From Adineta vaga (Eukaryota > Animalia > Rotifera), in assembly GCA_021613535.1 (NCBI GenBank), contig CP075493.1, forward strand, positions 6,820,001-6,884,000: a stretch of 64,000 nucleotides of DNA, read 5' to 3'. Shown here piece after piece: positions 1-64,000 of this stretch. The first letter of the stretch is position 1. Every line of letters begins with the position of its first letter. The notes beneath the pieces were generated by a model. That model had not been told where the DNA came from. It saw nothing but the letters and a program-made list of their open reading frames with translations, and did no database searches. The translations under genes were made by a program, and so were the position numbers.

Positions 1-1724
1 CTAGAGATTTGTGGTTGACGTCATTATATAATGGATGACGAGTTTTACAGCTTGATTTAGTAGCTGCTTGGATTTGACGTTTAATGTCTAATGGTAGAAA
101 TATGTTTTGTGTTCGTACATGTTCAAACATAAAAAAGAAAATTTTCAAGAAAAGAGTACATCTCAGTCTCAATTAACAAATGTGTTGAGACACAAAGTAG
201 GATATAAATCGCATCTGAATGCATTTCCCGATGTATTCGAGTTTCAATGAAATGCGGCGAGATGCATTTGTTAATACAAAGAGTGCTTCATGTTTATATG
301 GTAACTGGTACTTATATTCCATTCCTATTCTCTCATTGACATTCAGAGAATTACAAGAGTAGCAATGATTCGCGAGTGGTGAAGTAGTTCTATCTCGAGT
401 TCACACATATTTCTTTTCGAATACATTCATCATCGGTGTCGACGAACCCGACTGTACTAGATCTATTGAAATTTTTCTTGGTGTATACGTTCAATTAAAT
501 ACACATGATAATGAACATTTAGTTGTTGAATATACATCCATAATAATTTATTTGTCTATAATATGGTGATTTTGTTTACTTGAGAAATTGACGTTAACTG
601 CCTTTCTAAATCCATCAATTGTCATGTAGATTCTTTGAAAATATACCAGCAACGCATATATTATGACGTATTTTTCAATGAACCAGTGGCATATTGATCA
701 GTGACTTTTTGACTAGGAATATATTGATGGAGTATATAATTTTCGTATTTACATTTAATGGATATTTCCTTTCATATAATATTAGTATTTTAACAAATCA
801 TATTTAACATTAGTCGAAAAGAGATGGCATAATTAAGGATAAACTTCGTTTGAATTGATTTGATCAATTTTGATTGAAATGTTCTAAATATATTTGTAAA
901 AAATATCGAACTCATATAATATAGTCATCTATAACCTTTGAACAATTTCACAGCATCCATACAATGAGAATTCAAATGAGTTTTGGATCATAAACAAGAT
1001 AAAAATGAAGACATTTTCAAGAGTCATTAGAAAGATGATCTTATAAATTTTAAAATAATCGACTGTAAACGAATATAATCGATTGTCATACTTAGATAAA
1101 TAACTATTGAATCCATACAAAAAATTTAATACACCCTTTTTTTTAATTTTTTAATACTTGATGTTTCCAGATAAAAACTTTCTCTTCTATCAGAAAAATA
1201 TATATTTTGACCAAAATCATAGAGTATATGATTGTTCGTTCTTTTTTCAATGTTTTAAATTCTAATGAAAACAAATAACAATCTTGATGTCTTGTGTAGA
1301 AGAAGTTTTTCTTTTCTACTTTCACGGCAAAAGAGATAAAACTTCCATATTTAGACTTACGAAATGAGAACAAAATTAAAAATTAACGTTTCGTAATAAT
1401 CTCATCTACATTTCCACTCATTTTTTGTTATTTATAGACAAGCAGTAATTTATTAGAGCAACTCTATCTTCATTTAATTATCGTAAATGAAGTAGCTGTC
1501 TAATTCAACTTCGAGTATAAATAACGATGTTCAAAAAGCGCTCTTAGTCATTATTTTTTTATAGATATAATGATTTAGACTTTATTACTCATAAATAAAA
1601 TTTGTAAGAAGAGTCATATATGTGCAGAATTTTGAAGTATAATCGCATATAGATAAAAGAAAATCTATTTCTATTCCATGGAAAAAATCTAGCTCAAGTT
1701 CCGTGATTTATTTTCTAACTGATA

Positions 1725-2175
1725 TCAAATAGCTGAATGTGCATTTATATTCGAATTTGAATCCGGCAGCTGATGATAATATTGTTTCAACTGTTTTCGA
1801 GGAACACTGTAAGGTGCTCTCTGTTGGTCGGTCAGATCAACGCCTTTCATAGTGATATTGTAGTCGTGCACGCATACGAGTATTTCAGTTTGTTTATTTC
1901 TTTTATGAATAATCGTCACGTCATCATCGTGGTAGGTTGACAATATTTTAACATATTTCTTATCCGTTCATTTCAATGCCATTGATCTCTTTTAACAACG
2001 AACGATTCTCTGATTCCTTCTGTTTGACATGTTTGAAATCGAGATTGGAAGTAACTGAAAAAGGGCAAATGATTTATTATTTACGGAAAAAACATACTAC
2101 AGAAAGTATATTTTCTCATTTTTCTTATAAGAGTTTCTCTGACGCCTATAGGCGTCGATAACAGTTAAGGGTTAA
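1725..2175 (-). mobile_element. Decayed piggyBac transposon: transposase fragment plus one terminus
   Basis: Minus strand reads MALK*TDKKYVKILSTYH...VHDYNITMKGVDLTDQ...RKQLKQYY, matching the piggyBac W.DK..V..LST.H and DYN..MGGVD..DQ motifs, with the Trp replaced by a stop. The end reads AGGG+TTAA at 2168-2175, with the palindrome GACGCCTATAGGCGTC at 2141-2156. Confidence 0.8.
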
Positions 2176-3379
2176 TGAAATAATAGTAAGAACATCATCA
2201 AAACCAATTTATTAAAGAAAATTCTTCGTATATGCTTCTCACGTGTTGTGATTCGACAATAAATCAATCAACGAATTCTTATCAATGGTCATGTTGTTGC
2301 ATATAATGAAAGAACAAACGAACATAAATTTATGATTTCAAGAGTAATAGTACGAAAAAATCAATTCTTTTTAGAATTGTATACATTGATATTGTTGAAA
2401 CTAAAAATGCATGTTGTTTTTGTCCCAATGTTTCTATTAATATTCTATGCGACTGATAATAACTGATATGAACAGATTTCTCGATTACTCTTGAAAGTGG
2501 GGAGGGGGACTAAATTTTGGCAGAAAGTCTTCCTGTCAAGATCTACTAGTGTCAAGGGTATGCCATAATTTCCAATGGTAATATCTAAGAAGGTTCATTT
2601 GAAGAAAGACATAGATTACGAAATAGTAAAGATGAATCATGGAATTTCTGATGAACGCACTGTTGATTAGGAACTAACATAATCAGTATAAAATGACCAT
2701 AATACTGTATAGCTTCATATATTTGCACTATAATCAAAGGCTAGAAAATTGTCAAAAGCATACGGAAAATTTTGGGGGAAAGGGAGGCTAGGCCCCGCCA
2801 GCTTCCTCCTGATTAGAAACCATGTATATAAGGATAGAGATCACTGTACAAGAGAAAACAGTCGTAACAACAAAGAGACCTCTGTTTGATTCAAGACAAT
2901 TAACCATAAAAACAATTTTTTGCCGATGATTTATCTGATATTTTCCCAAATAAGATAAAACAATTATATGAAATTGTTTGATATCGAAAGCAGATTGTCA
3001 TTGATATTATTTTTAATACGTATGAATGGAGAATTCTGTTTTTGTTTTCAAATATATTTATTTATAGATTCAAGGCGCAAGTCAGAATATCTATTTCATT
3101 CAAAATATAAAAAAACCAAGGAGTAGCAGAAAAAGCAAAAGAATAGGAGACAATATAGAAAAACAAACAAACAAACAAACAATTATAATACATAAATCAA
3201 TCTCTAGGATAGTTTAAATGTGTTGAGACGAATCTAAAAAAACAAAAAAAAAAGAAATGAATTGTTTTTGTGTTCTTTGCACGCTTCATTCTTCTATTTA
3301 TCCAACAAATTATCACCTTTCATTCAAGAATGATCTCTCTTGAGACATAACACATACCTTTTTGTTGTTATTATTTTCT

Positions 3380-5698
3380 TCACGGTAATATCGGTGAATA
3401 CCAAAGATGTGGAGCACCGCCATACGCTGACATATTTTTCATATGATCTATACAGAAAGAAAAACATTTTGATTAAATTAATTTCTATATTATTGTTCTT
3501 CTACCTGGAGATAGATTTGGTTGAATAGCTGAGGGATAAGTTGAACAAGAACGATTATAGGGTGTGCTAAAAGGACTAAGTCCATCGTAACCACGTGTTG
3601 AAGCTAGAAAAAGAAAAAGAAATGATGGAAATTCCTTGAGGATATAAATAGCAATTAAGTCTTACTGGGTAAAAATGTTGGGTAACCACTTGAACTGCAT
3701 GCCACAGCAGCAGAAAAACCTGAACTAAATGTTCCATATTGATGATGATGATGATGATGGTGTGGATCATTTGGTATCGACGGATTATTCGATGGAAATA
3801 CTTGAGGATACAATGAAGTAGAAGACGATGATGGAATTTGTGGTGGAGTTGTACCTAAAGGTCGCATATTTTCACCCATATCATTCATTGCTTGTTGTGG
3901 ATGTTGTCGTCGACCTTTGACTTTATCTTCTCGTCGATATTTTGCTCGACGATTAGAAAACCATACCTAGATTTTCAAATAAATGATAATATATTCGATA
4001 TTGTTCAAAATCGAAATTATTTTACTTGTATTCGAGCTTCTGGTAAACTAATTTTAAGTGCAAGTTTTTCTCGTGCATATACATCTGGATAATGTGTACC
4101 ATTAAAAGCTAAATATGAATATATTTCATGATTAATTATATAAGAGACAAAACTACTCAAGATACCTTGTTCTAATGCATCAATTTGTTCTTGTGTAAAT
4201 GATGTTCGATTTCGTTGTAATTTTCTTTTTAATTTTAAACGTTCTTGTACAGCTTCTTCATTTTCATTTAAATCATCTCTCATACCAATTTTGCTATCAT
4301 TACTTTCATCAGATAAATCTACGAACAAAAAAAAAGAAAAGATATGTCTTTGATCGTCAAGGTGTGATGATGAACCTTATGGTCATAATCGAACGGAAGA
4401 CGTAAAAAGGCTAATATTCAATAAGATGCCGAAATGATGATAGATAAAATGATTTTTCATTTGACAACAATGAAGAAGAAAAGAGATTTCTTATTGTAGA
4501 GATAAGCGAAACATCTAATTAAATAAAAACATCATTTCCGTCTGTCCTACTGTGTATGTATTTGTCTTAATTAGTATATAGATAAAATACATTGATGTCA
4601 AAAAAAGTTGATCTGTAGAAAAAAAACATTCCTGCTGTTAGTGTTGTTGTTGTTCTTATTTTCATTTTCTTTTTCCGTACTACTTTAATCAGAACGAAGA
4701 AAAACGAACAGCTCCGCCTTGATGACCGTCTGATCATTTATTTTATTTATCAATCATTAAGAAAAGAAACAAAAGACTTAATGATCTTTTCTTCCGATAT
4801 AACTTAAGGGCATCAGCAGTTATTTCTAATTGTATTCAAACGAACCGATCAATATCATCAGGTGGTCAAACTTCTTCTCTCTACATCTGTGACTTCATCG
4901 TATTAAATCAAAGTTGAGTTAATATACCTGCTAAGTCTTGATGAGGAACATGATTAACATCGATTGTTTGATGTTTATATTCAGAATTTGAATCACCACT
5001 ATTCGAATAGACACTTGATGTAGGTGGATGACCATAAAATGATGATGATGATGGCCAAGGCTGACCATGTAAAACACGTAATTTATTATCAACTGAATAA
5101 TAAGTTTCATGATTAGTCATTGTATCTAATGACTTGGAACCAAGATTTCGAAGAACACGATTGATTGATGAAACCTAAAATTAATATTAAGAAATGATAT
5201 TGTCTTTGTTTTCTCTTGAAAAAAAATGACAATATAAAACTTACACTTGGAATATTTTCGGTATTGCAGACATTATCTACAAGGAGACGATCACGAATTT
5301 CCCACGCGAATATCGATGGTGTTTCGCGTTTATATTGAGCAATTCGTGTAACTACATCAGATGTAGCAACACGTGGCTTAGACCCTCCAATAGCACGTGG
5401 TTTAATTGAACCAGTTTCATAGTATCGTGCTAAGATTTTAGAAACACATCCATTCGATACTTGTAAAAATCGACTAATATCACAAGGGCGCATTCCATTG
5501 TGAGCAAGTTCAACAATTCGCGTTCTAGTAGTATCAGGTAATGGGCGACCATTGACGAATAAACCTCCAAGTTGGTTAACTCCTGAATGACCTGAAAAAT
5601 ATGAATTTGTAATTTTATGCATATTAATTCTGCAGACTTGCGGTGATCGATCACCGATTAATTTCTTATCAAAACAAAAATTTACCTTTATGCGACAT
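3380..5698 (-). CDS. Pax6: Pax6 paired-box + homeodomain transcription factor, 8 coding exons
   Basis: Spliced start MSHK|[10 protein letters not shown]; full paired domain with Q44/N47; linker [10 protein letters not shown]; homeodomain [13 protein letters not shown]...IQ|VWFSNRRAK (S50); PST-rich tail ending LWYSPILP*. Exons approx. 5698-5686, 5591-5245, 5174-4928, 4318-4166, 4108-4026, 3966-3666, 3603-3505, 3447-3380. Confidence 0.95.
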
Positions 5699-8166
5699 TG
5701 AGAGATCGTTATGAATATCCATTGATTAAGTGAACTAGAAGGAATAAAATATGAGATGATATTCAAACAAAAAAAAACCGAATGATTATACCTAGACATG
5801 ATATTAGAATTTTTCTTAGAAAAAAAATATTCTTAGAGGATTCGTTTTTTTTGAAAATATGAAAAAAGAAATAGGATTCTGTTCTTTTCTTCCTTCTCTC
5901 TCTCTTTTTTTTTGATTGAGAATATTAGTAACAACTTACAGTTCAGTGAGTTGGAACTTGTTTCGGATCACACACGCGCAGGCGGGCGGACAACGCTTGC
6001 ACGGATTCGGTTAGTTAGCCTCGTGTGAACGCTCGATTTGTGCGCTTACAACTGAAAGCATCGAGACAAAACACATAAACTAGAGAAAAATCGGGCAAGC
6101 GTATAACGACAAGAAAAAAAGAAATAGATCGGGGGAAGGATAAGAAATAGAGAGAGAGAGAGAGAGACGAGAGAAAATGGCATAAGAGAATCGACCAGCA
6201 GCAAATCCGATTGTTTGTCGGTCTTTTTTCTCTCTTTTTCTGCACTAATGAACAAATTTGTTCTCTTTTCTGACTGGCTACCTTCTTTCCCCTTCTCCAT
6301 ATTAAATGACACTCAAGCACTTTGTTGCAATCAAGTAGATGAAGAACGAAGAGAACAAATTAACTATTGGTTGACTGATTCCTTTTTCCTCGACACTCGT
6401 TTTCTGATTGGTTCGTTCGTTTTTTAGTTCATTATTATTTTACCTGAGATTTTTCTTCTTCGCTCTTTCCTCTGTCTGTTTCTTTCGATTCTTCCGTTTG
6501 AGATTGATGATGAATATCAAAATCGAGACTTTTTAACGACTATACTAGGAGGAAATCTATGCTTGATTACACACATAATAACAGACGGACATCGGACAGC
6601 AGTGACAATTCTCATTGAAACAAGGACAATCATTATCGTCTCATAATTTCTGCTTGAAAAAATCTTCCAAGATTATTAATGTGTCTTTTGCTTATTATTT
6701 TCGGACAAGAAAAACAAAATCTAACATCAGACGCCGAGAATTTTAATGCATAAAGAAAAAGAAATCCGCTTGTTATTTTTCCAATATACATTCTTTCATC
6801 AACTTAGATTTATATGTTTGTAAGCTGATGAAAAAAAAATAGTTTTAAAACAATAGACAAATCAGCAGGTGATACATAGAGAGAAGGCGATTTCATTTCC
6901 CTGGAAAATATGACGCCACAAACAAGTTTAGTTTGATGATCATAAATGAAATGATATGTAGTGATTCTATATCATCGATCAATCACAGCAGGTTGTAATA
7001 ATTATTTCCACTTGGTCTACGGATAATAATTAGCTTCATTTCCATCTGATTAACATCTCTTACATATATACAACTTGATGTTCTTTGTTCATTAACACCG
7101 ACAGACAAGTTTCGTGCTTAGATAGCAATGATCATTCTAGCGTGATGATATCCGTTTGGAAAACAATTTCCTTATGATAGAAAAGAAGAAGAAGAAGCAG
7201 AAATCGCAATTATTCGATCAGAGATAGAAAAAGAAAGAGAGAGAGAGAGACGAAATGAGGTGTTAATACAAAGTAATTTGCTCTGCTCTTGCTTGTCGCT
7301 GTCACCGTCAGTTATTCCGCTGAAATGATCAAAGTAAAATTAGCATAGCATTCCTTCAGGGTCTCGACATGTAAGCGTTATGCCTATCAATAGAATAATT
7401 GCAAAGAACTTATCATTATTAAGTGACGAAACTGAAAGAGAACAAAAAAGATAAAACATTACGGCGAAAGATTTTTAGATCTGATTGATTTTGTTAATGA
7501 AATGAAAAAAGAAAAACGTATTGAAATGTCATTCATTTTCTCGTCATCATGTGTTCAGTGAAACGGAGATGATCTGATCCGATTGATGACAATACAATTG
7601 GACGCATAATCAAAAAAAAAGAAAAAGAAAGTAAGACTAGTGGAAAACGAATTCAATTGATTATGATTCGACTAGGCAAGAAATAAGACGAGCGGAAAAA
7701 GACAATCATCGGCATTTCAATTTCTTTTTCTTCTACAATTGTCTTCAGGCTAGCGCCTTTAGCTTACCTTGTTTATTATTATTGACGAAATAGAATTTTT
7801 ATTCATTAATAAAATCAGATTATCCAGAAAAGAATATTTCTTCTTGATTGAAACATTCAATCAATTAATTTGATATTAATTTTCGTATATTGAATTACAA
7901 CGATTCAAGAATTCAATGTACCATTAAGACTTTATATGAACAATTATCGAACTACTAAATAAAACAAATTCATATTCTTTCACTCTTTTTCCTGTCTAAA
8001 TTATCTCATAGAGTGCACCTTTTACTTCGCTTGATTAACACTATTGACATCTTCTAAACATTTCATATAGAAATGCATTCTAACTATTTATTCAATCTAG
8101 ATAATATATGAGAAAATACAATGGAATAATCAAGCTGGAATAATTATATGATAAAAATATTGCATT

Positions 8167-8445
8167 TTAAAGTTTTAATTTTTCTGCATTAGCTTTGGCA
8201 TCTTTTTTTAGATTTTCAGCTGTCTGTTTCGCTTCATTGGACAATTCTTTGGCATGATGTTTTGTTTCGTCATGTAATTGTTCCAAATGTTTTGCTTCAA
8301 CTTTTTGTTCATGTTTAAGGTCAGCTGCAGCATTTTCAGCATCACAACGACGAATTGTATCTTGTTCAGCAAGATTATCAGCAATGCCTCGACGTTCTTC
8401 TTCAAGAACATGAGCATTATGATGTGAAATTGATTCTTTTGACAT
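8167..8445 (-). CDS. Small hydrophilic, group-3 LEA-like protein (92 aa)
   Basis: Intronless ORF rich in A/E/K/H with no F, W or Y; C-terminal 11-mer-like units TKHHAKELSNE/AKQTAENLKKD/AKANAEKLKL. Confidence 0.6.
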   Translation of the reverse strand: MSKESISHHNAHVLEEERRGIADNLAEQDTIRRCDAENAAADLKHEQKVEAKHLEQLHDETKHHAKELSNEAKQTAENLKKDAKANAEKLKL

Positions 8446-8567
8446 GAATTTTGGTAAAAAAAAAAACTATCTAGAAGAAGTAGTCGCTCGTTTTAATCAA
8501 CATAGAGATTTATTTCTGGATTTCTTTAATACATAATGACAAGAAGGAAAAACGAAAAAACAAATGA

Positions 8568-11731
<3,164 letters not shown>

Positions 11732-11953
11732 CGTTTGTTCTCTATCTGAATAAGATGAAAACAATTTATCATTCCATTTATTATTCTGTTGATATTTTTT
11801 TATCGAAAGCAACAAACAAGATTTTATTTTTTCGTTTTTTTTCTACTTCAATCACATTATTGTGGCTCAAGAGAATAGAATTCACGTTTGATTTTTTTCC
11901 GTATTTACAATAAGCACAAACACAGACACAAAAAAAATAAGAAGAAAAACAAT

Positions 11954-13346
11954 TCAAATTAGCAATGTAACAAATTGTGGTTGATTATGAATATCTTTTC
12001 GACACATTGGACATGAACGATTTTTTAACATCCATTCTCCAATACAGGATGAATGATATTCATGTGAACATGCCAATATACTAACTTCTTGACCACTACG
12101 ATAATTTTCCAGACAAATTGAACATTCTGAACCCGTTTCACCGTTGGATAATGTTGGAGATCGTGAAGGTGATAAACAAATAGTTACAGAAGATGATGTG
12201 TTGAATAATGTTTGAAATTTAACATCTAATTTTGGTTCTTGTTTAATAGAAATTGTCGATTTCGAAGGTTCATTAAGAATTCGTTGAATAGAATTTGCCT
12301 AAGAATGAAAATATAGAAATATTGTCTTTGTACAAAGAACATATATGAATCTATTTACATTTGGTAACGTTTGAGCCGTACATATACCATTTTGTAACAA
12401 ATTTTGTTGAATTTCCCAAACAAATATCGTAGGTTTACTTGATTTAAGTTTAAGAATTTCATTACGAATGTGAGCAGTTAAACGTGGACGTTTATTAACT
12501 TTGGACGGAATCGAACGTTTCGTTATTGGAATAGATGCTGTCGAAGGTTGCGGCAGTGGTGGCGGTGGTGGTAGCGAAAAATTCATTGGTGGTAAAAGAT
12601 TAAAATATGGCGGATACGGACTATTCGATGCCATTTGAGATACTCGCGAATTCACAGAAGTTTTATCATTGGAATTTGATATTGAATTATACGATGGATA
12701 TGAAGCTAGAATAGATATAGTTAACGATTAATTTTCAATTTTAAAATAATAATTTCATTAACATACATGATCCAGGATGATCTGGATATGATGTAGCACT
12801 GTGTGTACGTATTAAAGATGAATTATTATTCCATCCGAAAAATAGATCTGGTGATGGATGTGAATAATGAAATGGAATTGTTGACGATTGATTTGTTGTC
12901 GATGAATAAATTGATGTTGATGTTGGTAGAGTTGATTCAGCTAGACGGAAGAAAGAAAATAATATCATTTCAAAATATATATTTCTTTACTTACTATGAC
13001 GTCGATAAAAATTTGGATTTGTATTATTCAAATTAGGAATTATATCAAACGACGACGATGACGACGACGACGACGATGATGACGACAATGAATACGGCTT
13101 ATTTGTCGTTGATGTATTACCGGTTGAAAAAGAAACAGATTGTTGTGGAGAATATGTTGGATAGTTCGACTTTTCCCAAGGATACTGATGATGACGATAA
13201 TCATATGTAGTTGGATATGATCGATTACTTGCATAATTTGTATAATCTAAGAAACAATAGAGATAATATTGGATATAAAATTTTGATTTTTACTTACCGA
13301 TCGTCTGAGACATGGGTGAAACCGTATTTTCTGTGACTGTCATCAT
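11954..13346 (-). CDS. Chimeric protein: S/P/Y-rich N-terminus + paired-domain RED subdomain + C-terminal RING-H2 finger (~388 aa, 5 exons)
   Basis: Exons 13346-13298, 13246-12995, 12940-12767, 12705-12359 and 12298-11954 splice in frame (1167 nt). Contains KRPRLTAHIRNEILKLKSSKPTIFVWEIQQNLLQNGICTAQTLPN|ANSIQRILN and CSICLENY...LACSHEYHSSCIGEWMLKNRSCPMCR. Confidence 0.85.
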
Positions 13347-14425
13347 GATCTAAAATAGAAAGAAAGAAAGAAACAATAACGCCATGTTGAATCTATGTGT
13401 TCACTCATTGCAAACAAAAAGAAAAAAAGTAGGCCCACTTCGTCACGACAACTGTGTACGTATTGTGTATGTATACCTCCTTCTCTCTCTAGACGCTTGT
13501 TCGTTCTGAACGAACAAATGCGGGAGAAAGAGAGATGCTCGCCGTCTCGTCTTTCTCTTAATTATACAGTTTGTTCTTTCGTTCTGTCCTCCTTTTTTCT
13601 CCATTTCTCTCTCTCTTCCTCTTTCCTTCAATTTTTTTTTATTCACAAGGCAATGGAAAATGGAACTATGCTATCTTTTCTCATTTCTTTTTCTTTAATT
13701 ATACTCTTGTTATTTATGAAGGCGGTCGACATCCCATTGAAATCGCCCGTCGCAATATATGTATATATGTATATACATATAAATGCGCACGGACGCTCCT
13801 CGGCGTTTTTTCTCTTCTCTTTCGCTCTCGTGTCGGACTAGATAAGACAAATATATAAGATGCATGACCACTACTGTCAAGCTAGTTATAACTCGCAAAA
13901 ATGATAATTGATCACTCTCATCTGTAAGCTTCAATGGTTTACGTTCTTTCCCTGAGGTTAAAAATGTGAGCATCTGTCTATCTATCTCTCTAGCCTATTT
14001 CTTTTTACGCACGAATAATAAAAAGAAAAGAATGAAGAGAGGAAAAATGAATCTTTTGTACATTTGTCTATTACGTCTTTTTCCTCTTTTGATACACAAA
14101 AAAAACCGACTGAACAGATTGAACAGTAAATGACCTAACATTTTAGAGCGGATAGTTAATTCTCTCACAAAAGATTCTTGTCTTTGATACATACAAACAA
14201 ATGAGAAAGAGAGAAAAAAGTGTAAATAGAAAGACAAGACAAATACACACATGCACACACAGAGAAGAGAATCCATTTTTTTCTTGCTTAACATCGTAAA
14301 AATGTACATGAAGAGACATAATAGAAGATTTTACTGTTGCACACGCATACACACAAACACACAACGAAAGAAATCTACCTAAATCCATAAATGTGTGCAA
14401 TAAACTATACATATTGATATTTATA

Positions 14426-15792
14426 TCAGCAAGAAGAAGATAGAAAATTATCGCGACGACATATAGGACAGGATGAATTCATTGTAAACCAACGTGCAAT
14501 ACATTTCGAATGATATTCATGTTGACATGGAAGTACACGAATATGTTGTCCATTTTTGAAATGTGACATACAAATAACACAAGCTGTTTGTTTCGAAGAT
14601 AATGTCGAGGTTTTATAACGATAAGAAAAGAACTGTTGAACATCTACTTGATTTAAACGATTTGGATCAGATAATTTCTCCGCTAGATCTAATAATTGTT
14701 CATAATTTTCACGTTCACGATAGGAACGCCATGGTTGTGGTTGATGAATATGATGATAATGATGATGATGTAATTGTTCATCGGATGAACATGTTGATGT
14801 TGATTCACTCGATGAATCTGAATGTGCTGGAGATATATTTCCCGTTCGAATTATTGTTTGTTGTTTATTATCAAGTATAAAATTTGTTGTACGTAATGGA
14901 CTAGAACCATTCGATTGAGGTGATAATAAACGTAAATTTGTTTTCGATGATTTTGGTATTGTGCCTGAAAAAAAATAATAATAATGAAAATAAATTTTCT
15001 TGTTGATCAACAAGAATTTTGTTATTTACTTTTCTGATTCGATTTTATCAATGAATTACTATGAAAAATCGATGAATGATGATGATGATGATGTTCGGTT
15101 AGTAATGGTGAATAGTGATCGGACAAATTATGTTCATGATTGGGTGCACTATTTGTTCGATGATACGACATTGTTGTTGTGGCTAACTGTGGTAATGCTG
15201 GTAGAATATTATTGAATAGTAATGGAATTTCATTTGATGTTCGAAGATGATCCCAAGATGATGGAAGAAGATCTTGCTCCTGTTGATGTTGAAAGACCAA
15301 TGATCGACGTTTTAATGTTGCGTGCGGAGGTTGATTTTCTAATTCAATCTTATTTGAAGTTTCATATCGAGCTCGTTTATGAGTCTAAAAAACCGAATAG
15401 TTGTATGAAAAATGGAAAACGAATCATGATTCTCTTACATATTGGTCATATTCATGCAGAGAATGATGTGCTGTATAAGTGACTAAATCATCTTGTGCTG
15501 ATCGTTTTCGAGTTCCTCGTGTTGTTGTCATTGTTAGATTTCGATCATAAATAAAATCTTGACTATTTGTAGATATTGATTTTGATACAGATGATTCATT
15601 ATTTATGGAACAACGACGTCGTTTGTTTGATATAGTAGCAGATGTTATGAGATGATCGATGGAAATCGGAATAATTGGTTGATGATTTGAATTCATTTGT
15701 AATTGTTGTTGTTGTTGTTGTTCAACATAATGATCATCATGGTTTATTAAATGATATCGTCTTAGAGATGAATTCGTTTGTTTTTTATCCAT
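14426..15792 (-). CDS. RNF38/RNF44-like RING-H2 E3 ubiquitin ligase
   Basis: ENYEQLLDLAEKL motif followed by CVICMSHF...LPCQHEYHSKCIARW...SCPICRRD; low-complexity Q/H/S-rich N-terminal exons. Confidence 0.85.
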
Positions 15793-17138
15793 AATTTTTA
15801 TTTTTATTTAAAATATCATCATTCTAAAAAAACAGACGTAAAGAAATAAATTCAATCTATCAATGTACATATAAACACACACACATACAATGGACGCTCC
15901 TAACATTACTCGTTTGCAAACGCAAAGAGAAGAAGAAAAAAAAACTCAAGCGAAGAAGAGAACGAGTGTAGACTGATTCACGCGTACCCATATTGATTGT
16001 AGGCGAAAAAAAGCGAAGGAGAATATTGAGTGCGTACTCGCGTCGCTACAACACCGACATACATACATATATGTGTGCTTATGTGTATGAAGAAGAAAAA
16101 AAACGGCAAGAGAAAAAGATGAGGGTCAGCGCTAAGATGAGCGTTCTCGACGTTGTCGTCGTTTCTTTTTTTGTTCAATTGGAAAAAGTAGGTCATCTGA
16201 CTTGAACGAAGTCAAGGAGAATAAAATGATTATTTTCATCAAAAGAGAAATAAGAAATGAAAATAACTCATTCGTTGATTCTCATAGATTAAATACCATT
16301 GACTTCAATGACAAAAATTCTTATCTGTCGATGATGTAATACAGTTTGTATAGAACAAATGACGGAGACATTTACATTCAAATTGTGAGCGTAAAATGAA
16401 GACAAAAGATGATAGATATCTTTCATTCTTTCTTTTTCGATCAAATTAGTCGGTTTTAAAGAAAATTTCATTTGAATGTACAGCAATGTTAATGATCAAA
16501 AGGAATGTATCAGTTGTTAATTGCAAGGTTAGAAAATTTGATGGTAGTTGAAACAACACATATTTTGTAGAAATATGTCTCGCAATGATTATGATAGATT
16601 GATAAAAAAAACAATTTTTTTTTTCTCATTGAGTTACTGACAAATATTCTCAATTGCCTGAGAATTTCATCTTAAACAAATCTAGTAATCATATACGGAC
16701 ACCTATAAAATCAATGATTGTCTTCATATACAGAAATTGTATCTAGTTCTCATTTTTACTCGACATTCTAAACATGAGATATCTTCAAGTTATGAACACA
16801 AATGCACACTATATTTCTCACATAAAGATTAGATAAAATTTACCTTTCTATTGGTATGAACAGAAAATATTGAAAATAAATTTAATCTGAAACAGAAAAA
16901 GACATAGTGAATTGTTGTTTTATTTTCGCTAGCAGATCTTCGAATGATCGGAGAATTCAGTTGTTTGTTTTTTTTCATATAAGCTCAATCAATGAATTAT
17001 TCACAAAAGAAAAGAAAACCAAAATCCTAAAAAGAAAACCGAATGCAATTCAGAAGAATATTGATTGAATATTGTTTTCTTCTGTTTTTAATGAATCATC
17101 TGTCGACAAGACGAGAGATAAAATAAAAACAAACCGGA

Positions 17139-18904
17139 CTAATTCATCATATTTGGATGTAATTGATCGAGTTGTTGATCAAAATCATCTTCAAATTTTT
17201 TCCAATCATTTAATAAATTTTCTAATGTTTGAAACATTTTCTCAAGATTGATACTATTTGGATTATCATTTCCACCGGTTATTGTTGAATCAATTTTTTG
17301 TATTAACATTTCTAATTCACGTTCAATATTCGTCAATTTTTGCCATATCTGTTCATTTGTAGATTGTAAACGTGCACGATTCAATGCACATGAAATTAAT
17401 GTTGATGATTCACGTAATAAAGATATTAATGTTGAAAGTTTCGATTCGAATATATCTGTACAATGATCATTCGATATTGTGAGAGATGTTTTACGTTTTT
17501 TTGTTGATTTATATTCATTAAATAATTGACGTTTCACTAATGGATGTTGATCAGTTAAATAATCATGAACTAATTGTATACGTTCTTGAAATTGTAAAGA
17601 TGATGATGGGGGACTAACAGAAGTGAGTCGCGTCTTCATTTTTAATCGAATAGATGATGATTGATCGAATTCATCATTGGATTTTACCTAAAAATGTTTT
17701 CATTTATAACAAAATACAATGGAAAATATGATTATATTTACATCAGATGTAGTCAAAAGACTCATTCGAGAATTTGGATGTAATCGTGGTGAACTACGTA
17801 CAGTTGAATGAATATCTAAACCATTTGCTAATGATTTTCGATAAAATGGACTTGAAATAGGTGTTTTATAAACAGGTGATGTATGTGGTACACGATCATA
17901 TAATTTCTTTTGAAAACGTCCCATTGTTGTTCGTTCAACATAATGTGTAACTAAAGGATTTATTTCAGTTAGATTATCTAATTCATGAAAATCTTCTTCA
18001 TTCAATTGTTCCGTTATATTCGTTTGAGTTAAAATGTGATTCTGATGCTCAGTTTTATATTGTTCAAGTTTTTCTTCTAAATTTTGATTGAATTCAAGAA
18101 GATTTCGTAGAGTTAGCATATCATTTGATGATATTTTACGATAATATGTATTGATATCCGACCAAATTTTATCGATACGTGCACCAATGATCGGTGCCAT
18201 TGATACTTGTCGATCAGGTAAAATATTTGGACGATGATGTCGTGGTAAAGATTGATTCATTAATGATGGTAAAACTTTTTTCGGAACTTTTTCCGATGAA
18301 TAAACATATTCAGCTTGTTGATGTTGACGAATTTTTGAACGAAGACTATCATTATTGATGGGTTTAGTTGGATGAAGAAGATCTTTAAGAAGATCTTCAC
18401 GAACACTAGACATTGATAAAAGTGCTTCAAGTTCTTGTTGAACAAGATGAACTTCATGAGCGTATACACCTGATTGTGTATGTTTATTCGATAAGATTTG
18501 ATCGATGTTTGGAGAAATACATTCCCAATTTGGTAATGTAATTTCAATTAAATGTTCAGTAGAAAATGATTGACGACGTGAAGAAGATTTCTAGAAATAG
18601 AACAACAGTTCAAACATCAGATCATCGTTTATTTATTCATCAAAAAATTTTCACTTACACGAGATTTATGACCATTATTCTTTGTTGAAAGAATTGAATC
18701 TTGATTTATGGATAGTTTCTTTGGACTCTTTTTTAATGACGAAGATACTTTCGTATGATTTTCATGTTGTGGTGAAATATGTCGACGTTTTTTTGACTTG
18801 CTCATATAACCATTATCTTCTAGTGAACGTTTTCGTTGTTGTTTTTGATTATCATTTATATGATTTTTTTCGTGTGAATTATTGATTATAATTGAGCGTT
18901 TCAT
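17139..18904 (-). CDS. TADA3: Transcriptional adapter 3 (ADA3)-like SAGA/ATAC subunit, divergent
   Basis: Spliced segments GVYAHEVHLVQQELEALLSMSSVR and DKIWSDINTYYRKISSNDMLTLRNLL resemble the ADA3 blocks LQLELETLLS and RFWASVEPYCADIT; helical C-terminus. Start codon uncertain. Confidence 0.65.
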
Positions 18905-19186
18905 AGTTTTATTAAATTCAAACAAAACATCTAAGAGACATCAAATAAACAATGTCATTTTCTTGATTAAGTAAGATATGAGGTCATACATCATTATGTT
19001 TGCTGCTTTCTCAGTTTTTTATTGGTTAAAAAGCTACAACCAATCACCAATTATTAAAAAATATAAATTATAACAAAAAAAAAGAATTAAAAAAAAGACG
19101 CTAGATGACGCTAGAAAATCAGAAGGAGAAAACAAATTATTTTTCGATGCATATACATAAATAAAAATGCGATAAAAATGAATTCT

Positions 19187-20008
19187 TTATGATGATCCAG
19201 CATGAGATTGATTATTCGATGTAGCAGTTGCTGCCCAATACGATGGTGGTGATAGTTCATCCGGTTTTTCAATTGAATTATCATCTTTTTCCGGTTGAAT
19301 ACCGGGACCATAAGCAATCTAAATAAGTAAAGAAAAGAATGATGTTCCATGAAGTGAATTTGAAGAATTATACGAAATAACTTACGAGTTGAAGTTCAAG
19401 TTGAGCTAGTCTATCTTTTGTTTTCAATTTCATATCTTCACATGGTACACCATCATCATCAAAATTAAGAAAATATCCCGGCATATGTACGGATTCGAGA
19501 TAAATGGCTTGAGCTGAACCTAATACATCTTGTGCACGAAATTCACCTTCGCTTGGAGCTTTTTCATTTATTGTCGATGGAATGATAACAATTTTACCGT
19601 TTTTAATCGCTAGATAATTGTAATTATTATGAAAATAATAATGACTATTAGGTGTACAAACAACAAGCCAATGAGCATTGGGATAGAATGAACCAGTACC
19701 ACCTATTGCATCACAAATCAATTCATTTGTTGTTTTAGAAACTACAATTTGAATCGTACGACTCGATGAACGAGAGAGAATTTGAATAACATTACCAGGT
19801 TTTAAATAGGCACTAAATATATATTTAAATGTGACTTCTTTTTCTTTCGTAATTATATGATTGATTTTTACCGTGGATCTTTGCCTTTGACTAATGAATT
19901 GACAGTATTTGCTGCAGTTGTTAAGTAATCGCGACCACCTTCAACTTTCGATGCAAGATCGTAAGCTTTCTCTACAGCTTTTTTACCGAGACTTCCGAAA
20001 AAACTCAT
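19187..20008 (-). CDS. Uncharacterised beta-trefoil-like (fascin/FGF-like) protein with C-terminal PPxY
   Basis: Three exons; YYFHNNYNYLAIKNG and IYLESVHMPGYFLNFDDDG are trefoil-like strands; ends ...LSPPSYWAAT...GSS*. Confidence 0.55.
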
Positions 20009-20697
20009 TGAACTTATGTAAAAATATTTAACCCAAAAAAAAAGATCGGGAGAGAAAGAATGAAGCAAGTTATTGCTAACAAAAATGACTCACAAGTCAA
20101 GTCTGTCTAATCTCACCTTGACATCGTATTTCAACCAATCAGCTATGATCAAGCATTCTATCTATACTCTTCTCCTGCCATCTTCAATTTTCAACGATAT
20201 TTTGAACAATTTCTCATGAAAAGAAATCATATTTGTTTTATTTGACTTATTACAAGTTAGAGAAATACATAACCGGAGAATATAAAAAGAAGAAAAAAGA
20301 ATATTAATGGACTTTTGTTTCTGTTTCTTATAGAACACACACACACACATATACGCACGTAAGAGAAATACTAAGTATTCCAGAACAATGGAATGTTTAT
20401 AAATGAGAAAAAAGAATCACTCTTTCGTATAAGAAATCCCATCTGAACGACTAGGTATAAACTTTGAAGATGATATTTATCTATTTCGTTCAAATTGTAT
20501 AGATGTATATGCATATATATAGAGAGAGAGAGCGAGAAAAAGAGATAAGCAGCAGTGCAGTGCAGAAGAGCTCGAAGATTAGCAACAATAACGTATGAGA
20601 AAAAAACATTCTCTTAAATAAAAAAAAAGAAATTGAAATTGTACAATAGAAAAGAGAGAACAAATGAAAATATGGAATGTACGAAGTATTTTATGTT

Positions 20698-23600
20698 TTA
20701 ATGTTTTTCTAAAATCGTTGGATTATTGAGAAGAATTTGAAGTAATAATGAATCGATATATTCATGTAGACGATGATTGATTTTTAAGAGCTAGAAAAGA
20801 AGAAAAAAAACAACGATTATTAAAAATTTGTTAGAAATAAAAAGAAAAAAACAACATCAAATAATGATAAAAGCATGCAAACAAAAGTGCGATACTACAT
20901 ATGTACATCCCTGGAAAGATAAGGTACACTAGATAATATCAAAGAAGCACAAAAAGAAGAAGATGCGTACGAAAAAATGGCTAGGACTAAAGCGGAACAT
21001 AGAGATATGAAGCTAAAACAAATGAGTAATTTGACGTTACAGGCGACAATACTTGTCATTTGATTTAGTATTGGTATTCGATGTTGATGGAATAGGTTTT
21101 GTTGATTCAACGGGAATAGATTTATTCTCAATATCATTCGATGATGATGATGATGTGACTAACGATTGTTTTCGATGATCAGTTGTTGAAGATGATGGCA
21201 TACCGAAAGAAGCAAGAGGTACACCACCATTCATCGTAATTTCCAGTAATTGAGGATTATTGTCGATGATTACACTTAACATTCGTTCGATATATTCACG
21301 TAAACGATTATTAACCATATGCTGTTCTCTCATTTTGCTCATCAACTGCAAATACGATTTATATTTGTTTTATAGGAAAAAGAAAGAAAGAAAGAAAGAA
21401 AAGTTTGATATTGTCAAACAACAAGCATCATGCATTCTTTTTTGTTTCTCTTATAAAAATGATTGAAAGATATGATCTTTTGTTCTTACTTCATCTTTTG
21501 AAAGAAATTCAAGTTCTTCATCCCATGGCAATGATCCGTGTTCAGTAAGTATTCCTCGACCTTCTTTGATACCACTAAATCAAAAATAAAGATTTTAAAT
21601 CGAATGACTTCACTTTTCGAGTAACATACGATATAACAGCATCTTCTTTGATTCTTTCATTTTCACGTTTGAGTGCTTCATTTTCCTAAAGAATACCAAT
21701 TGTTTTCTTTCTCGTTGTCATATCTTTCTGTAACATACTTGTTTTAACGCTCGAACTTGTGCATCCAGATCTTGTATACGTATTTCTGAACTTTTGATGA
21801 TACTTTCTGTCCGATTTAATGTATGACCAAACATACTTCGTGATGAATCAAATGATAATTGTTCGGCAAGCTATAAAATAAAAATACAAACAGCATTGAG
21901 TATAATAAATTTGAAAGGAAATAATTTATTTTACTTGTGCATTCGTTAGTTTTTCGGCTTCAAGTTCTTCACGTTGAAGACGTAACTGTTCTAATAGTTG
22001 TTCATTATCATCGGCCAGATCATTACATCGAAGTTGACTTTCTTGTAATTGAACATCAACATTGTCAAGTTTCTGAAATAAGATAAATACTACAGCTATA
22101 TCATAAACAGTAAAGAACGATTGTTTCAGATAGGAAATAGTCCTTTCATGCTTTATAAGTTCATCTAATCTTCGTTTTCAAAGATTTAATTGAAAACAAA
22201 AAATGAATCTCGAATATTTATAATCACCTTTTGTAATTCTTTGACATCTTTTTTCATTTGTCCATTAGTTGTATGTGTTTGTTTCAATTCACTTTCAATT
22301 GCGTTAATTCTAAATTATAAAAGAAATATTACTATTCATTCTGCTTTTAAATTTAAACACCAAAGCTATGTTTCTAACATATATATTCAGAAAGGAGAAG
22401 AAAACTATAAGTAAGACAAAGAAGACATGCATACAAAAGGAAAAGAAAGTATTAGGATATTAATGATTCACATATAGAATCAACAGACCTCATGATACTA
22501 GAATAGTCAATTGAATAATTTGAAAAAAGAAAGATTGAATTTAATAAAATATTTACCTTGATTGAAGAATTTCTTTTTCTTGTAGAAAACTTCGATCTTT
22601 TTGAGTCTAAATAAATGAAGAAGAAAAAAAAACGATTGAATTCATTTTATTTAATTAAAATTTGATTGTTATCTACAATATATTCTGTATATTTTTGATG
22701 TTCACTTTCAGTTGAACGGACTTGTTGGCCTTCAAGATCGTGAAAACGATCTTCAAGTGCTAAAAGTCTAGAATAGAATCAATATATATATATTATTTCC
22801 TTACAAAAAGTTATTCATCATGCCTGATTTTCAAATCTGAATTTTCACTTTGAATTTTTGCTAAACGATCAGTTGTTGCAACTTTTTGTTCTGTTAAAAT
22901 TTCAACAGTTTTTTGTAATTCTTCTACCTGTTACAAACAAAAGTGATTTTTTTCTTATGTATTTCAAAGAAAAATTTCTACGAACTGTTTCTTGTATTAA
23001 TTGATCATTTTCATCTGACAGATTTCTCGGTTGTAAGAAACAATTTCGTTTCGACACGTGGCTAAAAAAGTCGATTTTGTTTATGTCAAAAATGATCATG
23101 CAAATTAAACATACGAAAGATGTTGCGGTGTAGTACCACGTAGATGTGATATATCGGATGAATAAGTTAACGAATCTGGTTCAGCCACACCACTGAATTC
23201 TTCTTCGTCACCGAAACTAAAGAAAATAAATAAAATTTTGATTATTTAACAAAATGAAAGTCATAGTGAAATGATAGTTTTAGATGTCCACACTATTCTC
23301 TATACATACGGTATACTTCTGAGAAACATCATTGTTTTCTTCTCATTGAATATGTGAAGTTGTCTGACCTTCACAAATCGTCTTCATGACCTACCAGCTA
23401 ATCTTTTGTATTTTGTTTTGCCTCTTAACTTCGTATACTTTCATTTAACAAAAACGAGTTGTTAAATAGAAAAGAGCAATATGAGAAGACAGATTTTCAT
23501 TTGACACTTCATTGATCTATCGATTATCGTACTGTTCTTTTCATGTCTATACGATTTAGAATTGAGGAGTCAGATCAATAAAATGCGATGATTCATCCTG

Positions 23601-24592
23601 TACTCAAAAATCACCTCTAAATAGACGACTATCGATATAGACTTACGCAGATGAATCCAAGATTGGTGAACTTGATTGAATTTTAAAATGACTGTTCTGA
23701 TTATTATCAATAGTTTTATTCTTATGACTGGTTGTCTTGCTTTTCGTTCGTGTTTTACTATTATTATGTTGATTGGATGTTTCGTCACTTTCAACGTCGT
23801 ATTCGTTAAAAGTTGTTGTACTTCCGTCTTGATTCTAAAGAAAAAAATATCAAATACGTATAAAAAAAAGTATTTACATATAGAATAAGAAAGAAAAGTC
23901 CCAAGAACGGTAATTATACATCACGCGGTTTAGTTAGGTAGATTATTATCAAAAATCAATTTAACTTACCAAACTTCGTTGATCGGAATCTTCTGCTAAT
24001 GAATTTTCTCGACTAAGTCGTGATAAATCGGATGCCACGTCTTTTAATGAAACACCTTGTAATGAACTTATCTGCGTAATTCCTTGACAAAATTGATCAA
24101 AATTGATCAAACCTTTGTTGTTCGGATCTAATGCTTTAGTAATACGTGCAAGTTGCTAAAAAAAATAGAATAAATATAGGTGATGAATGTGATATTATGT
24201 TGACAGAATCGAGTAAAAAAAACGACGAAGAAGAAGGAAAGTAGAGGAAGAATCGTAACCTTTGTGCGTCGATTCACATATACATCAATATGAGGCGACA
24301 CACGTACACACCTGACTCGCAAAAAAAGAAATCTATCATCTAGTTATATTCTGATTTTTATCATGGCAGAGATTTTTTTCCTTTCAGAATTTGAAAAGAA
24401 TCATTAGAATTCAGATTTCTTTCTTCTTTTCTGAACAGTTGTTAAAGCTTGAAAGAACAAACAAGAAAAAACACTTACTTCTGCATCAGAATAATAATTA
24501 TTCGCAACATCAATAAAACGACGTAATTGAACTTGACCCTCATCATTTTCATCAAGAATTGAAAAAACTTCTTTTAAATCGAACTCCATCAT
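20698..24592 (-). CDS. RAB11FIP4: Rab11 family-interacting protein class II (FIP3/4, nuf-like) with two alternative 3' exons
   Basis: N-terminal EF-hands (FSILDENDEGQV; DPNNKGLINFDQF), long coiled coil, FIP-RBD NNRLREYIERMLSVIIDNNPQLLE (exon 21345-21037) and a second RBD exon at 20790-20698. FIP3 vs FIP4 cannot be resolved. Confidence 0.85.
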
Positions 24593-27104
24593 TTTGGAAA
24601 AAATTTAATCCACATAAAATCTTATCGAAAAATGTTATATACTTAGTAACGATCGATTCATTTTATCTAAAATAACACATAGAAGAATCTTCATCCACTA
24701 AATATATATGTATATATACAAACGTTCACACAACTATTTATCTACCATTATTGCCTTGTTCTATAGACAAAAGGACGAACAATCTTCACCTCCCTCTCTT
24801 TCCCGCTTGCTCGCTCGTTTTTCAACAGACCAATTAAATGAAAGGCGATAGAAAAAACGTTTGACTTCCTCTTTTGACAAGTCGAGAACAGTTCAATGTA
24901 CAGAAAAGAAAATTTGCTACTGATTTATACCTACACAGGAGACGAGAAGAAGAAGAAGAAAAAAAAATAAAATAAACATTACTTGTGTAAAGTTCATATG
25001 TAAAGAGACAATAATTGACAATCAAAAGAGAGAGAAAACGTAGTAATCACAAAATATCGAGAAGGAAGATTCAATTGTGATAAGAATTACTCAGTATGGT
25101 CTGAAGAATGAGTTCATGTCTGGCAATCATTAACTTCAAATATATATCGATCGATTGATTGTTACATCACATCATTTTGATGAAAGATGCAAACAAGCTG
25201 TTCGAGAAACGTATACAAGGAGAAAATGAGTTAGAAAGGATTGGTATACTAAGATTATGAGTTGTCTCGTTCATTCATTTATTCTAAGAATGATGAATGA
25301 TAGAAAGTGCTAAATATATGCATCTGTCATTCCGACAATAACTAGCAAACAATTCTTCGTATATCTAATATGATCGAGAAAAAGATTTATGCTTATTACA
25401 TTCTCGTTCTGTTTACTTGCATGACGATTGAAACGGAGGAGAGATTGTCAGTAATTATATTTGAAAAGAAAACGAAGAAAAAAAAAGGTAAAGTCATATA
25501 CAAAGACAAATGATTCTGTACTCTATTCAATCGCCTGCTAAAAATATATACGTACTTCCTTACTATTGAAATATAAATTAATAAAATGATCGAGAAAACG
25601 AGAAATATATGGTAGAAGTACGATGACACATGATGGTGTAAACGAATACAAAAATCACGTCTTTTACCGAAGAATGACAGATGAAATGAATCATACATCA
25701 TTTTTGGACCTATTGTTTTTTTCTTCATGTCATCGAAAAGAAAAATAGAAATCGAATACAATCATAATATGCATAGTAATAAATCAGCTAATATTAGTCA
25801 TCACATTTTCGCTCGATAAAAAAAAGTCTGAAAAAAAAAATGTATTTATTTACTTATCGATTATGGAAATAGATGATATGGTGCATAGAAAATATTTTTT
25901 TGTCTCCTCTTATTCTCCTCTTCAACTCTATAATAATAACGATCTTGAATAACAAATGAAAATTATCATGATCGTTTTATTAATACCTAACTAATACTGA
26001 TTTCCTTTTGCTCTCTTTCTAATGAGAACAAACATTCACTTGTTCGTCCTTGTTCTGCCAACAAGATATACATATCTTTCGAACAGAGGTCACTATTAAA
26101 AGTAACTGTAATCATTAATATGCAAACATTTGTGATTTAAACAAGACTATACACCTACTCAAGTAATACTTTAAAGAGTGCGATGAAGAATGAATGATTA
26201 CATAAGTCAAATGAGTTTATACAATCGATTGGAATCAATCAGAAGTTCGTTTTCAAAAAAAACAAAACTAAACAATAGAATTAAACGAGATGATCAGTAA
26301 CAACAAGAAATCAATGAACTATCAACTGTTCACCTATTGGATATGATTGTAACCAGTAAAAGAAAATATGTCATAGTTGATGATTGAGGTCACGCTTTAA
26401 CAAGAAATTTGAAAATGGTCTTTAATTGAGATCACTAATAACATAACGTATCTTTTGATTGATTGATTGATTTGTTTTTCTTTTTCTATGTTCGTGAAAA
26501 AAATGATAGAATAGAATTGAGATATCAATGTTTGGAAACCTTTCAGAAAATAAATCACTCTTAATTAATAACAAAAACGGAAACAAATGTTGTGAGTACG
26601 CGTTATGTCAGATGAATTCGTACATGATTTTAAAGAACTGATCGAAAAATACTTCACTGAATGAAAACTAACGTAAAGAAACATGCATTGACATGAATAG
26701 ATGATGATAATGGCGATGACACTTTTAAATTACTTATCCTCGTTACATTCTATTTGATGAGATAAAATGTTTAATCCATTGAATCAATATAGAGATAATT
26801 GAAAAAAAAAGACGTTCTTTCATTTATTAATTCTCCTAGAGAATCTTTTCCAGGTCAGAATGAATCCATTTTAAAAATAAATTCAAATTGTATCATTCAT
26901 TATAGTTATTTATTAAAAAAAACAAGAGGAAGCAAATGAAATAAATCCCAAAACAAAAAAGAAAGAAAAAGAGAATCGTAGCAAACATCAAGTTGATAAC
27001 AAGAAATCTTTTTATTTCTCAAGTTGCTTGTTTATGCAGCAATCTGACAAGAAGAAAAAAACTTTATTTCATATGCACAAAGATTTGTTTGGTTTTGGTT
27101 TGAT

Positions 27105-28837
27105 TCATATTGATTTACTGTATATCACTAACAATCGATTTATTGCTGGAATACGTGATAGAATACGATAGAGCATATAAGCTGTTATAGCGCACATTCC
27201 ACCAGCTAGAACATCTAATACATAATGATGTCGAGAGTAGACTGCAGAAAACCAAACACTTAATGTGAACATAACAAATGCAATATGTAACCAAAGTTTT
27301 TTACTCAATGAACCATACAGAACAGTGATTAATGGGTAAGCAGCATGTAATGATGGAATAGCAGCAAATACATTGGCATTCTTAGAATACATTGATGAGA
27401 AAATTTTTAAACCTGTTACTTGATCAAAATGTATAAAACCAGCAGGATTACCACGGGCGTTAATATCAAATTCAAATCCATACGTTTCAATGTACCATGG
27501 CGGTCTATAAAATGAAGAATTCTTTTTTTTTCTTAAAGTACGAAGAATTGAACTTACGCTGTAGGAATTATATAATAAACAACAAAACCAAGAATGTTTG
27601 TTAATAAAAATGTAAATGCAAAATCCATATAATCTCGTTTTGTTTTATATCGATATAGATATAGACTATATGCAACTGGAATTGGAATCCTATTAATAGA
27701 ATAACGATAGTCAAGATAAAAGAAAATATTATCAATCAAAATAATAAAAGAACTTAAAATTCAGATATAACGATCGAATATATGTTTTTGTTGAAATATT
27801 CTACTTTAGATAAAATATCAAAATTCTCTTTGATCAACTTTCAAAATGTGTTTTCTTTGACACAATAATTATTTCATTTTATCCGTTAAATACATCAGTA
27901 AATACACTCCAGAATCAGAATTCCATTTTTCCTATGAGCAAAGATTAATATTGACTTTTAGGTTTTTTTTTTCTAACTTTCTAATCCAATTATCGTAAAC
28001 ATCTAAATTATACCGACCAGTTGACCTCAATAGATAAATTTCAAATCTTACCAATTGAGATAACATATTCCAGTAAAAACATCCAATAATGGAATATGAT
28101 TTTGTTGAAAATATTCATTGAGTGTAATCGTATGTCCATTATAATAGATTCCAAAAAATTTCTTTTCCATCAAATAAATATCTTTGATATGAATATTTGA
28201 TATAGTATAATTTGGTACTAAATGTAATGCATCATAGAAAAGTAAATATGTTAAATAGATTAGAATTGCTAATGCGAAACGTCGTGTTCGATCTGATAAT
28301 GAACATAAGAAAAATAAAGCGAGATATATTAAAACATGTACTATTGAAATCCCAGCAATAAATATAAACCATAGAAAATAGATTGAACTTACAAAAATTA
28401 TCAATATAAGATTGTCTTTAATAAAAGACAGTTTATTATCAGTATTTATTAGTAAATCATTTGATGATGTAGGTGAGAAATGAAGAATAATAGAATTCGA
28501 ATTTGTATCATTGTTATTTTCATCATTTCGTGTTTGAAAATCAAGTTGATGATAAATCGAATTATTTGTTGTATGTTTAATAATACCATTTGATTGTAAT
28601 TCATATGATTCATTAATTAAAGGAAGTGTCGATGGATCATGGTCCGTAGTAGTTTGAAAACCAAGTTGATTCCCTGAGAATAACGAAAATAAAATAATCA
28701 TTTGTTTTTTGACATTATGATTGACCTTAGAGGATAAAAACAAAGTGTATTTGTTATCATGAAATCTTACCTAGTTGATTAAAAAATGTTGATACACGTA
28801 TAAACACTTTTGTCCATTTTCGTGTAAAATATCGCAT
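27105..28837 (-). CDS. AUR1-like / PAP2-family inositol phosphorylceramide synthase, probable bacterial origin, 4 exons
   Basis: Motifs PTAPPWY, NVFAAIPSLHAAYP and YSRHHYVLDVLAG; multiple transmembrane segments; three GT-AG introns. Confidence 0.85.
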
Positions 28838-30710
28838 GTTAAATTTCAATTCGAATACTTCATCAGAAAATTGTGGTCATTGTGGACAAAATATAACTGC
28901 AAAAGTGAAGAGAAAAAAAAAGAACTTTGTAGTTTGATATTCTAGTAAATATTGAAAAATCACTTGAAATACAAAAAGAAGAGAAGGAATGTGGGCATGT
29001 TTAAGCAAATTTAATCGTAGTAGTGAAGGTGGAAAACGAACGCACGAATGCATCAACCACTAAAATGTTGTTCTGCATGAAAAATAGTGAGTAGGCGACA
29101 TGTACGTACAGGAAAAAAACATCAGCAAGGATCGTTCATATAAGAGAATGAGATGTAATAAAATAGGTCTTGTTATTTTTTCTCGTTGTGATCGGATAAA
29201 ATTTTGTTCATTGAAGAATAATATCACTGAGTTGATAGATTTTGTTAAGTGTGTGTTGTCAACGTGGTTACCATTGATGTCGTGAGCGTTCTCTATACTC
29301 TATACATGTATTTCACTCGGTCCCGTTATTAAAAAGAAAAAATAATTCTCGAGGCGTCGTGGTTATTGGTCCTATATTTTTTTTTCTTTCATCTAACACA
29401 CTCGTCTCTTTTCTCTTCTTTTCTTTGTATTGTCGTTCTAATATTTCTTTCTTTCTTCCTTTCCTACATTTCTGTTCTCTTTCTTTCTCTGCATTTCTTT
29501 CATTTTTCTTCATTCCATAGAGACTCATTTCATCCATGTTACGAACACTCGTCATTTTAGACGCATTTTTTTTATCGAGAGCTGTAGACTGCATAAAATA
29601 TAATATTTATCGTTTTTTTTCTTTCCGTGTCTCTACTTCTCAGTCTCTGTATTGATCATATTTACTTTCAATCGATCCGACGAAAATGTAAATCATAGGT
29701 ATATCTTTAGAAAAAACAAACAAATGAAATATCATATCCTAGAAGTTTCTTTCGATGATTACATTGAACATTTACGTTCTACTAATCAACTTGACAAATA
29801 TGAATAAAATATATATTCAAACTATCATCGAAATTGCTATTGAATTGTCAAATAGACTTCTTTTGCACGATGAATACATCAATAAAGAAAATATTGACTT
29901 AAGACGATTGGAATTAAGAGGTTTACATCTTGCGTACATACAGAATATCTAACAAATACTGTTTCGAATATTTGGATATTGCACTTAAACTACGTGGATT
30001 AACTCATCAACAAGACATATTACGATGTGTATTTAATCATTTATAAATGTGAACAAAATAAAAATAACTTTTAAAATTATACAATCGAATATTGAACTAC
30101 TTAAGAGTGTTGCTATTGGTAACTTTCGAAGTGCATCACATGAAAAATGCATCATCTTGTTTTTTGCTTTGACAACAAAAAGAATGGAAACATATGCATA
30201 TTATAAGAAATGATTCAATGCAATCGTCATGAAGTAAAGAAACAATTTAAATATCGTAGGCAAGTAATGTATACCAAACATATTTGTAAGATGACTTTAT
30301 TTATTAATTACTCATCAAAATCAAATCAGTACTGATGTTTTTTTTGTAAAAAACTAATTAAACATTGAGATGTCATTTTTCGGTTTTTGTATATACGAGC
30401 AAACTTTATTTTCTTCCCTATGATATGCGTTTGTTAATGTTAATTTAGTATTGTTCGTTTGATGGTATCTTCACTATAAAAAGAAAAAGTTTGAGTTTCA
30501 TTTTATTTAATATCCATTCCATTAGAGTGCACTTTAAAAATGAAATAAAATAAAAAAAAAGAAAAGAAAAAGAGAAAAAAGTCTTTAGTTGATTATTTAA
30601 TGTATCATATGATATTGAGATAAACATGAAAGATCATTCATAGAAATATAAGTTGCTAAAGATGAAAAATAAGATCATTTATATATATATATATATATAT
30701 AGTGGAATAT

Positions 30711-32288
30711 TTAAAATTTATTTTGATTACCATTCATATCTAACTCATCGGAAGGATGCCGACGATTTTGCTTTTCAGGCTTTGGTCCTTTGACAACTTT
30801 GACACGATCATTTGTTAATCTTTTCATTTTGATACCATTTTCATTTAAACAAACATCCATCATATGTCGATAAGCAAGTCGTCGTGCTTCATTTGAATTT
30901 TGACTTATCCCAACAGGAAATTGAATATGATCATCAAGTAGAACACGATGAAACCAATAACTTTTACCATCAAATTGTCGAATTTGTTCACGACTTACTA
31001 CATTGATTCGACTTTGTTGAAGAACAGATTCAATTTCGCTTATGTTTGATGTAGATTGTAAATGATAATTACGTAAAATTTCAGCTAGTTTCGAAACTGA
31101 AACTGTATCTGCAAAACACACACGAATATTGTTTCTAAAAACAATAGCAATCAAAATGAGATTTGATAATATGCAAAAAAAATAGAATTTTTTACAATTC
31201 TTGATCCGAAGTATCGGATAAAATACCAGCCCATTTAGCAGATTCCATTAAATGTTCAATTTCTGTTTCAGTCATTTCGATCTTCAGTAAAATAGCGAAT
31301 GCTTATTATAGAAGTTTGTCATAGTATATGATCTTACATTTTCATCGGATTGATGATGATTGAAATAGTCTCTTCGACGCAGATTTGTCTGAGGTGTAAA
31401 TAATCTTTTACGATCAAGATCTTGTGAATTAAGATCTAAATTTTGCAAAATAATCGATTTCAAAATATTTTATATGATATTTTTCAGAACTACTTAATAA
31501 TGTTCGACCAAGTAAGCCAGAAAATGGTTTTTCATGTTTGTATGGTAAATCTGACGGAGTACTAGGTATACTATCGAAACTTGAATAGAAATTGGTCGAT
31601 CTAGATTCTAAGAATTAAATTTTTTATATTTATGATTAGAATATGAGTATTACGAACGAGTTAGACTTCGAGTACGGTGTCGACGACTAAAGTTAGCTGC
31701 TGATAATGGTGGTCCATTTTTTATTTGTTGTTTTTCGCCTATAAACGATATATGAAAATTTCAGTTTGGATAGACAATATAAACATGACTGACTATGTTG
31801 TTCTTGAAGAAAGATAGCATCATCATTAGCCATATCACAAGTAAGTTGTGTCTGTTCCATCCAATATTTTAAACGACGACTGACAAAATCGCGAACTTCA
31901 CTGTTATGATGAGATATTGTCCAATTAACACGTTCAAATGGTCGATTTGTACCTTGAACGATATTAAGATCGATAATGGCACTAGTCATGTAACGTAATT
32001 CATTCAGACGACAATCCTTTCGATGAAGAAAAATAAACAGAACTTATCATATATTCACTTAGTTTTCTTTTACTATTTACTTGTTCACCACAAAATATTG
32101 CTCGAACATTAACATCAGTTCCTTTAGTGTCAACAAGTGTCTGTAATGTTAAAGTCTATGAATACAATAATAATAATGAAAGTTTATGGAAAAAAAAGAT
32201 GACTACAAACCGGTAAAAATCGATCATTTGAAAATGATGAAAAACCTGATGTTGTTGATCTAGTGGATACTTTTGATACTGAACTCAT
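30711..32288 (-). CDS. Uncharacterised multi-exon protein, possible dsRBD-like C-terminal motif
   Basis: Short GT-AG introns link exons from MSSVSKVSTR to ...NQNKF*; WFHRVLLDDH..PVGISQNSNEARRLAY resembles a dsRBD/NKRF-like beta-beta-alpha end. Confidence 0.55.
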
Positions 32289-32443
32289 ATTAATGTACAA
32301 ATGCACGTTTGAAAAATGACTTCAAGTAAAATGGACTAACTAATGATAGAACGGACGGATACTTTAATACTTTTTTTCTTGTTTCTGTTCGGTTGATTTG
32401 ATCACATCGTCCATCTTATCTTAAATCAAATCAATAATTCACT

Positions 32444-33539
32444 ATGAGTGATCGAAATAACATTCGACAAAATAGTTCATTGATTTACTACAAATGGTCG
32501 AAAAGGCGTTTTTATCAAAATAAATTACTACATACTACATCACGTTATTTAATTGCTATTTCTATAAATCGTAAGAAATCGAATATTAGTTGATTCTAAT
32601 AATATACTTTCATGTGTAACAATGATTAGATCTTTTGGAACGTAATCAACGAAAATTGAATGAACAAAATGATGATATATATCAGTCAATTGAACAAATC
32701 AATGAACATTTGGATATATTAGAAGAAAAATTCAATACATTGGATAATATTTGTCTTTTTCTTGATATTCCACCGCGTCTCTACTTTGAAGAAGTTTGAT
32801 TGAATTAAGAAAAAACATATAACTTATTCGAATTTTTGTTTCCTAGCGTATGATGCGTTTACGTCATTCAACGAAACAATATCTGGATGCCATCGAGCAG
32901 GAAATTCATGAAGAAGTTGAACATTGGAAAAATATTCATTCTGTTCTTTCTCAGTGAGTATTCACATCGTTTTAAAATCGATACTATGATTTACTTTCAG
33001 ACCATTACTAGAAACAGGTCTAATACGAAGTTACTACGGTGGATTACCAAGACAAGTTCAACAAAGTCCGTCAAGTGAATTGAATACCATATGTGAAGAG
33101 AATGAAACCATAAAATTACCTGTAAAGAGAGAAAGAGAATGTTTCTATTGAATAAAATGATTACGTTTTTGCATTTAGAAGAAACCAAATCGTTCACTTG
33201 CATCTATCAATACATTTTCAATCTTATCCAATATGAACGTTGATGAAAATTTATTATCTGATAGATTCAATAAAACATTCGTTATAGATAAATCATCAAC
33301 GAGTGATTTAGTGATTAACGATGAAAATCTCACATCAACAAAGCTACATAATATGTTTACGGTTTACAGAGATAGATCAGGTATTAGAAAAAAAGAATTT
33401 ATTCATATCTGAGTATGAAATTAAACTATGCTCTGAGATTTCTCGACTGTTTAGTCGACAATTATGTATCAATTCATTTTTTATATTTGTAGATTTGGAA
33501 AATGATGCAAGAGAAGATTCAATTATCTATATTGACTAA
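32444..33539 (+). CDS. Uncharacterised coiled-coil protein, 6 exons, divergent from the previous gene
   Basis: Hand splicing gives an open frame MSDRNNIRQ...LLERNQRKLNEQNDDIYQSIEQINEHLDILEEKF...EDSIIYID*. Confidence 0.6.
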
Positions 33540-34519
33540 TTAAATATCCTTTTTCAATTTTAACTTTTATCTGATTATGACCAAATATGTTTAAATGTAA
33601 TAAAAAATTAACGAATATAATTATTTCTTTTTCTTTCGGCACATCTCATGCTCTATCAAATCAACTGAAACTAAATCTCGTTAAATATTCTTGCTGTGTT
33701 TTATGTGAAAAAGTACGACGTATAGGAACTGAGAGATTCACGATTCTACAGAATGCTTCTTTAGATTTCAGATTTTTAATATTAATTATAATGCAATGTT
33801 CACAGTAGTTTAGAAATATTTCGAAGAATTTAAATCGACTATCATAAATATGATGACGTATCTTATTTATATCGACAAAAAATATAACAATAAAATAGTC
33901 GGTGAATCATCTGGCAAAAAGACAGATGTTATTGAACAGGAGGACAATTTGTGAATGCTTTATTTGAATTGATGATGCTATTCCGAATAGGCTTGCACTG
34001 TCGCAATATTACTTTTTAGTTTCTCATGGTTAAAACTATTTCAATAAACAATAGATTCAGTCCACGAAACCATCGTGTCTCGCAACAGAAATACTTTTCG
34101 ATAGCTGTGATTACGTGTTTATCTCACTTCTTCCTTGTGCCAGTAGTCATAAATTGGTACTTGTTTTTTTTGATGTACTCTTATCAGATAACAAAAAAGA
34201 ATCGTAGTAAAGTGAACAACGATAATCATTCTACGCCATGTAATAGAAGTTAAATTTATTAGATAAAAATATATTTTTGATATTATCCAGGTCGACGAAT
34301 ACGGAGTCCGTAGCAGACACCTATAATGAATAGCATACATTCGCGATAATACCGTATTTTGCCTTATCGTCTGTCTCAATAGTGGTTGATGTATATCTCT
34401 GTGTCATACAATGGTCTACTTGAATTTTTTCTAGATTAAAGTAAAAGATGAATTTATTTCAGACTAAAACCATGTGTCGTTGAATATTCGTGACCATATA
34501 AATACATACATGTATATTT

Positions 34520-34853
34520 CCACACGACAGCCGACTTGACCTTGAATTTTGAAGGTCGACAACTTTAATCTACCACTGGAAGAGCACATATGATCGCTTC
34601 TCCAGGCCGCTTTAAAGGGTCACAATATAAGTAGAAGCTGTGCATTCTTTCAATATCAAGTTGAGGGTGATTATAGGTTTCTGGTTGCATAAAATTTAAA
34701 CTCTTCTCTTTGCTTGAATGTTCATCGTGCTGCTGTTGAAGTCGTATGTTTGATTATATCTCACTTCACGGCGAAGTCGTCATTTTTCTGGAGTTTCAAC
34801 TTCTCCTGGCGCATATATGTTTCTGCTCAATGAAGTTCTTTTTCTGATGGCAT
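34520..34853 (-). mobile_element. Decayed Helitron RepHel N-terminal fragment
   Basis: Frameshifted, stop-containing peptides YNHPQLDIERM..YCDPLKRPGEA, MCSSSGRLKL and TFKIQGQV resemble Helitron C..C.ALKW.GE..MCC..G and TFK.QGQVYH motifs. Confidence 0.6.
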
Positions 34854-35167
34854 TTTGTAACATTTGCAATGCAAATAACAAAAATCAGAAGGTCTCTTGA
34901 AGAAAGACCTTTTAAATTTATTTTCAAATTACAACCAAAAATACTATAATAATTCGTAAGCTTCTAATTTTTATAATAAATAAATGTTACAGACTTACTT
35001 ATTCTTATTTGGGGATATCCATCGATAGAATAAGTATATTATTAAAATTGTTGAATAATAAAGAACAATATCATAATGAATATATAGCTTTGCTATTGAT
35101 AAATAGTAGAAAAAGATATCCATATGTATACGAAGTATTAGAATATTCTTGTAGTATCATTACATAG

Positions 35168-35448
35168 CCCAGGTCAAAGAAAGCGGCGTTGTAAACTGCC
35201 TTAAACGATGGGAAAACGGCGAAAACCGGGACTAGTACGCCACCGTAATCCGTTAATCCAGAAATGTATAGAAATACGGTGTAAAAAGATGGTCGTTTTG
35301 CAGCAAGAAACGACCGAAAACGGCGATCGTAGTGCGAAATGCCGGTTTATGGTGAAATACGGTCAAAACTAAGGCAGAAAATTGCTGTTTTCTAACCTTT
35401 TTCGGTCGTTTCAGGCGCCGTTTCCGACCACCAAAATGACGTCCTGGG
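35168..35448. mobile_element. 281-bp GC-rich MITE with CCCAGG...CCTGGG termini and an AG flank on each side (CMC/EnSpm-like)
   Basis: tAG|CCCAGGTC ... GTCCTGGG|AG; internal AATACGG/AAACGG repeats; sharp GC rise relative to the flanks. Confidence 0.7.
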
Positions 35449-36465
35449 AGAGTAATGTGAAAATTCCAATGACGATACGTGATGCGTGATAACAACCATT
35501 ACGATAAAGGAAAAATAATCATGTGTATTTTGTTTCGTTTGAAAGTATAGGTGAAATTTCACCTAGCACTCCCGTTCTGACCTCTCATTGATGTTATTAA
35601 CCCCCTCTTGATCTTTCCCAGAACCCAATCAAGTACCGTGAAAAGTTTGATGATACTAGCTATTAAGGGGACTATAAATGCATAAAGAACAGACAGATAA
35701 ATAAACATTCTTCTTTATACGTATAGATAGATAATCTAAATACTTTTAATTTTCAAGGTGCTGTTTCTTTGAATCTTAGTTTCTTCTTCAGCACAAAGAG
35801 TATTTTTTTAAATTGTTATAACCTAAAGATAGAAAAATCATCTTAATGATGCAGATGGTGAGAGTAATGGTACAAATATATGTATGTATGTCTTGCCATT
35901 GTATGATGGGAGGATTCGAATGCTGAGACAGAACTCTAGAAAATGTTGAGTAGGATGAGGCGTATATGATTGACTTCCGATCTCGAATAAAAAGTTAAGT
36001 TTTGTAACAACAATCAGCTAATAAGTCTTCTTCTCTTCTTTCTGGATTTTAGATTGAACTATGAGAAATACGTTTTAGAATCGTTTTCGAATGTATGCAA
36101 ATATGTTAATTCGATTTCTGAACAAGAGTTCTATTTCATACGAATATTCTGATGAGCAACCCACGTAGATCATTGAGCTTATTTTAATAAAAATGATTCT
36201 TATTACAGCGAATCATAAAAAATCAATTAAGAGTCGATTTGAATAGATTCTGTGTGGTAAATCATCATTATTTAGGTCATCAATACTTGTTACATCTGTC
36301 ATAGGATTGTAAACGTATGCGATTCTATTTTTTTCAATGATCATTTTCTTCTTTATTGATATCAAACTGTTCTCACAGGATTCTTGACGATCAAAAACTA
36401 TATAAAAATGCTTTTTGCATTCAACCGCATGTTTTATTTAACGAAAAATAGAATATAACAGTGAT

Positions 36466-37876
36466 TTAACCAGCTTTCTTGACAACTTGTACGACATCTT
36501 CATCCAATCTAAAATGTAGAAAAAAAATGTTAATTAATTTTTCTACAATACTATTAGTACTTACAGATTATGTTCTTTACCGACTTTTTGTGGAAGATGT
36601 TTCACAGAAGCACCCTAAAAATATCGAATTCATATTAGCAAACAAAAGAAACAAATATACGGATTGTTTTTCTCACCCAAACCAATGCATATTTAAAATC
36701 AGCAAGAATGGCTCGATGAATTTTATTACAAAAATCTTCCACAGAAGTTTTGCCTTGTGTTAAAACAACTGGTGCTGAATAATCTGGTAATTGACCTTTT
36801 GGTTTCGTATAGATTCTAACAAGTTTCAGATATAGCCACATTTTCTCTAATAAATCATCAAAATTCCATTTATGATGAGCAGATATTGGAACACAATGAG
36901 GAATTTTATAGATAATATCTAATTCTTCAATTGAGATTTGATCGATTTTATTTAAAACGTATATAGCTGGAACGTAGACACGATTGCCTTCAATTAAATC
37001 AATAATATCATCTTCAGTTGCATCACAACGAAGAAGAATATCCTAATTGTAAATGAAATTTATATATTTAGATGGAATAGAATCAAACATGAACTTTTGT
37101 CACTTACAGCATTATGAATTTTATATTCTCCTAAGATAGCTTTCACTGTTTCAAGATCCAGCGATGATTGTGGTACTAATGCTTGATAATTTAAGCCACC
37201 TTTATCTTTTCGTTTAAAATAAATATTTGGTGGTTCTTTATTTAAACGTATACCAAAACCTTCAAGTTCATATTCAATTAATTTTTTATGACCTAATGGT
37301 TTGAGTACATCGAGTACGATATAAATCAGATTACATGTTCGAGCAACTAAATAATTTACAAAACACAAATTAATTATATGATTAAAATATAATCTAAAAT
37401 AAAACATACCGGCAATAACTTGTTTACCACGACCTTTACCATCTTTTGCACCTTCGATAATACCCGGTAAATCAAGTAATTGAATTTTGGCACCTTTATA
37501 TCGAATAACACCCGGTACAGTTGTCAAAGTAGTAAATTCATAAGCAGCTACTTCACTATAGACGCCAGCTAAATTTGTTAATAATGTACTCTAGAGAAAG
37601 AGAGAACGAACGAATTGATAAAATTTGAAATAAAACTCTTCAGTATACTTTTCCAACTGATGGAAAACCAACAAAACCAATACGAGCATCACCAGTTTTT
37701 GCTACATCAAATCCTTCACCTTTACCACCACCACCAGCTCCTTTAGGTTCAATTAATTCGCGTCGTAATTTAGCTAATTGAGCTTTCAGTAAACCTAAAT
37801 GCCGTGCTGTTGCTTTATTTCTCTGAGTTTTTTCCATCTCAGCCTCGATATCAGCGATACGTTCAAGAACACCCAT
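36466..37876 (-). CDS. DRG1: Developmentally regulated GTP-binding protein 1
   Basis: [50 protein letters not shown]-domain [13 protein letters not shown]; ends [12 protein letters not shown]. Confidence 0.95.
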
Positions 37877-38324
37877 GATTTAAATGTTAGTTTTTCTTTT
37901 TTCTTCTTGTTTAAATCAATCTAAAAACATATTTCATACATTGAACTATACGACATCTGTATTAAATTCCTGAATCATCAAATTTCATCATTTACCGAAA
38001 ATTTCTAGAACATTCCAGAATTACACAATCGTATGAAAATTCCTAGGCTACACACACAATATCTATCATTAAATCTAATTACAAAAAACCTTTCTCATTA
38101 GGATACTTCGAAGTTCAATCGAGCTTGTAATTTTTGGAGATTTGCATAATAAACACGTGCGAGTCTCGGATGTGTACTTTGTTTTTTGTTTTTGATCGAC
38201 CTTTCCGTCTGTGCCACGTACATGTTACTACATCGAAAGCAAAAAACAAGCCGAATGAGTAAAAGCATATAGAAAGAATGAGTCATTCGTTATTACATTT
38301 CAGATAAAAGGAGTAATTTTTCTC

Positions 38325-39503
38325 TTGATCACTTCATATTTCTTTACAAATAAAATACGAATAATGTTGATAGAAAATGCAACGAATGCTCAAACTCAAG
38401 TCCAACTTATTTCCTATACAGGAATAGTTAATCCGGAACATATGAATCAAATGAATTGCGTTCCAATGGTAAATTATGATGAAAGTGATGATAAAGAAAA
38501 TGAAAATTTAGAAAAATTATTTATCGAAGATTTTCTTCGTAAATCAAAAGAATTTAAAGAAAATGAACAAATCAATTGTTTACCAATTGAAATTCGTCTT
38601 GGAACAGTTTATACATATCAAAATCGTCGACAACAAAATCAATATCCAAATAGTCTTCAAAATCAATGCGTTACAGCACATACATTACGTAATGAAGAAC
38701 GTCGACCGCGTAATGACAAACATTTCCTAATAACATTTAATAAGAATAAAGGCATAAATGATATTCAAATGTTTGAACATGAATTAACTTGTGCTGGTTT
38801 TCGACAAACCAATGATCATCAATTAACGTATCGATTATATTTACGTTACCAAACAAGACGATTAATTCTCGAACTAAAGCGGCAAACGAATGATCAACGA
38901 TTTTTCTCAGCTAAACGTCTATTAAAATATGCGACAAAATATACGCATATTGATATTGTTAAATCAAAACAAAATTCGAATTATACAAAAACATACGATG
39001 ATATCTTCGATATTCGTACTTCAATCGGTAAAAGTGATGAAGAAGAATTACATATTAATGATGAATACTGTGATTTTATCCATATTAAAGATCTTGAACA
39101 ATGTGTATTTGAAACAAAATCGAATACAGGAGAATATGTATATCAATTCAATCGTGGTTTAGTATCATATTTCGATTTTTTTCAAATCAAACAAACAAAT
39201 ACATATGATTATTCATGTATGGATAGTCGATTTTTTGGTTTGAGAGTTTCTATTGAACATCAAATTGGTTATGATTTATGTACACGTTCAAAAACAACAA
39301 CGCCATGTTTACAAACAACTAATGTTATTATGGCTAAATTACTTTCCTATGATTTTACAGGGGAAGAAGCGAAACGTATTTGGACTATTGGAATGTGGTT
39401 ATCAGATTTAGCAACACGATGTACGAATCAACAATTACCACTTAATAAAATCTTATGTCGACCACCTGGTCAAACTTCGATCTACCGACGCTCAGTCAGA
39501 TAA
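38325..39503 (+). CDS. Uncharacterised protein (large exon), possible degenerate CYTH/triphosphate-tunnel fold
   Basis: 392-codon ORF with typical codon style; true 5' exons unresolved; motifs IEIRLG, THIDIV and FDIRTSI. Confidence 0.6.
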   Translation: MITSYFFTNKIRIMLIENATNAQTQVQLISYTGIVNPEHMNQMNCVPMVNYDESDDKENENLEKLFIEDFLRKSKEFKENEQINCLPIEIRLGTVYTYQNRRQQNQYPNSLQNQCVTAHTLRNEERRPRNDKHFLITFNKNKGINDIQMFEHELTCAGFRQTNDHQLTYRLYLRYQTRRLILELKRQTNDQRFFSAKRLLKYATKYTHIDIVKSKQNSNYTKTYDDIFDIRTSIGKSDEEELHINDEYCDFIHIKDLEQCVFETKSNTGEYVYQFNRGLVSYFDFFQIKQTNTYDYSCMDSRFFGLRVSIEHQIGYDLCTRSKTTTPCLQTTNVIMAKLLSYDFTGEEAKRIWTIGMWLSDLATRCTNQQLPLNKILCRPPGQTSIYRRSVR

Positions 39504-39987
39504 ATGCGCTTATTTACAGTTCCTCAGGTCATTTTCTACGACTAGGTTTTTTTTCGCATTTCTAAATAAAACATAATATAGAAAAGTCATATGAACAAGT
39601 TTTTATTTTATGTTTTTGTTTTGTTTTAAATGAACACACAGATCATCACACATTTCTTTCAACCATAATAATGACAACGAACGAAAAGAAAATCAGAGAA
39701 TAAAAAATCACAATATACAAAAGATGCGTGCGTGTGTTTATTTCTTTTTTTGTAGCTCACTGTTATGGACTATGTGCGAACGTTGTTTTGAAGTAAGAAA
39801 GATAAAAAGAAAGAAGATAAGAAAAAGAAAGAAAACACATACACAACGACTAAAGTAATAAAATTTGAAAATAACAACAGATATAAGCGAGAAAAAAAAT
39901 GAACTTTTGGAATCAATCAAAATTGGCAAGAGTAAAAGAATCAGCAGCATATTTTTTTTATTCTCATTTTTGTTATCTGTTCAAAAT

Positions 39988-41328
39988 TTACAAGCGATCA
40001 ATAAAATCATGTTTTTGCTTCATAGACATTTGTTGATCTTGACGTGGATCACGTTTTCGAGCATTTCCTTCTTTTAATTTTGCGCGATATTCAGCTGCTG
40101 ACATTGCTAGAAATACAACAAATGATATTCTTCTCTTGTTTTCAAAAGAATAAAAGGAAAATTTACTGATTTCAAGTATTCCACCAGAACCATTACTGGC
40201 TGATGTTCGAGATGGACTAGTTGTAATTGGTTTATCATAAAAATCCGTAGCAGCAGATTTTGGTGATGAATTTATATTGGAATATGCATTCGTCGCAGGT
40301 ATTCCTTTACGTCTGTCTTTCTCAGAAGATGGAGGTGATGATGGAAGATACACATTTCCATCATGATCATAGTCGCGATTAGATGTTCGCGATAATGCAG
40401 GTGAATCATCATTCTAAAATAAGAAATATAAATATGAATCATTTAAATTTCCATAATAATTCGAATAAAACATTACATCATTCGGTTGTAATACTAAATT
40501 TATCTTTCTCTGATAATATCGATTTGAATCTAATTCTACTCAACCGGTCAATGTCAAGACGTTCAATGATTAGTAATGTTCTATTATTTATGTACATATG
40601 GAATTTAGAAATGATTGAGTACTTACAGATGTTAATTGATGAACTCAATATGGAATAAATATACGTTTTCTGAACTTACTTACTTTCGTATGTGTAACTG
40701 TTGGACCGGTAAAATCTGTAACATGTTTATAATCGCGTCTATTTTCATTTGGTCGTATTTGAATTGGTGATGGTGTTGCTCTATTCATCGGTGAATCAAC
40801 TTTACCAGTACTTCTATTTGATGAACGAAGTGATTCATCACTACTTGCTATATTGTAAGAAAAAAAAAACAGACGAAGATTAATGTTTATACATATTCAT
40901 AAATAAATGCTGTAAATCTAACCTGATACATTTCGATTTTTGACTCCAAGTTTTTCAACATTCGGATCTGTACTACGCACAGTAACTGATTTATGTTTAT
41001 AATACTCATCAGTATCTGGATCAACTACCAATAAAATGACCTCATCTGAATGTTTGGTACCATCTCGTGATACACCTTCTTTTATTCGTGCAACAACTTG
41101 CTTATGATTTTCATTTCCAATTGGAACCAAGTTTACTTCGATGATTCGATCACCTTCACGTAAACCAGCTGACTCAGCTGGTGAATCTGGATCAACTTTA
41201 CCAATATATTGGCCTGATTTACTTTTTTCACAATGTAAATTAAAACCATAACCATTGAAATTAGGCCATCGACGTAAATGACATAGTCGAGGTCGTGGTT
41301 CATTCGAATATCCACCGTTATGTGACAT
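39988..41328 (-). CDS. NHERF1: NHERF/EBP50-like single-PDZ scaffold (Sip1-like)
   Basis: PRPRLCHL...GYGFNLH...[21 protein letters not shown] domain; ERM-binding tail [13 protein letters not shown]. Confidence 0.85.
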
Positions 41329-42370
41329 TAATTCTGCTTTTGGGGTTAAAAGTCTAGAAGAAGAAAACATACAACATCATTAATCGACGAGAGAAGATGA
41401 TCAATACGATTCCGTTCTTTGCATAGAAAAAAAAACATCAAATATTAATCACAGTAAAAAGTTGTATGCTACCTATGAAAGTAAAGAAATAAAGCTTGTT
41501 TTCTTCTATCATAGAAATATATACTCAAGTTATCCTCTCATAAATGACTAAAGAGTATAAAAGAATAAAAATCGAAATGAATAATAAAAAAACCACTTTT
41601 CTTTATACTTGCAGGACAACCTATTGTAGATGAAAAGAAATCTCTGTCTTAAATGGTTAATATATAAATATGATAAATCGTTTCTATTAATGTAGGCAAC
41701 TCCTATTTAAACTGTCCATCCGATAAAAGATCGTTCGAATAACTAGACAAAAAAATGCTTAGAGAAACAAAAGGAGGAGGAGAAGAAGAAGAAATATAGT
41801 CGTTCCTACTTTCGAGACAAACATTCATCTCGTATGTTTCTGTTTATATCATCCTCTTTACACGTCTAGTCCAACTGACCGTTCGAAGTGATAGAAAATA
41901 GAAAGAAAAAGAGGCTATAATAAAAGACAGATTGTTTTATATTGGCATACCGCATGTGTGTATGCATGATATTTTGAAATAGAAAAAAATACGAAAATGC
42001 ATCACCCGTTTTCTTCTTTTTGCTAGAGACATCGACTGAAATAAAGAACAGAATAAAGGACAATAATGACGACACGAAAAAAAAGAAATAACATACACAC
42101 TTACAAACACACACACACACACACGCAGAGTATACATTCCTTTCACAACAACTGTTGAAAAAAAAACTGAAAAAAAGAGAAAGAAAGCAAAGTATTATCA
42201 GTGTTTCTTGTTGCTAACAAAATCTCCAAAAGAAAAAAAATAATGTTGAATACTTGAATTTTGAATTGTTCTTCGTTAGCTTTTGTTGTTTTTAATGTTA
42301 ACAATTAAATAAAATAAAAAACAAACACACACACGCACAAAACGTACATTAAGTCTAAATAGTTGTTCAC

Positions 42371-43466
42371 TCATTTCTTTCCACGTAAGAGTTTACCATA
42401 GGCAGATTTCGATTCAAATAAACTACGAATCGTAACAACTTGAATAACTGACACTGTAATCATTAGTACTAAATGAACAATCGACCAGAAATTGACTCGT
42501 TCAAAATTGTTTTCAGCTATAACACGATCATGTACTTCATAGTTATTAAACGCTTTTTGATAACGTTGTGCTGCTTCCATATTATCCCAAATACGTTGAA
42601 AAGTGTCCTAAATCGAAATGTTTTTGTAATTTCATTTCACACCATTTTTCTCTTTTACAAATTTGCATGTTACTCATATGTAAATTACAAGGGTTTCAAC
42701 ATGATTAAACTTTTTAAAATCCATCACTGAATGATTATTGTAGTTGATATTTATTTAAAAATATGATTTTCAAGTTGGATGAGAACGGTTACATTTAGAC
42801 ACATATCTAAACTTGTTGCGGTATTACTAACATATCCTTATGTTATCTATTTACGTCACATATCAAGAACACTCATAGGTATGTATTTTGCCTCCTTAAT
42901 CAAACAGATTTTATCTAACTTCAGACTCTTAAGGTTCGAAGTTGAGTTATTTTTTAAACGATGGTTTATAGTATTTCTCTCACTAATATATGTAAACTTA
43001 CTTTAAAATGTTGAATTTTACTTTGTAAATCTCCCAGATCATCTCGGGCAACATCGTTCATCCATGATTCTGTTACACGATCATCTTCATTATGACCTTG
43101 TTCATTAATAAGTCTTAAACTAAAATAAACTTGTTTTTGATTGAATCTTGAAACTGAATTATCAAAGCAAAATCGATATTCGCCTGTTTCTTCTAATTTT
43201 AATGTTTGATGACCATCTCGTTTTTTAAAATCAGATTGTAAAACACGATTTGTCGGAGAATAGAACCAATAATTTATATCAATATCACCACCAGCTAATA
43301 CTTCATATTCAATTTCAACAGTTTTTCCTGTTTCTAATACTTGATGAAAACATTCACGTTGACTAGCCGGAATCAGTATTGTTAGTTCAATATCAAATGT
43401 ATGAAATGAACTAATCCATAGAGTTAGAAAAAGAAGTAATATATGAACAATAGATTTTGAAAACAT
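42371..43466 (-). CDS. p24/TMED GOLD-domain cargo receptor (gamma subfamily-like)
   Basis: Signal peptide, ECFHQ...GEYRFCFDNS GOLD domain, ENNFERVNFWS, transmembrane segment, IRSLFE tail. Confidence 0.9.
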
Positions 43467-43494
43467 CTGAAACAAAAAAAACAAAACAATTTAA

Positions 43495-45647
43495 TTAATT
43501 TTTCTTTTTCTTCTTCTTCTTTTTCTGTCCATTATCATCATCATCATTTAGATCATCAAGCAAAGCATGTTTTTTTAAAACGATATCAATACTTCGTTTC
43601 CACTGATCAGGTCTCGAACAAAAAGCTGTTAAATTCATTTCATACGCAATAAATCTTGCGTACGTATGTGAACGTAAAGATTGAAAATCTTTAGCCATAC
43701 TCTTAGCCATTTCAAGTTTTTGCTCAATTGTATTTGCACTTTTCCATAGTTGTGTTACAAACCAACAAGCAGCTTTATCACAAGCCATTTTTGTATAGAC
43801 TTGATTGAGTTTTCCATAGAAATTTTTCTGTCGAAGAAAAGGCCATAGATTTGATTTAAGAATCAATTGACAAAGAAGATGTGAACCACTTGGATGACAA
43901 GCAATCGATGATATCTGTTCACCAGTTAATGAAAGAAAAGATTGACGAGTTGAAGAATCGATTTTATCAGCACGAAGAAGAGCTTGAACAACAAGTGAAC
44001 CTTCTTTTGTTATGAATTGAGTTTCTTGATTTTCTAAAATATGTTATACAATAAAATCAATTGCATATTTAGATACATTCTTTCTCTTTTCAAATCATTA
44101 TTTCTATAAGAAACATTGCTTGTCATTAGTTTCATAATCCGATTGTACGGTAATCTTTCTATAGTGTAAGACTTAATTACATGTTGACATACACGATAGC
44201 ATGAGAATAAGTGTAATGTGTAGGAAAAAAGAGTGTACATTATGAAATTGGATAAATATCGAAAATACCCTGGAAATTCATAACTGATTACTAACTTTTG
44301 TTTTTTGGTATGTAAGAAAATAAGAATTGATTGATATCTATGATTCGATGGACAGAAATACGAACGGCAAAATTCTAACATATCAGAAAGTATACATTAT
44401 AATTAAGAGACCTTCATTCTGCATTATCTTTCCAGAAAAAAAAACAAGCTAAGAACATGCAACGATTGAGGTATGTATAAAGATTACTATTTCTGAAAAA
44501 AGTTTTCATAAGAGCGAAGTTCGTTTTATTGCGCAAAATAAATCTTCCTACCTGCTCTTAATTTCAATAAACATGGAATAAATTCGTTCGTATCATCCTT
44601 TGTACAATGAATCGTTGTTTTTAATTTATTAATTAATTCTTCATAATGACATGAGAATCGTTCACATACACGAATCAATGTAATTAATAATCTAATTTGT
44701 CCTTCATGTACAAGTTTATCAAATCTTTCATCTTGGATTAATAATTGATAGATTTTCTCTAAAATTTCTTTTTCATTTAATGTTAATAATAAATGTTGTA
44801 GGAAGAAATTTCCAATTGGATGTAAATAGATTTCATCGATATGATCGTATACTAATGGATACAGAATATTATTTCGTTGTTCCGATGGAAATTCTAGAAG
44901 AACTTCGAATAGAAATGATGAACATTTATCTACTAAATGTTCGACAGTAATAGTTGAATAATATTTTTCACAAAGATGATTAACTAATTTTATATAAAGT
45001 TTTTCATCGACGTAGCCACACGTACGCAATAAAGTTGCATAGACGAGTTCATTATGTGTAGAATCTTTTTTAATCAATTTTTTTATTTCACGTAATTTGT
45101 CCATAACATTCCAATCGTTTGGTAATTGAAAGTAGTTTTTCATTGTTCGACCACCATCAACTAAAGATTCGTATTCATTTGTATCAGAAGATGGAATTAA
45201 TGGGTGAAGAAATGAAATAGTCGATGCTATGATATGACTTGTACCAGTTTCTTGAATATAATCATCGAAATTTTCACAGATACATTGAAAAAGACGATCA
45301 AATGAGAGATGAATTTGTTGATGTTCGCTTGACAAAACTTTTGGAAGATAAGAGAGTAGTTTTTCTAAAACGAATGATGCGGAACGATCACGAATTAATT
45401 CATCTAAATGATCTTGTGTTAAACGATCAAAAAAGGATGAAAGAATCGATGATGTTGTTACATGTGGTAATAATTGCTCAAATTCACGTGAACATGCTCG
45501 AGTAATACTCGATGTATCCGTAGTTGTCGACGAAGCTTCTTCGATAACTTTATTCGCTAAATCTTGTCGATCTTCATTTTTAGTACACTGTTTAAATAGA
45601 TTGTACGTTTCTTTATAATATTTTGTATTCGACGATAGAGCAGTCAT
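43495..45647 (-). CDS. NOP9: Nucleolar protein 9 (PUF-repeat)
   Basis: PUF-like repeats (DRSASFVLEKL, HPIGNFFLQ, GSLVVQALL, HPSGSHLL); Lys-rich tail; 2 exons. Confidence 0.8.
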
Positions 45648-46035
45648 ACTAAACGAAACAAATATACAGAGAAATTGTTCAGAGAATAATTTAAAATAAT
45701 TGTGAGGTGAGAAAAATAAATGGATATGGATGGATGTAATACTTTCCATGGTTAACCGATAAATAACCAATAGATATAGTACAAGTTCTTTTGAGAGATA
45801 GCGTTAGTTGACTTTATGAAAGATGGAGCTAGGAGGCATGAGTTGTGAGTCTGCGTACTTCTGTTTTTCTTTATATATTAGATAAAATATTGAACTGTAG
45901 TTAGTACATATTTTCGCGTGTTTATATTGTGCTTTTAATTAAACAGAAAAGAAGCAGAAAAATTGTCGCATACATATATAAAATCAAAGCGAAAGTCTGT
46001 AACAAATCGTCGAATCAGCTACGTCCAGTATATTT

Positions 46036-47140
46036 TCAAAATCTTGGCGAAGCATCTCCATGCGGTTCAACATTGTACGCATGTCTATTTATAATAGAGG
46101 AACTAGAAAAACAAAGACAATTAAACATTTTGAAAAGGAAAAGAAAGAACGAGAATATGCAAAAACAAAAATTGAAAGTTTTTCTTTTTCATTAGATAGA
46201 TCTATAGAAATGTGAATAAAAGCGCAAGAATGTTTAAATAGTTGAAGCACAGCAGAAAAGAAGATGATTACGGATTATAGCTTTGTGATGGTGCTCGATT
46301 GAATAATCGTAAAACGAAATCGATAATCATAGCTATCATAGCAACGAAGAGAAAGAACTAAATAGAAACAAAGGAATTTTTGACTATTTTTCACGAAAAA
46401 AGGTATGCTTACAGCAGCTGATGCGGCGGCACCTTTACGTTTTAAAACACCGAGATCTTCCAACGTATCTCGCATTTTCTTTTCCCATGCAGCAGCACAA
46501 CATCTATTCGACGAAACAAAGTCTAAGTACATTTATATTCAATGTAAAACTTACCCAAGAATGAAGAAAATAACAGCAAGTACCAACATGACGATGATAA
46601 ACTGGTATGAAATTAAAAAAAAACAATAAGAAAATGAAATGAGAACACTTTTTCTAGTTTATAATTACAATTGTATCAAATATTGGTGGTAAACGATAAA
46701 TAAGTTTTGTCACATGAAGAATAGTATCAAGAAGAATAAGAATAAGACCAAATACCGCAAAAACTAGAACCGCATTTCGTGTATGAAAAGCACTGACTTT
46801 AGCATTTGAAGAATGTTCAGAATCGTCAGCATCTTTTCCGTTCTGATTATCAGCGACACCAGCACTTATTATTACACAAACAATAGCAACCTAAGATATT
46901 CACAAATGATTTCTTCGTGAAAAGTTTCAAATGCAAATTCAATCTTACAAGAATTATAATATTTAATATTCCATGAATAGTCGTGAGGAAACGTATGCCA
47001 GTTGCACATCGTGTCTGTCGACCATTTGGAGGATCACTGGGAGGATTTGGTAATGAAGAAGCATAATGTGGTGTAACAATAGGTGGTGCAGAATTATCAC
47101 CACCACTTGCAGCAGGATATCGAAGATCCGAAGTACTCAT
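46036..47140 (-). CDS. MARVEL-domain tetraspan membrane protein
   Basis: FLTTIHGILNII, four hydrophobic helices, AASAA|FFLFVAM; stop at 46268 if unspliced, or at 46036 through a last exon 46102-46036. Confidence 0.7.
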
Positions 47141-50100
47141 TATTGTATCAATAAGATGTCAATTAATCTAAAAGAAATTAAGACATTCATATTAAATAAA
47201 TAAATAAGATCTGATTATTTAAAAATCTTTAAATAATGGAAGAACAATTCTTTCTCGATCGATATCATGACTTAAATGTTCTCATATGTTTAATTTATAC
47301 TATAGTTTTGTTTTTTTACTTATTCGATCTATCTTAGTTACTCATCCATTACCTTACTCGATGAATCAGTCTAATCGTTATTTAAACTTCATACGAGACA
47401 TTTTCGACGAAATTGTGATTTTAAACATATGATAGTATATTATAAACATATGTCGATAAAAACAGCTATCTATGATATTAATACGGTTAATGTTCAGTTG
47501 AAATTTGAAAAGATCAGTTCATTTAGTTCTTGATAACATCGACGATGACGTCAATGAGAAAAAAAGTTATATCTCTATATATACGTTATATATTTTAGTC
47601 ATACGCTTCGTCAGCATGATATTTATCATATATTGATACATACTTCGTTTTTGTACAAAAAAAAGACGACGATCGATGTAGTCACACATACTCACTATTT
47701 TTTTGTTTTTTTTTCACGTATATGCTCAAATGAAATCATCCATTTAATATCTGAATATATATATATAGAATGACATCATAGTGCGGTTATGTATTGGACT
47801 CAAATACTTTTCCCCTTGCTTCTTCTATATGATGTATCAATACTTATCTTTATGAAGGTGAACAAAACAAGTACCATATTATCGTTTCTTTGTACTAATG
47901 AGAGGAAAAAATACATATTTGTATAGTTATGATCTTCATATTCTCTTTCGAGCAGTTTTTTTTCTTTTTTTTCTTCTTCATTCACATTTATCAATCAGTA
48001 GAACAAAATAAAAGAGCAAAGAAAATAAATCGCTGTTTCGGCCGATTCGTTCGTGTCGGTTACAAATACATCGTCGGTCGTGAAGAGTTTCGCTTGATTG
48101 ATCACATATTTGAATGATAGTTTAATGAATAGTAAAAGACAAGAATAGAATAGATTGAAAGTAATAAAAACTCAACCAATGTATATTTTGTAAAAGCATA
48201 TAACAAAAAGAAATCTTTGATCAATAAATGATGTACATTGAATCTGTAGAGATGTTCTTCTTTTGATAGAAACAACGTAGATTTATTTATTGTACATGTG
48301 AAAGAGAAAGAGATTATCATTGATAAATGATCGCTATCACAAGCAATGTTTTTTCTTAGTTAATTCTTATTAGAACAACAAAATTGGATATAACTATGTA
48401 ATATAGATAGAAATTTGTCAAAAACAAAAGAGACAAATCGAAAAGATCATTTTCTATATCGGTCTTTATTTAGATTCATCTGAAATGTACTTAATTGAAA
48501 TGAAAGCCAAACGTTCTTTCAATTTTACTTTATGTAATCACGAGAAAAAACATAGCAATAACATAAATTTATCATGTGTTAAGTAATATAATCGAGGTAA
48601 GTAGATAATAATCTGTCGAGATTTTATAAAGCACAAAATAGACCTTAATAGAACTCACTTGATTGTCAATTTCTTTTTTACATGCACATATTTATATATA
48701 GATTTGATATGGGACGAACTTTTTCTCCCTATCTATTTATCACTTAAATAGATTAAGAATTAATTTAATCTTTGTTGTAAAATTGATAAGACACATGCTA
48801 TGATTAGTCTCATCACATGTAGCTATGCCCTGGAAAGAAGACGAAATTAAAAAGATCTACATGAATATTGTGATTGATTTGTTAATTGAAACGAAACGAT
48901 ATTGTTTATCTTATAAGAGAAAAAAATGTTTTTCTTTTTTCCGAACAAGTTGACATTGAGAAAAAACTGGAGTAAATTAAAATCGAGACCGGAAATTGAC
49001 GACTAAATATCTCTCTTCCCTAATTTATAAGTAAACAGACTGAATTATTATGTATTTTAAATCAACGTATCCTGTTGAGTATATTTATGAACAAATATTT
49101 TGTTGACCTGATTGTAATTAGACGTTCAATAGGAAAGTGATTAGGTCATATGGAAATAATATTTTAGACGAAATAAGAACAATTCAAGGACACAGACAAC
49201 ATTTGAAATTAATTACAAAATCAACCGTGTGAAAGATTTATTTTTATCACTTGCCTACCTCGTCTTAGATGTTCATCTAAGACTCTTATGTAGTATATGT
49301 TTTTCTTCCTAATCAATAAGAATATCATCGAGGCAAAAATTGATCGTTTTCCTAAGCAAATTCAAACGACCTTTCCAATTCTAAATGTAACTTCGAATCC
49401 TGACTAAGTAAAGACGGCAGACTTTTCTTTTTGAAGAAAATAGTTTATTCCTGACGTTTATGATCATATTCACTAAGATGAAAAGGAAGGAAATTGTTGA
49501 GAAAAGTTTCTACTATTGTCAATGTGTACTTTTTCATCAAATATTTCAATAAACCAATAAGAGAACCTGTGAAATCATTAAGGAAATTGTTCTAGAAAGA
49601 AGAAAAAAACTTCATCATCTTGTTCATTTTTTATCTCAAATAGTCAATTGATGTTTCTCAACGAATTACATTGTTAAAAGGAAAAACACTAATAATTATC
49701 TTATGAAAAGAGTGTATATAATCCTTGCTGTATTTTAATTACATATTTTTATTGTCTAGCTGTTGGATAGACTTGATGTCAGTTCTTTAATAGTACTCAT
49801 TAACGACTAATTACTAAAGACGACAAGAAAGATAAACAATTTCAGACTGCTAGTCGAAATTCTTCTAATATAATCTCAACTACGCTAATGGCATCATCTT
49901 AATGAGGCTTTAGAAAATTTCCACACTGGTAAATCTAAAGAACATAAGAGTATTATCTAATAAGATATTGTTTTGACAAGTAATGAAGCATCTATCTGAG
50001 ATTTATAATCATTTATCACGTTTGAAAAATACTAAAACAATGTCCTTTTTTTGTCTTCATTGCTGTGATGTTTTTCTCGTCTTTAGCTTTTGCTTTGTCT

Positions 50101-51602
50101 GTCTGTACTGAATGGGTCTTCATCTGTCTAATAGATCAAAATCAGAGAAGTGAAAAAATAGGAAAAGAAAAGAAAATGTCCAAAGTTAGAAGAAACTCTT
50201 CTAATATTCAGTTGTCATCGTAATGAGTTTACTAATTAATGTTAATAAGAACCTGTCACGTTCGAAAGAAAACAATGATTCCAAATTTTACATGTAATTT
50301 TCAACAAGGACAACACAAAAAAAATTCCCGAAGAAAAGCATAAAAGAGAGAGAGAGAAAAACTCTTTTTTTTCTTCATGTCATCAATTATCATTCGTCTG
50401 GAAAGATTTTTTTTCTATTCACATCGAAAAATAAACTTATAGCATTTCTACTCTTAGAATTTAATGTGTATACAACAAAATGGATAATATGACTCAATTA
50501 ATTTTCCGGTAAATATTCCACGCTTTATTTTCTTTTGAATGAAAAGGTACCGAAGGAGGAGGTGAGGGAGGATAGGATTAACAAAAATAACCTCTATATA
50601 CAGATGCTGTTAAATATACATAAATACCAAAATCATTTTGTTGATATTATTTGTAGCCTGAAGGTTTATTAGTGAATAGGACCTTGCTATAGATACGATT
50701 TCTTTTCTTTCTTTCTTTCTTTCTTTTAGTTGGAGATCCAAGTGAGAAATATTCATTAATCTACATTTCTTATCAGTTCGTTGAGTCAGTTGCCTTTAGG
50801 TTGACTACACCCCATCGAAACAGGTCAGATTGAGTCGCTGTTTGAGATTCATATCACGTCAAAGATTTTGTCTTGACAATAAACTTGTGTTCGTAATTCT
50901 AATATTAATATAATATACGAAATTAACGAATCAATAGTTCTAAAGTTACATTGATTAATTATTCATAAGAACGTTGAGACAATTTGACATTTTCACAATA
51001 TAAATATTCAAAAATGTTGTTGTCTCATTGTGAAAAATTCGCAAAAGAAAAGGTATTCTTTTTTTCTTCCTGTTTAATTTAGTTCTTTCAAAGCAGAAAA
51101 CATTAAAAGAAGTCATTCAGAATATATTATTGTCTACACGACGAGAAGTATAAAAATACATCTAATAGACAATCATTTTTTCTCTTTGATCAATTCAGTT
51201 CATATAACAGATGAAATCTATTCTCTTAATCAGTTTCTTTCCTAACTGACAAGAACGTTTCTTTTTTCGCAGAAAATAAATCTTCATTCTCTAATAAATA
51301 TTCGAAATAATCGGATATTTATCACTTGACATCAGTTCAAATAGTTTCTTCGTAGTCTTTTATGAAGAAAATCTTTTTAATCGACTTTCTAGTCAAATAT
51401 AGAATCTTTTCATTGAGACGTTACGCCGTTTGCTTGATGAATTTTACAAATACATACATTTTTAACAATAGAAATTCGCATGATCTGACAGTTATTTCCG
51501 TTTAGCTTTTTACAATAGATTATTATAAACGCAATCAACTATATACGTCATTTAGTAGTATAATAATGATTATGCTTTTCTCTTCTTCTTCTTCTTCTTA
51601 GA

Positions 51603-53028
51603 ATGCCTTATTGTGCAGGAATCAATCGAACTAGTATAGATTATTTTTATTACCAAAAGATTCATCATCAAAAAAGTTGGGCTTGGTGGCTCAATCATAT
51701 TGGTAAATTAGTTCATATTGAATAAAGTTTCATATGAAAATTGTTTATTCTTCTAGGCACATTTATTGTATTTATCATCAGTTTTTGTGGAAATTTATTA
51801 TGTCTTTTGGTGTTATGTCGTCGACGTAGATATTTTCATTTTTTCTTGGAATTTTGTTTTCATGAAAATGTACATTTTAGGTTTAAAACGCAATTCTTAT
51901 ACACAATATCTAATTGCTTTAGCAATTGTAGATAGTGGAGCAATTCTATGCGAAGGTAGTTTCAAATTCTAGGACAAGAATCTTTCTTTTTCTAAATATC
52001 TTTCTTATCTTTTCAGCAGTAACTGCTCTTGATGAGATCCATCGATATCAAAATCCTGATAAACAAAATTTTATTCAACATACACTTATGTCCTGCAAAT
52101 TCTATTATTATATTCGTTTTATATTCTATTCAATGAGTTCATGGTGTGTTTCGAAATGAATCTTTCGATTATAAAAAGCAATTCATTTTTTTTCTCACAT
52201 AGGGTTACTGTTGCTTTAGCTGTTGAACGTTTAGTCGCCATTAAATTTCCTTTATGGTCAAAACATATTTGTAGTGTTATCAATGCTCGTCGAATTCTAT
52301 TACTTATACTTTTATTTACTATGATGATTCAATCATATCATTTTGTTGTTAAAGGTATTGATTGTTCACCGTCATCATCATTACCATTAATATCACAATT
52401 AACGAAAAACAAAACGAATTGTCGTTGTAAAACAATGCCTCAATATGCAACTTTTGATATTATAGTAACAGTTTATTTTTGGCGATTATGTCTAATGACA
52501 TTATTACCATTAACAATTATTATAACTGTTAATGTTCTTATAATGAGTAAATTATTTAGTGGAAATTCCTTGAATGATCATACCAATGCTTTAGATAACG
52601 CTCGACGTAAAACAATTTTATTATATAAAATATCTCGAATGTTAGTTATTGTTTCTTCAATTTATCTTCTTTTACATGTGCCTGGCTCAAGTTTTGAAGT
52701 TATGAAATATATGTTTGTCAATCCATTTCGAATATGTAGTACGAAATGGCAATATTATATTTCAATTGTACATAATATATTTGATTTATTAACGAATTTT
52801 AATTATGGAATTAATTTTTATTTATACATTATCAGTGGACAACATATAAGAAATGAATTATTTCGAACGTTTAAACATTCAAAATTTCATTCGACAAATT
52901 TTGAAGCTAATGGTAATTTTCAAAGATCAAGTTATTTTATGTCATCTTATGTACATAATTCGAAGAATAATCAACTGAATTGTTCAAATATACAACTATC
53001 TAAACGGCCAACAGGTTCTTCAGTGTAA
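51603..53028 (+). CDS. Rhodopsin-family (peptide receptor-like) GPCR
   Basis: GNLLCL, YLIALAIVD, CKFY, VERLVAIKFPL, LLHVP and NYGINFYLYIISG motifs across TM1-7. Confidence 0.9.
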
Positions 53029-53456
53029 AATATGTAAAGAATCTTTTGCGAATTAATATTTTATGTGATCTTTAAAAAAGATTGGAAGATATTTTAATGA
53101 AATGTGAAATGAATGGGAAAAGATATTCTTTTGTTCTAATCGTTAAGACTATGTATAGAAAAGAATAATTTGTTCATTATTGTCTGTGTTTTATGTAATG
53201 AATATATTCTTTTGAGATTACAATCAATTTACTATTGAATTTTCTTTCGCAATTTAGAGGACTCATATTAATTTAATCATGTGCTAACATCGGTAAAAAG
53301 TACATTAAGATAGAAGCAAAATCACTACATAAGAAGATTACGTATGTTTATAGAAAATGTTCGAGACAGGGATTATTGCACTTACATTATTATATGTTGT
53401 AATCATATGAATCACAAAATAAAAGAACAACAAATCGTTTATTTTATAAATAAAAA

Positions 53457-53847
53457 TCATTTTTATCCTGTTTGAAATAATATAGATAATAAATATCATT
53501 ACCAATTCGACCAATAAATGGAGCTTTAGCTAAATTTGTTTCTAATTGAACTGTTAATTCTTTCGTAGATTTATCTGAGTAAGGTTTGATTTGTCGATAT
53601 TGTTTAATAATCTATTTAAGAAATGAGACTGATTAGAAAACAACATGAAGAATTATTTTACTTCTTTTCTAAGTGAATCAAAACTAATCGTTTCACCATG
53701 AGAATTTTCAACAATCCTTCGAATACGTTCAGTCCAATTAAAACTTGTCGTTGTCGTTGACCAAACTGAATGTGTTTTATTTTAATATGAAAACTTCACA
53801 TAACATAGAAACATCTTCAACTTACTATCTGAATAATCACTATTCAT
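53457..53847 (-). CDS. Small protein made only of a LYAR C-terminal-like domain, 3 exons
   Basis: Spliced MNSDYSD|IWSTTTTSFNWTERIRRIVENSHGETISFDSLRKE|IIKQYRQIKPYSDKSTKELTVQLETNLAKAPFIGRIGNDIYYL...*; absent from the ORF track. Confidence 0.65.
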
Positions 53848-54199
53848 TTTCGTTTAATAATGATTTTTCTATGACATAAAAACTTCAATAGATTATTTGT
53901 TCTCGACTATATACATGATTCATAGATAGACAGAACGAACAAGTTTCTTTGTTTTATTCTTCTTCAAGATAGTTTTCTATTAGAGATTTGAAATGAAGAT
54001 TATTTTATTTATACATAGTTGATAATAGTTATACATTTTTTTCTAACAAAACACATACACGTTTTTTCAATGAACGAGCATTTATATACAAAAAGAAAAT
54101 ATGATAAAGCAAAACCATAGATCTTGATTTTTGTTAGAGGAATACATAAAACAGATAAAAATCTGACATTATACAATCGTTCAATCAATTCGATTGGTT

Positions 54200-54982
54200 T
54201 TATTGTCCAATTGTATATTGTTGTTGTGTACCTTGTGGTGTCTAAGTACAAAATAGGAATAGAGACATATTTAAATGAAAATAAAAATTAACTTACTGCC
54301 ATTGTAACAATATTTGATGATAAATTCTGTGGTAATTGTATAATTTGACCATCTAAAAAAGAGAATAATTTTGTATAGAAATCGTCTGAAAATCAATAAC
54401 ATACTTGGTAACTGAATTGTATTACCCATACCAGCGGATGTTGGTAATGTAACAATATATTGTACTTCATTAACAGCTTCTTTCTTCTTATGTGTTTTAG
54501 TTGCTTCTTCACGCGGAACAATATCAATTAGAAAATCAAAAAGTTCATTTTTAGCAATAGCAGCAGCGACATCATTACGCTAGAAGACAATCAATTTGAT
54601 TGAATATACCAAGACGAATTTAGTTTAGTCTAACCTGTAATGTACGTCGTCGACTTTCTTCTGTTTGTAACCATGAATGAATTGTTAATTCTTGAATGAA
54701 TAATTCAGCTGCTTTAGCAAATAAAATAGGAACTTCTGCACTTATCATTTTGACATCATCATCTAATTTCATAATTTTCTTGATTCGTGCTAATGGTAAA
54801 TCAGTTGTACGAAATTCCACCTGGACAAAAGAATAACAATAAAGTTCTTCAAATGAAAATATCTATTCTCTTACAATGTTGATATCCTCGATTTCTTGTT
54901 TGATTTCAGCCCAATATTTATCGAATAATTCTTTACCAGCCGATGGTTCGATATTTTCAGCTTCAGCTTTTGTCGAGTCCAT
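54200..54982 (-). CDS. NFYC: Nuclear transcription factor Y subunit gamma
   Basis: [39 protein letters not shown]...RRTLQ|RNDVAAAI...[10 protein letters not shown] histone fold. Confidence 0.95.
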
Positions 54983-55794
54983 CCTATTATTTTCAATAAT
55001 CTACGAAATAAGGCAAGATAATTAATTAGACAGATTCAACTCAATGAAATAATTTCTTCAACTCTCTCTCTCTACTGCATTGTGTATTCTTTCTTTCTCT
55101 TCATTGTTAGTGGACATCGTCGTAGAGGAATAGCGAAATACAAGACATACACTGACATCTATGTTGATTAGATTTGATAAAAAATCTTTTTAAAAAACAA
55201 AAAAAAGATCAAAAATAAGTTGTTCGAAAAAATATTTAGAAAAGAATAATTTTATTGGTCATCACAATGACACATAGAAAAGTAAAGTGAGACTATCTCT
55301 CTCGCTTCTTTTTAATTCAAACAAGATTATAAAAAATATTTGAAAAAGAAACATGTTTTGTCTTTCGTAATCATTGATTAGTCGATGGTTTGACTTATTT
55401 GAAACTCTTTCTCTTTCTCTAGGTCGCATTTTTTTGTTGCTGTTATGCCAGACAGGATACAGTGGGTTTTTCTTAATTGAGAAATACAAAGGAAGTTTTT
55501 TGTTTAAGAACTAGATTGTATGTCAGCATCACATACAAAAAAACGTTGCAGATTTTATTCAAACATGATGTCGATATGTTTCATATTTTAGATAATTTAT
55601 TTATTATCCTATTCCACTATGTAATTCCATCAAAAAATATTAATCAATTGATTGAATGATTCATTAGTCATGTAAGTTAAGGTTTTGTCTTGCTTTCTAT
55701 ACTTCTTTATCATTTCATTTGTTTTCTTTTAAAGTTACAATCAACTTAGAAAACATAGTCATTATGATGTAATCATCATTTTCTGCCTTTATTC

Positions 55795-58422
55795 ATGGCA
55801 AGTTCAATGAATCGAAGACGATTTCAACCGTAGATATTATTTATCAATATTTTCATTACATATTTCTTATATTTTATATTTTAGTAATAATCGTCGAACA
55901 AAAACGATACCTACTATCAATGATACTGAAACTACTTCAACATTATCCCATGAAATATTTAATGAATGTGAAAAATTGAAACAGAAAATTCTCTCATTAC
56001 CAAATGGTAAATCAGAAATTTGGCTTTATCGACAAGAATTACTTGATCAATATGATCAATTGATTCTTTTTGATCTTGATTTTGCCTTAGAAAAAAAGAT
56101 CGAACATGATTTATGGACAATTGTATTTAAAAATGAAATTAGTTATAAACAAGAACAATTAAAAGAAAATCATCAACATCAAATTAAACGAACAGAAATT
56201 CAAACAAGTTTACAAGCTCTATATGAATATGCAAGAGGATATTATATGAAATTATTACAAGTAAGTTTTGAGTAACATCATATCTCGTACCTCTTCAATT
56301 CGTTCATCAAATTTTTCTAATCGTTTTTTATTCCTTCTAGGACGTTGTTCATTCATATAGTTTTGAAACTTCAATCTGTAAATTAACATTTCCTTTCTTA
56401 CAACGACATCCTCAATCATCTAATTCAAATCGTCAATGTAAAGAAGCATCAATGCTCTATTTCATTCAACATATTCTTGTTCATGTCGGTGATTTAAATC
56501 GTTATTCAAATCAAATTGATCTCGCAAAAACATTCTATCAATATGCTATTTATACAATTCCATGTTTAGGTCAACCATATAATCAAATCGCGATCTTACA
56601 TGAAATGAAAAATCCTCTTTCATTAATTACACCGGGACAAAATCAATTAATTACAGCCTATTATTATGTACGAAGTATTGCTATTAAAGTTACATTTCCA
56701 TTAGCTATAGCAAATTTAGAAAAATTATTTCAACGTTTAAAAGATCTTCCACTATCACGTTACGAACAACAACAACAACAACAGAATGAATTCTTAACAT
56801 TATTTTTACAAATCATTGCAATGATTAATTTAGAAACAAATCTAGAAGAACTTCCATTATTTATAAATTTATTTCGAACATTGATTATTAAACATTTTAA
56901 TCAAATTTATTTCATTCAAATCATAACAATTCTCATGTTTACATTACATCGAACATTAGGTTTATTACCACGTTCAACAACATTCAAACAACCTGATGTA
57001 CAATTTGATTTTGCATTACAAATCTTTATTTTAATCATTGAACAATGTTTAGAAGCTATACAATTACCATTGTCAATGATGGTCATTGATGAACAACATA
57101 TTCTACCAATTCTTTATCTAACATTTGCATATTTAGGAAATATATTCAAATCAAAAATGGATTTATTTGAACATCAAGTTTTTAAACAAAAACAATCGAT
57201 GTGGAATTCATTAGCAAAATTATTGCGATCATTCGGAGTTCATGCAGCCAATCTAGAAATGAATAAAGGTATGAAACTCGTTAAATAAATTCTTGTAATA
57301 AGTCAAACTTTTTCAGAAGGAAAAGTACATAATACCTAAACATGAATTTGTATATTGACAATCAAATGTTTTTAATCGTTTAGATAAAAATCTTACTACG
57401 GGATCGTTGTTTATTAAATACGGTGATTATCCATTAACTGAAGAACGTGCATTAGAATGTTTTACACCATTGAATGATGTTTTGAAAGTGTATAATTTAA
57501 AAAAATATGATCATAATAGTACAACAAGTGAACATTTAAGTGAAAAAGATGAAAGACAACTGCGTAAATTACGTTTAGTTGCTATTCTAAGAAATTTATG
57601 TCAGAAAATCGATGAGAAAACGAAGAAAAAAGTTTTCGAACATTTAATTACTTATGTGAAAGATGATGTAGTATACTTCGAATCGTCATCATCACCCACT
57701 ATACCACAAGTGCCTTCATCAAATTTTGGTGTACCTGGCGATCGACGAACTTTTCAAGTATGTACCAAAAGTGGCAGATTTATAATTATTAATAAACTAA
57801 TTTTCTTTTCTTTAGAAATCGTCCAATGATGAAACACGAATATATAATTCGAATGGTACAGTTGTTAAAACACCTCGCGGTGCGCGTAATGTTGCATTAA
57901 GACAATTTCTTGAGCCTGCAATGGCTGGTATGTCTTAATTTATATGTATAAACTATGACATGTCTTCGTTTAGCTGCAGAATCAGCATCTAAAGATCATT
58001 TGATGAATCCAAGCAATTCTTCCAATGATACAATTCTATTTCCACCTCCACCTCATCTTCTTGAACGTACGTGAAATGAATTTATATTTGTACATATATT
58101 TCTATATATTCAATTTAGAATCCAATACTTGGCCACAATTGTCATCATCATCATCATCATCATCAACTGAACCCAAAGATCTTTTTCAACCACAATCGTT
58201 AGATAACGAGTCTGTTATTTAATCTTAAATTTAACTTCTAAATAAGTATGTTCTTTACTTCTTAACAGATCACGATTCAATTCTGTTTGGAGTACTAATA
58301 ATGATTCGAACGATCAATTTAGTTTTCAAGCATCGACATCATCACCACAGCAAATTCTTGCACCTGGTCTGATGTTTTCTAACCCATTAACAAAAAATAA
58401 TTCCAAACAACAACCGAAATGA
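55795..58422 (+). CDS. SMG7: Nonsense-mediated decay factor SMG7 (EST1/14-3-3-like, no PIN domain)
   Basis: DLDFALEKKIEHDLW..VFKN, ILVHVGDLNRY, GQPYNQIAIL, YYYVRSIAIKVTFP, PLTEERALECFTPL. Confidence 0.85.
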
Positions 58423-60026
58423 AACAAATTTGAATATAGAAAAAGTCTCCTCTGTCGATTTATGTGATAAAATAACCATGTGTTTTTTTCTTCTTCTTCT
58501 TCTTCTACTTTTTCTTTGCGTATTATAAACGGTGCTTTTTGAACTTATAGATCGAACGATGATTTTTCTTTTTTGTGTTAAAAGTTATTCTTATATTTAT
58601 GATTTCAAAAAAAAGCAAATAAACAAGAAAAATAAAGAATTTCGTAGATGTTCATATATGATGATAGGAAATAACATATTTTACTATTCATATGAGTCGA
58701 TATCGGTCAATGAAATGTATTGTAACGATTGTCTCGTATACCCAATTAATAAAATAAAGAACGAAAGTCCATGTTTCTTTTTCGGTAATTGTATTGTATC
58801 GAAATTCAATACTCGTTTGTCGTTCTGTTGTCTCAATAAAAGTACAATGAATTCTATTCATTTATACTTCATAAGCGAAAGAGAAAGAAGAAGAAAAAAT
58901 AATTTATCGGACAATAGTAGTGTTCAGAAGGAAGACTAAAGAGAGACAGAGAGAGAGATAGAGAAGAATGAACAATTTTTGTCTTCAATCAAAAGAGAAA
59001 GTGAACTGGCTACTCGCCAAATGTCGAATATATTTACTCTCAATGGTATGCAACAAAAGAAGAGGCCACATTGATGATATATTTGATTGATTTATTTCAT
59101 TTTTTTAGTTAGATATTATGTTTCTTCTTGTTCTCAATGAACAATTTCACCGGGCTTGAATGAAATTCGTAGAAAACTTCAACCGAGGCATTCAATGTTT
59201 GGTGTAAATTGTAATTGATTTCTCGTTGAATAGGAGACACGGTAAGTACCAATGAATCACTTATTTTTGTTAGATAAAACTAATAAAACAATTCTAATGA
59301 AATGGTTCTTCGTTGTACAATTGGGAAATAAGATATGCTTTATTATTGATTTTCCTTTGTTCTTGATCACCAGGTTATCTGATAAATAATATTCTATGAT
59401 CAAACTTTTCCGTACTTGAATAACCTTTATCATCGTAGTCTTGTATTAACGAGCGTTAGTTAATCAAAATAGTTTTTTTCAAAATATTTAAATAACTTCT
59501 ATAGTTCGTAGACATTTTTAAATATGAATACGATCTATTTTTACTGTAAAAATGGTTATATAACTTCACTATATGAATAATAAATGTGTTGATTGGTTCA
59601 TTAACAATGTTCGACGTGATGAACATCATTCATCATATTTATAACCATAAAAATAACATCCGAATCTATTGTAATGGTTCAACATTCAATTTACAATTTT
59701 TTTCTATCATGTAGACCGATAATATGATACGAAAATGTACTTTAGTTTTTATTTCCATTGTTCAGAACATCTATATGTAAATCTAGTATTTTTTTTAAAG
59801 ACAAGAAAAAAAAACATCTGACGCACACGAACCAAATGCATAATCGTACACAAAAATTTCTAACTAAAGAATAATCTAAGGAAATGAGTAGAAGTAAACT
59901 TGTTCTTCTTCTCATTGAACTATACTAATTTGCCTTTTCGTTCGACATCAAAGAAAAATGAAGAATCGAATAATAACCGAAAGAAGGAAAAGAAACGACA
60001 TCGAATATTCGTCTTCATTTTTCTAT

Positions 60027-62296
60027 CTAATGTCCATTGCCATTTGCAATAATGACATCTTCATCGACTTCAAATCGTGGACGTTTCAAACGTTGTCGTT
60101 GTGCTGCACCATTAGTACCATTTGATACGGGATCGTTACTTGTTGGTGTTGCATTACCATTTAGAGTTGGAGACGGTCCGACACGTCCACCAATATTCAA
60201 TCGTTCTTCTTCGGAATCAAGTAATTTTCTATATGTTGTAATTTCTCGATCGAGTCCAATCTTTGTATCAAGTAAATTTTGATAATCATTTTGCATTTGT
60301 TCAATAAGTTGTTTTAAATTTTGTATTTCATCCTCACGTTCCATAATCGATTCATGTTGTTGTTGTTGAGCACGATATACTCGATCTTCTAAATCACGAC
60401 AACGTTGTTCCAATTGAAGCACTTTATCATTACATGCATCACGAGTTTTTGTTGCCTCTTCAATACGTTCACGACTGGATAATAAATCAGTACGATAATT
60501 ATTGATTTGATCAAGATTACGACGATTAGTGTTTTGTAAATCTTCAATCTAAATACAGATACCATTCAATAATTATTAGAACAGAACTGTCGAATCTGAT
60601 AGTAAGCATACAGCATCCATTAAAATGATAATGTTTTAGATTTCTTTCATTGATCTAGAACTTTTGATTAGGATTCATGATATATGTCATTCGAATAAAA
60701 CACACACTAAGTAATACTCATGGTCACTTCATACTAACATATGTCAAGTAGCGATCATTGAGAGGAATTTGGTAACATTCTCGATTCTTTATGATTGAGT
60801 TGACTAGGAAACAGAGTAAGACGATAATAGATGATTGTCATGAGATTGGTATTTCAGTCATTTAGAAAGGGAAATGTTTATATTTATGAAATAACAAGGC
60901 GATAAAAGTATGTTCTATTTCATTACTTTTTCCTATACAAACTTCATTAAACAACTGTTTTCTTAGGAATAGGAAAGAGCGCGCATATTTAATTAACAAT
61001 TGCTTACCTTTTTCTCATATTGTGTAGCAATTTCATCTCTTAATAATTGCATATCTTGTTCATTTTGTGTTCTTAATTGTTGTAGTTCTTGTAAAAGTCT
61101 TGCATCATACTGTTGTCGTAAACCATCATCATGAAGAATTTCAATACGTTGTTGTTCTTTGAATTGATAGATTTTCTAAGAAACGATAAGGTATGATTTG
61201 ATTTCTTTAAACTAATCTTCTCTAAATGAATTTACTGTTTCATAAACATGTTGGTTGAATTGTAATTCTTCACGTAAAGTTTTATTTTTATTCTCTAAAT
61301 CAACACGCAAAAGTGTTTCCGATTCCAATTGACGTTTTAATGCTGCTACTTGTTTTTCTAAATCATTATTAAGATGTAATAATGTCTTGAAAGAGACAAA
61401 AGATAACGAACGGATATGTTAACAAAAAAGAATGAAAGAAAAAGAAAGTTTTAACCTCATTTTCTTCAATTCGACGTGAAGCATCAAAAGCAATAGAATC
61501 ATATCGTGCTTTTAAATCAGATATTTCACTTTCATATTGTTTCATTCGTGCTTCATATGCACGTGAATCTCGTTCATTACGAGCAGCTCTAAAACGAACA
61601 AGTTCCAATTGATATGATAGGATTTAATAAATATGCGAATATCATTACCTTGTTTGGACATCTGAAGTTTCGCTACGACTTTTTTGTAATTCAATTTCTA
61701 GACGAGATTTTTCATGCGCTAATTCTTCGATTAATTTTTTGGCATCATCTTTAATAAGAGAATTGTTTAGAATGAAATGTATAGTTTATACGCAAAGAAA
61801 ATTACCTAATTCATTTTCATATAAAGTCTTAACCTTTGATGTTTCCATTTCGAATGATTGTGCATTTGATTTAACAATCGTCTGGAAATTACAAACAAAA
61901 AATAACGATCTACTTTCGAGAATAATTTTAGAAATTTACTCGTAATTTTTCATTATCCTGTTCAAGTCGTCGAACTGTATCAATAATCACTGCTAAGCGA
62001 TCATTCAATGTTTGTAATTCTTGTTTTTCTTGTTGACGAGTTATATTAAGTGTTGGCGATGTACTAAATGATGATGATGCCGTTGAAGTCATTGAAAGAC
62101 CAGAAAGAGTACGATGTTTCATTCCGTTATTGCCGTTAACACCTAAAGTATTTGTTCCATTGGAAGTGACGGTTGGTGTAATGAAATTATTTTCGATATT
62201 TCCTTTTCGTCCATTGGTTTCTATAAGAGGAGTTTCCTTAACATTCGATTCAGAACGTGAAGCCGATGCGGCACGACGTCGAAATGCCGCAAACAT
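60027..62296 (-). CDS. Lamin-like intermediate filament protein with no Ig-fold tail or CaaX as read
   Basis: SPTLNITRQQEKQELQTLNDRLA (head and coil 1A), ETLLRVDLEN, LDREITTYRKLLDSEEERL (rod end), LKRPR NLS, then a stop shortly after. Confidence 0.85.
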
Positions 62297-62759
62297 TTGA
62301 GATCGTTATTAGAGATGATAATAAATGAATAATTAAGTTGAAATTAATCTACAAGTAAATTTTTTCAGAATTGTTCAAAGAGACAATTGATACTAGAGAT
62401 ACACAAAGGAAGGATCTGGAAAAAGACTGCTGTTTTGATAGGTGGTTTCCTTCGACTAGTCTTGAATATAAGAATTCATTGAGAAAGAAATTTCTGTTTG
62501 AATAAAACTTATAGATACATAGAAAGACTCATTTAATTACGAATTATATCCTATTATAATGAATTGGTATGAGTGCGACATCTATCAAACGGTAGATTTA
62601 CAATAAAATCGAGAAATCATTATAGATAAGACTATATTAGTAGCGATAAGATACACTATTATTTTTTTTATTTATATTCATAAAATACAACAATTATCTG
62701 ATACTTTTACGATCGCTATCGTTCCCTAATATGTCATTCGAAAATTTCACATAAGTTTT

Positions 62760-64000
62760 TCAAGTAGTTTTTGCACTATGATCACTACTACGGCCTCCTA
62801 TCGACGATTTTTGTTCAATATCAGATGCACAGTCTGAAAATCGACTTGCCAATGAATATTCACCCAATTTTGCATATATAGAACTAATACTATTATAAAC
62901 AGTGGCTAAAGCAAACGAATCCGTCGGTTGAACATTTTGATAGATTTCACGGGCTTGCTGATAATATAAAAGTGCTTTTCTATATCTGCCAATTTGTTCA
63001 TAGACACTTCCATGACACATATATGAAGCAGCTAAATCTGGATGATTTGCAGGAAGAATTTTTCGATAGATTTCATGAGCTTTTTCATAATAACGGAGTG
63101 CATCCAAAAAATTAGCTCTATGAAAATATATCGATGCCATGTTGCTGTATGTTGCTGCTAAATTGGGATGATTGATAGGCAGAATTTCTTGTCTAATCTT
63201 TAATGCTTCTTCATAATAGGTAAGTGCAATAGAATATTGACGACTTTTGTCATATACTGAGCCAATATTATGATAAGATTCAGCTATATCTGATTGATTT
63301 CGAGGATGAGCTTTCTCATAAATTGCTAAAGCTTGTATAAAAAATGAAATTGCTTTCTCATGTTGGTTCATTTTCTCGAACATTGAACCTATATTCTTGT
63401 AAGCAGCAGCTAGATCCGAAGAATTCGATGGAAGAATTTTCTGACCAGTTTCCAAGGCTTTTTGATAATATAAAAGTGATTTGGAGAACTGTTCCATCTG
63501 ACTATAGACTCGTGCGATATCATCGAGATGTTTAATTAAACATGGTGTATTTTCAGGAAGAATTTTCTCGTAAATTTCATATGCTTTTTCGTAAGATGAA
63601 AGCGCTTTTGAATATTCATTTGTTTTTTCACATGCTAAACCCATTCCACTATAACATGCAGCAATATCCATAGAATCAGGTGAAAGAATTCTTTGACGAA
63701 TTTCAAGTGAAGATTTATAGAATGAATTAGCTTCTAAATATTCATTTTGATGAAATTTAATAGAACCTAGTTGATAATATAATGCTGCCTTTTCTTTCTC
63801 ATCTTGTGTTTGAATTAATGCAGATTCACATACATTTTGAGCTTTTATTATTTGATTTTGTTGCAATAATAATTCACTTAAACGACACCATCCTTTTCCA
63901 TATGATGCTGTCTTTTCTGTAATAGTTTTGATTAATGTAGAAAATTGTATGTCATTTTGATCACATAATGTCAATTCAACTTCCCAAAGACGATTCGAAT
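62760..64000 (-). CDS. TPR-repeat (kinesin-light-chain-like, ~42-aa repeats) protein, 5' end outside window
   Basis: Repeated A.SY.NIG.VY....Y..AL.YY.KAL.I...ILP.NHP.L units. Confidence 0.9.
   Translation of the reverse strand, partial: SNRLWEVELTLCDQNDIQFSTLIKTITEKTASYGKGWCRLSELLLQQNQIIKAQNVCESALIQTQDEKEKAALYYQLGSIKFHQNEYLEANSFYKSSLEIRQRILSPDSMDIAACYSGMGLACEKTNEYSKALSSYEKAYEIYEKILPENTPCLIKHLDDIARVYSQMEQFSKSLLYYQKALETGQKILPSNSSDLAAAYKNIGSMFEKMNQHEKAISFFIQALAIYEKAHPRNQSDIAESYHNIGSVYDKSRQYSIALTYYEEALKIRQEILPINHPNLAATYSNMASIYFHRANFLDALRYYEKAHEIYRKILPANHPDLAASYMCHGSVYEQIGRYRKALLYYQQAREIYQNVQPTDSFALATVYNSISSIYAKLGEYSLASRFSDCASDIEQKSSIGGRSSDHSAKTT

Follow-up and report, generated by a model that had tools for sequence, protein, structure and literature searches.

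A gene of Adineta vaga in which the RED half of a Pax-type paired domain precedes a C-terminal RING finger lies between an RNF38/44-like gene and a Pax6 gene in the window (the whole 64,000-nucleotide stretch of contig CP075493.1 that was analyzed). This arrangement raises the question of whether this chimera was assembled from pieces of its two neighbors and, if so, by what route. Pax6, the chimera and the RNF gene share the minus strand and together span about 10.5 kb; a sequence-only reading of the locus had noted their common strand and a span of ~11 kb. The features, in window coordinates, were as follows.

14426-15792, minus strand: RNF38/44-like RING-H2 gene, the upstream neighbor, with predicted exons 15792-15439, 15384-15030 and 14964-14426 and its RING at 14584-14456.
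13346-11954, minus strand: chimera gene, five exons, with joints backed by transcript contigs of four studies.
13298-13346, minus strand: chimera exon 1, ATG at 13346, 16 codons plus 1 nt, ending in phase 1 (sequence and transcript joint 13246/13298).
12995-13246, minus strand: chimera exon 2, 252 nt, phase 1-1 (sequence and transcripts).
12767-12940, minus strand: chimera exon 3, 174 nt, phase 1-1, containing the conserved motifs FFGWNN and RTHSA (sequence and transcripts).
12359-12705, minus strand: chimera exon 4, 347 nt (sequence, transcripts, Pfam PAX and hhalign).
12299-12358, minus strand: chimera intron, phase 0, 60 nt, after paired-domain residue 115 (sequence, Pfam and transcripts).
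11954-12298, minus strand: chimera exon 5, stop at 11956-11954 (zf-RING_2 and spliced natural proteins).
8700-11560, minus strand: DDX41 orthologue between the chimera and Pax6 (PDB search, DDX41 51.6 bits vs DDX3X 35.8).
3500-5722, minus strand: Pax6 gene body, predicted ATG at 5722, with a paired domain, a split paired-type homeodomain at about 4320-3900 and a PST-rich tail.
5245-5591, minus strand: Pax6 paired-box exon, 347 nt, 115 codons, starting in phase 1 and ending in phase 0 (Pfam PAX, 209.6 bits).
5175-5244, minus strand: Pax6 intron, phase 0, 70 nt, GT(5244)..AG(5175).

The chimera is a real, spliced and transcribed A. vaga gene. Contigs assembled from RNA (four runs, four studies) skipped exactly 12298/9-12358, 12706-12766, 12941-12994 and 13247-13297, and all five exons were spanned by one contig. 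The five exons, taken together with natural orthologues of 370-413 aa, suggest a length of about 330 codons; searches were carried out with single chimera exons or with natural proteins from databases, among them P0005, P0016 and P0176. The encoded protein consists, in order, of a disordered Ser/Tyr/Pro-rich N-terminus, a basic stretch, the RED half only, a variable linker, a C-terminal RING-H2 and an invariant tail. The disordered region is encoded by exon 2, which ends in an FYRRH motif and is kept in orthologues. The first ~70 codons of exon 4 are Pro-rich and include the basic KRSIPSK stretch, and its last 46 codons (12496-12359) encode the end of the paired-domain linker and RED helices 1-2. 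Exon 5 supplies the third RED helix (12298-12269), the variable linker, an SPS-rich motif, the RING-H2 (12127-11999) and the C-terminal tail.

The RED segment proved to be of Pax type rather than transposase type by four methods. Pfam PAX (PF00292) matched exon 4 of the window at 29.5 bits (cut-off 22), with residues 72-114 aligned to profile positions 72-115, and matched 10 of 10 full-length orthologues at 29.7-39.9 bits (profile 66/72-124), each of which carried a RING in addition. Comparison with hhalign gave 97% probability (E 1e-10) over PAX columns 75-115 only. In a PDB sequence search PAX6 was the best Pax match (38.8 bits), and no transposase was among the matches. An AF2 model of the RED (pLDDT 79), biased to the Pax fold because its alignment held Pax sequences, had 6PAX as its top Foldseek match (rmsd 0.6 Å over 54 columns); Tc3 transposase ranked only 49th. 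The chimera shares with the Pax6 RED the three-helix fold and the basic linker piece ahead of it, and its core residues are invariant with those of Pax genes (alignment A3); in the third RED helix, by contrast, Gln stands in place of Asn and Asn in place of the last Arg. The chimera also differs from Pax6 in lacking the PAI subdomain, homeodomain and octapeptide. In none of the orthologues did a Pfam or hhalign alignment reach farther upstream than profile position 66-75, no PAI-like ORF was found within 1.5 kb of the chimera, and none of the full-length orthologues gave a Homeodomain match. Two MAFFT alignments (A1 and A2) were discarded for placing RED fragments on the RING, a single-sequence AF2 model of P0005 was set aside (pLDDT 41), and P0024, which aligned at residues 3-155, was rejected, being a multi-RING protein with no RED.

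The intron bears on the route by which the RED was acquired. The chimera intron (GT(12358)..AG(12299), preceded by the codon AAT closing at 12359) occupies the same paired-domain position and phase as the Pax6 intron, and the coordinates given for both in the earlier reading were exact. Residues 1-115 of the Pax6 exon align to Pfam PAX positions 2-116, so that, given the alignment of exon 4, the two exons stop at one and the same position of the profile. With 55 codons and 3 phases to choose from, independent gain of an intron at this exact site and phase would have a chance of about 1 in 165. Within the A. vaga genome, an intron after '..PS' was found only in the neighbor Pax6 pair, a second Pax6-like pair (C2/C5) and the chimera pair; Pax2/5/8-like genes are interrupted 17 nt farther on, at AG|GTAAG, and three other Pax genes have no intron at the Pax6-class position. 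A phase-0 intron after residue 115 thus sets the Pax4/6 class and the chimera apart from the other Pax classes of this genome. In echinoderm and hemichordate (deuterostome) Pax6, likewise, a single 347-bp exon is reported to encode the first 115 paired-domain residues (PMC4488758).

Since the chimera kept an intron specific to the Pax6 class, its RED was copied as DNA and not retroposed, as had been proposed, and derivation at the DNA level from a Pax6-class gene is well supported. A retroposed Pax mRNA fragment, or an artefact in the form of a read-through transcript, mis-assembly or mis-annotation, is extremely improbable: nothing was found in favor of either, and both are opposed by the parental intron, by the splicing of all four introns in RNA-derived contigs, by the identical architecture in independent assemblies of seven named taxa and by selection. 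Both domains are under purifying selection (dN/dS 0.06-0.39 for the RED and 0.03-0.15 for the RING). Homology of the whole of exon 4 with the Pax6 paired-box exon, both of 347 nt with equal phases, was considered and rejected, as no PAI remnant was detectable and the exon varies in length among copies (356 nt in C4, ~357 in R. socialis, ~385 in Rotaria Silwood2, with shorter versions in L033, L041 and L042); the equal length is probably a coincidence.

Which Pax6-class gene supplied the RED was addressed with a tree of 38 columns, covering the codons before the intron. Holding the chimera with the neighbor Pax6 cost 6.1 lnL (AU p = 0.064); p was 0.18 for all Pax6, 0.16 for the C2/C5 pair, 0.05 for Pax2/5/8-like genes and 0.02 for the L009/L012 type. 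The AU test is thus less unfavorable to C2/C5 than to the neighbor, and RED identity is also slightly higher to C2/C5 (39-45%) than to the neighbor Pax6 (29-39%). A canonical 'CT' is likewise found in the chimera and the C2/C5 pair, where all neighbor-type Pax6 copies have 'CN'. These observations would suit a RED drawn from outside the neighbor lineage, either from a second Pax6-like gene (now C2/C5) or from a common ancestor, with the adjacency to Pax6 coincidental or secondary. We consider such a source unlikely. The RED of the C2/C5 genes is interrupted by an additional intron (ATP|DVV) that is lacking in both the chimera and the neighbor Pax6; 'CT' is the ancestral Pax6 state and is therefore no sign of kinship between the chimera and C2/C5; and adjacency of chimera and Pax6 in the same orientation is kept in every examined block reaching that far.

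The RING of the chimera matched Pfam zf-RING_2 over the full profile (54.2 bits), with the C3H2C3 RING-H2 pattern, all eight ligands and the conserved Trp present. The upstream neighbor was identified as RNF38/44-like by a PDB sequence search, in which RNF38 scored 78.8 bits with the pre-RING segment included and RLIM 57.8, the alignment to RNF38 starting 20 residues ahead of the RING. The resemblance of the two RINGs noted from sequence held at the scale of the genome. When the genome was searched in all six frames, the neighbor RNF was the best match of the chimera RING after itself and its ohnologue (58.2 bits, 48% identity; next 47.7), and in the reverse search the chimera was the best match of the RNF RING (60.6 bits vs 55.6). 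The core C-x-HEYH-x-x-C occurred five times in 100.8 Mb (two chimeras, two RNFs and one stop-containing chance match; control 0), so that in open frame it is confined to the chimera and RNF pairs; 'EY' was present in 10 of the 267 cores of the world's most similar RINGs.

Origin of the RING from some other RING-H2 gene, with HEYH convergent, is possible but not favored. Consistent with it, the RING tree (53 columns), in which chimera plus RNF was the best tree, gave this grouping a support of only 11/0. Many unrelated RINGs worldwide are 45-51% identical to that of the chimera, human RLIM and 7 of 126 foreign representatives have HEYH as well, and in a PDB sequence search with the chimera RING, human RNF38 did not outscore ZNRF3, Arkadia or RLIM. 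The pre-RING segment of RNF38/44 (YE-x-LL-x-LAE ... SYR), present in the neighbor, had no profile similarity in the chimera linker. Against such a source stand the reciprocal best matches within the genome, the restriction of open-frame HEYH to two adjacent gene pairs and the adjacency of RNF and chimera across genera. The separate RED and RING phylogenies that the earlier reading called for thus place the chimera RING with the RNF in the best tree, at the low support given above, and do not single out the neighbor Pax6 for the RED.

Beyond the RED and RING, no trace of RNF or Pax6 was found in the chimera. The N-terminal 220 residues and the linker matched neither RNF nor Pax6, including the Pax6 region after the paired box, and nothing bears out the proposal that the backbone is a tandem duplicate of the RING gene. 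A short RT[HN]SA motif common to the chimera and RNF was considered as a sign of N-terminal homology and rejected (best hhalign probability after HMM iteration, 1.2% over 12 columns). Upstream DNA of the chimera and Pax6 aligned at 28.3 bits, within the range of shuffled sequences (mean 24.3, maximum 31.1). Classical exon shuffling, also proposed, does not describe the gene, since the RED starts mid-exon and not at an intron and its last helix lies in the exon of the RING.

The event is also old. The order RNF-chimera-DDX41-Pax6 was found in the window and in R. socialis, and RNF-chimera-Pax6 in the A. vaga ohnologous block C4, in L034, L040 and L044 and in Rotaria L047; the conserved block extends beyond the ohnologue to other Adineta-like contigs, a GC-rich relative and Rotaria. 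One GC-rich copy (L033) had no RNF upstream of the chimera. DDX41 has one genomic match, is single copy in the assembly and is absent from C4. The C1-type chimera clade includes Adineta and Rotaria (support 99/98). The fusion predates both the ohnologue split and the Adineta-Rotaria split, and the locus is therefore not the fresh local footprint that had been suggested. The chimera is bdelloid-wide (Adineta and Rotaria), in both ohnologous blocks, and no relative was found outside bdelloids: a phmmer search of 1.84 billion protein representatives listed matches with both RED and RING only among close relatives of the query (59-70% identical to it), and in a word search all named proteins with both domains were from Adineta or Rotaria.

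The claim that both parents flank the chimera thus stands in part. The closest RING in the genome, the Pax6-class intron and the kept block speak for it, and the RING support and the RED identities speak against it; the neighboring Pax6 and RNF38-like genes are plausible sources, likely but not proven. The account that we favor, somewhat above even odds, is a local DNA-level fusion before the bdelloid genome duplication of a Pax6-class RED segment with a copy of the neighbor RING, giving a nuclear, DNA-tethered E3 ligase. A rearrangement in the RNF38/44-like-(DDX41)-Pax6 neighborhood would have joined two pieces, one a Pax6-class segment running from the last part of the paired-box exon through its phase-0 intron into the beginning of the following exon, and the other the copied RING. 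This could have been a single tandem duplication whose two breakpoints fell upstream of the RNF RING and immediately behind the Pax6 paired box, which would yield exactly both the gene order observed (RNF, chimera, Pax6 on one strand) and the order of RED before RING. Two steps, in which the RNF duplicate came first and the Pax6 piece was inserted later, would fit equally well.

Chimeric genes at the junction of a tandem duplication spanning two adjacent genes have been described in Drosophila. As in those, the chimera lies between intact, co-oriented copies of both putative parents, the downstream one accounting for its 5' domain and the upstream one for its 3' domain. It differs in being too old for visible breakpoints or flanking homology, in carrying 220 N-terminal residues and two additional phase 1-1 exons that the model leaves unexplained, and in having DDX41 inside the block. 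The junction model also asks for a 5' part homologous to the downstream parent, and the N-terminal exons, the PAI position and the upstream DNA showed no such similarity; for an event of this age, missing 5' homology does not exclude the model.

From its domains, the chimera likely functions as a DNA-tethered E3 ligase. The putative nuclear enzyme, held to DNA by the RED helix-turn-helix, would ubiquitinate chromatin-bound proteins at RED-type sites, where Pax6, Pax6 cofactors or histones are candidate targets. E3 ligases with their own DNA- or chromatin-binding module include UHRF1, MSL2 and RAG1, and the RED is used by the Pax forms Pax6(5a) and Drosophila eyegone. Like the former, the chimera carries both a RING and a predicted nucleic-acid-binding module on a single polypeptide, but their binding modules differ from its own, and the paired-domain-plus-RING combination was not found outside its clade. 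With RNF38 and RNF44 it shares a C-terminal RING-H2 followed by a short tail. More tentatively, it may be a bdelloid-specific, sequence-directed ligase whose RED was captured by the RING in one tandem duplication, was kept in both ohnologues of Adineta and Rotaria and acts at RED-type (Pax6(5a)-like) sites. If so, a lineage-specific regulator was assembled from a master control gene. The chimera provides a clean natural case of a new gene made from pieces of two known genes with both putative parents still flanking it, would allow the role of the RED subdomain on its own to be studied and, if its RED still binds DNA, would be a ready-made DNA-targeted E3 ligase. A literature search found no paper on a paired-RING gene, and an ESM Atlas feature search gave no usable match. 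In public records the chimera is labeled only 'RING-type domain-containing protein'.

The chimera, which encodes a Pax6-type RED half paired domain and a C-terminal RING-H2, lies in a block that comprises, in transcript order:

15792-14426, minus strand: RNF38/44-like RING-H2 gene (neighbour RNF)
13346-11954, minus strand: chimera
about 11560-8700, minus strand: DDX41 orthologue
about 7671-5836: conserved non-coding block, between DDX41 and Pax6
5722 to about 3500, minus strand: Pax6 (neighbour Pax6)

Five chimera exons were read from the sequence, and each of the four splice joints (introns 13297-13247, 12994-12941, 12766-12706 and 12358-12299) was confirmed by contigs of four runs from four studies, with a single 1,110-nt contig spanning all five exons. 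The RNA label of these runs is a guess, but with every intron missing, transcripts are the only possible source of the contigs. Single window exons were used as queries in chimera searches, natural spliced database proteins were used to represent the whole protein, and the A. vaga genome was searched as 100.8 Mb in six contigs.

On the Pfam PAX profile, chimera exon-4 residues 72-114 aligned to positions 72-115 (29.5 bits, cut-off 22) and the Pax6 exon to positions 2-116, so that both exons end at the same PAX position. The intron positions and phase 0 described for both genes in the sequence-only reading were found in the sequence as stated. A profile of 12 orthologous chimera exons matched the Pax6 exon (97% probability, E 1e-10) in columns 75-115 only, with no PAI-like similarity, and PAX profile 66/72-124 was matched in 10 of 10 full-length chimera orthologues, none of which showed PAX similarity upstream of 66/72. 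Chimera exon 4 (12359-12705) and the Pax6 paired-box exon (5245-5591) are each exactly 347 nt, with a phase 1 start and phase 0 end; this is probably coincidence, since the counterparts in chimera orthologues span roughly 221-385 nt with no PAI remnant. In echinoderm and hemichordate Pax6, the first 115 paired-domain residues lie in a single 347-bp exon (PMC4488758).

Among solved structures, the best Pax match of the RED by sequence was PAX6 (38.8 bits; Pax8 38.5, Pax5 35.6, Prd 32.7). A Tc1-type transposase affinity, the contrary case named in the sequence-only reading, was not borne out: the same search returned no transposases, and by fold Tc3 transposase came only at rank 49. The AF2 model of the RED region (three helices, pLDDT 79) superposed on 6PAX at 0.6 A, from an input alignment that contained Pax sequences and hence biased it towards a Pax fold.

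The class signal of the RED is carried by gene structure. The only Pax loci in this genome interrupted right after '..PS' are the neighbour Pax6 pair (contigs C1/C4), a second Pax6-like pair (contigs C2/C5) and that of the chimera; in Pax2/5/8-like genes the split comes 17 nt later, within the Arg codon of VSSINR (AG|GTAAG), and the L009/L012 and L006 loci read through this site without an intron. Across the 38 pre-intron codons, chimera RED identity was 29-39% with the neighbour Pax6 and 39-45% with the C2/C5 pair, a tree did not resolve the placement, and AU p values for grouping the chimera were 0.064 with the neighbour Pax6, 0.16 with the C2/C5 pair, 0.18 with all Pax6, 0.05 with Pax2/5/8-like genes and 0.02 with the L009/L012 type. 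Residue comparison by itself does not settle the class; derivation of the RED from a Pax6-class gene, at the DNA level, is well supported.

The C2/C5 pair carries two additional paired-box introns (Q|VSNG and ATP|DVV). Outside the block described here, the Pax-type loci found in A. vaga are C2:3565753, C5:13878770, C4:14557831, C1:7164412, C4:5319525, C1:6991950, C4:5898140, C2:11085149 and C5:8294528 (the last a weak match, E 0.19). P0110, a Pax2/5/8-like database protein of 325 aa, holds the segment from 'YYETGS' through the RED in two tandem copies, through a genuine internal duplication or else an error of the gene model.

The exon-5 RING scored 54.2 bits on zf-RING_2 (Pfam). When the whole genome was searched in six frames, the top match beyond itself and its ohnologue was the neighbour RNF (58.2 bits at 48% identity, against 47.7 bits for the next), and the reverse search agreed (60.6 vs 55.6). 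This RNF is RNF38/44-like (human RNF38 78.8 bits, aligned from 20 residues before the RING; RLIM 57.8); the RNF38-type pre-RING segment is absent from the chimera. The proposed RING likeness to the upstream neighbour holds in both search directions and in a common C-x-HEYH-x-x-C core, found five times in the genome (two chimeras, two RNFs and one stop-containing chance match) and never in a reversed control; of 267 cores from the foreign RINGs closest to the query, 10 had 'EY' at these two sites. The core is a rare character common to both genes and favours a neighbour origin of the RING. The best 53-column RING tree placed chimeras with neighbour RNFs, but at support 11/0. An R-T-[N/H]-S-A motif, conserved in RNF exon 2 (15140-15170) and chimera exon 3 (12790-12815), resembles a basophilic-kinase or 14-3-3-type site and is too short to prove shared descent.

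The parental intron is retained at the Pax6 position, which rules out retroposition, in agreement with the sequence-only reading. The exon shuffling proposed there did not stand in the classical intron-mediated sense: the RED starts mid-exon and its third helix lies in exon 5 with the RING, so domain borders differ from introns and the parental breakpoints fell within exons. A single tandem duplication that broke before the RNF RING and shortly past the Pax6 paired box would yield RNF, a Pax6-5'::RNF-3' chimera and Pax6 on one strand, with RED ahead of RING, and the observed gene and domain orders are those predicted. It would require that PAI was later lost, that two phase 1-1 exons were gained and, if DDX41 was already present, that one copy of it disappeared. 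The suggested local duplication of a Pax6 piece into a tandem RING duplicate fits the gene order equally; no similarity to either neighbour was found in the chimera outside RED and RING, so the two-step and one-duplication routes are not separable. That both neighbours were the actual parents is plausible, with the balance tipping modestly in favour.

On C4, the ohnologous block holds RNF, chimera and Pax6 in identical order and orientation; its chimera has the same five exons, the intron at the shared site being 57 nt long, and DDX41, single-copy in the assembly, is absent. The simplest history would be duplication of an ancestral RNF-chimera-DDX41-Pax6 block and loss of one DDX41. The synteny check suggested beforehand showed RNF-chimera-Pax6 order kept beyond A. 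vaga, in Rotaria sp. Silwood2 and three metagenome contigs (one at 50% G+C), and with DDX41 between chimera and Pax6 in R. socialis. PAX plus RING proteins are recorded for A. vaga, A. ricciae, A. steineri, Rotaria sordida, R. socialis and Rotaria sp. Silwood1 and Silwood2, and the C1-type clade of the gene tree holds Adineta and Rotaria (99/98). The fusion event is ancient and bdelloid-wide. Upstream RNF is missing from L033, a GC-rich chimera copy. In this GC-rich relative (L033 5970-7390, L044 5354-5488), the orthologue of window 17703-18590, a gene akin to the upstream neighbour, stands at or before the RNF position. dN/dS was 0.06-0.39 for RED and 0.03-0.15 for RING. In the chimera copy at L040 8405-9167, on a metagenome contig from long reads, the reading frame is broken in the RED as well as in the RING, which points to a pseudogene or else to misassembly.

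Using phmmer with database protein P0005 against 1.84 billion representatives, the both-domain matches listed were close relatives of P0005 only (59-70% identical); the remaining listed matches were RING-only, save exon-level RED fragments of other chimera copies and one Pax protein (P0110). A search with the N-terminal 165 residues gave the family itself only. A literature search for a paired-domain plus RING architecture found nothing, and public records name the chimera merely a RING-type domain protein; the RED plus RING architecture is previously undescribed, and the sequence-only observation as a whole was confirmed. The protein keeps the basic linker piece and conserved RED core (alignment A3) together with an intact RING-H2 and an invariant C-terminal tail, and has short conserved motifs (RTHSA, FYRRH and, ahead of the RING, an SPS-rich stretch) in its disordered parts. 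It would most likely be a nuclear E3 ligase, DNA-tethered via its RED.

Between DDX41 and the blocks upstream of Pax6 lies a 92-codon ORF (8167-8445, minus strand) of Lys/Glu/Ala-rich, LEA-like composition and with no Pfam match. Upstream of Pax6, very well conserved non-coding or 5'-UTR blocks (5836-5967, 6018-6359, 7175-7339 and 7536-7671) match the C4 ohnologue at up to 97% over 108 nt, as well as Adineta-like metagenome contigs and the 50% G+C relative (100% over 54 nt); they may be regulatory elements or leader exons of Pax6.

Follow-up and report, generated by a model that had tools for sequence, protein, structure and literature searches.

E3 ubiquitin ligases with a DNA-binding module of their own include MSL2 (CXC domain), UHRF1 (SRA) and RAG1. 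We know of no ligase that uses one half of a paired box. Pax genes are a textbook example of modular evolution, in which PAI, RED, octapeptide and homeodomain have been gained and lost. To our knowledge, all Pax gene products are transcription factors. The Pax6 structure shows DNA contacts of both the RED half and the linker, and Pax proteins lacking PAI occur in nematodes besides the Eyegone family with its truncated PAI (PMC4901127). Both the Eyegone family and the PAI-less nematode proteins keep the homeodomain and act as transcription factors, and none of them carries a ubiquitin-ligase domain.

The bdelloid rotifer Adineta vaga harbors a gene whose predicted product is a RING-H2 protein with a Pax-derived RED subdomain. 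The RED-RING combination is a new domain architecture built from known parts. The gene lies in a stretch of 64,000 nucleotides (C1:6820001-6884000), here called the window, of a genome of 100.8 Mb in six contigs, which was searched. The features are listed with their positions in the window; a slash within a motif marks an intron.

13346..11954, minus strand: chimeric RED-RING gene, five exons, 388 codons plus stop, 1167 nt
13298..13346, minus strand: exon 1, ATG at 13346-13344, encoding MMTVTENTVSPMSQTI
12995..13246, minus strand: exon 2, low-complexity, with the conserved motifs DYRHH..WEK and NFYRRH (alignment A1)
12767..12940, minus strand: exon 3, with the conserved motifs TESTLPTS and LFFGWNN..SL.RTHSA, invariant columns in alignment A1
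12359..12705, minus strand: exon 4, a Pro-/Ser-rich stretch followed by a basic KRPR cluster and RED helices 1 and 2
12359..12490, minus strand: first part of the RED subdomain, KRPRLTAHIRNEILKLKSSKPTIFVWEIQQNLLQNGICTAQTLPN, Pfam PAX positions 72-115, E 7.9e-7
12299..12358, minus strand: phase-0 intron of 60 nt inside RED, at the same paired-box place as the intron of the Pax6-like gene (IPS/VSS)
12269..12298, minus strand: third (recognition) helix of RED, ANSIQRILNE, at the start of exon 5 after ...TTAG
11954..12298, minus strand: coding part of exon 5, open for 114 codons to the stop at 11956-11954
12164..12187, minus strand: motif VTICLSPS, N-terminal of the RING; its T, I, L and S show no or almost no variation in alignments A1 and A2
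11999..12127, minus strand: RING-H2 finger, C-x2-C-x14-C-x-H-x2-H-x2-C-x10-C-x2-C
11957..11995, minus strand: C-terminal tail, DIHNQPQFVTLLI, identical in all Adineta and Rotaria sequences of alignment A1
14098..15793, minus strand: RNF38-like RING-H2 gene on the upstream side, transcribed separately, candidate source of the RING exon
3400..5800, minus strand: Pax6-like gene on the downstream side, with a complete paired box plus homeobox, candidate source of the RED exons

An initial annotation had proposed an in-frame spliced product of 388 residues for this gene. Its peptides, its junction 12359/12298 and its length are all correct on the sequence. All four introns are of the GT-AG type, with lengths of 51, 54, 61 and 60 nt. 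Orthologues of the gene start with MMTVTEN. At a codon boundary, exon 4 closes with ...KRPRLTAHIRNEILKLKSSKPTIFVWEIQQNLLQNGICTAQTLPN, and GTAAAT comes next. Exon 5 starts with ANSIQRILNE, passes through CSICLENYRSGQEVSILACSHEYHSSCIGEWMLKNRSCPMC and continues to ...QPQFVTLLI and the stop. It contains a complete C3H2C3 RING and had, as the annotation stated, been missed by the open reading frame track. The list of frames shows a piece of only 40 aa, because listing begins at the first start codon. In Didymodactylos, the C-terminal tail reads DITDQSEFITILI (alignment A1). The encoded order is about 210 disordered residues with a few conserved short motifs, the KRPR cluster, RED, a variable linker, and the C-terminal RING-H2 finger with its invariant tail.

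The RED half was identified by searches with single exons of the window gene or with orthologue proteins from databases. Residues 72-114 of exon 4 match positions 72-115 of the 125 positions of Pfam PAX (E 7.9e-7, 29.5 bits, curated cut-off 22), and no other Pfam family matches this exon up to E 10. Exons 2 and 3 yield no Pfam match. In correctly spliced orthologues, the PAX match spans the exon junction, from position 66/72 to 124/125 (E 1e-8 to 4e-12). Exon 5 therefore begins with the third RED helix. BLASTP aligns 44 residues of RED with the Pax6-like open reading frame in the window (34% identity, E 6e-8), a similarity beyond chance. The RED part of the A. ricciae orthologue retrieves only paired domains among PDB sequences, 6PAX at 3.3e-8 being the best, followed by 1PDN, 2K27 and 1K78. 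Pfam detects no PAI half (PAX profile positions 1-65) in any exon or orthologue. The same holds for a homeobox or other such family in the search for homeodomain and octapeptide, features that only some Pax subfamilies possess, in agreement with the earlier claim that PAI and homeodomain are absent. A full paired domain (PF00292, 1-125) is not present, only the RED half, and the chimera is not a strict Pax protein because it has no PAI.

The chimera shares with the Pax6/Eyeless RED (6PAX) a three-helix fold, the motifs K-(R)P-R, P-x-I-F-x-W-E-I, L-L, G-x-C-T and S-I-x-R-x-L, an identity of 30-34%, and the phase-0 intron between RED helices 2 and 3. It differs from Pax6/Eyeless in the lack of PAI, homeodomain and octapeptide and in an altered recognition helix. 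A RING-H2 finger takes the place that the homeodomain and the transactivation region occupy in Pax proteins. The recognition helix is NSIQRILNE in the chimera and SSINRVLRN in Pax6, so a common target set is not implied. Within the third helix, the I, R and L of I-x-R-x-L are invariant in all 20 sequences of the family. The basic residues R100, R102 and R125 of the Pax6 RED (6PAX numbering) are replaced by Q, N and N, respectively. The net charge of RED is +5 to +7 in each of the 20 members and +2 in the Pax6 RED. A basic cluster of nuclear type, KVNKRPR, is retained and matches the end of the Pax linker (profile position 72 onward).

The fold was modelled with AlphaFold on the A. ricciae orthologue P0036, which spans the window gene from residue 1 to 370 by tblastn, using the family alignment of 20 sequences. 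The model is disordered nearly throughout except for residues 211-268, which form three helices (218-230, 236-245 and 257-265) at a pLDDT of about 90. A Foldseek search against the PDB returned paired-domain chains as the best five matches; beyond these, the E value rises abruptly (7.5e-3 versus 0.2). The isolated Pax5 RED chain superimposes on the P0036 model with a TM of 0.84 and an rmsd of 1.7 A. VIA-align placed the second helix-turn-helix (HTH) of the Tc3 transposase (Z 6.4, 12% identity) and Pax8 (Z 6.2, 32% identity) ahead of many generic three-helix domains; Z values between 5 and 6 are frequent there, and VIA-align alone cannot separate Pax from other three-helix HTH folds. The identity of RED is settled by the sequence, and the fold by itself leaves Pax versus other HTH undecided. 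The PAX score above cut-off and the PDB sequence and Foldseek matches to paired domains bear out the first assignment of segment 12270-12500 to a RED subdomain.

The predicted RING-H2 finger is unambiguous. Residues 58-100 of exon 5 match zf-RING_2 (PF13639) at E 1.8e-14 with canonical C3H2C3 spacing, and the finger is complete as first described. All eight metal ligands are invariant across 20 sequences. Among PDB sequences, the RINGs of ZNRF3, Arkadia, RLIM, RNF38 and RNF165 match at 1e-12 to 1e-14. In the full-length P0036 model, the RING is poorly modelled (pLDDT 40-54). An Ile after the first Cys, the Trp in GEW, the Pro in CPMC and an Arg after the last Cys are present. The I, W and P positions and the Arg behind the last Cys serve E2 contact in RING ligases. 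The chimera resembles RNF38/RNF44, RLIM, Arkadia (RNF111) and RNF165 in these E2-contact positions and the Arg, in the spacing of the metal ligands, and in a RING-H2 finger at the extreme C-terminus behind a long disordered region. Unlike these ligases, it has the VTICLSPS motif, the QPQFVTLLI tail and a Pax RED domain. It lacks the pre-RING block (...YEQLLDLAEKL...) present in its RNF38-like neighbour. As this block of RNF38/44, which directly precedes the RING in the RNF38 crystal constructs as well, is missing, the chimera is not an RNF38/44 orthologue. Its match to RNF38 is limited to the RING, and RNF38 is not its best PDB match.

Transcript evidence comes from contigs of four sequencing runs (X1, X5, X6 and X16) mapped to positions 11000-15900 of the window. 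Such contigs show presence and splicing, not levels, ends or strand. X1, X5 and X6 represent three studies with two organism labels and together carry all four splice joints. The RED-RING joint 12297/12358 (cut +1) occurs in X1, X5 and X6, as do the joints 12705/12767 and 12940/12995, and the joint 13246/13298 occurs in X1 and X6. The skipped segments begin and end with CT..AC, which corresponds to GT..AG in minus-strand orientation. A 1110-nt contig of X6 extends from exon 1 to 11996, beyond the last RING cysteine. RNA contigs cover exon 5 at 11996-12297, and one more contig covers 11948-12025. The intergenic region 13460-13951 has zero coverage in X1, X5 and X6 and full depth in X16. None of the four splice joints is found in X16, and a contig of this run (12136-12614) crosses the RED-RING intron unspliced. 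By this pattern of coverage and joints, X1, X5 and X6 are RNA-like and X16 is DNA-like. The mRNA does contain the RED-RING junction: the transcript postulated over the 12359/12298 junction is found with the exact joint in the X1, X5 and X6 contigs and not in the DNA run X16. Separate contigs represent the upstream RING gene (14098-15793) and a downstream gene (from about 11815 past 11005).

A second copy is located on the ohnologous chromosome (C4:6120671-6122925). Its product is P0028, I4U23_018948 [Adineta vaga]. It has the same end of the RED exon (TLPN/GTAAAT) and, in the corresponding position, a phase-0 intron of 57 nt; its RING and tail are the same as well. A phmmer search with exon 4 against 1.84 billion representatives gave 27 matches, namely 25 family members and two ordinary Pax proteins. 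Proteins with both domains were counted by searches with one full-length orthologue and a profile of 12 sequences. PF00292 and PF13639 occur together in Adineta vaga, A. ricciae (two copies), A. steineri (two copies), Rotaria sordida, R. socialis, R. sp. Silwood1 (two copies), R. sp. Silwood2 and Didymodactylos carnosus (two copies of 547 and 529 residues), and in metagenome or transcriptome entries. The gene has thus been kept in at least eight bdelloid species. The databases list each of these proteins as an 'unnamed protein product' or a 'RING-type domain-containing protein' and add automatic calls of PAX and RING. In the profile search, the last family member still scores 147 bits, and the RING-only proteins that come after it, from fungi, mites and plants, score 60 bits. 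Outside bdelloids, the profile search, within the limits of its word-sharing step and length window, found no protein with both domains. The architecture is thus found in bdelloids only and is not widespread, an outcome on which its suggested novelty had been made to depend. It is likely absent from monogononts.

In the tree, an 'a' clade unites Adineta and Rotaria sequences, including the orthologues of the window gene, P0036 and P0035. The 'b' sequences of both genera stand apart, and Didymodactylos lies outside. The two copies are therefore older than the split of Adineta and Rotaria. Selection was assessed exon by exon from a comparison of the C1 copy with the C4 copy (Nei-Gojobori method), with the following values.

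RED: dN 0.16, dS 0.58, dN/dS 0.28
RING: dN 0.07, dS 0.58, dN/dS 0.12
Pro-rich start of exon 4: dN 0.52, dS 1.07, dN/dS 0.48
Linker: dN 0.45, dS 0.78, dN/dS 0.58

Both domains are under purifying selection and maintained. The dN/dS comparison recommended with the initial annotation thus separates RED (about 0.28) and RING (0.12) from the low-complexity parts (0.48-0.58). All six differences between the window and a transcript of organism B are synonymous. In the alignment of 20 sequences, columns without variation are concentrated in RED (R, T, E-I, P, F, W-E-I-Q-Q, L, C, Q, P, I-x-R-x-L), in the RING and in the tail.

The order RNF38-like gene, RED-RING gene and Pax6 is collinear on three loci: C1, the ohnologous C4, and a more GC-rich ENA contig of 3.3 Mb (L011). 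The upstream neighbour has RNF38 as best PDB match (E 4e-21 over residues 61-127). Its RING is 46% identical to that of the chimera, and no similarity between the two proteins was found beyond the RING. A tblastn search of the window with orthologues gave nothing significant except the gene itself and the neighbouring RING. In the whole genome, the chimera RING matches itself and its ohnologue, then the two adjacent RNF38-like genes (56.7 and 51.8 bits), then the next RING at 47.5 bits (at least 101 candidates), which is a modest margin for the neighbouring RING. The phase-0 intron of RED-RING genes (...LPN/ANSIQR) lies at the homologous place to IPS/VSSINR in the Pax6-like genes of C1, C4 and L011. 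Among the 10 Pax-like RED loci of the genome (five pairs or singletons), an intron at PS/VSS is found, outside RED-RING genes, in the Pax6 pair and the L004/L005 pair only. In three other Pax paralogues, the intron follows ...SINR, and two lack an intron in this region. Human PAX6 presumably has an exon boundary at this point, too, after codon 119. The RED is 34% identical to that of the Pax6 neighbour and 35-45% identical to those of other Pax paralogues of the genome, so that Pax6 is not singled out. The parentage of RED therefore rests on intron position and synteny only. The shared intron position points to descent of RED from a Pax gene. The gene was probably born in place, through exon shuffling or a partial tandem duplication involving the Pax6-type gene on one side and the RNF38-like gene on the other. 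The former would have contributed the RED exons including the Pax6-type intron, the latter the RING exon. This birth probably predates the bdelloid genome duplication.

A proposed function follows from the two halves. The basic RED HTH would bring the protein to DNA or chromatin in the nucleus, and the RING-H2 finger would recruit a charged E2. The protein may then ubiquitinate itself, nearby transcription factors or chromatin proteins. In its joint form, this reading describes a lineage-specific bdelloid protein-coding gene that arose from its neighbours by exon shuffling and encodes a putative nuclear E3 ligase tethered to DNA or chromatin. We consider it somewhat probable. A narrower version is tentative and falls short of probable. 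It proposes a sequence-specific DNA-tethered ubiquitin ligase, made by splicing a Pax6-type RED half onto the adjacent RNF38-like RING and kept in two copies since before the bdelloid genome duplication. RED without PAI binds DNA in proteins that also have a homeodomain, and the absence of a homeodomain from the chimera counts against a DNA tether, as does the replacement of basic RED residues. The main rival is a RED HTH that no longer binds DNA and instead recruits substrates by protein binding within an otherwise ordinary RING-H2 ligase. It would suit a protein with neither PAI nor homeodomain to aid binding, whose recognition helix and several basic positions are unlike Pax6, and which is mostly disordered with conserved short motifs, as is typical of adaptor or substrate-binding E3s. 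Such a loss of DNA binding agrees less well with the RED core and I-x-R-x-L of the third helix being kept in 20 sequences, with a net charge above that of the Pax6 RED, and with the persistence of the KRPR cluster that matches the Pax linker end. We rate it as rather unlikely.

The protein could also act as a dominant modulator of Pax6, either by competing for RED half-sites of Pax6 targets or by ubiquitinating Pax6, with adjacency reflecting co-regulation. Birth in place explains the Pax6 linkage conserved on three loci equally well, however, and the chimera is transcribed separately. The Pax6-type descent of RED by intron position fits such a role, but the identity between this RED and that of the adjacent Pax6 is just 34%, and their recognition helices are not the same. 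This role is improbable. An origin of the HTH from a Tc1/mariner-type transposase, which has a bipartite DNA-binding domain of paired fold, instead of a Pax gene is suggested by the top rank of Tc3 in VIA-align, tied with Pax8. We judge it very improbable, as PAX is the sole Pfam match and above cut-off, with no transposase HTH family up to E 10, and the PDB sequence matches are Pax proteins only. The identity is 12% to Tc3 versus 30-33% to Pax, and the chimera and Pax have the P-x-I-F-x-W-E-I motif and the Pax6-type intron position in common. A wrongly joined model or a decaying pseudogene from a partial duplication is scarcely credible. The full-length C1 protein of A. vaga is indeed not among the database matches, but such an artefact is already contradicted by the spliced RNA contigs from three studies, by intact frames in two ohnologues and at least eight species, and by the selection data (dN/dS <0.3 in both domains, all six differences synonymous). 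The tethered E3 ligase remains the reading that we prefer. It shares with MSL2, UHRF1 and RAG1 the combination of a RING and a DNA-recognition module in one polypeptide, which in the chimera is predicted. The DNA-binding folds of these ligases are unrelated, and none of them uses a paired-box subdomain.

A full-text literature search found no description of a Pax-RING fusion, consistent with the initial statement that none was known. As the proteins are already public, unnamed and with automatic domain calls, nothing is new about the sequences themselves. The novelty lies in recognizing the architecture, together with the transcript evidence for it, its age and its likely origin from two neighbours. 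Because both likely parents still flank the gene, it is an unusually clear animal case of exon shuffling giving rise to a gene. The gene is restricted to bdelloids, an asexual lineage tolerant of desiccation and radiation. Should RED still read DNA, the chimera would act as a natural E3 ligase addressed to DNA and offer a simple system for what the RED subdomain can do alone. It would also be the first case of a Pax DNA-recognition module inside an enzyme rather than a transcription factor.

The motif VTICLSPS in front of the RING matches no Pfam family. Together with the serines and acidic residues that follow, it might, as a guess, faintly resemble a SUMO-interaction motif.

The gene encoding the Pax RED subdomain and a RING-H2 finger (RED-RING gene) is flanked by the following features.

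11005-11815 (about), minus strand: separate spliced gene, from splice joints in contigs
14098-15793, minus strand: RNF38-like RING-H2 gene, a separate spliced transcript
5960-6130, minus strand: conserved non-coding block of ~170 nt, from cross-locus comparison; also at L013:5646-5910 (other A. vaga ohnologue) and L011:10120-10290 (ENA contig)

The first of these genes adjoins the RED-RING gene on its downstream side. Contigs resolved its joints at 11065/11125, 11204/11266, 11431 or 11434/11497, and 11606/11668; one acceptor is shifted by 3 nt between RNA contig runs labelled organism A and organism B. No counterpart was found in the collinear block of the ohnologous chromosome C4. In the upstream RNF38-like gene, assembled contigs contain the splice joint 15384/15439. 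Numerous ends of unrelated contigs align within this gene at 14770-15076, probably owing to His/Gln-codon repeats common to other genes.

The same RED-RING gene is located in the same three-gene block at L011, on a 3.29 Mb contig (ENA ERZ26165376). The GC content of the source genome is much above that of A. vaga, and the source is presumably another bdelloid.

The non-coding block is located upstream of the Pax6-like gene. It is nearly identical in both A. vaga ohnologues and the GC-rich ENA contig, and much more conserved than the surrounding coding exons. A donor-like ...ACTGAACT/GTAAGT occurs ~30 nt downstream of the block in both A. vaga copies. The block is likely a Pax6 5'UTR exon or Pax6 regulatory element.

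A further Pax-like gene pair possibly represents an Eyegone-like, PAI-reduced Pax of A. vaga.

G000:C2:3565753-3565851: Pax-like locus L004
G000:C5:13878770-13878895: Pax-like locus L005

In both, the RED exon starts exactly at the first RED helix, and the Pax6-type intron is present. Their RED subdomains share 38-45% identity with that of the chimera.
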